A stretch of 64,000 bases of DNA from the human T2T-CHM13v2.0 reference genome, Homo sapiens, in assembly GCF_009914755.1 (NCBI RefSeq), contig NC_060933.1; one strand, given 5' to 3'. The number at the start of each line of letters is the position of its first letter. Positions within the stretch are counted from its first letter, which is position 1. The position numbers and the translations under genes are program-made. The notes under the pieces were generated by a model. It made no database searches and had not been told where the DNA came from. It worked only from the letters and a program-made list of their open reading frames with translations. Positions 1 to 64,000 of this stretch are shown here, one piece after another.

Positions 1-1610
1 ATCTTGGTGTGAAAAAGACTATGCCTTATATTACAGGTTAATGTGAATCTTAGCCAACTAAAGTTGGTCAAAATCTAACTAAATGCTAGTTAGAATCACA
101 AAATATTAGCCCTCTGAGATTTAGTTATAAGACTTGCCCCAGGTTACGTAAGTGAAATGACAGAGTCGACAGAGAGAAATCCAGGTCTCCAGATTGCTGG
201 CCCAGCCCAAGGGCTCCATAAGTCCATGCTGACGCTCTCAAGAGAAACAGCAAAATGCAAATACACAAACAGTCAGAATTAAGAAACAGCTCCAACTGTT
301 CAGCCAATGATACCCCCAGGACAAGCTCTGATACTGAGCAGATACACAGCACAGTGGCTAGCATTGGTTGCTAATATACTGAAATACTTCCACACCAGTT
401 GGAAAATAAACCCTGGTCCATCCACTCCAACCACCCTAGCTGCCCTGGTCCCTCCCTAGGGACCTCCCCATGAGGTCCCTAGTAGTTTTTAAACTACAGG
501 GTTGGTGCCTGGCACAGGAGCAGGCCTCCAGGTCCCCACTCCAGCTCTAGTGCCCGAGTCTTTTCTGAAGGCTGATGCCCATGTTGTACCAGTTGTTAAT
601 TATTTTGAGAATCACCCTTCACAAACCTGCAAGTCACAATCAGAGCCATTCATCAGAAAACTAATTTGCATAAGAGTTCTCTATCTTCCAAATGTATGAA
701 CTTAATTTAAGCCAGGTTTTTCTTTTAAAAAAAAAAAAAAAAAAAAACCTGGCCTACAGTTAATTCTTTTCCTTTCCCACATCTGGCTGCCTGGTTGCAT
801 TATTCATTCATTCACTCAACAAATATTTACACAGCCAGGCAACAGGCTGAACACTGGGATTCGGAACATGTGCCAGTTCCCTACCCCAGAAGTGCCTGCC
901 CATGGTGCTGTACAGGAGCCCAGGTGAGAGGAAGCGGAAAGGTGGATCGTGTAACTCCAACAAACAGAGTAAGTGCCATGATAGAGGGGTGTGTAAAGTG
1001 CTGTGAACCAGAGGAAAACGGGGGACCACACTACTAAGCAGGATCAGGAAAGACTCCAGAGAGAAGGTGACACTAAGATGGCACCTGCAGAGATGTTCAG
1101 GAGTTAGCATGTAAACAAGGAGGGAAAAATCAGTCCAGGCAGATGGAACTACATACACAAAGGCACAGAGAGGTACAAACATGGTGTTTTCAGGAATCTA
1201 TAAGAAATTTGCTATTGCTGGCGACGAAAGAAAATGAGATTGGAAACTTGATTTGGGGCCAGATAAGGAAGGGCCTGCTGTGCCATTTTCTGCGTGAATT
1301 TAAATAGGAACACTTACGAAACACTTGGGATTACATAGTTCTTAAGAGGTGAGCCCTGATAGAGCAAATGAGGCTTCTGGTTTAACAAGCTATGCTTTCT
1401 CAGTTTCGTGTGCAGTGCAAAGACTAATATTCATTGAAGGATATTAATCTGTAACGTGGTAGGCTAAGAACTCCTCCTCCTACCTGTTGTAGGCTCAGTT
1501 ACCAACAAGAAGGCATTTGAGGATCTCTAGATCAAAGGAGTTATCAAATATGTTTCAAAAAAGTGTATGAATCCATTCGCATGTGAATGTCCAATTTCAG
1601 TCAAGCTTAC

Positions 1611-1754
1611 CTTAGAGAAGATGGTTTTGCTGCCTGGTGGCTGTTGAGAAGAGCACTTTTCTGTTATTAAGCCTTCACTCCTGAGCTCAAGATCCTCTGC
1701 AGCCATTAAATAGCAGTTCTGCTGTATTACTTCCAAATCTTTTTCATTGAATTT
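1611..1754 (-). CDS. CDK5RAP2: CDK5RAP2 coding exon (~exon 14, 144 nt): KFNEKDLEVIQQNCYLMAAEDLELRSEGLITEKCSSQQPPGSKTIFSK
   Basis: Overlaps ORF 1527..1736. Acceptor cattag|AAA, donor AAG|gtaagc. Confidence 0.96.
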
Positions 1755-3299
1755 CTAATGAAATAAAACAAATTCTAAGGAAATTGTCATCAAGAAAAAA
1801 AATATTAAGAAACTGTCCCAAACTCCTTAAGGAAAAATATTTTATTTTTTCATAATACTCCTATATCCCCTACATAATTTTCATCATTCCAAAATACTAG
1901 GCAATTACAAAACTGTCATGCAACTCCATTTCTATGCTATTACAACTTGCAGAATAGCTGAATGCCAGCAAAGCAGAGCCAAGGATGGTCGCAGTCGCTA
2001 CAAACCGTCCTCGCTCACCACCACTGTGACTACCTTCCAGTGGGTGTGGAGGACAAAGCCAGGCTCTGACCCAACAGACCTGGTTCCAAACCTAGGTTCA
2101 TCCTGCTCAGGGTGCGATCTGCTTCCAGTCCTGCAGGCTTATGGGGATGATTACAAGACTTGCACATCAAAACCCAACGAAGTCTTAGTCTCTCTTGAAA
2201 TGTTACAAATTTGATAAAACTTGAACTGTCCATATCCAAAAGGAGATCTGACTTCCAGGAAAAAAAGCCAAGACTGCAAATACTGCTTTAGGGTCTGGTC
2301 ACATGTGAAAGGCTCCTTCATGATCACACATGATATGATTCCACTGGCTGAACCCTTCAGAAGATCGAACATTCAACAACACAACAGGACCGGAGACCAT
2401 ATCTCTAGTCTTCTGCATGGAATCTATTCCTAACTATTTAAAATCCTAGTAACTCCTGAACTAGGATTCTGTCCACTCTTGTCAAATATTAAGGGTAAGA
2501 ACCACATCTTATTCCTAAGCACCTAGCAGAATTAATTTATCCTTTCAAATTTTTATAAGAAATTAGGTGAACACAAACAAAAAAATTAAGGCAATTCTTT
2601 ATAAAAACCCATTGAACTGTAATAGAAAGAACTAGGAATCAAATAACCAATACTGACTTTCTAGAATTGTCACAATACAGTTGTGCTTAAATTACACTAT
2701 TCATTTTCATTTTTCTAAAGTCCAATTATAGATATACATAGTTTAACAGTCAAATAGTACTACAGGCTTAAATGGAAAATGGTGTCCTCTCCCTCTCCTC
2801 TCTTCTCACCTCTCAAATCCCACTCCCAGAGAAAAACAACTTGCAACTCTTTAGCTATTTCTTCTGCTATATACCTCCATGTTTCTATATTACATTCCTA
2901 TTCTTACATGGCTTGGTTTCTTAAGTTTAGATTCTACCTACTGGCTCCTGCCATAGAAGTTTAAGGATTCAGCTCTTACATCCTCTGTCCCTCAACCCTT
3001 TTCCTAATAATATCCCAATTTCAGTTAAATCAATATTCTGCATTTACATTATAGCCACGCAGATACTGCTCATAACTTAGCCATATGGTGTTCCGTGATC
3101 ACACATCAAAAAATTGACCATCTGCATTTTAGTTTCTTAGAGAAATCCCAACTGAAGTCCTCCTCAAGAGTTCAAATCTGGGCTTTCTACCTAAGCAGCT
3201 CAGCTCTCATCCCAGGACTTCCCTTCACCACATGCCATGTGAATTCCCTACTTTGTGGAACCCATGTCTCTCTCTTTCGGTTATTCTCTCCCATTTGGT

Positions 3300-4481
<1,182 letters not shown>

Positions 4482-5623
4482 TAGGGGTTAGAAGTGCTCA
4501 GCAGCTCTGAGAGTGTGGAAAGGACCTGTCAAAGGTGGCCTCACAGTGAGGTGCGCAGGTAGAGGCCCAGGTATTTTGCTGGAGGACCCCCAATTGTCAG
4601 CATTTTTCAGTTGTTTCTCCTCTCTGAGGCATCTCACTGCTGGGCATGCACACTTCCACTCCCTCCCTGTTTTCACTTAAGTGGTCACTCCTGCTTTCAG
4701 TTACATCTGGTGACCCCATGGCCAGAGATTCTCTGGTTTAAGGTCTCCAGAGATCTCCTGCTGGTGAGGAGAGTGTCACCTCTAACTGCTTAGAATTACA
4801 GCCAGTCTCCCATTTTTAAAGTTACCAGGTATAGCCAATGCATGCTATGCCTTTCTGGGGTTCTGCAGCATAAACCAGCTTGCTTCTTGTTGGCTTTTTG
4901 TCCCAAAGGCATGTAGCTGTGTGGAGAAAGCTGAATCCTATGCCCTTAACACTTGCCCATCCACTTAGCCAAATTTTTTTTTCTTTGTTTTTTTCTTTTT
5001 ACCTCTTTCGTCTACAAGCCACACTTATCCAAAATTCTGTTGACAACTCACACTTGCTATTATACCTGCTTCTATTCTCCTAGTTAGTCCCTGTGGGTTT
5101 ATACCTTTTTATTCTTTCATTGTTATTTTAATGAGGTTTCTGTAGGAAGCAGAGTTAAATGCCTATGTTTACTCCATCATGGTTATCTGTAAGTCTGAGG
5201 TGAATTTCAAAAACTCACGACATGATCAAACAAGAAGGGTACTCCTAAAGAAAAAGGAACAGTTAGAGAAAAAGTACAGGGGAATGAAAGAGCATGGTAT
5301 AAATAAGTAACAGGAAGTATTTGCAGTAGAAGAACCTCAGTGAAGTGGCCTGAGCACTAGGGCAAAACAAGCCAGAGTGTGAATCCAGGCTCTGCTATTT
5401 AGTCGTCATATGACCCAGGATATGTTTCTTCCCTTCTCTGAGTTTCTGTTTCACCACACTTACCTCCCTGGTGGCTGAAGCCCAAATGACATAATTAAAG
5501 CTCTAAAGTATTCTGAAACATAGCAATGATTACTGTAATCATAAATATTTCTGCAAAAGAATTATTTTTTAAAAAAATCAACCCATGCCAAATTAAAAAA
5601 TTTAAATACAAAAGTTACAGTAC

Positions 5624-5794
5624 CTGAAGCAACACGTCCTTCTGATTGGTACTTTCTGTTAGATGTTTGATCACTTGCTCTTGATTGTGCAATTTTTTAT
5701 TGCTTTCACTCAGAAGACTCTTGTAACGATTTTCCATTGCTTTCTCTCTTTCATTCACTTCATTGCGTAATTTTTCAACTTCATTTCTAAGATC
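5624..5794 (-). CDS. CDK5RAP2: CDK5RAP2 coding exon (~exon 13, 171 nt): DLRNEVEKLRNEVNEREKAMENRYKSLLSESNKKLHNQEQVIKHLTESTNQKDVLLQ
   Basis: Manual translation. Acceptor ctggtag|GAT, donor CAG|gtactg. Confidence 0.95.
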
Positions 5795-7449
5795 CTACCA
5801 GAAGAAAATGAAAAAATGGAATTTACTTGACAAAAATTTCAATCTCTTATGTGTTTGACTTGCTAAATTACTGCTACAAGAGAGCAAGATAATAGATGTA
5901 TTTAAGGGAGTATACAAGTGTATATTTAAATCCTTCTCACTTAAATTCTTACAAAAACCACTATAAGAATAATCTGAAATTTGGCAAAAGATTTATGAAC
6001 AGATATTTATCACAACATTATTTAAAATGCTGGAAAACCAGAAAGAAACTAGACAGTCAACAACAGAGAAATAATTATAAAGAGTACGGTATTTAAAAAA
6101 CACACACCCACAATTATGAGTCAAAACAAACCAGAGTATCAAACTGTACAGATAATAAGATGCTCATTATTTTCTAAATGTTAATACAAATGTCATAAGG
6201 CTGAGGTAACACATCAAAACAACAACAGTATATCTAAGTAGAGGAATTGTGGGTAATTTTCCATTTTTTTTACTTATTTTTCTAAGTTTCCACAATTTCT
6301 AAATAATCCTGTATTATCTTCATAATCAGGAAAAAAACTGTCTTAATACCATTTACAAAGAATTTATAATAACATAAAAAAAGTTCATGTTATTCCCATG
6401 TTACAGAAAAAGGAAAAAAAAACCGTATACAGAATGATTGTGACTACCTTTAAATATGTACTATTTGCAATACTGAAGCACTATTCATAATAGCAAAAGG
6501 CTGTGAACAATCCAAATGTCCACCAACAGAGGAATAAACTATGGTACATTCTCACAATGGAGCACTCTTAAGCTATAAAGGAAAAGGAATGAGGACTCTT
6601 TCTCTCTATAAATATACTGCCCTAAAGTAATCTTCAGAATATTTTGTTAAGTGTGTGTGGCAGCAGCAGAGACCCAAGAGAAATAAGTATGGATAGCATA
6701 CTGCCATTTATTTAACCATAAAACAAATTAAATGACTGCCTATAAGGTATAAGAGAGAACAAGGTAGAAGGGACAAAGATAGAAACTAAAACTCATTTTA
6801 CAGATGTGACGTTGCAATCATTTAAACGTTTATACAATTATCTTAAAAATAAAATAAAAATCCCATAAAACTGAAAAAAGAGCAAGCAAACAAATGAATC
6901 TAACTTTGTAACCAGTTAACTGGTTAACCAAACAGACAGAAATTGTTCCAATAACTTTGAAGCAGAATAATTTGTACATCCCTAGTGGGATATTTCTCTA
7001 AGTACAAAAGAGGTTGTAAAAAAATCTTAAACTGTTTTTAGTAATCATGTTATAAGTAATGATATTGGTAATGTTATTCTGAAACTGTGTGAGTATATAT
7101 AACATATATATTTATTAAACAATTATTGTCATAAAACCCAAAACTTTAAGTAGAAAAGAAATACAAACATAGAAGAAGTTAAAACTTGTCACTCTAAATT
7201 TGAATTTGAAATATCAATATGAACTTCTATTTTCTGTCGTTTCCTTTCTTTCACTAAAAAAGCCTAGAATTGGTGTCCTCCCTGGTATCCAGACTATAGT
7301 CTCTAAACGCCTTTTCCTATAAAAAAGATCAGGGTTCTTCAAAGCAGTGGTTCTAAAGTATAGTCCCTAGAACAGCATAATCAGTATCACCTGCATATAT
7401 GCAAATATATCACTGGTTCTGAGGATGGAAAGGGGACTCAGACCAAGAA

Positions 7450-7660
7450 ATCAGGTAGGCTCTAGGAGCTGGAAAAGGCAAGGAACTGACTCTCCTCTAG
7501 AGCCTTCAGGAGGAATGCAGCCCTGCCGACACCTTGATTTTAGTCCAGTGGGACCCATTTGAGACTTCTGACTTCTAGAATTGCAAGATAATAGATTTGT
7601 ATTGTTAAGCCACCAAGTTTGTGGTAATTTGTTGCAGCAGCAATAGAAGCTAATAATACA
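7450..7660 (+). mobile_element. MLT1 (MaLR) LTR 3' portion
   Basis: GGAGCTGGAAAAGGCAAGGAA...GTGGTAATTTGTTGCAGCAGCAATAGAAGCTAAT is a typical MLT1 3' end. Confidence 0.75.
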
Positions 7661-8146
7661 GCCACCATTGGAGGATTCTAGGGAACTTGTTTTCACTTTC
7701 CTGTATGAGCTGCACCTCAGGGTAACTAAATAGGTGATGAAAAACCAAGTTTCTCTTTATAGACGTATTCAGCTATAAAAGAAGGAATAATGAAATCAAA
7801 TTATCACCATTTGCAAATGATCAATAGCTAGTAACATCACAAAAAGAGGGACTATCAAATATTTGAAAGTACAAATGACCATTTATGATGTAACATTGCC
7901 AAAAAATTTAACCTGAATTTGACCATGCATCTTATCTAAACTACCACTTTAGATGGTAGTTAGACTGTTTACCAGAAACAGTCAACAGAGAAATAAGTCA
8001 AATGACATTACAGAAACAGTCAGCAAAATCCATAATGTGAAAAACTCTAAAGAACAAACAACCCAACATATTCAACAAACAAATTACATGGGGTAAAAAA
8101 AGGAGGGAGAACCTGCTTACTTATTAAACAATAAGTTTAAAAGTTA

Positions 8147-8452
<306 letters not shown>

Positions 8453-9074
8453 CTATCAGTCTGAATTCATGATCACACACACACACAGAGAATTGGAAAG
8501 ACATAGAAATATAAATATACATGTTTGTATGCATGTGTCAATACACATATTTCAGCTCTGTACACTGACAAATCCTAGAGGCAATAACACTCCAGTAGTA
8601 ATGAGGATACCTATCATTCACATCTTGGTTTCTAAATATCATTTTCCAATAAAAGAAACCAGTGTTTCTTGGGCAAATACTTGATTCCAGACCTGGAGCA
8701 GGGAAAACATAATACGAAATGAGCCTAGGAGATCTTGTGCTCCTAGAAAGCAAGGAATTGCTCAAAAAATGAGGAGTCATGTTGAAAAGGCACAGGAATC
8801 AATTTGAAGGAGCTCCCAATGGCCAAGTCTGGGTCAATCTGAACAATAAAATAAATAATGATAGTAATGGCTTATAACTTATAGAGTAAAACAGTATCTG
8901 CAAGTCCATACTGATAGAAACAAATAACTAATAAACAAATGCAGGAGGAGGAAGAGGACAGCTCTTCCTCATGGTAGACATAATACAACTAATAAGAATA
9001 GAAGGAAAGATAGAAAAAGAAAATAACAACTAGGTAAACACCACAGTAATAACTGTTGCAGGTAAGAATCATCA

Positions 9075-9427
9075 GGCGGCGCCGGAGGCCCCAGAAGGGT
9101 CGAAGGCGCCGCGGGCTGGGGTCGGTGGCTTAGGGAGCCCGTCTGGCCATGGTGGCCGCGGCTGGTGGTTGGCGCGGCTGCGCTGCGGCCCGGGGCAGTG
9201 CGGAGCCAGGACAGTCGCGGCGCTGACGCCCGCGGGCCCCAGCTGCAGATATGAAGCGGAGCCGCTGCCGCGACCGACCGCAGCCGCCGCCGCCCGACCG
9301 CCGGGAGGATGGAGTTCAGCGGGCAGCGGAGCTGTCTCAGTCTTTGCCGCCGCGCCGGCGAGCGCCGCCCGGGAGGCAGCGGCTGGAGGAGCGGACGGGC
9401 CCCGCGGGGCCCGAGGGCAAGGAGCAG
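9075..9427 (+). other. MAST2: Transduced MAST2 5'UTR/exon 1 copy (CpG island) spliced to SVA
   Basis: 9251-9427 encodes MKRSRCRDRPQPPPPDRREDGVQRAAELSQSLPPRRRAPPGRQRLEERTGPAGPEGKEQ, the recalled MAST2 N-terminus. It ends at GAGCAG|CCGCCTGCC, the SVA Alu-like splice acceptor. Very CpG dense. Confidence 0.92.
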
Positions 9428-9479
9428 CCGCCTGCCTTGGCCTCCCAAAGTGCCGAGATTGCAGCCTCTGCCCGGCTGC

Positions 9480-11215
9480 CACCCCGTCTGGGAAGTGAGG
9501 AGTGTCTCTGCCTGGCCGCCCATCGTCTGGGATGTGAGGAGCCCCTCTGCCTGGCTGCCCAGTCTGGAAAGTGAGGAGCGTCTCCGCCCGGCCGCCATCC
9601 CATCTAGGAAGTGAGGAGCGCCTCTTCCCAGCCGCCATCACATCTAGGAAGTGAGGAGCGTCTCTGCCCGGCCGCCCATCGTCTGAGATGTGGGGAGCGC
9701 CTCTGCCCCGCCGCCCCATCTGGGATGTGAGGAGCGCCTCTGCCCGGCCGAGACCCCGTCTGGGAGGTGAGGAGCGTCTCTGCCCGGCCGCCCCGTCTGA
9801 GAAGTGAGGAGACCCTCTGCCTGGCAACCACCCCGTCTGAGAAGTGAGGAGCCCCTCCGCCCGGCAGCTGCCCCATCTGAGAAGTGAGGAGCCTCTCCGC
9901 CCGGCAGCCACCCCATCTGGGAAGTGAGGAGCGTCTCCGCCCGGCAGCCACCCCGTCCGGGAGGGAGGTGGGGGGGGGTCAGCCCCCCGCCCGGCCAGCC
10001 GCCCCATCCGGGAGGGAGGTGGGGGGTCAGCCCCCCCGCCCGGCCAGCCGTGCCATCCGGGAGGGAGGTGGGGGGGTCAGCCCCCCGCCTGGCCAGCCGT
10101 GCCATCCGGGAGGGAGGTGGGGGGGTCAGCCCCCCGCCCGGCCAGCCGCCCCGTCCGGGAGGTGAGGGGCGCCTCTGCCCGGCCGCCCCTACTGGGAAGT
10201 GAGGAGCCCCTCAGCCCGGCCAGCCACCCCGTCCGGGAGGGAGATGGGGGGGTCAGCCCCCCCACCCGGCCAGCCGCCCCGTCCGGTAGGGAGGTAGGGG
10301 GGTCAGCCCCCCGCCTGGCCAGCCGCCCCGTCCGGGAGGGAGGTGGGGGGGTCAGCCCTCCGCCCGGCCAGCCGCCCCGTCTGGGAGGTGAGGGGCGCCT
10401 CTGCCCAGCCGCCCCTACTGGGAAGTGAGGAGCCCCTCTGCCCGGCCAGCCGCCCCGTCCGGGAGGGAGGTGGGGGGGTCAGCCCCCCGCCCGGCCAGCC
10501 GCCCTGTCCGGGAGGGAGGTGGGGGGGTCAGCCCTCCGCCCGGCCAGCCGCCCCGTCTGGGAGGTGAGGGGCGCCTCTGCCCGGCTGCCCCTACTGGGAA
10601 GTGAGGAGCCCCTCTGCCCGGCCAGCCGCCCCGTCCGGGAGGGAGGTGGGGGGGTCAGCCCCCCGCCCGGCCAGCCGCCCCGTCCGGGAGGGAGGTGGGG
10701 GGGGGGTCAGCCCCCCCGCCCAGCCAGCCGCCCTGTCCGGGAGGTGAGGGGCGCCTCTGCCCGGCCGCCCCTACTGGGAAGTGAGGAGCCCCTCTGCCCG
10801 GCCAGCCGCCCCGTCCGGGAGGGAGGTGGGGGGGTCGGCCCCCCGCCCGGCCAGCCGCCCCGTCCGGGAGGGAGGTGGGGGGGTCGGCCCCCCGTCCGGC
10901 CAGCCGCCCCGTCCGGGAGGTGAGGGGCGCCTCTGCCCGGCCGCCCCTACTGGGAAGTGAGGAGCCCCTCTGCCCGGCCAGCCGCCCCGTCCGGGAGGGA
11001 GGTGGGGGGGTCAGCCCCCTGCCCGGCCAGCCGCCCCGTTCGGGAGGGAGGTTGGGGGGTCAGCCCCCCGCCCGGCCAGCCGCCCCGTCCAGGAGGGAGG
11101 TGGGGGGGGTCAGCCCCCCTGCCCGGCCAGCCGCCCCGTCCGGGAGGTGAGGGGCGCCTCTGCCCGGCCGCCCCTACTGGGAGGTGGGGAGCCCCTCTGC
11201 CCGGCCACCACCCTG
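9480..11215 (+). repeat. SVA VNTR (GC-rich ~35-50 bp units)
   Basis: Repeated GGGAAGTGAGGAGCCCCTCTGCCCGGCC and CCGTCCGGGAGGGAGGTGGGGGGGTCAGCCCCCC units. Boundaries approximate. Confidence 0.92.
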
Positions 11216-11731
11216 TCTGGGAGGTGTGCCCAACAGCTCATTGAGAACGGGCCAGGATGACAATGGCGGCTTTGTGGAATGGAAAGGCGGGAAAGGTGGG
11301 GAAAAGATTGAGAAATCGGATGGTTGCCGTGTCTGTGTAGAAAGAAGTAGACATGGGAGACTTTTCATTTTGTTCTGCACTAAGAAAAATTCCTCTGCCT
11401 TGGGATCCTGTTGATCTGTGACCTTACCCCCAACCCTGTGCTCTCTGAAACATGTGCTGTGTCCACTCAGGGTTGAATGGATTAAGGGCGGTGCAAGATG
11501 TGCTTTGTTAAACAGATGCTTGAAGGCAGCATGCTCGTTAAGAGTCACCACCACTCCCTAATCTCAAGTAATCAGGGACACAAACACTGTGGAAGGCCGC
11601 AGGGTCCTCTGCCTAGGAAAACCAGAGACCTTTGTTCACTTGTTTATCTGCTGACCTTCCCTCCACTATTGTCCCATGACCCTGCCAAATCCCCCTCTGT
11701 GAGAAACACCCAAGAATTATCAATAAAAAAA

Positions 11732-11778
<47 letters not shown>

Positions 11779-12057
11779 ATCATCAATGGATGCTAGAATT
11801 CTTCAAAGTATGACGAGAAGCAGGATATTCATATAGTCTCAAAAGATCTCCCCACAAAATTAATTATAAAGGGAATAAAATAGTGACTTTATAGTGAAGA
11901 AACCCAGAAGATTCCACTTTAACCAAGTGACTAGCACTAACCTCATCAATAATGACAGACTGACATTACGCACCTCCAAATACAATACACTAAGAAGAGC
12001 ACATCACTTCCATGCTATTCTTGCCAAAAACACATAACCTCAATCTAATCATGAGAG

Positions 12058-12660
12058 TGTTGGGAGAAAAGCTGAGTGTTGGGAGAAGCTGAGGCAGGGC
12101 TTGATATCTGACATAATGTAAAAGAGTCTTGGAACATGTCCGGGGTTCAGGGTCTAAAACCCCTGTGGCCTTTGGAACACCAAGCTCTGTGCTAAAGGGT
12201 GGAAGGCTACCCTGATGCACCATAATCTAAGCCCAGGGCATAAAACCCCTCGTGGCTTGGATAGAATCCAGGGCTCAAGGCATAAAATCCCTTGTAGCTC
12301 TAGGATGTGTCTAGTCTTGCTGGCTCCTTGCTCTCCCAGGATGGATTGTATCTTGAGTTAAAAGAACCTGCTCTCCGTTATCTCAAGTAGCAGAACATGT
12401 TCCATATGCCGCAAAGGAAATGCTAAACTGTCACAGCTGTGGATCACGTGCTTGCCCTTTCCCATATTCTCACCACCTGTTTCTTTGTTTGATCACCAAT
12501 AAATAGTCTGGGCTTCCAGAGCTCCAGGCCTTCCCAGCCTCCATACTTAGCGATGGCCCCCTAGTGCCACTTTCTCTCTCAAACTGTCTTTTCTCATTCC
12601 TTTGACTCCGACGGACTTCATTGCCCCCACGACCTGGTGTTGGGTCTGATCACCCCAACA
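12058..12660 (+). mobile_element. Solo ERVK-class LTR (LTR14B-like)
   Basis: TGTTGGG...CCCAACA inverted termini, ~600 bp, AATAAA at 12498-12503, 6-bp TSD TGAGAG/TAAGAG (1 mismatch). Subfamily from recall. Confidence 0.8.
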
Positions 12661-13062
12661 TAAGAGAAACACCAGACAAGCCCAAATTTAAGAACATTTC
12701 ACAAAATAACTGACCAGTCCTCTTCAAACCAGTCAAGGTCATAAAAGACAAAAGCTGAGCAACTGTTCCAGATTAGCCAAGACTAAGCAGACATGACAAT
12801 TCAATGTGGATCCTTCATGAGATCCTGAACCCGAAAAGGGTCACTCATGGGAAAACTGGCAGAATTCAAATAGAGTCTGTAGATTAGTTCATAATGTTGC
12901 ATCAATGTTAATTTCCTGATACTGGTAAGTATGCCACAGTAATGCAAAATGTTAACACTAGGGGATATATGGGAACTCGCTATATTGTTTTTGCACCTTT
13001 CCTGTATGTTTAAAATTATTTCAAAATAAAAAGGCTTTAAATATATATATATATATATATCA

Positions 13063-13230
<168 letters not shown>

Positions 13231-13240
13231 TCATGATTTA

Positions 13241-13366
13241 TCTTTTTTTAGAGACAAGGTCTTACTAAGTTGTCCAAGTTTATCTCAAATTCCTGGGCTT
13301 AAGCAATCCTCCCATCTCAGTCTCCCAAAGTGCTGGGATTACAGGCATGAGCCACCACTCCCATCC
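13241..13366 (-). mobile_element. FLAM monomer with perfect 15-bp TSD
   Basis: TTGGATCATGATTTA at 13226-13240 and 13367-13381. Confidence 0.82.
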
Positions 13367-15848
13367 TTGGATCATGATTTAAACAAATTATTTCAAACAA
13401 TTGTTTTTAATGAGACAATCAGGGAAATCTAAACATTTATTGGTTATTTGGTAATTTTAAGAGATTACTACCCTTTTTAATGTGAAAATGGTACTTTTTA
13501 AAGCATACTGAAATACTGATAAAGTAGTATGTCTGGGAATTGCTTAAAATAATTCAGTGTTGAAAAGGAGGGAGTGAGGGGGAGGGCAGAGATGACACAA
13601 GATTAGCTCTCAGTTTGTGATGGCTAATGCTGGGAGACAAACACATAGGGGTTCAATGTACTATTCTCTCTCCTTTTGTGGGTATTTGAATTTTCCATAA
13701 TGAGCAGGGGTTTTTTTTTTAAAGGTACTTATTAGAAACCTGCAAGAAGTATCAGAACACATGATTATAGATGATTTTTTTAATTGTGTTATTCTTTTCT
13801 TAATTTTAAAATATTTCACACTAAGCAGACACTACATTCATAATTGGTAAAGTAACATTTTTTTAAATGCTTTAAAAATTGTTAATTTTTTTCTTGGGCA
13901 AAAAGATGATGATGAGATTGCCCTAAACCTTTACTCCAAACAGCCAGACCAAGAACCTATCATGAATTATAAATGGCAGTAAATAGAAATTCAATTCTGG
14001 AGAAGGAAAGAAAGGGTTTTTTATATTATTATACAAATGATACTAAAGCAACATTAACAGAATTCTAAAGCTAAAGAACAAAAACATTCCCCCAAAATAC
14101 AGTCATGGCAATATATTAAACCATTTTCAAACAGTAGGTGCTCCTTTCAGTTCTTGTCCATCTGCAGCCCTAATTTTTATACAGTTTTTAAGTTTGGTAT
14201 GGACTTTACCCCATTTCACTTTACTCCATTATACTATATGGCCTACAAAGAGCATAGAGCAATTAATTAATGATAACATAAAAGAACAATTAAACAAAAA
14301 GAAAAGTTTAAGAGAATAAAGTCAAGAAAAGTTTTTTGTTTTGTTTCATTTAAAGTACAGAGATGAGAATGGTCTAGAGAGCTGCTATAATACGGAGCTT
14401 CCAACTTGGCTCTGCTCATCCTTTTAGTCTAAAGGAAAGGCGGGACAGGTGGCGAGGCAGTGCCTAAAGTGAAAGATACCACATGATCGTTATGCTGACC
14501 AATTTTAATGCATATCTCTTAGGTCACTTAACTACTTTCCCACTGTCACCAACTGTTTGCTAGTACAGAAAATACAAAAAGGAAGAGCTGTGAGCATAAA
14601 ACAAGTTTTTTTTTTCTAACTTCTGATTTGTTTTCTTAGGCTAAATCCCCAAAAGTAGAATTACTAGGCCTAAGGGTAAGCATGTTTTCAGAATTCTTTC
14701 TACAATGTGACAAACTTCCTTCCAAAAACACAGTGGCAAAAATGCAATCACCAAGTGGGAGTTTTTTGTTGCACCACATCCTCACCAGCACTGATATTTT
14801 CTTAAATGTTTGCTAATTTAATTGGTATAAAAAGGTTCTTCACAAGTGTTTGAATTTGCATTCTTTGATTGCCAATCATGCTTCTATATATTTGACTATT
14901 GTTTGAATTTCTCCTTGTGCAAATTGTCCTTGTGGGCCATGAATGAAAATAGTTTCAAGGAGAGTCATAATGAAAAGCTGATCTCTCAAGAATCACCCAA
15001 GGTGTACATACACAAACATACACACATAAGCTCATTTTCCCCCTACATTACAAAATCTACCAGGGCAAGGTCTAGCTACCATACTAATGCCATTAGAGAA
15101 GAGGCTGATTATGAGGGTTCACCTTTCAAATGGATATCATCATGTTTTTGCCTTCCTGATTGTGTTTTGCTGGCCGGTGACTGCTCAGAAACAGTCAATA
15201 CAACCAGGGCCAGAAGAGCGGCTGTGGCTAAAGAACGGGTACTGAGTGGAGTAAGGGGGGGCCTGGGAACTCCCATACCTGAAAATTCCTACACCTGGGA
15301 GCTCCCACATCCGGGTTCTATTAATAATAGATGCTACTGTGTGTCAAGCACCTACCATTGTTCCAGGCAAGGTGCTAGACACTTTCATAATGAGGCATTT
15401 ACTCTTCACAACATACGATGGCCCACAAGGCCCCCATCAGCTAGACCCCCCTGACCTCGCTGCCCTCTTCTCCTGTGGCTCTCCGCAGCCAGTTCTGCTC
15501 CAGCAACCCTGGCTGTCTTGCCGTTCCTCTTACACACCAGGTCAGAGCCCTTAAGCCTGCTGCTCTACCTGGAAAGTTCTCCAGGTTGCTCCCTTACTTT
15601 CTTCAAGTGTGTGCTCAGCCATCATCTTCTCAGACCAGTCTTCCCTGACCATCCACCTTACTCTCCATATTCCTTCCCTTCACCACTTGCCCCATGGAAC
15701 CTCCTAATATAGTATTTAATTTATATGTGTATTTTGCTTGCAGTTTTCCCACCAGAATGCAAGTTCCATGAGGGCAGGGAATTTTGTGTATTTTGTTTGC
15801 TGCTATATCTCCAGCACCTAGAATGGTACCTGGCACATAGCAGACACT

Positions 15849-16215
15849 GTGGCAGATTAAACATAGCCATAAATTATTTGACTTCCCTTCCATCAAGAGG
15901 TGTGGAGTCTATGTCCCCTCCTATTGAATCTGGGCAGCATAGCACCTGCTGTGACCATGAGAATACGGCAGAAGTGACACTATGTCAGTTTCTGTTCTTT
16001 CCAGCCATCCCCGACAAGGTACCAGACATATGAGTGAAGAATCATGGACCCTCCAGTCCACCCCATCCACCAGCTGAAGACCATGAGTAACCTGGGCCAC
16101 ATGGAGCAGAATACCCAGCTATGCCCTGCCCAAGTCCTTGGCTCGCAAACTCATTAGGTATAATGAAATGATTGTTGTTTTGGGGTAATTTGTTATGCAG
16201 CAATAGATATCAAGG
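15849..16215 (+). mobile_element. Old MLT1 LTR inserted in the 3' end of an L2
   Basis: TGTGGCAGA start, ...GGGGTAATTTGTTATGCAGCAATAGA end. L2 tail sequence on both sides. Confidence 0.65.
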
Positions 16216-19200
16216 AAAGCACTCAATAAGCATCTGTTGGATGACTGAATAAATTAAGGAATGAGATGGATGGGACTGCTCCCATTTTATGAATGAGGAA
16301 ACAGGCTGAGACAGGTAATTTGCCTAAGATCACAGTCACCAAGGGACAGCACCTGCCTTATTCCAGGTCTCTCTCATTCCAAATCTTCTCAGTTCGCCTC
16401 CACACCATGGTTTAGATCTCTTTTGCATGACTCACTAACACAATGATCCCAGTCCACTTAACGTATATCTAATACTCACTTTTAGAAATCTTCCCCTGAA
16501 AAATGCTGTGAAGAATAACTATAAAACCTGTGTTAAGCCAGCCATTTAGGTACACCTTTAAATTCACAATAAATGTGTATGTCATCCTAGAAAGATCGTG
16601 CACACCCGTTAATTCTAAAAATGTTCACGTATCATGCTGAGTAAAGAGTGTGCACTTTTCCTGTGCACAGTAATTACAGGTCCACTTACCTCATTTCCGA
16701 GATTCAGTTTCCTCCTCTATACAAACGACTATCAGAACCATATTTTGATGTCTGGTTCAAGTTCCAGTGTATGTATGTGTATTCAGCAACCATTTATTCC
16801 ATGCTCCTTTTAATTTCCTTTTAATTTTTAATTCAGCTACCTAGGTTAAGAACGTCTTACACGGCTTAAGCAATAAGGGCTACTAACGTGCCACATTTCT
16901 CCCACAAATCCCCTAACAGAGTTGACAACGTGAAAATGACCTGTTACAGAATTCCACAAAGGACATGTAGTTTTGTCATTCCCCAAGATTTGTAGTTTTG
17001 TCATTCCCCAAGATTAGGAGTTCTTAACCTAAGGTCCATTGACTGGGCCAGGGATCCTATGCAAATTTGTATGCGTGTACATTTGCGGTCGGGGGTCAGG
17101 TAGAAGGCCCACAGCATCAACAGAACCTTGGGGAAAGTTAGGATACCAAAGAGTATAGACCGCTTCTCTTATTTTACTCATTAGTTATGGAAACCACCAT
17201 TTACTGAGCACCAGCTATGAACCAAACACAGGCCAAGGCATTTTTACACAAAACATCTCAAACCCTAATGACTGCCTACATGGTAAGTATTATTAGTCCT
17301 GTTTTTACAGAAAGAGAACTAAGGCCCACAGAGGTTGAGATATTTTCACAAAGCTTTACAAAAGCTCTAGTAAGTTCTAGTGCTGAAATCCAAACCCCAG
17401 TCAGTGTGACCCCAAATTCTGTGCTTTTTCCACCCAAATGTGCTATTGTTAAGGCTAAAGAAAACATAAAACCACTCTGTGACATAGGCTTCCACTAGCC
17501 AATAATTTCAATACCTGAAATTAATTTATCATTTCTTAAGGACTTGGATTGATGGACTCTCTAGCCTGAGACTGAGGCCCTCCTTCTAATGAATGGGGCA
17601 GAACCAAGCACCTTCAACCTCATATGAAGAGCAGTCAAAGAAAGTTTAAAGCAAAATGACCATAGGGGGAGGGCAGGTTTGTGTGCAGAGATGGCCCTGA
17701 AGAAGAGTGCTGCCATGGCAACACAAAGACAGCAGACAGGCTCATGCACTTGCCACCAGTGGGGTTCTAATAAATGTTTTGGGGAGGCATGGAGATGGCA
17801 TGTCTTGCCTGAGTACAACAATCAGAACTGAAAATTGATCATCTTGGGTGGTTTTTCCAAACCTCCTTCGATATTCCTGGACTGTGAAAACAGACAGCCC
17901 TAGTCTTGAATCCTGCCTCTACTGCTAACTGGCAGTGTGACCAGAGATGGATAACTTAAATCTTTCTGAGTGTTTCCTTTCCGGTAAATGAAGACAATAA
18001 TGCAAACTCCCAGGGTCCTTGGAGGTCTGGAGGAGAGAATGCACAATGGGAGCCCAGCACAGAAGCTAATGCAGAGCAAATGAAGCCGTGTCACCTCTCT
18101 CTGTCCCCACATACAACCCCCAGACTGATCCTCACTACCCGGTTTCCTCACATGGCCATGGCATCACCACCACCACCACCACCCCACAACAAGGTTCAGC
18201 TCTTGCCCCTCCCTCTCACAGGCATCTTGTCATCCAACAGTTAACCCAGGCCTTAAGGTGTGGCACGCCCTCAACACAGAGCACCTGGGAGATGAAAAGC
18301 GAGGATTTGGTGCTTTTCATGGCCAAGAGTGTCCAAATCCTACCCTGTCAATCACTCCTGCTATCCCCAGAGTTCTCAAAGGAGTTATACACAACAATAG
18401 CAGAATGGGGAATCAAAGTACAATTCTGTGACAATTTCATATCCAGATAAGTGCTTTCTGATAAAATTAAGGGTTTGGGGTAGTTGATGTTGTTACTGTT
18501 TGGGAAAAGGGAGGGTGTGTGCAGCTTAGGGAGCTGCCCAGGTTCTCTTATTCAAGTAGAAGTAGAAGTGCACAAAGATGACTGATGAGGAAATGAGGGA
18601 GTTGGCCTGCCCAGCAAAGACTAGGCCTGGCTACATCTGGAGCAGGAAAGCAAAAGAATCTGGAACTTGGGTTCTTATAACTCACCCATTAACAAGAATG
18701 GCCCCCAAAATATCCTGAACTCTCATCACTCAGATTAGTAACTCCTCCCTCCTTAATTATAAAGGAAGAAGGGTAGAAGCTGCAGTACTAAGAAAGGTAT
18801 TCCTCCCGCCAGACAGCTCCCTACCCCGCATCCCACTGCCTCTGCCTTCTTCAGAACTCAGCTCCCAGCCAGTCAGCTGCAACAGCTTCCTAACTGGTCT
18901 TGCTGCTTCTGGGTTCACCCCACTAAACCACATGTAGACCTCTGATCATTACGTCTCTGCTCGGCATCCTTCATTGACTCCAAGTTAACTGCAGAATGAA
19001 GCTACCCTACGAGGAGTCTACTCAAGGCTCCTACTAGTGGGCTTCAGCTTACGTTTCAGCTTTATCTGCAACCAGTCCCCTTCATCCAACCACTTCATTA
19101 ACATACTTTCAGGCTCTCTGCCTGTATCTACCAGTCCCCTCCACCTGGAAAAAGTACAAATTCCCTCCAGTTCCACCTAGAGAAAGCATGCTATCCTTCA

Positions 19201-19378
19201 AGGCCCAATTCAAGTGCCATCTCTTCCACAAGGCCCAATTTGATTACTCAGGCCATCACCAATCATCCTCATAAAATACCACCCAACATTTTCTTCTATA
19301 AACTCTATGACATTTAGGAGAGTGCTGGGCACTTTACCCATCACCTCACTCAACTCTCACAACCCTATGAAGCAGGTA

Positions 19379-21644
19379 CAGGCATAGCTCATTTCATTGT
19401 GCTCTGCTCTACTGCACTTCACAGAGATTTTGTATTTTACAAATTCAAGGTCTGCAGCAACCCTGCATCAACCAAGTCTGTCAGCATCACTTTTCCAACA
19501 GCATGTGTTCATTTCGTGTCTCTGTGTCGCCTTTTGGTAATTCTTGCAATATGTCAAACTTTTTCACTATTAGTATCTGTTATGGTGATCAGTGATCTTT
19601 GATATTCCTATTCCAGTTGTTTGGCAGTGCCTCAAATCACACCCATATAAGACGGCAAACTTAACGGATAAAAGTGTATTCCAAGAGCTCCACCAACTGG
19701 CCATTCCCTGTCTCCTTCCCTCTCCTCATGCCTCCCTATGCCCTATGATACAACAAAATTGAAATTAGGCCAGTGAATAACCCTATAATGGCTTCTAAGT
19801 ATTCAAGTGAAAGGAAGAGTCACATGTCTCTCACTTTTTAAATCAAAAGCTAGAAATGATTAAGCTTAGTGAGGAAGGCATGTCAAAAGTCAATAGAGCC
19901 AAAAGCTAGGCCTCTTGCACCAGTTAGCCAAACTGTGAATGCAAAGAAAAAATTCTTGAAGGAAATTAAAAGTGCTACTCCAGTGAACACATGAATGGTA
20001 AGAAAGCTAAACAGCCTTGCTGATATGGAGAAAGTTGTGGTCTGAATAGATCAAACCAGTCACAATATTCCCTTAAGCCAAAGTCTAATCCAGAGCAAAG
20101 CCTTAACTCTCTTCAATTCTATGAAAGCTAAGAGAGGTGAAGAAGCTGCAAAAAGAAAAAACAAAAATTGAAGCTAGCAGAGGTTGGTTCCTGAGGTTTA
20201 AGGAAATAAGTCATCTAAGTAACATAAAAGTGTAAGGTAAAGTTACAAGTGCTGATGTAGAAGCTGCAGTAAGTCATCCAAGAGATCTAAGATAACTGAT
20301 GGAGGTAGCTACACTAAACAGGTTTTCAATGCAGATGAAACAGCCTTACATTGGAAGAAGATGCCATCTAGGAGTTTCATAGCTAAAGAGGAGCAGTCAA
20401 TGTCTGGCTTCAAAACTTCAAAGGACAGGGTGACTTCCTTATTAGGGGCTAATGCAGCTGGTAACTTTAACTGGAAGCCAGTGCTCACTTATGATTCCAG
20501 AACTCCTTAAAAATTATGCAAAATCTACTCTATCTGTGCTCTACAATGGAACAACAAAGCCTAAATGACAGCACATCTGTTTACGGCATGGTTTACTGAA
20601 TATTTCAAGCCTACTGTTGAGACCTACTGTTCAGAAACAAAGATTCCTTTAAAAATATTACTGCTCATTGACAATGCACCTGGTCATCCAAGAGCTCTGA
20701 TGGAGATGTACAAGAAGATGAATGTTGTTTTCATGCCTGCTAACACAACATCCATTCCGCAACCCACAGATCAAGGAGTAATTTTAACTTTTCAAGTCTT
20801 TAAAAAATACATCTGTAAAGAGTGATTCCTCTGATGGATCTGGGCAAAGTAAATGGAAAACCTTTTGGAAAGGATTCATCATTCTAAATGCCCTTAAGAA
20901 CATTTGTGATTCATGAGAAGGGTCAAAATACCAACATTACAGGAGTTTGGAAGAATTTGATTCCAACCCTCATGGATGACTTTGAGGGATTCAAGACTTT
21001 ACTTCACTGCTAATGTGGTGGAAATAGCAAGAGAACTAGAAGTGGGGTCTAAAGATGTGACTGAATTGCTGCAATCTCATGATAAAGCTTGAACAGATAC
21101 GGAATTACTTCTTATGAATGGGCAAAGAAAGTAGTTTGTTGAGATGGAAACTTCTCCATCTCAAGATGCTGTGAACATTGTTGAAATGACAACAAAAGAC
21201 TTAGAATATTATGTAAACTTAGTTGATAAAGCAGTAGCAGGGTTTGAGAGGACTGACTCCAGTTTTGAAAGAAGTTCTACTGTGGGTAAAATGCTACAAA
21301 CAGCATTACATGCCATAGAGAAATATTTTGTGAAAGGAAGAGTTAATCAACGTGGCAAACTTCATTCTTGCAGCAACCACCACCCTGATCAGTCAGCAGC
21401 CATTAACATTGAGGCAAGACCTTCCACCAAGAAAGATTACAACTAGCTGAAGGTTCTGATGATCATTAGTATTTCTGGCAGTATTTTTAATTCAGGTATG
21501 TATGTTGTTATTTTAGATGTAATGCTGTTGCACACATAATAGGCCACAGTATAGTGTTAACATAACTTTTATATTCACTGGAAAACCAAAAAATTCGTAA
21601 GACTCGCTTTATTCCAATCCCTAATATCTCCTGAGGGACGTCTG
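19379..21644 (+). mobile_element. Tigger1 (TcMar-Tigger DNA transposon), near full length, decayed transposase
   Basis: CAGGCATAGCTC... start and ...GAGGGACGTCTG end, each flanked by TA. Transposase fragments in ORFs 20565..20825 ([18 protein letters not shown]) and 21144..21446. Splits a MIR. Confidence 0.93.
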
Positions 21645-22229
21645 TACCTTAATTATACCCATTTTACCAATCAGAAAACTGAAGTTCAAAGACTTCAAGC
21701 AACTTAACCAAAGCAACATAGGTAAAAAATAGTAGAAGCAGGATTTGAAACCAGGTCTACCTGCATTCTTTTTACTCTACCAGTGGTTTTACAAGCCAAA
21801 TCCAAGAAGCTCTAGGATTAGGAATACCCAAACCTGGTTGGATATCAGTACCCTCTAACTACATGTTCTTGGGCCTTCCTCTAGAAATTGACTCAGTAGC
21901 TTAGGGAAGACCACAGAAAATTATATTTTATTTCAATAAAAAAAGCCACCATCCTAAGGAATCTGCAGAGCCCCCCGGGTGCATCTGTTTTATTTGCTTC
22001 TGAACAAAGGGTTTACACAGGAAAAAAAAGAACCCTATCCTACACCAGACTACTGCCTTGATTTAAAGTTAGTGCTGCCACAGCAAGACCTGTATGATGA
22101 TGTCAACTAATGGCCTCAATTTCTACACTAATGGGCAATTTTCCCTTAAGATTCACAGGTGCACTCTGGACCAGCACTGGGCTGAGAGCTGCCTCTGCAT
22201 GGCAGGGTTCTCTTAGAGCAGACTGGCTG

Positions 22230-22232
<3 letters not shown>

Positions 22233-22284
<52 letters not shown>
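22233..22284. repeat. A~30 followed by (TA)~11
   Basis: Direct reading. Confidence 0.95.
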
Positions 22285-25200
22285 GTGGATTGTTTGAAAA
22301 ATAACATGTTCTAAAATCTTAGAATCACATTAGAAATGAAAAGCCAAGCCCTCACACTTCCTCCTCCAGCCAGCTAGTTTTGTTTTATCTCTGGCCAGAT
22401 GGAGAATGAGAAGGTTCTCATCCATCAAATTTCCACCTTATCAGGTTTCACTGCGAGAAAGCTTGTCAAAGTGCTCAGTGGTTACCTTTAAATATACAAA
22501 GGAAATTTCTCCACAATCTTAATGAGGAAGAGATACTCTGTGATGTAAGGAGAATTTCCAGAATTAGTAGGTGAGAGCACTGTTCAAGCCACGTTTTGTG
22601 GAGCCTCATTGCTCCTGCAGGCTGTGGCGGAAACAGATGATGTGTGGAGGTGGGTGCCAGGCCTCCTACCTCACTTCACCCTGAGCAGCTCCACTTCTGT
22701 GTTTTCTCTCCATAACAGTTCATTCAAACAAATAATTCATATGCTGGGGGAAAAAAACTTAGAGGCCACCAGAATGAAACAGTCCTTGGCATACAGAACT
22801 AACAAACATGTGCCTCACCTAACAGTATGGTGCTAGCTGTGATGACTGCACAAGTTCTGAGCAAAGGGCTTGATGTAGCTTTCACCAGTTGCCCCCTTCT
22901 CCAGCCCCACTCACTGTTCCCCATGAGCCAGGCTCATTCATGGACCCCAAACCTTGGCACAGGCCTTCCTGCTACCAGGAATGCATTCCCACCTCCCATT
23001 CCCCCAGGCAAACAGCTACCTATCCTTCAAGTCTCAGCTCAAATCCACTTCCTCTGTGAAGCCTTCCCTCCCTCCCTCTCTGGTCTATTAGCACAGTTCC
23101 ATTCTTTGTGCTTCCAAAGCATTCGGTCCATTCCACTATCAGGACTTATCATGCTATATTTTAATTAGCTCTTTGTATTTCTATGCTATTTCTTCACTAG
23201 ATTCCTTCAGAGACTGTGTATGATTTTATTCGGTCCTGTACTCCTAGTGCCCAGGACAGAGCCTGGCACAGAAATGATAAAATGAGAGGGTGACATAAGG
23301 GAAAGTCTCCCTGTTTGTGCCCCATGGAGATTACAGCAATTCCATATAAAAACTGTTGGGGACAGCCTTTTAAAACAGCTTTAACAGCAGCCCCAGGTAT
23401 GAGCCACTGAGATTCTCCAGAGTTTCTCAATAGCAGAGCGCTCCGACTCCCTTCTTATAGGGATCAATCAGCTGGAAAGGAACAGACAAGCACTTTCTTC
23501 AGAGGAGAGGTTACTATTGATCAAGGAAGAAATTTATAGCTTTGGTGACTTGGCTGGTAAAAGGGCAGACAACATTTATTAATCAACACCGTCTGGTAGA
23601 TTCTAGCAGGTGATGGTTTGTCATTCAAAGTCCTGAGCCAGCACCTGCCACACAATTAAAAGCAGGAAAACAGGAAAGAAAAGAAGGAATCGGATACACT
23701 GAGCATCAACTTCTCTGTGCCAGGAACCACGGTAGGCATTTTCTCACACATTACATTTTACTATTCATTTGTTTAATCCTAAAATAGATATCATCAACCC
23801 CACTTTAGGGGAGTGAACATAAGTTTAATGAGTTTAAGCTGTTGGCTTAGAAGTTAAGCACTTGTAAGTGAAGCTGAGATTGCAACCCAAGTTGAGAACT
23901 ATTTTCCACTATTCCAAAGATGGCCACTGAAATTGCTACGTTTCTAGTGCCCGAGGCCAAGGCATCATCATCAAAATAGCTACCAATTATTGCTCATTTA
24001 TGATGTGTCAAGTATTATGCTAAGTGTCACTCCCTCTCTCAGATAAACCTAACAACTAATCGCTATTATTCTGATAAGAAATGGGCATACTATGGTTCGA
24101 AGAGGCAAACTTGCTGGTTCACAGTTCAACAACTAGTAAGTAATGGAGCCAGGACTCCAAACCAGTTTGACTCGTGTTTCTGGCTTCAGGCTTCTTCCAA
24201 CATAGGTCATTTAAACTGCACATTATTCTATAAAGAGACCAACTCAAAACTTTCACACCTAATACACACACACACACACACATATATATACATTTTTTTT
24301 TAGGGCAAGAGGAGCTTTGGCCATTAGTAAAAAATATAGTACCTCAGATCTGTGGTCTTAGCCCTAACCAACCAGCCTGTAGAGACACTGTCTCCAAATG
24401 CCATGTTTTGATTCTGATTTACCAAGAGATGTTCTAAATGCTGTCACAATCTCATTTGGAGATATCCATCAATGAGTACATGTGAGAACTGGGAGGTTCA
24501 GGCTGAACTACCCTGAAATTAAACCCACTCCTGTCAAAGCACATGGGATTAGCCAGCTGGGTGACCGGTACGACTTTAATTAGATTTTTGGGCTTTAGCC
24601 AGCAAATGCATCCCCACAGAGCTAAGGGCCCAGGTACTGAAGCACACACTTGTCAGGGTAGCGGATGACGGGTCTCATAACAGATGAAAGCATTCTGAAA
24701 TAGTCTGGGGAATATGGCCAAGGCAATGTCTAATATATGTTGCTTATAAAGGAGAACAAAAAAACCTTAGCTTGCTTCTCTCCCACACCCACCCTGAGTA
24801 GAATACCAAGCGCCTGAACCAGAGAGAGTGCACCTAAAATAAAGATTTCCCTCACCCTTCACCAAACACACACATTCATGCACATGTGCACACTCACACA
24901 CACTAAAAGGAGAGCCCAGGTTTCTGGGCTCTGACAATGTATCAAACTCAGATGTATGAAGGCAGAGATGTGAGGATCCAAGCAGCATCCCTGTTACCAA
25001 CCTCAAGAGTAGGACACTTTAAACATCCCAGTTAGGGCATAGACTTGGGAACACTGGGTTTTTTGTTTGTTTTTGCAAAGGTCTCCTGAGTTTCCTTCAA
25101 GGGATATGGGCCCCTTTGGCAGCAGGGAGGTATACTACAATACAGGGGACCTATCTGTGATCCTCACTTTTTCACCTTCTTCACTGTAAATAAGACTACC

Positions 25201-26033
25201 AAAGTAAAAACCAAAGCTTGTATTCATCAGAGCCTAACAATATCATTACAAGTACTCAATAAATGTGTTGAATAAATAAAAAACTGCAAATTACAACACA
25301 TGCTGAGTCAACCGGCACTAGGTCACTGCAATCACAGGCAATTAAAACAAACAAACATGGAGAACTGACTCTCGGGGCTCAACTTCTCAGTGTTCGTGCA
25401 CAATGAGACACAGTGAATTCATAAGCCTCTGATCCAAGCTCAATTTTCAGCAGAAGAATTGCCTCCCTACAAAATGCTAAAGAAGAGGCACAATGAGACT
25501 GGCAATAAATGTTGTTGGCATGAGCAAAGGATGGTTTGATCATATCCAAGAGTAATGGTTGGCTTACCATCAAAATTCAAGAACGCTACAAAAACCAGGA
25601 CTGCTTGATCTGGATCCTGTACATAGGATTTAGGTCAGGGCTCATCTGTAAAACAGGGCTGCAGCATTTCTAACTGATTTTGTAGTTCTTGTCCAAGAAA
25701 AGAGAATAATGGGAAACAGCTAGATATAGTCCCAGGGACTGAAAAGCTTCTACTTTCAAGCTTACTGACTTGGATAACATTGATCTGGCCCCATGCAGAA
25801 TTGCTTTTGTTGAATGGGGTATTGTTGAAGATGCTATAAACTGCTCAAAGTACTCTTTATAAAAGCTCACCAGAGGCAATTCTTTCCTTGGGCCTCAGTG
25901 CCAGCAAAAGCTGTCCTTTTACTTGACATGTTCATCTTACAGACACTGCAGACCTTGTAACTGATTTTCTCTTTTTGCTTTCCCTGCCAGGAGCTACCAG
26001 TTGAATTGTAAGTCCCCCTCTTTAGCACTGTGA

Positions 26034-26352
<319 letters not shown>

Positions 26353-26381
26353 ACAATGTGCATTTTTATATACTCACTCTG

Positions 26382-26683
26382 GGCCACGGGCAGTGGCTCA
26401 CACCTATAATCCTAACACTTTGGGAGGCCAAGGTAGAAGGATTGCCTGAGGCCAGGAATTCAAGACCAGTCTGGGCAACATAGCAAAACCCTTTCTCTAC
26501 AAAAATTTAACAAATTAGCCAGGTGTGGTAGTGCATGTCTATAGTCCCAGCTACTCAGGAGGCTGAGTCAGGAGGATTACTTGAGCCTGAAGGTTTAAGG
26601 CTGCAGTGAGCTAGGATCGTGCCACTACACAACAGCCTGAGTGACAGAGTGAGACCCTGTCTCAAATGAATTAATTAATTAAA
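26382..26683 (+). mobile_element. AluJ
   Basis: Full dimer; TSD ATACTCACTCT. Confidence 0.9.
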
Positions 26684-29366
26684 ATACTCACTCTACTTCC
26701 ATTTTGCTAGTCACTTTTATTTTTCCTGAACCCTAAAGCCTTTATTTTTAATTTCATTTAATCTTATGACTTTCTATAAACCTCTGCAAGTATTTCTGAA
26801 ACACAAAAAGGAACAAATTACAATGTTTACAGCTTCAATTAGCCAGAATACTTCAAGTTGGGTGTTCTTGAGAATGTATTATTCTGGTCTGTTGAAAAGC
26901 TGAAAATATACCAATCTTCCTTTCTGCCAAAAGCACAGTATTCTCAACATAATTACTGACGGTTTGGCATAGCAACAGCGTAGTATCTTAGCAAAGTCCT
27001 GAAATTAGATAGAGTCCATAGACCTGAATCCATGTCACATATATATCACCTTCTATGTAACGACGGCTGAGCAGTGTAAATTCTGAGGCACAGATTAATC
27101 TGTAAAATGGGAAAAACATTTTCTATGCCCAAACCCAGGGCTGGGAGCATCACGCGGGCACACAGGCAATCTTTGTAAACTGTAAAGTACAATCTACACC
27201 TGAGGATCATACCTGCTTTATTTCTACCACTCTGAATAGCAGTTTTCATTACCAAAGAGGACAATGAGGATTGAGCTGAATGTGAATTGAGAACAAGACC
27301 TGTATTTTGGACATTGTTCTTACCAATGTTTTCTTTATCCTACCTGTGGGATGCAGCAAAATTTGAGTAAACATGAGAGGGACCCAAAGCTGAACATCCT
27401 AGAGTCCTCGTGGATGAAGCATTGAATACGCACCAAGTCAAGCCCCAGAAGCTACACCTGAGCATCCCCATTACAGAGAAACAGGTTCCTTTTCTTTTTC
27501 CCCTATAACCCTGACCTCTCAGAGCCTGACTTACATGTTAAGGAAAAGCCTTTTCCCATCTTGTTTCCTGGCTTTCCCTCAGCAATCCATCCTCTAGACA
27601 TCCATCAGACTAGTCTTTCTAAACTGCAAATCTGATCCTGTCAATCCTCTGACTGGCATAGCCAACCCTACCCCACCAGGGGCCCCCTGCCTACACCTCA
27701 AGTCCAGGCTCCCAAACTGCATCCAAGGCTCTCCACAAGCCAACTTCTCTCGGGTTAATCTCCTGACACATCCCTAGAGGAACCACCCTTTACTGCAGCC
27801 CCAAACTCTTCTTCCCCAAAATCACCATACCCTCTCCCACCTCTAAACCTTAGCCTTCTATACAAAACCTTCCTCTCCCTTGCCTATCTATTAACCTCTA
27901 GCTCAAACTTCAGAACCAGTTCAAAAGTTACTTTCCCCAGGAGCCTGCTCTGGTCCTGCAAGCCACTTCCTTTCTCTGTGCTCCTGTGGTTGTTTCTTCA
28001 TGTCTCTATTATGGAATTTTCTCCTTGTCTAGTAGAGGGCTTGCACAAAGTGTTCAATGTTGCTGAATGTATGAATGGATTCCTTTCTTTTGCCAGGACA
28101 GAAACAGAGACCACTAAAAGGTCTAGGTTTTTCTGTCTGTTTCAATCCAAAAGCAACACCTGTAGCAGCTGGTGAGTAGGAGGCACTCCAGTTAAATAAG
28201 GAGCCTAGTTACCAGAAACAAGCTGGTAAGCTATGCAAGGCTAGTGTGTTATGCTCCACCTGTACATTTATCCTAGCACCATAATGCAAAGACACCACCC
28301 CACCATGTTTCCTCAGGCTCTGAGTAAGCCAGTACTTCCAAGACCTGGTATAAAACAGTCATGTGAGATGGACACATCAAATTCATAGACTATAAGCAAA
28401 AGTTAACTAGAGATACAACTGTGATGCAACATCTGTGCAAAAAAAGGAAACCACGGCCAAATCATCTTGTTGGAAACATGTATGTAACTTGATGTGTAAA
28501 GGTAGTCACGATGAGATGCCAGGAAGCCTGAGTCACTGGCATGTTCACCTGAGGACAGCACTTAGAGTATACAGCTGCTTTTGGTCTGCCCAGTGCCCTG
28601 AAACAAAATACCACTTTTTCTGGGTACCCGCTCATCCCCTTCCAAACATGTGGTTCTAGGGAGGCTGCCAATGATGTTATACACACGCACACACACACAC
28701 ACCCTTCTGCCAAGGCACAATAAGCATGTGACCCAAATTGGGATTCTCAGTACATCACCCGTCTGGCCATCCTGACAAGAAACCAGCCAGGGCAGCAAAG
28801 TGTGGGAGTTCTTCTTCCTCTTCTGCAGTAAATCGGGAAGATGTGATCCCAGCGTGGCTGGCAATGAGTCCAGCCACTTGGAACTGTAGTATGGATGCAA
28901 GAAAAAGAAGCCAGCTCTCAGAGAGAGAGTCTGCTCCTGGTAGTGTTCCAGTGCCCCGTCCTTCCAGCAGTTTAGTTACACAAGGCAATCAAGTTCCCTT
29001 TCTGCCAAACTTAGTTCAAGCTAGGTTTCTACCACTCACAAGAAAGTCCTACCCATAGTATACTCACCCCAATCCCTGCCCTATTGCCATCATAGTCCCC
29101 TTCCACTCCTTCCCAAATACCTCCATATGAAGACGTATACATGTTATGTAGCAATACATCTTTTTATCCACAGCAGCCCAAAATTCTTCTAGAAGCACCA
29201 GAGTTTACATGAATAAGTAAATTATGAAACCAACAAATAATGTCTAACAACAGAGGTATACCTAAGAAAATTACAGTATATACGCTTGATGTAATGTTAT
29301 ACAGCAATTTCAAATGATTACAAAGACTAAGTTATGATATAAAAAAACTACATATTATATATTATC

Positions 29367-29410
29367 GAGAGAGACAGAGAGAGAGAGAGAGAGACAGAGT
29401 GTGTGTGTGT
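29367..29410. repeat. Interrupted (GA)n(GT)n microsatellite
   Basis: Direct reading. Confidence 0.9.
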
Positions 29411-29998
29411 ATCACCCCCTCATCCTCGGCCATCCAAATTTTACCAAACAAACATTATAATGGCAGTAAGGGATGAGGGATAATTGTTTTAAACTAAAAA
29501 AAAAGGTCATCTAATAGTGAAAGATACAAGAATTGACTATGAAACATGCAGCTCTATAAATGGACCCTCTGGCCAGCCTTTTCTTTACCTCATCTATATA
29601 AAGTCACACTACTCAAATCTCACCCCTTTCATTCTCAAGTGTCAGCCCCTCTTAGAAGATTTCCCTGACTACCACATCACACAGGATCTTTTGCATTGAG
29701 TACAGGTTATATTAATTAACTGTGGATTTTAAATTGTTTTGCATTTTGTCTTGTATAACATTTTCATCTCCCTTAGAAAAATAAAACTTTCAGGAGTTAC
29801 GTATTGTAATTCCATCAGTATCTAAACCAGATACATTTTGTGTTCAATAACACTGAATAAAGATGAGAAACAGGTCTTTTAATAACATGCAATAAACTAG
29901 TGCACTCTAACATTGCTGGTGGCAGCATAAAATGGGCCAGCCTTTTGGACAAACAATTTGGCAACATAATTAACCAGTATAAAATATTGGCCAGGTGC

Positions 29999-30850
29999 CA
30001 ACCCCATCAAAAAGTGGGCGAAGGATATGAACAGACACTTCTCAAAAGAAGACATTTATGCAGCCAAAAAACACATGAAAAAATGCTCATCATCACTGGC
30101 CATCAGATAAATGCAAATCAAAACCACAATGAGATACCACCTCACACCAGTTAGAATGGCGATCATTAAAAAGTCAGGAAACAACAGGTGCTGGAGAGGA
30201 TGTGGAGAAATAGGAACACTTTTACACTGTTGGGACTGTAAACTAGTTCAACCATTGTGGCAGTCAGTGTGGCGATTCCTCAGGGATCTAGAACTAGAAA
30301 TACCATTTGACCCAGCAATCCCATTACTGGGTATATACCCAAAGGACTATAAATCATGCTGCTATAAAGACACATGCACACGTATGTTTATTTCGGCACT
30401 ATTCACAACAGCAAAGACTTGGAACCAACCCAAATGTCCAACAATGATAGACTGGATTAAGAAAATGTGGCACATATACACCATGGAATACTATGCAGCC
30501 ATAAAAAAGGATGAGTTCATGTGCTTTGTAGATACATGGATGAAACTGGAAATCATCATTCTCAGCAAACTATTGCAAGGACAAAAAACCAAACACCAGA
30601 TGTTCTCACTGATAGGTGGGAATTGAATAGCGAGAACACATGGACACAGGAAGGGGAACATCACACTCCGGGGACTGTTGTGGGGTGGGGGGAGGGGGGA
30701 GGGACAGCATTAGGAGATATACCTAATGCTAAATGACAAGTTAATGGGTACAGTACACCAACATGGCACATGTATACATATGTAACAAACCTGCACATTG
30801 TGCACATGTACCCTAAAACTTAAAGTATAATAATAAAAAATAAAAAATAA
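29999..30850 (+). mobile_element. 5'-truncated young primate L1 (L1PA3/L1PA4-like): ORF2 C-terminus, 3'UTR and A tail
   Basis: ORF 30111..30626 is the L1 ORF2p C-terminus with the zinc knuckle [15 protein letters not shown]-rich 3'UTR; 18-bp TSD 29981-29998/30851-30868. Confidence 0.93.
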
Positions 30851-30858
30851 AAAATTTT

Positions 30859-31149
30859 GGCTAGGTGCAGTGTCTCACACCTGTAATCCCAGCACTTTCA
30901 GAGGCCAAGATGTGAAGATCACTGGAGACCAGGAATTTGAGACCAGCCTGGGCAACACAGCCAGACCCTGTCTCCACAAAAAATAAAAATTAAATTAGCT
31001 GGGCATGTTGGCATCCACCCAAAGTCCCAGCTACACAGGAGGGTGAGGCAGTAGGATCCCTTGAGCCCAGGAATTTGAGGCTGCAGTGAGTTATGAGCAT
31101 GCCACCGCACTCCAGTCTAGGCAACACTGTGAAACTCTGTCCCAAAAAA
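30859..31149 (+). mobile_element. AluJ directly after the L1PA tail
   Basis: Diverged Alu dimer. Confidence 0.88.
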
Positions 31150-32093
31150 TATGTATGTACATATATACATAGGCACTATCTGACCCAGTAATCTCACTCC
31201 TCAGGATCTATCCTAGGGATTTCAAGAGAAAATATCCTTATGTCAAAAGATGTTCATTGTGTCATTATTTAAATAGCCAAAATGTCCAACAAAGGAGATT
31301 ATTAAGTAAATCATGTGAAATCTATTCAGTGAAAGGGTATGCATCATAATTCAACATGATCGTTCTGGAGCCTACACCATGAGATGGTGCCTATGACAGA
31401 CTAAGTGATCAAAGACAGAACAGTATTTAGCCTCTGATTAGACCAGGAGCCCAGGGGCATCAGGACTGAACGATAGTACAGAAAATCAGTAAGAGTTACT
31501 TTGCTAGGGTAGTGGAATTATAGCTACCATTTTCTAGTTTTTCTAGGTTTTCTTTATTGATCCATTAATGTTTGTTAAAATTTTATTAAAATATACAAAC
31601 ATTTGCATTTCAATTCTTTCTTCAGTGTTAACACTGGGATTTCACCTTCCGGATCCTGGTGTCCCTATCAGCAGCAGCCACCAGAGAACTAACCACTGGT
31701 ACTCTTTTGAGTCCTCTACTCTAATGACTGCCTGGCCCAGGATCTCAGGCAGACAATTCAATTAACCTTCATGGCAATGATCACTCAGACCCAGACCCCA
31801 ATCCTACCTGATTGCAACAAGGCTACGTATCTGGATGTGACTCTCAGGAGGGATTAAATTAAAAGACACTGAATATTTAAGTATAATTGAAATTTAATAA
31901 GTCTACCAAATTCAGAGAGGATTTTTAAATGCTAATACCCAATGCTAAATAGAGTACAGTCATAAAAAAGATCACCTAGAGAAACCTGATATAATCTTTC
32001 TGCAGAACAATTTGAATATATCTATACAACAGTCCTTAAAATATTCATACTCTTTGGCCCAGTTATTATACCTCTATCAGGAACAATCAGTGA

Positions 32094-32223
32094 GGTGGGC
32101 ATGGTGGCATGTGCCTATAATCCCAGCTACTCAAGAAACTGAGGTGGGAGGATCACTTGAGCCCAGGAGTTCAGGAACAGCCCAGGAAACAGAGTGAGAC
32201 CCTGTCTCAAAAAAAACAACAAA
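32094..32223 (+). mobile_element. Alu monomer (FRAM/FAM-like)
   Basis: Single Alu arm with A tail; AATCAGTG on both flanks. Confidence 0.75.
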
Positions 32224-32476
32224 GAATCAGTGGATAAATATTTATGTACAAGGATGTTTGCTGCAGAAGTCATAAGGCAAAAAAAAAGTAAAATAATCTA
32301 AATGCCGTTCAAAAAAGAACTAGTTAAATAAACTGTAATACATCCAAGTGATGAAATATTATGCTGGCACAAAAAAAATTGTTTTTGAAGAACATTCATG
32401 ACATGGCAACAAACCAGAGAGAGAACATTAAACTTAAAAAAGCACGATACAAAACTGTATTTTCAACTCGATAACA

Positions 32477-32480
<4 letters not shown>

Positions 32481-32560
<80 letters not shown>
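32481..32560. repeat. Compound microsatellite (TG)~23 (AG)~15
   Basis: Direct reading. Confidence 0.97.
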
Positions 32561-32564
<4 letters not shown>

Positions 32565-32743
32565 GAGAATAAAAGGACTGAAATACCAAATAGATCAAAT
32601 GAAGCTGGTCATTTCTAGGTACTGAGATAATAAGTGAAATATTTTCTTAAGTCTTCTGTACTGAATATCACCCTACAACCAGACACAGCCACATAGCCCC
32701 AAAAGCACTGTCCACTGTGTCAGAAGGGCAGGGCGGTACTCAC

Positions 32744-32962
32744 ACGGATGGTGCAGTCTCCTTTGCTCTTCTCTCGATGGGCTTCCTCCAGGTCCTTCTC
32801 CAGTCTCTCCCTCTCCTGCTGCAAGTCACTCAGCTCCTGGGTGATCTTCTTAATGCTTCTACGCAGTCTGTGGTTCTCTGTACTCTTGGTGAGGTTTTGT
32901 GAGCGCAGCGCAGCCGAAAGGGCTTCCTTTCCTGATAGAGCAGTCTCATAGTCTTCAGACCC
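32744..32962 (-). CDS. CDK5RAP2: CDK5RAP2 coding exon (~exon 12, 219 nt): GSEDYETALSGK...EKSKGDCTIR
   Basis: Manual translation. Acceptor ttctag|GGG, donor CGT|gtgagt. Confidence 0.95.
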
Positions 32963-33211
32963 CTAGAAGAGAAGGCAGAGAAGCAAGACGAGCTAATTTT
33001 CATACCTCATGAAACAAACCAAGAAACCTGGGCTCTTTTTCGCCGTGGGGGAAAAAAAGAAAAGAAAAAGATTAACATAGACAACATTCAGAAACCAAAG
33101 CAAAAATAATAGGAAGATTTTGGAATAACATAAGATAATGTTTCTTATGATGTGGATGGTTGTATGAAAGAAGTATTTTCTTAAAGGACCAGAAAAAAAG
33201 CACAAATTCTC

Positions 33212-33527
33212 AGCTGGGCACAGTGGCTCACACCTGTAATCCCAGCACTTTGGGAGGCTGAGGCAGATGGATCATGAGGTCAGGAGTTCAAGACTAGCCT
33301 GGCCAACACGGTGAAACCCCGTCTCTACTAAAAATACAAAAATTAGCCAGGCGTGGAGGTGGGTGCCTGTAGTCCCAGCTACTCGGGAAGGCTGAGGCAG
33401 AGAACTGCATGAACCCGGAGGCGGAGGTTGCAGTGAGCCGAGATCGTACCACTGCACTCCAGCCTGGGTGACAGAGCGAGACTCCGTCTCAAAAAAAAAA
33501 AAAGAAAAAAAGAAAAAAGAAAGAAAA
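33212..33527 (+). mobile_element. AluS
   Basis: Full dimer; AAAAGCACAAATT on both flanks. Confidence 0.92.
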
Positions 33528-33711
33528 GCACAAATTTTCACAGTAACTGTCTTTAGTTGGGTGGGACTATAGTTACTTTTTTTTGTCATAACTCTGTATT
33601 TTCAAATGTTCTAAGGTAAGTGAGCATGTTACTTTAATAATGGTTTAAAAAACAATTTAAGTCATTTTTAAATGGTAGAAAATGAAGACCTTCATTTGAA
33701 AATGTGAAAGT

Positions 33712-34162
33712 TGTCAGAATCAGAATGGACTCATTTGTCTTTAAAAAAATAAAAATAAAACCAAAAAAAAACAACCTTGACAAATAGATTCGGGTATATG
33801 AAGACAGATTACTCAGGCATAAATGCCTCAGAACAAAAACTATCACAAAAGACTCTGTAAAAACCACAACCTTGCACAAAGGCCACCGCAATCCTACACA
33901 AAAAATACTTCCGCAAGGACATCTGCCCAGCAACTGCCCATCCAACCTACGACTGGTGTCATCCTTGTTATTGATACTTGCAGCCAAGGACAAGTATCTC
34001 AATACGGTTATGTAATTCTCATTTTTCTTTAAAAATCTTTGTCTTCCTTAACCTCCCTGAATATGCACATAGCTATGGCACATGTATTCCCACTGCCATG
34101 TCCTAGTCCTGAATAAGTATCATTTTCTTTTTGAGAGATTCTCTCTGTTATTTAGGTTGACA
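33712..34162 (+). mobile_element. ERV1-class solo LTR (MER93/MER57-like)
   Basis: TGTCA...TGACA termini and the ...TTATTTAGGTTGACA end typical of MER4-group LTRs. Family uncertain. Confidence 0.6.
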
Positions 34163-34663
34163 AAAAGTAGAGATATATCTAAGCACTTACAATGTTCATC
34201 CACATCAGAATGGCTCAAACCCAGATTCATTTGGAGAAAAAAAAAAAAGGTGGTCAGCATGCTAGTTCAATGGCCAGCCTGAGAGACTGTAATTTCAGCA
34301 AAGTCCATGGGCAAAATAAGTCAAGAATATGTGGTATTTCGTTAATACACAGTTAACTAAAGAAAATACATATGATTATCAAATATATACACATCTGTGA
34401 AATGGGAAGTAATGGCCTCTATTTTTTAAATTATTATTTTTTCCTTCTTTTTTTCTGAAAGCTGGTTTACCAGCATTCTACTAAATATAGCATATATACA
34501 GAAAGGTACACAAATCATCAGTGTATAGCTCAACAAATGTTCACAAACTGAATACACTCATATCAAGAAACACATCCTTCGTCAGGCACAGTGGCTCGCT
34601 GCCTGTAATCCCAACACTTTGGGAGGAATGGTCTCTATTTTCATATGGTCATTGTGAAGATTA

Positions 34664-35338
<675 letters not shown>

Positions 35339-35663
35339 ATAAAGTGCCATTTCAGTGGGTACAACATAAATAAATCTAGCTCTACTTTTCCTTTACCTAC
35401 TCCATTATCTTTCATTCCCAATCAAAAAATAACAGAGGTTCCACAAACCAAAAGCTATATACAATAACACTATTAACCAAGAATTTGAAAAACAGACCAA
35501 AGTACTCTGTTTTTGTCCAAATACCACCTAATTTAAGGGTGAGCTAACAACACTTACTGTGCCCAGGTACACTTTCTTATTTAAACCTTGGGTGATTATC
35601 TAGATTTTGCAACGCACAAACAGGCTGGAAGAGCTCAAATATCTTGCCCAAGGTTACAGTTAG

Positions 35664-36338
<675 letters not shown>

Positions 36339-38674
36339 GTTAACAAGAGCAGAGTCAAGATTCAAATCCATGTCCCACTCCATGTTCTTCCCAGTAAAAA
36401 TAATATGTTACCTCCATATAATGGACTATACTCAGTTGTTTAAAAAGATTGAGCAGCACAGAGCTAAATATGCACACACCCCCATACATAAACAAATAAA
36501 TGCATGTCAACTGCTAAAAATCTGAATAAGGTCAAAGGACTGCACTGATGTCAATGACCTGGCAGTGATATTACATCACAATTATGCAAGATGTTACCTT
36601 TGGGACAACTGGGTAAAGAATATAAAGGATGTATATGTAAATCCACAATTATCTCAAAATAAAAATTAAAATATAAAAGACTTGGTAGGTCTACATATAC
36701 TGCCATGGCAAGAATGTTAAATCTTAAAAAATGGTCATGGAACAAAATACATATTATGATCCTATTTAATTTTTTAAAGTATATATGTATATATGCATAA
36801 ATATGCATTACAGTCAAGGTACAGAGTCAAGGCAAGAGGTGAGTTTACTGATGATTTCTATCAACCTCTCACTACTACTTTAAGTACTTTATAAATTTCC
36901 TACAATGTGCATTTTTACTTTAATAGCTGGAAGGATGCCATTTCCAATTTGAAAGTTTTTTTTAAAATGAGTATGGAGGTAGCAGCAGCCAGCCCACACT
37001 ATCACCTTCACAGTGAAACCAGTGATTAGAATTCACACCTCTGTGCTTCTGAACTTTGGCAATCACTTCAAGAGTTTAAATATCACCTGCTGTTGCTTCA
37101 GTGTCAGGCTTGATGCCAACCCTGTGAACACTGGCTATTTAACTCATGCTGCAATTGGCAAAAAGACCCCAATACATGGGGAAAAAATGCATTTACAAGT
37201 ATCTGTGCACCATTCAAACTATGTATACCTCACAGTGAGATAGCCGATATAGGTGTATTGTGTGCATTTACTCACACACAATCAGAGGAGTGGAAAGAGC
37301 ATAGGCTTTGAAGACAGACTTGAGTTCAAGTCCTGCAAAAACTCGCTGGTTTGTAAATCTGCTACCTCCTCGGGCAAGGATTAAATGAGGGTCCTCTGAA
37401 AAGCCAACCTGACATGTATAACCTGAAGAGTTACAACAGTTCCTGATCTCTGTGTGCTGCAAGATAAGAAACTTGACCAACACTGTACATTGTAAGACCT
37501 CAAAACTCATTCTTAAAGTCTTTTGACTAAGACTGGGGTTATTAAGTTAAATGTATATAATACATCTGGGTAACATTTAAATGTATAAGATTCCTTTCTT
37601 TCCTTTAAGACCCGTCATAACAAGTAAAATATCACAATGTTTATGCCGGTCTCTCTGGCTATCAGCAGCCAACAGATTTTTACCCAAGCAATGGAAAACA
37701 TAATTTTCCTAAGAATTCAGCTTCTGAAGCTTGTTATTTTCTAGGCAAGGAAAAAGAGAAACAGTCTAAAGTGTAATCTTAGCTCCATTTCATCAACCAC
37801 TGTCAAAACAGTAAGAGAAGGCAAGTCTGAGATTCCAAAAGCAAAGATTTGTCTATGTTCCTAGCGTACCATGATTTAAACCAAATTACTTCAATTATTC
37901 TTATTGTTAACTAAAGGCTCTGCAAAAGATAAGTCATGGGATATGAATCTTGGGAATCAAACAGTCTTAAATCAGATTTAACTTCTAACTTCTACGTTAC
38001 AACCAAAAGCAACATCAGTGCAAGAGGTGGGAGGAGGAAGCTTTAGGCAGTATGGACTTACTTTGATGATAAAACTGTATTGATTTATTAAGTTATTTAG
38101 TGATAGGTATAAGCTGTATAAGAAAACTAGAAACATGATAAGAAACATGTTAAAATAATTTAAAACACGAAATTAAAATGAGGAAGAAAGAGGGGCTGAC
38201 CATCAGGAGTCCTTGTAGTACAACATTGGGGGGCGGAGGGAGGAGAAGGCAGGTCAAAAACATCAAGGTCTGGAAAAGAAACCTGGAGAGGAGCAGCTGG
38301 GACCAAAGCAGCCAGGTAAGGGAGATACGGGATGACAGTAAAAGCACAGTCTTTGGAGTCAGATTGGCTCTGGAGTCAAATCTTAGCTCTATTACTTACC
38401 AGTTTTGGGAACCTGTGCAAGCTACTAGAAACTTAACTTGGATTTCCTCAGCAGTTTAAAAAAAAGGATATTAATAGTACTTACTTCATAGAGCTGCTGT
38501 TCAGTTAACTGAGATAATCTATGGGGAGCACTTAGCAGGCCTTGGCACATAGTATGTGTTCAATAAATGTCTCTTGCTATTATTAGCAATTACCACACTA
38601 AAATTTTGGCTCTGCCACTTGCTAACTGTGTGACAGTGAATAAGCTACACATGCTCCTGAGCCTCAAAACCTCA

Positions 38675-38975
<301 letters not shown>

Positions 38976-39308
38976 TTTAAAAACACAAGAGGGATGATGA
39001 CTACCTTTCCCACAGGCTGGTGAAGATTAAATGAGATAATCCACATATCTTGCATTATTACTTAGCACAGAGCACACTCAGCACTCCTAACTGTGGAGGT
39101 ATTTATCATTATCATATTGAGGAGGGGGCTGGAAAAGCTCCCAAATCTGGTAGAGAATTTCCCTTTAATTAGACTAGCAAATTCTATCACTGAAGACCAC
39201 CCACAGTTTTCCTTATTAAAATCACCCAAGTTCTTTCAGCTGCAAAGTCCTCACCTCACCAGGGGTCAGGATCAAAGAGACAGCCACTTAAGCCAAGTGT
39301 ACACTTAC

Positions 39309-39401
39309 CTGAAATTCCTGGGTCTGTGCTTTCTGTAGGGCCTCTCTGGCTTTAGCAAAGGCAGCACTGAGCTTTTCAATTTCAGAGTTAAGTTCTTCAA
39401 C
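39309..39401 (-). CDS. CDK5RAP2: CDK5RAP2 coding exon (~exon 11, 93 nt): VEELNSEIEKLSAAFAKAREALQKAQTQEFQ
   Basis: Manual translation. Acceptor ttccccag|GTT, donor CAG|gtaagt. Confidence 0.95.
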
Positions 39402-39942
39402 CTGGGGAAAAATAATGAATACCAGCCAAGTATGTAACTGGGCTCTCCTCTCTGCACAGCCCACATGCTTTTCCTGCTCAATTGTGTCGTGCTTATAATC
39501 AAGGGCTTTGTAGTCAGAAGAGATTCGAGTGGGATTTCCAGTTTAGCCGTTTACTAGCTGGATGACTTCAGGCAAGGTACTTAACATCTTTGAGACTCCA
39601 TTTCCTCAACTGTAAAATGAGGATACCACCGCTCACGCAGCTATTGTGTTGTTAAGGTTAAATGAGGTAATGTGCATCAGTGCTAAAATAATGCCTTGGT
39701 CATACTGTTACAATTATTACTGTCCATATAGATGACCTACCCAACACCTAGCCTGGGTATTCCCCAAATTCCTCAGCCTCCAGTGACTTTCTCCTATACC
39801 CCGGAGTTGGCCATGAACAACCATGGCCACACCCTGGACTTTGCCAGCACCCAGAGCAGCTCTGACACCAGTGTCCTGACACACTGAAGGGCTCCGATCT
39901 CGGTTGGACCTAGAACTCCCCCACATGTGATACAATGTTGAC

Positions 39943-40253
<311 letters not shown>

Positions 40254-41655
40254 TAGGAGGCAAATCTCTGCTGCATCTGACAGTGGTGATCATTCAAACT
40301 CCTTAGCAACACCCCCAGTTTCCTCGTTAGTGTCCTACTTCTGCAACTATTCCTTCTGTCCCCTTTGTGCATTCCTCTCCTTATCCCTGAAATTCTGATG
40401 TCCTCTGCAGTCCCATCATCAACCTTCTTCTTTCCCATTCTATACTCTCCTTAGATAAGTAGGTCAACTCTCAGACTCTTAACTCACACCTATAAACAGG
40501 GAGTCCTAGATTGACCTCTTCAGGACTGAGCTCTCTCCAAACTTTAGGCATGCATGTCATCTGCCTCCTGGACATCTCATCTGGATGGTCCACGGGCTCC
40601 TCAAAGTCACCACTTTTTAAACAGATTCATCACATCTACCACTGTCCCAGATCTTGCCATCAACCTCCACTATCCACGCTTTGAACTGAGTCAGTGGCAC
40701 CACCATACCTCTAGTCATGCAAGCCAGACACCTAGAAGTCTTCCTTCACTATGCTTCTCTGAAGTCCTACATCTAATCCTCAAATTTTCCCAACCTTATT
40801 TCTAATTACTTTGAACCTTATTTCTTAAATAAGCCCCTCCCCCTCCATTCCTACTTGCTGTGCCCACTGCTCTAATTCACCCTTTCTTGGCTCTCACTGA
40901 GGCTACTGGTCTCCCAGCCTCCATTCTCTCCCTCCTGCAATTCACTCTCCAGATAGAGCCAGAGACCTCTCCAAAATGAAAATATGCTTAAGAGTTTTCA
41001 GTGTCCTTAAGTGCCACTTAAGCAGCTCAATATGATTAGTTTCCCCAACCCCCACCGGCTGGCCACTTGAAGAAGCTTCACCTTCTTCTCTCGCCTCCTT
41101 TAAGTTTTACACTTTGTGCTCTGACAACTCCAAACTGTCTGTGGTGCATATGGGGTCTCTCCTAACTAAACACCTTGACCAATGTTCTCCCTTTGTCCAT
41201 AATGGCATCCCCGTCCCTGCCTTCCTTCCCAACTAACTCCTACTTATCCTTTCAGATGCAGCTCAGGCACCTTCTCCTCTAAGCACTGCACCCCACATGC
41301 AATATCCACACCTAATCTGGATCAGGTCCCCTTCCCTCTGCCTCCCCAGCTCCCTACACTTCCCTCAATCACAACCCTCAACACTCTTTCTTCCCCAATA
41401 GACTTGCAAGCAGAGCTGGGTTTTCTTCTCTGTCTGTTCCTTGCATAGCTACTAGGACACAATAGATTGCCATAGTAAGGACAAGAAAACAGCACAGAAC
41501 CATCAGCTACCACCTTGGATCACAAAGGCAACCATCAGCTACCACCTTGGATTACAAACGCAACACTCAGGCAGCTCTTTAACTGGCTCACAGTCATGGC
41601 CTTGCTTCCCAAAACTCCTTTATCTCAATTTTCTGTTATCCTTCAAAAGATTAGA

Positions 41656-41960
41656 CCTGCATTGTCCAATGCGGCAGTCACTACCCACATGTGGCTCTTG
41701 GCATGTGAAATGTGGTTAGCCTGAATTGAGGTGTGCTGTAAACACATCTGAACTTCAAATGCTTAGTTCTGAAAAAAAAAAGTGTTGACTATCTCAATAT
41801 TTTTACTGATTATATGATGAAATGATTATGTTTTGGGGGGGGATATATATATATAATTAAAATTAATTTCACTTGTTTCTTTTTACTTCTTTTAATGTGG
41901 CCACTAGAAAGTTTTAAATCACATAGGTAACCCATATGATATTTCTATTGGACAGCACTG
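41656..41960. mobile_element. MER33-like hAT-Charlie non-autonomous element
   Basis: Terminal inverted repeats (GCATTGTCCAAT ... ATTGGACAGCACTG), ~300 bp. Confidence 0.7.
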
Positions 41961-42130
41961 GATTAGACACTCCAAAAGAATTTCCGGTTGACTAGAGGAT
42001 CATTTCCCCACTTTCTATACTACCTCAGCTCTCTTATAAACTTTTTATCTGAAGCTAAAAATTCAGGGTAGGACAGGCCAGTCATAGAAGCTAATAAAGA
42101 AAAATCTTACTTCAAGTGTATCAGACATAC

Positions 42131-42250
42131 CTTTTTTTCCTTTGATTTTAATGCCATGGTTAAACCCTGAATGGCTTTATCCCTCTTTAGACTATTTTTC
42201 TTCTCTGTAGCAATTTCTCTTTCCTTCTCTCTCAGGTCCTCTTCAAGTGC
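42131..42250 (-). CDS. CDK5RAP2: CDK5RAP2 coding exon (~exon 10, 120 nt): ALEEDLREKEREIATEKKNSLKRDKAIQGLTMALKSKEKK
   Basis: Manual translation. Acceptor tttag|GCA, donor AAG|gtatgt. Confidence 0.95.
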
Positions 42251-43069
42251 CTAAATTAGATTAGAAAAAGATTCACTAAGTTGATGCGTTCCAACCAAAA
42301 TGCACCATAAATATATCTTTAAGAGCACACTCAAATGCAGTTATTCTATCTTATTCCTGTCAACCTGTGATTAATGTTTCCAAGTGGAGCTGAACATAGT
42401 GCCATCAGCTCCAAGTTACTGTGTTACCGCTCCCGGCAACAGGGCTGGGTGAAGGGGAAGGGGATCAAATCAGTTGAGACGATGACAGCTATTCCTATGG
42501 GAAGGATTCCAATGCCTTATGGAATTTGAATACAGTCAGTCAGAGTCTTTGAAACCATACCAGGTTATTTGGGAGAAATAACAGATCATTAATTTCATTC
42601 CTTCTCATGGAGACTGAACTATACATTTATAGTCTGAGTTCATTTCTAAAGATAATCATCACCACCTCTCTTCCGGGCTGTTGTGAGGATCAAACAGGAT
42701 AATGGATGTGAAAGCACTTTCTAAGCTGGCAGGCACCACACAAATGCCTCCTGCTGTGACAGAGGAACCATGGCACATGGGCAGGTCCAAATCTTTGCTC
42801 TATCTCTTCCTAGCTATGTGCTCTTAGGCAAGTGACCTCACCTCTCTGGGCCTCAGGTACCACATCTGTAAAATGGGAATGCCTACTTCACAGAGTTATT
42901 GCAAAGATTAAGAAACCCTTTCTAGAGTACCTTATGCTTGACTGGCATACAGTAGCATTCAATGAGTGACAGCTACTGTGACACAGAATTATCTGCTGCA
43001 CTCAGAATAAAACAAGAGGCAAGAATAGGCTAAATCTTCAATACATTTTTTAAAATTGTATCAACATAC

Positions 43070-43123
43070 CTGGATCCTCTCTTGAAAGCTGTTTCTCTCC
43101 TTCTGATGCTCCATTTGTGCAGC
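43070..43123 (-). CDS. CDK5RAP2: CDK5RAP2 coding exon (~exon 9, 54 nt): AAQMEHQKERNSFQERIQ
   Basis: Manual translation. Acceptor ttcttag|GCT, donor CAG|gtatgt; phase 0-0. Confidence 0.95.
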
Positions 43124-44303
43124 CTAAGAAAAGGCATTAATTGGTGTGAAGAAGGGACGTGCAATCCAACAGCTTCTCCAGAACAATTAGAATGAGCACG
43201 TCCTTGTCGCTTACTCACCTTCCCCCACTACTGTGGAACTCGTTAAAACAAGTGTCCCCTCCCTCTCTCCACCCCACCCAAAGCCCTGCCTGATTTGAAT
43301 GAAGAAAAATGTGAAGACAACAACCTACCCTGGTTGATCACCAGCCCCACAGAGAGTAAACCACAGTGCTGCTTAACAAGACAAAGGCCTACTAGAGGGC
43401 CGTGTGGCGGAAGTGGGCAAGAGAGTTAAGAGGAGGGACAGGAGACAACTGTGGATTACAGATGAAAACGAACTGGCAAGGCTACAGCATCCACTGCTGT
43501 GGTAGGAGCACAGGCCCTGCTCCATGAAGAAACCAAGACTTTCTGTGAACAACCAGAACATCCCCAATGTGAACATACGACATGCAGCAGCTACTCCAAC
43601 AAGAATGGAAGGCCTGGACTAAGACCTACCTGCACTTCCCTGGCCTGCCCAACCTCTTCAAAAGAGCTTGCTGGGGAGGCCGCCTAGGGCGGGGGCAGGA
43701 GTCCAGGGAGGCTTTGGGGTCAGCTACTAGCAACCCATCTCTTGGAACCTGGAAAAATGTAACAATTCCTCTGAGCCTGAGCCCGTTTCTAAACGTGACA
43801 AGGAGACCATGAGCTCTACTTTGCCAGGTGGCTGGGAGGATTGAACGAGATGGTATACTGAACCCCTCCCATACTGCTAAGCCCGATACGAGTTAGTCCT
43901 CTTCCCACCCTACCTCTCAAGTTGCAGACCAAAGTTGGCCTCACACCTACTTCTAACCAAAAAGGCAAGATGGAAAACAATGCACCACAACTGTATCCTA
44001 AGAAAACCCAAAGGATGAAAATAAAGTCCCCAGGTAACAACAAATCAACACATGGTAAAACAGAGGTAAGCAGGTAGGGACTGGTTTTCTTTAAGCAACT
44101 CTTTATAGGAACAGGAGACTAAGAAGGAAAAAGAATGCCAGGGCCCCTGACAAAGGCAGTTTCTGCTCACTCCTCAGCTGACAGGGGACTCATATTTAGA
44201 AGCAGGCTGTGTGTGAACCATGAGGACCGAATGCGCATTCCATCTCCCACAGAGGAGTCTGGTTGGCTAATTAAAGCCCCCTCTTCATGTCCTGTCACCT
44301 CAC

Positions 44304-44466
44304 CTCAGTTTCTCTCTCCTTTTCTTCCCTTGGAGCAGCACAAAGTCCTCGGAGCTCTCCAGATGACACATTCTCATCAGGACATGCCATCTGAGATTTC
44401 TCCTCTTTAAGGCACTGAATTAAAGCTTCTTTGCTCTTCAAAGACAGCTTCAACTCCTCAATCAGT
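44304..44466 (-). CDS. CDK5RAP2: CDK5RAP2 coding exon (~exon 8, 163 nt): LIEELKLSLKSKEALIQCLKEEKSQMACPDENVSSGELRGLCAAPREEKERETE
   Basis: Within ORF 44295..44480. Acceptor ttttag|A, donor GAG|gtgagg. Confidence 0.96.
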
Positions 44467-44924
44467 CTAAAAGAGAACAAAATTTAAATATTAATTCTAA
44501 GCTGTTCTCTTAGCTCAGTGGAGCTGGAGGAGGAAGGAAATGGGGCCAGATATCTTCAAAGTAGACATATACAATGGCTGAACACAAACAGAATCACATT
44601 TTGCAGGTAGGAGATTAAGCGTCAGAATTCGTGTGACATTAACTGGTCCCCTGCCTGCCTCCAGCCTGGCTCCAGTCAATTCAACTCTGAGCTTCTGGAC
44701 TCTAGCCAAGCTGTGCTCCTGTTCAAATACCTTCAACGGTCCCCACCAACAGCAGTGGACTACTAATTTCTTTGGCCAAGAAATCCTCTCTCCAAAAGAT
44801 ATGTCACTGAAACCTAAGCAAACAAAACCAATGAAGCAGAGCTGTTCCGATAAGTGTGGAAAAAACGGAATGTCTTGCCAAGACTTCTCAGGGCAAAGTT
44901 TAAAAACACTGACTTTCAAGATAA

Positions 44925-45366
44925 AACCAACCCAAATATCCAACAATGACACACTGGATTAAGAAAATGTGGCACATATACACCATGGAATACTATGCAG
45001 CCATAAAAAAGGATGAATTCATGTCCTTTGTAGGGACATGGATGAAGCTGGAAACCATCATTCTCAGCAAACTATCACAAGGACAGAAAACCAAACACCG
45101 CGTGTTCTCACTCATAGGTGGGAATTGAACAATGAGAACACTTGGACACAGGAAGGGGAACATCACACACCAGGGCCTGTTGTGGGGTGGGGGGAGGGGG
45201 GAGGGATAGCATTAGGAGATATACCTAATGTTAAATGACAAGTTAATGGGTGCAGCACACCAACATGGCACATGTATACATATGTAACAAACCTGCATGT
45301 TGTGCACATGTACCCTAAAACAAAGTATAATTTTTTAAAAAAAGGAAAAAATAAAAAAATAAAAAA
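44925..45366 (+). mobile_element. 5'-truncated L1PA (L1PA4/5-like) 3' end
   Basis: ORF 44946..45128 ([25 protein letters not shown]...), L1 3'UTR and A-rich tail. No TSD found. Confidence 0.9.
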
Positions 45367-47844
45367 CGGTGAAACTCCTTCCCAGGCATTCCAGGTCCTA
45401 GGTCTTAGGGCCTACCAGATCAGAGGGCCCTGCCGACAGCTTCAGTCTCATCTCTCACGGGAAACCATCACCCTCTCCATCTCCACTCAGTAGCCTCACT
45501 TTCAGTTCTCTCCCGAAGCCAGACTGTTTCATGCCTCTACACCTTTGCTCGTGCTATTCCTTCTACCTAAAATGCCCTTCCCCACCCTACCCCCGCCTCA
45601 CCCCCACCTCTACCTGACAAACACCCATTCATCCTGCCAAAGCTAATTAAGCTCCCCTCCAGGAAGCTTTGCTACCTGCACCCCTAGTGCCCCACTCAGG
45701 AACAGCTGAACACATCCCTCTCTGGGCTGTGTTATCAAATAACACAATATAATTACCAAATTATCCCATATCAACTGCCCCTTGGCCATGGCAAGTAATT
45801 CCATCTCTCTGAGCCTGTGCCTCCTCAGCTACAAAATAGGGGTGACTTGTGATTGTGGACCAGAGACAAGCTATTTAAAACAATCTTGCACTGCTCCTGG
45901 AATATGGTGGAACTCAACAAATGACAGTTGTTATAATTATTACTTTTTTTTTTTAACATGTAACAATTAGCATTTTGTCAGAAGACCCTCAGAATAGCCT
46001 TTCTGCAGCTAAACCAAGAAAGCAACTTAGTTTGGGAGAAAGAAGAAAGATTTTGCAGTCAGACAGAGCTGCCCTAGTGAAGCACAGCTTCCTGGGATGA
46101 AGGTAAAGAGGGAGACAAAGGTAACTAAAGCACCTAGCAATGCACTAGGAGACAAGGTGCCAGGCAGCACCAGTGCAATGCCCCAGAAAACCTGGAAAGA
46201 GGTGTAAGATTGCCCTCTAGGGGCTCAACTTTGAAATCGTCACATAATCAATGGGAGAGGTAGTCACCGAACTATATACACTTAAAATTGAAGCACTGTG
46301 TTGTATGTAATTTATACACCAATAAAACTGAATTTTTTTTTTTTTTTAGTTACCTTAAAGCAAGTTCTACATAGAGAAAAGAAAAAGTAGGCAGGCCTGG
46401 TGGGGACTCCTGTGGCCAAGCTGGAGCACCAAGCCCATCTAAGGGGAGGGGTAGCCTCAATCCAGCAAGATGATACCCAGGGCTGCCAATCTCCTAGGTT
46501 TTAAACAGAAGGTGGAAATCCAGACTTCTGCATGAAATTCAATTTTTTACATACTGGCAACTAATTCACACTTTAAAAAATACTGTAAGCCAAACAGATC
46601 ATATCTGTTGGCATATTTGATCTGCAGGACTTCCCAGTATTAACTGCCTTAAAGACACAGAGCAGCTCAAAGGCCAGATTGAAGACAATAAAGTAGCTAA
46701 AGCATGCACCTTTAAAAAGGGTGGTGGGAGCCCAGAAAGATATTGGCAGAGTCCATCCACGTGAGGGGTCCCTGGGCCCTAAAGATTCAATACCTTGCCC
46801 TGCCCAACAGTGAGTCAATCTGTGTCGCAGATCTGGATCCGTCTCACCAGGGCAAAACCAAGGACTCTGGCTCCAGTTTTCTGCTAACCATCTGACCTTG
46901 ACTTAGCTTCCTAGGCAGGCCTGCCTTCAGGGAGGGAACACGCTGATCCTACACACCCAGGAAGGTTTCACCACAAAGAGGGCCACACCCTGAGCAAAAA
47001 TCCAGAGCTGGCATCTGACTGCTGCACTGATCTCTGGGAGTGCGCCTGGGACACAGCTATCCCTGAGAGACAGCTGCATTCATAGGACTGACATGTTGGG
47101 TTTTGGTGCCTCTCCAGTCAGACCTATGGGAAATCCCAGGAAGATGCCGCCTTTAGCAAAGCTCTGATCCGACATCCATGGAGACTCTACCACCTAGAAC
47201 ACAGTAAGTACTTGATACACGTTAACCCTTCCCAAAGTCCCCCTTCCAAAAAAAGATGAGCAATTAAGCTTCTGTGGCACATGCTAACAGGACCACTCTC
47301 CTCTAGGATCACCTTAAAATGTGCCAGGCTCTGTACCTTTACGTGCTGTTCTCTCTGCTAGGCAAAGCGTCCTCACCCAACTCGCAGGACTCCTTGTCTG
47401 ACAAGCCCTCCCCATTCCACGCCCAGGCAGAGCTGATCACACCTTGCTTTTGTCACAGCACGGAACCCTGGGCTCACCTCTATCACGGCATCAATCACGA
47501 CATATATTTTTTTTAACATCTATCCCCTCCCACACTGAGAGCACCATAGAAGCAGGACAACGTTCAGCCCTGCATTCCCAGCACGCATTCCCAAGGCCAC
47601 ACTCAGTAGTTGGTTAAGGAATGAATCTATACTTCCTCTAATTCAAGCTTTAATTCATACACCCAACCACATCCTAGACTCTACTCACTGAAGCTCACAG
47701 GCCCTCAAACCCAACATGTGCCAACTGAAGGTATCATCTTCCCTCTCCCTCCACCCAAAAACATTTCCTCTTTTTCCTTTTCCCCCAACAAAAATCAATA
47801 AATTGCACCACCCCACAGCTGCTCATGTTCAAAACCTGGGCAAG

Positions 47845-48150
47845 GGCCAGGCACAGTGGCTCATGTCTGTAATCCCAGCACTTTGAGAGGCCGGCAAATC
47901 ACCTGAGGTCAGGTGTTCAAGACCAGCCTGGCCAACATGGTGAAACGCTGTCTCCACTAAAAATACAAAAATTAGCCAGGCTTTTTTGGTGGCGGGCAAC
48001 TGTAATCCCAGCTGCTCAGGAGGCTGAGGTAAGAGAATCACCTGAACCTGGGAAGCTGAGGTTGCAGTAAGCCGAGATCACGCCACTGCACTCTAGCCTG
48101 GAGGACAGAGTTAAGACTCCATCTAAAAAAAAAAAAAAAAAAAAAAAAAA
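47845..48150 (+). mobile_element. AluS
   Basis: Full dimer; CCTGGGCAAG on both flanks. Confidence 0.9.
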
Positions 48151-50698
48151 TGCCTGGGCAAGGGTGTGTCACTGTAGCTTTTCCCCTTATCCCCCAGATC
48201 CAGTCAGTCACCAAGCCCTTCAAGCCCATCACATCCAGTCTACCTTCTAGCCTGTTCTCCTCCATTCCCAGCTCTGTCACCTCCACTTTGGTCACCATCA
48301 GCTCTTTCCTGGATTTCTGCATCAGCCTGAGAACCAGTCTTCTACCCAGCCCCAGTGTCAATCCATTCCCCAAGGGCAGGCAGAAAGACCTTTCTAAATT
48401 TAAATCTGATCTTGTCATTCCCTGAAGCCCCACCTTTAACTCTTCAGTGGCTTCTTGTATGCCTTTAGGATAAAACTCAAATTCTTCAATAAGGTCCATG
48501 TCACCTCCCCAGCTTCCCTCTCCTCACCTCTTCCCCACTCCTTTCCAGAACACAGCACTCAGGCCAGGCTATGCACCCTCCTGTACCTGCATCCTGCCAT
48601 GTTCCTTCTTGCCTCTGGACTTCCACTCGCACTGTTCCTTTACTTTCCTTTCTCTGTCCAAGTAATTCTTCCTCTTCCTAGTACTTCTCCCGGGAAGCTT
48701 TTCCTAATCCCTCTAAACTGAATTAGATATATGTTAACCCAGCATTGATCCTACTTAGCCCTTATCATCCTGCTCCTCCCTCCACCCCTCCCACCCTGCT
48801 GGATGATAAGCTTCAACTCAAACAATGAGATTCCTGGGGAGAGGAACCCAGGCTGTATCACTCCTTCTTACATTCTCATCACCACTGTGCTGAGTAGAAG
48901 ATGCTCAGGTGATATTTTTTGAATAAAAGGCATAAAGATCCAATAGAACCAATTAACTGACTGCTCAGCATCTGTCAGGACCCTCAGAGGGCCTTTTCTA
49001 TTCATTCTGTCCAAGGACCTCTTTTCAAACCTATCCCAAACCCTCTCCTTCCCCTTCACAGGCGCCAGGAATTCTGCCAGTCTTTTCTTCTTTGGTGGCT
49101 GCTCACATACTCTATTCCCTGGGTCCCCTACTCCCAGTTTAACTGCTCCAGACCTGTAGCTCCCCCAGGAAGACAAGCCCATAAGCCTTCTAAGGGCTTC
49201 ACTGCTGATGGGTTGGGAGAGATACAAGGGAACACGGAAATGATTCTGTGGAATTCTCACAGTCTAGTGGCTCCATGGGTGATGCCTGGAAAGGCCAGTA
49301 CTCTGGGGGGAGGCTCAGTAGGAGGGCACTTCCCAGGGAAGTTTCTCTTCCTAGCCATGAAGTCAAGAAAAACACAAGGTGTCAAATGGGTAAACTGAGA
49401 TGATATATATTCATTCCACTGAGGTCCATGGGGAACCCAGTTTCCTCACTCACCTTGAAATTATTAATCATAAAACTTTCATTTTCCAGATCAAAGCTAA
49501 GAAAAGATTGCAGAGCACCAAATAAATGCTCGCACCTCCAAATGCTGAAGCTAGGGCACTTACATGGAGGCATGGGCTCTCCCTCTGGGTCTATTTACTT
49601 TTCTTTTACAGATAATCCTATCCCAAAGATTAGGATTTGCTCATCTGATTTTCCAAGCAGCAGACTCCAATCTCCACAGGTGGTACCAAGGCAGAAGTAA
49701 AAGCAGACAAGAGTTGAGGAACCCGGCAGTTAGGCCAAGCACCTAAACAACACAGTAGTGCTAGTCAGTGCAGAGGGCAGGCACCAAATGACCAAGAAAA
49801 AGGAGCCAGTCAGTATCCTCCGAAACAGATCATTTGCTTTAGAACAATTTCTATCAAATTCCAAACAAGCTCGGCTCTTCAACAGATAGGTCACAGGTTA
49901 GCCAGCAGTTGGACTTATATTTAGTTAACCTTCCATTTAGTGACTGCCAAATAAGGCAAGAGTATCATAATGTAAGGTTTATGGTAAGGAATAAACTCAA
50001 CTTTCTCCTGACAAGTTTTTACCAAAAATTTCGTTGCAAAATATGATGGGCACTAAAGACTGCCTAAAGGACATATCAACTACCCAATAAACTAGAAGGC
50101 ACCCATTTTATCGTGGATCATCAAAGAGCTCTGTATTTGGTCTACACTGTTTTATTTTTGACACCTTGCCCTGTACTCATTTGGGCCTTGGGCTGCATTA
50201 AAAGATATAATGGAATATAAGTCACACGAAATTCACTGTTATTTCTTGTGGGGGCAGTCACTCACTGTTCACTTTGGGAAGAACCACAAGAGAAATTTCC
50301 TCTGATAGTGCCAAGTAAAACTGGGCTTCTCCTGAGTTACTAGCTTGTTTTACCTCATTTGCAATGTAAATCTTGTCTCTACCCTTTTTCCTTTGGCTCC
50401 CAGGAAGCTCATGGGCAAAATCAAATGCTAACTTTAGTATCTGAGTGGAACTTTTTAGCATGAATGTCTATCAGTAGACAATCTCTGACCTCATATGACT
50501 ATGCTATTCCTTTTCTCTTCCTCCTGATTTTATCCCTAGTTTTCTATCTAACTGTGTTGGACTTGTTCCCATTAGTCACTCAAGTCCTATGGGAAACATG
50601 GGGAGAAGGGAGGGATAAAAGAGAATAAAAGGAAACAATTCTTTCCCCACGCTGCCAGATAATGTGATGTCAGGGTATGACAGGGACAAGAGCCAGAC

Positions 50699-50853
50699 CT
50701 GTCTTTCTCATCCAGGACCAGAGCCATCGCCAAGTCCCCCTCGTGCATCTTCTTCATCTCTGAAAGCTTGCTTTCCAAACGCAACCGAAGAGCCTTCTCC
50801 GTCTCTGTCCCTGCAAAGGCCTTTTCCAGTTCTGCCTGGGCGGCTGTCACATC
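50699..50853 (-). CDS. CDK5RAP2: CDK5RAP2 coding exon (~exon 7, 155 nt): DVTAAQAELEKAFAGTETEKALRLRLESKLSEMKKMHEGDLAMALVLDEKDR
   Basis: Overlaps ORF 50587..50850. Acceptor ctag|GAT, donor CAG|gtctgg. Confidence 0.96.
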
Positions 50854-53367
50854 CTAGAGTCAAATTAAATGCATTTGATGCAATTTTTCAATACAATTGG
50901 GAACATTTTGAAAGGAAATTGGATTAAAATATAAATATTTATGACTTCTTCTCCAGCACATTTCCCCTCCCTGAATTGTACTATACATGGAGAGAATCAG
51001 TAATAAATACATTTGCCAGCCATTTTTCCCTCTTGTATCCTGAAGCATAACAGGCATTTCCAATGGAAAAGACTCAACTCTGTAAGAACTGTATTTTTGG
51101 TTTTGAAAAATCAGATCAATATTTACAGCTTCAAGAAGAACAAGAAGAAATGCTCCTCTCAATAATAAACATACATAAATTCCAAAGAGTCACCATAATT
51201 TCCATACAAATTCATCCTACACACCCCCACCGCCCTATTTTTTTAAGATAATGACTGAACAATTCTAAAGTACATTTTCTGTATCTCCAAGGTGATTCAG
51301 TTGGGAAAAAAAAAAAAAAAACAACTGTATGTTCTTCCCAAGAGGTCAGAGAAGCCAACGAGGAAATTATCTAAATCATGCAGGCAGTGTCTGTGTTAGG
51401 GAAAAAGGCCCTTGTGGTCATGAAAGTGACCTGGGAGTAGATATGAATCTCCAACTACTCACACCAACTGCCTCCAATTACATCACAAAGATAAACATCA
51501 AACAGAATTGGGTTCAAAACCCAGCTCTCCCACATACTTGCTGTGTGACCTCAGGCAGTTGCTAAACCTCTCTGAGCCTGAACTTCCCAATCTATAAAAT
51601 AGGGATAACCACCGTCCCATCAAAGAGCTACCATGAGTCTCTATCAAATGCTTGTTCCATCACAGGAAGCTCAGAAAAAAATGTTGGCTCCCTCCTCCCT
51701 GCCCTTGCCCTCCACAGTGCCGCCCCCACCACTATCTCCCCAAGGGGCTTCCTGTCACTCTCAATGAAAGCCGAAAAAAATCATTTATCATACTCTTAGA
51801 CAACAACAAAGCCTGTTATTTACTAAATGCCAGGCTCTGAGCAAGGAGCTTCATTCGTATTATCTCCCATCTGCATCCAACCCTAAAAAGTTATATCCTA
51901 AGACAGTAGAGTATAGCAGTTTAGAATGCAGGTCTGAAGCCAGACTACCTGATATTTACTGTCTGTGTGACCCTGAGCAAGTGACTTAGCCACACTGTGC
52001 CTGTTTCATCATCTGTTTAAAAAAAAAAAAAAAGAAAGAATGAAAAAGGATGACAGAAGTATTCACCTCACAGAGGTTTACTGAAAAGATTACCTTCCTG
52101 TCTATAAAGAGCTTAGAAGGATGTCTCACACAATGAAATGGTAAGCCCACAATAAATTGTTAATACCACAGTTATTATTACAATTACCACTGCAAACCAG
52201 GTATCACTGTCATTTTACAGATGACAAAGCAGAAGCTCAGGGTAGGCAAATACCTTATCCTAGGTGATAAAGCTAGTAAGTGACAGAGCAGAGACCTGTC
52301 ACTCCAACACATGGGAAAGCACTTACAGGGAAAAACAAATGAACCAGTAAGTTAGATCTCATAATTACATTTTCGCTAAAATTCAGAATTTGTGATCAGG
52401 AGAACCTTCATGTGGTTCTAGTTCTACCACTTCTGACCTATACTATGTTTCTAACCCCTCCAAGCCTGTTTAAAACACAGGTATTTTGGGCCTAATAGCT
52501 ACATAACCCCAAGACGACAATTTAAGGGCTGATATGAACATCATAAATGGAAAATTGTAAACTGCAAAATACAGTGCCTGCTCTTTGTATCCAGAAGTGC
52601 TTTTGGTGCCATTTCTCTCCATATCTAAAAAGAACCAGAGTTTCAGGTAGAGAAACTGTGATAAAACAAAAGATTTCAAAGACCAAGAATTAAATAGTAT
52701 TACTTAATACTAGCTTAAAATAGATAAGGAGACAGGATTTTTTAGCCAGGAAACATCCTGACTCCCATCACAGTGACAGGAAATACCTAACTGAGAGTAA
52801 ATAGAAGAAGTGACATGCAGTGCCTAATAGAGAAAAGACATTCCATGAGCACCAGCAGGATGGTTGGAGGGAAGCCAGATACCAGGGACCAGAGCTGGAA
52901 GGACACGTGGTAGCCTAAAGGTCAGAGTCTGGTTCCAGGCTTGACTAATGTTAGGTAAGTCATTTCCCTTCTCTGGCCGTCAGCTTCCACATCTTTAAAA
53001 TAATGGGGCTAAACTAGACAAGCAGAGTGGTGCTGTAGGAAGAGCATGGGCTTTAAAATCCGCATAGTTAAACCCAGGATTAAACCTACTAGTATTAGGT
53101 TAAGCCTATTAAACGAGTTAGTACTTCTCTCTGTATCTCAGGGATCTTACACAGAAATGAGGACCACAATGGCCAGTTTGTGGGTAAAGGGGTTATAAAT
53201 TATACATATAAAATGCCTGAAATGGGGCTACAATCCAGGAGATGCTCAATAAGGGTAGCTGTTGTTTCTGCTGAAACTGACGGTTTATAAAAAAAGAAAC
53301 AAAACTGTGCCAGCCTATTATTAACCCACTATAAGAAATACACTGCCCTCAGGATTTCCAGACTTGC

Positions 53368-53491
53368 CTTTTCCAAAAGGAGTATTCTTTTAGTTAGGAG
53401 ATCTTCCACCTGCTGCACCTTCTTTCGAGCATCTTCTTTCACCCGCTGGATTTCAGAGCCACCTGCTTCAGCTAAGCTCTCAACTGCTTTG
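53368..53491 (-). CDS. CDK5RAP2: CDK5RAP2 coding exon (~exon 6, 124 nt): KAVESLAEAGGSEIQRVKEDARKKVQQVEDLLTKRILLLEK
   Basis: Within ORF 53329..53520. Acceptor ttttgcag|C; non-canonical donor AAG|gcaagt gives the correct frame into DVT. Confidence 0.95.
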
Positions 53492-56400
53492 CTGCAAAAA
53501 GAGGCACAGGGGTAAAACATGCAAGGGTGATGGTCTGATGGTTATTTCACAGCCCCAAAGAGACAAGGAGTATTTGCTAGTCATTTCTCCCACAGACCTG
53601 TGCTGAGCTTCTTTTTCTTTAGCTTAATATTTATCATTTAAAAACACAGATAAGAAAAAAATTAGAATCATCCATAATCTTGTCACTCAGGATAACTAAG
53701 TCAACATTTTAGCATATAGCCTTTCAGACATTTTCTACAAAAAAGAATCATTTAGTACACATCAGTGAAGTGATCTTATTACTTAATATACTACGAACAT
53801 TCTTTTGTGTCAATAAATAAAAGTCTATATCATCATTTTTAAAGGCTGCATATTAATTCAATGTATGAAATGTACTATAGTTTACTAAATCAATTCTCTA
53901 TTTTTACAACATTTAAATTGTTTCTCATTTAACACATTGTATCTGACGATACTCAAAGTTCTGACAACAGTGCCTGGTACAAAGTAAGTATTCAATAAAT
54001 GTTGGCGATACTGTTTACTGTAATAAGTAATGTTACGATAAAAGCATCCTTGTATGTCTACTATCCAGTGACTTCCTGAGAATTGATTTGTAGAAAGGGA
54101 ATAGCTGGGTCACATGGTAAGCCCACTGCTAAGATTCTGGATAGCTATTGCCAAATTTCTCAGCAAGGGGCTTCCAACAAAGTACACTTCCACCAGTGGT
54201 GCAAGGAGGGCAGAGAGCTGGTCTGACAAACCAACGTGCAAAGGAGCAGTATGCAACGAAGTCTATATACTTCATCTTCTGCCAGCTGAAGAGAAAAGCA
54301 TTTTAAATGCATCAGGATCAATCTGTTTGCGCACTAGCTACCACTTAGGGCATAAAAAGGGGAGGTTACACAAGCAGCCCATACTCCGTGTTACTCTAAC
54401 ATAAAACACAGAGTACACACTGCTAGAGCACCATGGAATATTCTCTCCACATGACCGGCAGTGGTGGGAACGGCACGCCCAAATCAGACGCAGGACTACA
54501 ACCACCGATGCCAGAAGATAAACAGTGTCGGACATGACTCTGTAAGACTGTATGAGCAGTCCTCGTCAGATTTCTAAAATGACTGCAGGTTTCCAGAAGG
54601 CAAAATAATAAAGGAAATGCTTCCACCTAAGGCTGGTTTCTCAGAAAAACTGCAACAGAACAAATCTATTCACCACCAGCTTCCCATGCCCTACTTTAAA
54701 GATACATAAAATTTTTCCAACTGAGAGCCATGTGATCTCTCATATGTACAAGCCATGTGAATTTTTTACTGAGAACAATGGAAAGTCAAGAGGGCCATAC
54801 TTGTTGTCCAAATCTCAAACATGAGTCGCCTGAAAATAAAGACTTTATTAATATCTTTTTTCTTTTCACCAATAAAGCTTCAGAAGGCCCCAGTGTCATA
54901 CCATTTTAATGGAATTCAATGTGAACAACTGGAAAGAAAGAACATGGGCTCTGAAGCTGGACAGATCTGCTTCTAAATTTTTACTCTATTATGTCCTCAG
55001 TGGGACTCTGGGTGAATTACCTAGCCTCAGTAAATTACCTCTCACACCTCAGTTTCCTCATGTGAAAAATGAGATGATTACCTCTCAGAATTAATGTGCT
55101 CACACACGTCGGCCTGTTCCTCTCTGATCAGAGTGCTCTGCACACTAGCCCTTGGCCTCTGAGGCCCACACAGCACTGGCTCCTGCTGAGCAGCATGCTG
55201 TGAGAGGCCTCATGCTACCCTCTGCTGGGGTCTCCGCTGGCCAAAGCCAAGGCGCCTATTTCCATTTCCTGATTAATACCATTGAATGCCATCACCCCCC
55301 ACTCCCGGGGCTCATTTTTGGATCACTGTCTTGAATTCACAGTGATTCACAATCATTTCTATCACTCCTTGAGGAGCATTATACACGGCCGAAAGAATTC
55401 TGGACGAGAAGCCCTTCCTTCCCGAGCCTTGGCTACAGGATTTCTCCAGGAATGAATTTCTGCTACCCACTCACCAAGGTTTGAGGCCTGGGGCTTCACA
55501 GAGCCTCCTCTATAAAATGGCTCATCTCTGCTACCCTTTCCCTTACCCCTCCACCCTGCCCACCAGAGTGCAAATAGGCCGTCTCCCTCCTATCAGCCCA
55601 GATCTAACCTTTGTGTTTTGCTGTCTAAATCACATACATTGTCAAGAGGCTGATTACAATTTTTAACAAGTACTATTATTATTCAGTTTGTTTGAGTTTT
55701 AGTTATACCAGTAAAATATACTCCCAATAATAAATGTTCCAACTTTTCATTTATCATCTTTGTGCTTTACAGTTTCTGTGGCAATAAAATTTATACTCAG
55801 TAGTATGGTACAATTTTCCTCTACTAATGGAATTATTATTTTTGTTTGTGTTTTAAAGCTACAGAGATAAAATTTACTTGCAACAATATGACTGCTTTCG
55901 TTTTTTATGTCCCCTTATTGTAACTGATAAATATAACAATGGAAAACCAGCCAACAAATATGTTTATCTCACAGCAAGGCACAGCACACTCTGGAGGCAG
56001 AGCGGCCGCTACACGTTTCCCCACTCCTCGAACCTTGGTTTTCTCTCCACTCAAATGGGAATACTGACTGCCCACATAACTGATCAAATGCAATAAAGCC
56101 TGTCAAGCGCCAGATGCAGGATGTGGAACAAAGAAGGATCTCAGTAAGTGTTAGCTCCCTCCCTCGACCCTTTCTTTCCTTGCAGAATCTGGGCTAACAC
56201 ACAAGGTGGGCAGCAAGACCTGAGGAGAGAAAAGGCTGAGAGAAACTGGTTTCATCTAGCTTTCCACCCAATACAAGAAAGCCAGATTCTATAAATGCCA
56301 GCCTCACTACCCTTTTTAATTCTCCACATTTCCCCTGGATTCTTTTCATTCTAATTATGGTTCTTCAGGAAAAAGCAGGGGATTTTCCTGTGGCAGATGT

Positions 56401-56548
56401 CATATCCTGTCCCCACGCCCCAACAAAAATCCTAAAACTGAAAAGGGGAGTTGAGGGTATCATATTAACATAGATATTTTCCATCAACAAGTATCCACCA
56501 CAGACATACTGCTGGGTGCTAGGAAGCTAGGGTTAAAGAGAAAAGCAC

Positions 56549-56838
56549 GGCCAGGCATGGTGGCTCATGCTTGTAATCCCAGCACTTTGGGAGGCCAATG
56601 CAGGGGGGATCACCTGAGGTCAGGAGTTTGAGACCAGCCTGGCCAACATGGTGAAACCCTGTCTCTACTAAAAATACAAAAATTAGCCAAGGCTTGTGGC
56701 GCATGCCTGTAATCCCAGCTACTCGGGAGGCTGAGGCAGAAGAATCACTTGAACCCGGGTTGTACTGAGCCAAGATTGTGCCATTGCACTCCAGCCTGAG
56801 CAACAGAGCGAGACTCCATCTCAAAAAAAAAAAAAAAA
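56549..56838 (+). mobile_element. AluS with a small right-arm deletion
   Basis: Alu dimer with A tail. Confidence 0.9.
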
Positions 56839-57884
56839 GAGATGGGTACACCTAGCAGTTCCATGGCAGATACTGTCATTGAACAGATACACAGATACTG
56901 TGTATATACAAATATACAATTATCTACATACAAAAATTTAAAAAGAACATGGAACCTAGTGCTGAACTAGAAGTCAGGGACTAAAGTTCTAATACCAGAT
57001 GTGACCTTCCTGGCTGGGAGTCATGGCCCTTCCCTTTTCCTGGCCTATAGTCTCTCCTCTGTGAAATGAGGGTATTCCTCAAGACTTTCCCAGCTCCCAG
57101 AACAATGATGGAATGTAAATGGAAAGTGTTTTATAAACTAAAAAGTGTTAAACATAGAGTATTATCATTCTGTACCAGCGAAGTCCGTTAAGAGACTGAT
57201 GCGGGCTAGAGGAAGCCATGCGCGGTTCCAGATCTGAAGCTTTACAAAGGGCTGAGCAATGGAAGGCACTTGGGCTGGGAGGAGGTGAGAGGGGAGGAGG
57301 TCTGCTGGAGCAGAGTTAGAGCAGCAAAAGCAAGAACATTTTAGCATCCATGAACTGTGTTTGGAATAGAGTTGGTGGAGAGGAAGCTGGAGCAGTTGGG
57401 TCACTGCGAACATTCTTAAACAGAGCTCATGACCTTAACCCCAAACAGGAATCATCCATGACATCCCCCTTCCCATCCATCACCAAAGCCTGTTGATTCT
57501 GCTTCCCAAATGTCTGATTCACCCAGCTACTCTGTCACTCACCTCTCACCTCAACCACTGGACTAGCTTCCTGACTGGTCGCCCAGCTTTCACTCATGCT
57601 GTCTCCACAATCCACTTTCCACCCAGCATCCAGAATGACCTTTTCAAATACAGAACTCTGATTGTGTCACTTGCTTAAAACCCACAACTGCTTTCCATGT
57701 GATTTTAAGATAAAGATCAAAATCTCTAGTGTCTAGACTTCTCATATTCCCTCAGACCTATACATTCTCTTCTCCTTGAACAGTTTCTCTACCCATTCAA
57801 CTGGTTAATTCCTACTTATCTTTCAGATCTCATCTCAAATGCCATCTCCTCAGGGACACTTTCCCAGCTACATAGCCATATCTA

Positions 57885-58210
<326 letters not shown>

Positions 58211-60040
58211 CTACCTATAAATTCTCATAGCTCACTTTATTTTTCCTCATAGCTCTTTCCCCAACTTGTGTTTATATATTACTCCAAGTATTTTATCACC
58301 ATCACTCCCACTAGAATGTGAGCCTCATACATCTGTTTGCATCACCACTATATCCCCAGGAACCTAGTCCACTGCAGCACACAAGAGCCACTTAATAAAT
58401 ATTTTCTGAATAAACGAATAAAGCTGGTCAGACCACACAAGCCTGAGCAGTTTGGGAAATATACACATATAAACATGTGCACAAGCCTCCAAAATACTCA
58501 ATCCCATGTGTTGCTATTGAGGAGTGTATGCAAGCCTTTGTGAGCTGAGGTTTCCATGTGTACGAGCTTAACTAAAAACTAGTCCAAGCCAAGACCTGTA
58601 GCAGGCAGGGCACTGAGTATGAAATAGACCAAATTCCATTACTGATCTTCAAGCTTGAAAAAGCAGATTTGCCTCCCTGCCCAGAAAATAATCTACTTCA
58701 AAAAACAACAACAACAATAACAACTTGTTAATCTGGTGATATTTATTACTTCATTCACTCATTCATTCAGAAAATACCAAGTGTGCAAGTTCAGCATAAC
58801 CTGGAGAAGAAGCCTGGGCCTGGCATCCTCTAGTCTGCTGAAAGCCAACAGCAGGCCAGCTTCCAGCTGCTGGACCCTGTGGCAATGAAGGGAATTATAC
58901 TGGCCTGGCCCAGAGCAGTGCAGCCATGCCCTAAACCAAGAACTCCATGGTCCTGGCCTACCACACCCAGCAGGAACTCTATTGCCAGGACAAATGAAGC
59001 ATTCCCACATAAGCTTCTGGCTAGGATCCTCGGTGAGGCAACCCTGGAAAGTCTTATTCCACTGTCACAGAACAAAACTTAGCACACTTTGGTGTTGCCA
59101 CTTTACCCACAACACCCTCCATCACTGTACCTTCCTGGCATGTTATTTTTCACAGGTGTGATGGGCAGCTCACCAGTCTCTGATGAGCTCTTGGAGTAGA
59201 AGGGTGGAGGGCTGTCTCTTTTCAGATCTTCGGGCAGATGTTAGACTCGAAATACTTGTGTATTTCACAAGTTACTATGTAATAAATGTTTACGAATGAG
59301 TGAAAAATCAATTGATTCACTGACTGTATTTGCTGAACTGTGCTTGTTGTTCAATATTTTAATAAATGAAAATACTACTTTTCAAATGTTTTTTAAGGAG
59401 GAGAACCTCTCTCAAGCAAAATATTACGAGGGTCCCTAGGACACTTAACAGATCTTAAAGAAAAAAAAAAGACATTTACTGTGGCTGAAGCCCCATCCTC
59501 TGTCTCCCTGCCTCACCCATCAGGACCCCTTCAAGTCACCCCAGGCTTTTACAACAGTAAGAATTGAACTACTGATATAATTAACAACATAGATCAATCT
59601 CACAAATATATTGTTGAGGAAAGAAGCCAGACACAAAAGAGAATCTACTATATAATTCCTTTTATATAAAGTTTAAAAACAGGCAGAACTAACAGTGGTC
59701 AGAATGGTAGTTATCTTTAGGGGAGAAAGGTGAGCTCTGAGAACACAAAGAGGGCTTCTGGGGGGCTGGCATGTTCTGTTTCCTGATCTGGATGGTAGCT
59801 CCACAGGTGTGTTTGCTTGTGAACATTCACGCTGTACACTTAAGATCTGTTCATTTTTCTATAAGCATGGTATATCTTAAAAGCTTGTTGAAAAGTAAAT
59901 AATTAAGTAAAAACAAAAACCTCCTTGCAGTCCTCAGAGTCCAGATGGAAACCAACTGTCTTAGAAAAGTGTACGGCTCTATTTCACTGACCAACCCAGT
60001 GTGGGCGACTTGCAAGCTTTCAACGGATGATGGTACTCAC

Positions 60041-60117
60041 GAGGCTTTGATGAGCAGCTGCTCTCTCTCCTGGAGTTCCCGCTTCAGACTTTCTACTTCC
60101 ACCTTGAGCTCAATGTT
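60041..60117 (-). CDS. CDK5RAP2: CDK5RAP2 coding exon (~exon 5, 77 nt): NIELKVEVESLKRELQEREQLLIKAS
   Basis: Minus-strand translation matches the recalled CDK5RAP2 peptide at the end of the CM1 region. Acceptor tag|AAC, donor CTC|gtgagt; the phase joins the next exon. Confidence 0.96.
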
Positions 60118-60941
60118 CTACAAAACAAGATTAAGAAAGAAAAGAAACAATGTAAAATAGAGGACCTATGAATGTCAACAATGGGGAAACTGCTTCCAGC
60201 ACAGACTGACTACAGGATGCTTGTAATAGGCAGATGTTAGATTCCAAAAACCCTCATTAGCCTCAGGGCACAGGGAAAAGGGAATTATTAAACACTGGTG
60301 GTCTCAAAAGAAAGACCTAGATTTCGTGAGACTTGGAACAATTATGTAAATGCTCCAAGCTTCTAACAGCCAGAGCATTCAAATATCAAGGCATAAATGT
60401 CATACAAGGAAGGCTGATTTAAAAATTGTATGCCCTCCACCAAGCAAATTTACAAGCAATTCTGCGGTGTGTTTTTCCCATTCCAAAGCAATTACTGGTG
60501 GTTGTTTACAATCATGCATGTGGTGGATGCAGCAGTGGGAACGTGTTACAGCTTAAAAAAAAATAAAACATGTGGATGGAAAACAGGAGACCACATCATG
60601 GCATGTGTCATTTCAATATAAGATTTCAGGGTTCTCACTTAAAGCTACAACCACATGGGGCAAGCTGTCTATAAGGAGCACCGCAATGTTCTCCAACCAA
60701 ATGTCTTCCTCTTAACTGACTGGAACAAAGGGAGTTGCACACAGCCTTGGGCTTATAACTCACGTGAGAATCCAGGGCAAATGGAATTCAATATGAGACA
60801 GCTGAACAGTGGCAGACTTCTCAAACTTATCTACAAATGTATCCCAGACAGAATATTAGATGAACTCAAGTAGTAGATGGGGGTTTGGGTGCATCGTTTG
60901 TGGAAGACTGCTGTAAATCTACAATTTATTGGAAATCTCCC

Positions 60942-61241
60942 TTTTGTTTTTTTGTTTTTTTGTTTTTTTATTTAGAGGCAGAGTCTTGCTCTGCTGTTGC
61001 CCAGCCTGGAGTGCAGTGGTACTATCATAGCTCACTGCAGGCCTCAAACTCCTGGGCTCAAGGGATCCTCCCACCTCAACCTCCTGAGTATCTGGGACTA
61101 TAGGCGTGCACTGCCACACCCGTCTTTTCGTTTGTTTGTTTGTTTTACAGATTGGGTCTTGCTATATCGCACAGGCTGGTCTTAAACTTCTGGCTTCAAA
61201 TGATACTCCTGCTTCAGCCTCCCAAAGCACTGGGCTTACAG
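60942..61241 (-). mobile_element. AluJ
   Basis: Diverged dimer. Confidence 0.82.
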
Positions 61242-61298
61242 CTCCTCTTTTATTTTAATAATCCATGCCAATTTTATATTCTACTCCATAATACATGT

Positions 61299-62053
<755 letters not shown>

Positions 62054-62852
62054 TCATGGGTGTGTGAACAAAAGGACATAGGTTTAAATTCTGTCTCTAC
62101 TCCCTACCAGGAGGAGACCACAAAGTCAGTGGCTCCTCACTTACTCACTCCTTCACGTCACAGAAACTTACCAAGCACCTGTGAAGGACCAACCACAGAA
62201 GACACTGAAGTGAACAAGACATGCTAACGTGGAATACAAAACTAGAAGCACAATACTTTAACTGTCCTTAGACATATAAGTCCACAGGGTGAGAAAGCAA
62301 TGCTTCTCCTTTCTAATCCTCAAGTGTCAAAAACAAAACATAAAAGCTCCCATGACATGGGGGCCTTAAGGACTATAATGAGCTAGCAAATGAGAAAAGC
62401 CTCGGAGACAGGGCTCAAAATAGGTTATCTTCTTCACTGTCAAACAACAAGAATTAAAGAAGTCATCTATGAGGCAGAACTTTTTCTTGAAGAAAGTGAT
62501 CTTTGCAAAAAGGACACTGGGTGACAGTGTATAATATCTTCAAGTGTAATTTTGTGAAAAATGCAGAAACATCCTTCAAACAGAGGATTCTTTTTCCAGC
62601 TCTCAGAAGGGTGGAGAGCTTCTATTTATGAACTGATATAATATACTCTACGTGCTTCACTTTCTGATGAACCAACAGGCACTCCAATTTAATACATTTA
62701 AAAGAATGAATGCTAACATGTCCATTCGGTTATTTTTCTCAAGCCCAATATCTCAAGTTATAAACTTATATACATAATTGTAATTTCCAAACCAAAAGTC
62801 AGGGCACCTTCAAAGAGTAAAATGGAATATTATGAAACTATTTAAAAAGGCA

Positions 62853-63150
62853 TCTTAGTGCAATGGCTCACACCTGTAAGTCCCAACACTTTGGGAAGCC
62901 AAGGCAGGAGGATGGTTTGAGGCTAGAAGTTCAAGACCAGCCTTGGGCAACATAGCAAGACCCCATCTCTACAAAAAGCAAAAATTTAAAAATGCCAGGT
63001 GTGGTGGTGCATGCCTGTAGTCCCAACTACTCAGGAGACTGAGGTGGGAGGATACCTTCAGCCCAAGAGTTCAAGGTTGCAGTGAGCTATGATCACACCA
63101 CTACACTCCAGCTCGGTGACAGAGTGAGATACTGTCTCAAAAACAAAAAG
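62853..63150 (+). mobile_element. AluJ
   Basis: Diverged dimer. Confidence 0.85.
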
Positions 63151-63202
63151 AATAAAGAAATTCATTCTTAAACTACTATTAAAGAAAGATATCATTAAGT
63201 AA

Positions 63203-63497
63203 GGCGAGGCGCAGTGCCTCACGCCTATAATCCAAGCACTTTGGGAGGCCAAGGCAGGTGGATCACTTGAGGCCAGGAGTTTGAGACCAGCCTGGAGAAC
63301 ATGGGGAAACCCCATCTCTACCAAAAGTACAAAAATTAGCCAGGCGTGCTGGCGTGCACATGTAATCCCAGCTAATCAGGAGGCTGAGGACAGGAATTGC
63401 TTGAACCTGGGAGGCAGAGGTTGCAGTAAGCCAAGATTGTGCCACTGCACTCCAGCCTGGGCAACAGACGGAGACTCTGTCTCAAAAAAAAAAAAAA
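63203..63497 (+). mobile_element. AluS/J
   Basis: Full dimer; AGAAAGATATCATTAAG on both flanks. Confidence 0.88.
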
Positions 63498-64000
63498 GAG
63501 AGACAGAAAGATATCATTAAGCGAAAAATATAAGGTGCAGAACAGAACATGCTTGCACTTATGTAAAAAGAGGGTTTATACACATACACACACACAAACA
63601 CACGCTTGCTTATACTATATATACATAAAATTCCTCTGCATAAGCAATCAATATTTATTAGATCTAGAGGACCAGGACACAAGGGTGGAAGAGTGTTTTC
63701 AGTGTATATCTCTTAGGCTTTTTGAATTCTAAACCATGTGCACCTATCCAAAAACTTACACTGAAGAAAGGGGCAATGAAATCAAGTCATCTAGTCAGAC
63801 AATTGAAGTGGTATAGTACAATGAGATTGGAAGACCTGGGCTCAAAATCCACCTCACGTAGTAGCTATATGACATCAGGTGGGTTACTCATCTATAAGCC
63901 TCAGTTTCTTCCCCTGTAAGATGAAGATAAACTCCACGGCACAGGACTGTCATGAGAATTACAATAAGATGCAAATGTACAGATGCCCAAGACAGTGCCT

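What the first reader, a model, noticed from the sequence alone, without database searches (positions are those of the whole stretch)
9064..11785. Human-specific MAST2-SVA_F1 inside the microcephaly gene CDK5RAP2
Seen: a complete insertion with an 11-bp TSD, MAST2 exon-1 leader, VNTR, SINE-R and poly(A), antisense in intron 12, ~3.3 kb upstream of the exon 13 acceptor. Known: SVA_F1 is a human-specific subfamily formed when MAST2 exon 1 spliced into an SVA; SVA VNTRs are bound by the KRAB-ZFP ZNF91; CDK5RAP2 loss causes primary microcephaly (MCPH3). From memory (verify), a human-specific intronic SVA in CDK5RAP2 has been reported to repress the gene via ZNF91 and delay neuronal maturation, so the element is probably described. 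Inference: it is a human-lineage regulatory insert in a brain-size gene, and its sub-parts (next findings) can be tested separately.
Basis: partly seen in the sequence, partly recalled or inferred. Interest (0 to 1): 0.8.

Follow-up and report, generated by a model that had tools for sequence, protein, structure and literature searches.

The report
Known SVA_F1 retrotransposon inside CDK5RAP2 intron
This is one young SVA_F1 jumping-gene copy sitting backwards in an intron of the microcephaly gene CDK5RAP2, and it is the same element that a 2023 paper deleted and reported to hold the gene's expression down, so it is real but already described.

Summary
Window 9075-11774 is one 2,700-bp SVA_F1 insertion on the + strand, antisense to CDK5RAP2. 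It is flanked by an exact 11-bp duplication, AAGAATCATCA, at 9064-9074 and 11775-11785. In order it has an unmatched G, 352 bp of MAST2 exon 1, a 36-bp Alu-like remnant, about 1.75 kb of VNTR, one SINE-R, two AATAAA signals and a poly(A) tail.

A search of the window's own genome found the true MAST2 exon 1 on chr1, followed there by a GT intron. It also found at least 38 other leader-bearing places.

CRISPR guides and cloning primers from Nadler et al. 2023 (Commun Biol, PMC10063665) map onto this element. It is therefore their "human-specific tandem SVA_F". Two points refine that paper:
- It is one element, not a tandem pair. The paper never mentions MAST2.
- Their working deletion spans about 3.4 kb, including the leader and about 0.7 kb of flanks. 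Their reporter lacks the first 226 bp of the leader.

ZNF91 dependence at this locus is indirect. I could not test human specificity (no ape genomes) or check the intron 12 numbering.

Verdict: real, correctly read and already known, with modest interest.

The parts
9064..9074 (+). 5' target-site duplication AAGAATCATCA
   Evidence: It is identical to 11775-11785, and the 11-mer occurs only twice in the window.
9075..9075 (+). Extra G at the 5' end that matches neither the TSD nor MAST2
   Evidence: The MAST2 locus and all nine other aligned loci have C before GCGGCGCC. From recalled knowledge, an untemplated 5' G is commonly ascribed to copying of the RNA cap.
9076..9427 (+). MAST2 exon-1 leader, which is a CpG island
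   Evidence: 352 bp with 4 mismatches to chr1 locus L008; in L008 the sequence is followed by a GT intron, here by SVA sequence. computed on 9075-9427 including the extra G: GC 78%, 51 CpG, observed/expected 0.97.
9251..9574 (+). ORF of 107 aa from the MAST2 start codon, running through the splice junction into the VNTR
   Evidence: There is no evidence that it is translated.
9428..9463 (+). Alu-like remnant downstream of the MAST2/SVA splice junction
   Evidence: the same junction string (GAGCAG joined to CCGCCTGCC...) is in 6 other loci; it matches Alus elsewhere in the window.
9464..11210 (+). VNTR of roughly 40 units, G-rich on the + strand
   Evidence: One search gives the TRF arrays. GC 78%, 139 CpG, and across the whole insert 12 G-quadruplex motifs on the + strand and 0 on the - strand.
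11211..11738 (+). SINE-R with two AATAAA signals (11722, 11730)
   Evidence: 97.7-99.2% identity to the SINE-R of 20 other F1 copies; single copy in the window; the AATAAA positions.
11739..11774 (+). Poly(A) tail; the run of 38 A continues into the first two A of the TSD
11775..11785 (+). 3' target-site duplication AAGAATCATCA
5624..5794 (-). Next CDK5RAP2 exon downstream in the gene's direction; its acceptor side is at 5794
   Evidence: Hub gene table. Distance of 3,270 bp computed.
8823..8845 (-). Published set-2 'right' CRISPR guide site (Nadler 2023)
12233..12255 (-). Published set-2 'left' CRISPR guide site (Nadler 2023)

Best explanation
Window 9075-11774 is a single, essentially full-length SVA_F1 retrotransposon copy. 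SVA_F1 is the subfamily in which MAST2 exon 1 is spliced onto the 3' end of the SVA Alu-like region.

LINE-1 machinery inserted it by target-primed reverse transcription into an intron of CDK5RAP2, in antisense orientation. It is the element published as the 'human-specific tandem SVA_F' of CDK5RAP2.

[quoted passage not shown] These lay H3K9me3 and DNA methylation over the 2.7-kb, CpG-dense insert. This small heterochromatin block inside the transcribed intron lowers CDK5RAP2 mRNA output in progenitor-like cells.

Shown by sequence here: the identity of the element, its single-copy structure, its subfamily and the insertion hallmarks.

Shown in print, once and in NTera-2 cells: a deletion spanning the element raises CDK5RAP2 mRNA. 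So does ZNF91 knock-out.

Inferred: that ZNF91 acts through this element, that the VNTR rather than the leader or the flanks is responsible, and that there is any consequence in vivo.
For: Structure:
- The TSD, leader, VNTR, SINE-R and poly(A) tail are all present.
- The window holds only one leader and one SINE-R.

Subfamily:
- The leader search of the window's own genome gave 40 scored matches out of 80 candidates. These include the window's own copy and the true MAST2 exon 1 on chr1, which is followed by a GT intron.
- The identical splice junction was found in 6 other loci.
- All 20 further copies I fetched align through the last leader base and carry a SINE-R 97.7-99.2% identical to this one.

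Insertion mechanism:
- The TSD is exactly 11 bp and the A run is 38 long.
- The bottom-strand nick site reads TCTT/AC, against the L1 endonuclease preference TTTT/AA, which I recall rather than tested (sequence).

Same element as published: the guides and primers map uniquely onto its flanks and leader.

Function, from Nadler 2023 sections 7, 8 and 14:
- The set-2 deletion raises CDK5RAP2 mRNA (n=4).
- ZNF91 knock-out raises it (n=5).
- The cloned element lowers luciferase relative to empty vector.

General mechanism:
[quoted passage not shown] - This copy keeps both borders and has 200 of the window's 705 CpGs.
Against: - The sections of Nadler 2023 that I read (7, 8, 14, 15, 27) report no ZNF91, TRIM28 or H3K9me3 measurement at this locus. 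They report no ZNF91 knock-out in an SVA-deleted background. VNTR and ZNF91 dependence was shown only for the CHAF1B SVA.
- By my mapping the working deletion runs from about 8829 to 12238, which is 3,410 bp. It removes the leader, 235 bp of 5' flank and 453 bp of 3' flank as well. The effect therefore cannot be assigned to the VNTR.
- The cells were transfected, sorted pools of a teratocarcinoma line.
- Horvath 2024 (abstract) reports the opposite direction at TAF1. There ZNF91 heterochromatin attenuates the SVA's effect, and removing it lowers host-gene expression.
- CDK5RAP2 does not appear in the held supplementary text of Haring 2021 or Horvath 2024. One Haring file was not searchable.
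- In an F1 element most of the Alu-like region is gone. The main ZNF91 site at the Alu-VNTR border may therefore be altered; I did not test this.
Confidence: 0.6

Rival explanations
1. The insertion is a functionally near-neutral passenger. It is silenced like most SVAs and sits in a 26.9-kb intron with little or no effect on CDK5RAP2 in the developing brain. On this view the published effect is specific to the cell line or to the way the deletion was made.
For: - There is one study, using pooled NTera-2 transfectants with n=4, and the deletion includes about 0.7 kb of non-SVA intron.
- Two full-text searches returned no independent report on this element by title and abstract. I opened only Nadler 2023 and PMC10901741. 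The latter's single CDK5RAP2 mention concerns a mouse retrogene.
- The gene is absent from the held supplements of two ZNF91/SVA perturbation papers.
- The element is antisense and 3.27 kb from the nearest exon. The hub table lists no exon of any of the 18 transcripts inside it.
Against: - Three concordant manipulations in Nadler 2023 moved CDK5RAP2 in the predicted direction: the deletion, ZNF91 knock-out, and lncRNA over-expression or knock-down.
- The cloned element lowered reporter output.
Confidence: 0.25
2. Any effect comes mainly from features other than ZNF91 binding. One candidate is the MAST2 CpG-island leader acting as an internal promoter, making + strand transcripts that converge with CDK5RAP2 transcription. 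Another is the G-rich VNTR on the template strand slowing RNA polymerase II through G-quadruplexes or RNA:DNA hybrids.
For: - The leader is a bona fide CpG island: 353 bp, GC 78%, CpG observed/expected 0.97.
- Damert 2018 (passages) states that the MAST2 exon can serve as an internal promoter, 'experimentally proven for SVA_F1', citing Zabolotneva 2012, which I did not see.
- This copy begins with an unmatched G inside the leader. That fits a capped transcript initiated there in its source element (inference).
- There are 12 G4 motifs on the + strand, which is the template for CDK5RAP2, and 0 on the - strand.
- Nadler 2023 recovered the locus with an RNA:DNA-hybrid antibody, and recovery fell after the deletion.
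- Neither the published deletion nor the reporter separates the leader from the VNTR. The reporter starts at 9301 and so lacks 226 bp of leader.
Against: - I have no transcript or CAGE data for this locus.
- The truncated-leader reporter still repressed.
- At family level, leader CpGs decay about as fast as SINE-R CpGs. My arithmetic gives 15 CpG transitions over 21 copies x 51 CpGs, against 2 over 19 copies x about 10 CpGs (counts). That argues against general germline protection of the island.
Confidence: 0.1
3. The locus holds two SVA_F elements in tandem, as the published wording ('tandem SVA_F, F') suggests.
For: The wording and figure legend of Nadler 2023, taken from the UCSC RepeatMasker track.
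Against: - There is one TSD pair, one leader, one SINE-R and one poly(A) tail, with a continuous VNTR.
- Dfam has no F1 consensus, so RepeatMasker leaves the MAST2 part unannotated (PMC12593883 passages).
- NCBI's mask starts only at 9364 (hub table).
- That split rows arise because the VNTR length differs from the consensus is my inference.
Confidence: 0.01

Closest known systems
SVA_F1 (MAST2-SVA_F) subfamily. It was described in 2009 by Damert et al., Hancks et al. and Bantysh & Buzdin, which I know only as cited in PMC6139936 and PMC12593883; the originals are not held.
   Same: - MAST2 exon 1 replaces the hexamer repeat and most of the Alu-like region.
- The splice junction is identical.
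- It has a VNTR, an SVA_F-type SINE-R, a poly(A) tail and a TSD.
- It meets the >320-bp MAST2 criterion for full length.
   Different: - The leader starts 10 nt inside the common start, with an unmatched G.
- It has 5 private substitutions in the SINE-R and none in the leader.
CH10_SVA_F / H10_1 source lineage: an SVA_F1 on chr10 flanked by an Alu on each side (PMC10681720 passages)
   Same: The leader carries two transversion markers, at 9099 and 9162. These are shared with all 7 sampled copies that have the chr10-type Alu 5' transduction (L011-L016, L020), and with L027. L030 shares the 9162 marker only.
   Different: It has neither the 5' Alu transduction nor the 3' transduction seen in L011-L014 and L030. 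Structurally it is a plain SVA_F1.
The intronic SVA_F in TAF1 that causes X-linked dystonia-parkinsonism (Horvath 2024, abstract)
   Same: It is a young SVA inside an intron of a neuronal disease gene, covered by ZNF91-dependent heterochromatin and altering host-gene output.
   Different: - The TAF1 element is a rare pathogenic allele with a hexamer repeat.
- There, heterochromatin protects the host gene, and losing it lowers TAF1.
- For CDK5RAP2 the published claim runs the other way.
Chimpanzee pt_SVA_D6, in which STK40 exon 1 is spliced onto an SVA (PMC6139936 passages)
   Same: A GC-rich first exon of a serine/threonine-kinase gene replaces the 5' part of an SVA.
   Different: It differs in host species, donor gene and SVA backbone.

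Membership tests
SVA_F1 | MAST2 exon-1 sequence at the 5' end (more than 320 bp for a full-length copy) | tested here: met
   352 bp with 4 mismatches to the chr1 MAST2 locus L008. The criterion comes from PMC12593883.
SVA_F1 | [quoted passage not shown] | tested here: met
   GAGCAG joined to CCGCCTGCCTTGGCC... here and in L002, L003, L004, L005, L007 and L010. In L008 the same exon end is followed by GTAGGG. My exact-string probe did not match L006 or L009. All 20 copies align through leader base 353.
SVA_F1 | No (CCCTCT)n hexamer repeat; VNTR, SINE-R, AATAAA and poly(A) present | tested here: met
SVA_F1 | L1-type insertion hallmarks: a TSD and a T-rich nick site | tested here: met
   Exact 11-bp TSD. 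The nick site TCTT/AC is read; the L1 consensus is recalled.
SVA_F1 | Human-specific: empty orthologous site in other apes | not testable with these tools
   No ape genome is held. Nadler 2023 calls this copy human-specific from the UCSC browser. The subfamily is called human-specific in PMC12593883. The 5 private substitutions in 917 bp give 0.55% divergence (95% interval 0.18-1.27%). That does not by itself exclude an age near the human-chimpanzee split.
CH10_SVA_F | An Alu transduced at each end | tested here: not met
   The TSDs abut the leader and the poly(A) tail directly.
ZNF91-repressed SVA | [quoted passage not shown] | tested here: inconclusive
   Both borders are present in the sequence, although only 36 bp of the Alu-like part remain. 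The motif is only in a figure of Haring 2021, so I could not scan for it. Occupancy cannot be tested here.

The most novel reading that the evidence does not exclude
The unrecognised MAST2 CpG-island leader, rather than or as well as the ZNF91-bound VNTR, is the active part. It would act as an autonomous promoter firing + strand transcripts, including a 107-codon MAST2-VNTR ORF, head-on against CDK5RAP2 transcription. On this reading the human-lineage change at this brain-size gene is an inserted antisense promoter and not merely a heterochromatin patch. The published experiments cannot exclude this. The deletion removed the leader together with everything else, and the reporter lacked its first 226 bp.
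Probability: 0.12. Interest if true: 0.5.

Novelty: already known. Interest (0 to 1): 0.3.

Why it matters
CDK5RAP2 loss causes primary microcephaly, so a human-lineage insertion that tunes the gene bears on human brain development. That claim is already in print.

This check adds precision for anyone who follows it up:
- The element is a single SVA_F1 whose 5' 353 bp form a MAST2-derived CpG island. The paper does not mention this, and 289 bp of the insert (9075-9363) are left unmasked in the NCBI file.
- The published deletion is about 3.4 kb and includes unique flanks.
- The published reporter is truncated within the leader.
- ZNF91 action through this element remains an inference.

Tried and rejected
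- 'Tandem SVA_F' was rejected. The window has one leader, one SINE-R, one poly(A) tail and one TSD pair.
- CH10_SVA_F membership was rejected on structure, because there is no flanking Alu, even though the leader markers are shared.
- I considered that the leader CpG island is protected from decay. In this copy there are 0 changes among 51 leader CpGs against 2 among 10 SINE-R CpGs (Fisher p=0.025). At family level, by my arithmetic, the CpG-transition rates are similar: about 1.4% per CpG in the leader and about 1.05% in the SINE-R. I do not press the idea.
- A donor for the five private SINE-R variants was not found. The best non-self SINE-R match in the genome scored 930 bits against 953 for self, but only 40 of 1,908 candidates were scored.
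- Presence/absence polymorphism stayed open. Neither 'chr9' nor 'CDK5RAP2' occurs in the held supplementary text of Pfaff 2021 (PMC8149882). One file was unreadable and the table format is unknown, so this is inconclusive. The supplement of PMC10681720 also gave nothing.
- Damert 2009 and Hancks 2009 are not held. Their lists of F1 members may well include this locus.
- The full-text search 'CDK5RAP2' + 'MAST2' returned 8 papers, none about SVAs by title or abstract. Nadler 2023 has 0 mentions of MAST2 in the main text and in 9 of 10 supplementary files.
- I did not resolve the exon numbering. I judged a large protein-database search not worth the cost for a label.
Full report
**Observation**

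The window sequence at 8900-12000 shows an insertion bounded by the exact 11-mer AAGAATCATCA at 9064-9074 and 11775-11785. That 11-mer occurs only twice in the 64-kb window, and the bases just outside the two copies differ. The duplication is therefore exactly 11 bp.

The 2,700 bp between the copies (9075-11774) comprise, in order:
- one G that matches neither the duplication nor MAST2;
- 352 bp of GC-rich sequence carrying an ATG at 9251, which opens a 59-codon frame ending ...EGKEQ;
- 36 bp of Alu-like sequence;
- tandem arrays at 9464-9962 (period 40, 12.8 copies) and 9937-11154 (period 49, 26.8 copies, with a 176-bp higher-order unit at 95% matches);
- a unique 528-bp segment;
- AATAAA at 11722 and 11730;
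- a run of 38 A.

The element is on the + strand and CDK5RAP2 is on the - strand (hub table). The 5' duplication starts 3,270 bp from the exon end at 5794. On the bottom strand the nick site reads TCTT/AC. From recalled knowledge, this is close to the LINE-1 endonuclease preference TTTT/AA.

**What it is**

I searched the window's own genome with the 353-bp leader. Of 80 candidates, 40 were scored. Twenty-one of these cover at least 334 of the 353 bases: the window's own copy, one locus on chr1, and 19 others.

In the chr1 locus (L008) the sequence is followed by GTAGGG, an intron donor. Its upstream sequence is GC-rich promoter-like DNA, so this is the MAST2 exon 1 source. In the window and in six other loci (L002, L003, L004, L005, L007, L010) the same last bases, GAGCAG, are joined to CCGCCTGCCTTGGCCTCCCAAAG..., the end of the SVA Alu-like region. 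My exact-string probe missed L006 and L009.

I then fetched twenty further copies. All align to the leader through its last base. All have a SINE-R that is 97.7-99.2% identical to the window's, although two are truncated.

This is the defining architecture of SVA_F1 (PMC6139936 and PMC12593883, passages). With 352 bp of MAST2 the copy meets the published full-length criterion of more than 320 bp.

**One element, not two**

The window holds exactly one leader and one SINE-R, one poly(A) tail and one duplication pair. NCBI's repeat mask starts only at 9364 (hub table). PMC12593883 notes that Dfam and RepeatMasker have no F1 consensus. This explains why 289 bp of the insert are unmasked. My inference is that it also explains why a browser track shows split SVA_F rows.

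**Lineage and age**

Untransduced copies (L009, L010) start 10 nt further 5', at AGAGGAGGTC. L021 and L023 start about 37 nt further 5'. Seven copies (L011-L016, L020) carry a shared Alu-containing 5' transduction. Five copies (L011-L014, L030) carry a shared 3' transduction. This is the CH10_SVA_F type described in PMC10681720.

The window copy has neither transduction. It nevertheless shares two leader transversions, at 9099 and 9162, with all seven 5'-transduced copies and with L027. L030 shares the 9162 marker only. I infer that it descends from that lineage or its immediate ancestor. Its RNA either started inside the MAST2 island, which the unmatched 5' G would fit, or was 5'-truncated on insertion.

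Compared with the 20 copies, it has no private change in the leader. It has five private changes in the SINE-R, at 11214, 11281, 11475, 11548 and 11590, of which two are CpG transitions. No better SINE-R match exists among the 40 scored of 1,908 genome candidates.

Five changes in 917 bp is 0.55% (95% interval 0.18-1.27%). At roughly 1e-9 substitutions per site per year, a rate I recall rather than tested, this is a few million years. That makes it old for an F1 copy. It is compatible with insertion on the human lineage but does not prove it.

**Link to the literature**

Nadler et al. 2023 (Commun Biol 6:347, PMC10063665) is the key paper. I read the abstract, sections 7, 8, 14, 15 and 27, and passages of the supplements. 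[quoted passage not shown]

- Their set-2 guides map uniquely to 8823-8845 and 12233-12255. By eye, two further guides abut the duplications, at about 9041-9063 and 11802-11824.
- Their cloning primers map to 9301-9318 and 11960-11980. It is therefore the same element.
- They report that the deletion raises CDK5RAP2 mRNA and lowers NANOG and POU5F1 in NTera-2 cells. It also increases sodium currents.
- They report that ZNF91 knock-out, or over-expression of the SVA-containing lncRNA AK057321, raises CDK5RAP2.
- They report that the cloned element lowers a luciferase reporter.
- MAST2 is mentioned nowhere in the main text or in 9 of 10 supplementary files.

**Refinements and cautions**

- With Cas9 cutting 3 bp from the PAM, the working deletion runs from about 8829 to 12238. 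That is 3,410 bp, not the 2.4 kb quoted. It takes out the leader, 235 bp of 5' flank and 453 bp of 3' flank.
- The reporter begins at 9301. It therefore lacks the first 226 bp of the leader, including the ATG.
- In the sections I read, no ZNF91, TRIM28 or H3K9me3 measurement was made at this locus, and no epistasis test was done. VNTR and ZNF91 dependence was shown on the CHAF1B element.
- Haring 2021 supports ZNF91 binding at the VNTR borders of 88% of SVAs.
[quoted passage not shown] It finds that this heterochromatin attenuates the SVA's effect at TAF1, which is the opposite sign to the CDK5RAP2 claim.
- CDK5RAP2 is not in the held supplementary text of either paper.

**Mechanism**

My best reading is a ZNF91/TRIM28-nucleated patch of heterochromatin on a CpG-dense insert that dampens host transcription. 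The insert holds 200 of the window's 705 CpGs.

The rivals are:
- a near-neutral passenger insertion;
- effects from the MAST2 island acting as an internal promoter (stated for F1 in PMC6139936, which cites Zabolotneva 2012, a paper I did not see);
- effects from the G-rich template strand, which has 12 G4 motifs on the + strand and none on the - strand.

**What I could not do**

- No ape or archaic genomes are held, so human specificity rests on the literature.
- Damert 2009 and Hancks 2009 are not held.
- Polymorphism status remains open.
- Exon numbering is unverified.

**Verdict**

It is already known, and the additions here are refinements.

Noticed in passing
L025, L026, L028, L029 (chr5:179.07 Mb, chr5:76.65 Mb, chr6:2.79 Mb, chr5:168.39 Mb of G000): Four SVA_F1 copies with unrelated flanks all begin at exactly leader position 19 (AGAAGGCTCG). 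This suggests a sub-lineage with its own 5' end, or a preferred internal start site in the MAST2 island.
   Followed up: no
L017, L022, L024 (chr12:42.18 Mb, chr6:43.41 Mb, chr3:11.48 Mb): Three copies share the short string ATCTTG directly before AGAGGAGGTC. The MAST2 locus does not have it there (it has AGCGC). This may be a tiny shared 5' extension that marks another sub-lineage.
   Followed up: no
L013 (chr16:85.89 Mb) and L014 (chr10:100.72 Mb): Both have the same interrupted poly(A) followed by the same 3' transduced Alu-containing sequence. This fits the chr16 copy having been made from the chr10 source element.
   Followed up: no
window 9075-9427 versus 11211-11738: This copy has 0 private substitutions in the CpG-dense leader and 5 in the SINE-R. 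That is the second-highest SINE-R count among the 19 copies compared. At family level the two regions do not differ in this way. The asymmetry is unexplained.
   Followed up: partly
window 8969-9598 and 9072-10007, - strand: ATG-initiated ORFs of 209 and 311 codons run antisense through the leader and the start of the VNTR. They are most likely a by-product of the GC-rich, stop-poor composition.
   Followed up: no
window 3894-4895: RefSeq lists two adjacent 'enhancer' functional elements in the next intron, downstream of exon 5624-5794 in the gene's direction and about 4-5 kb from the SVA (hub table). I did not examine any relation to the SVA.
   Followed up: no
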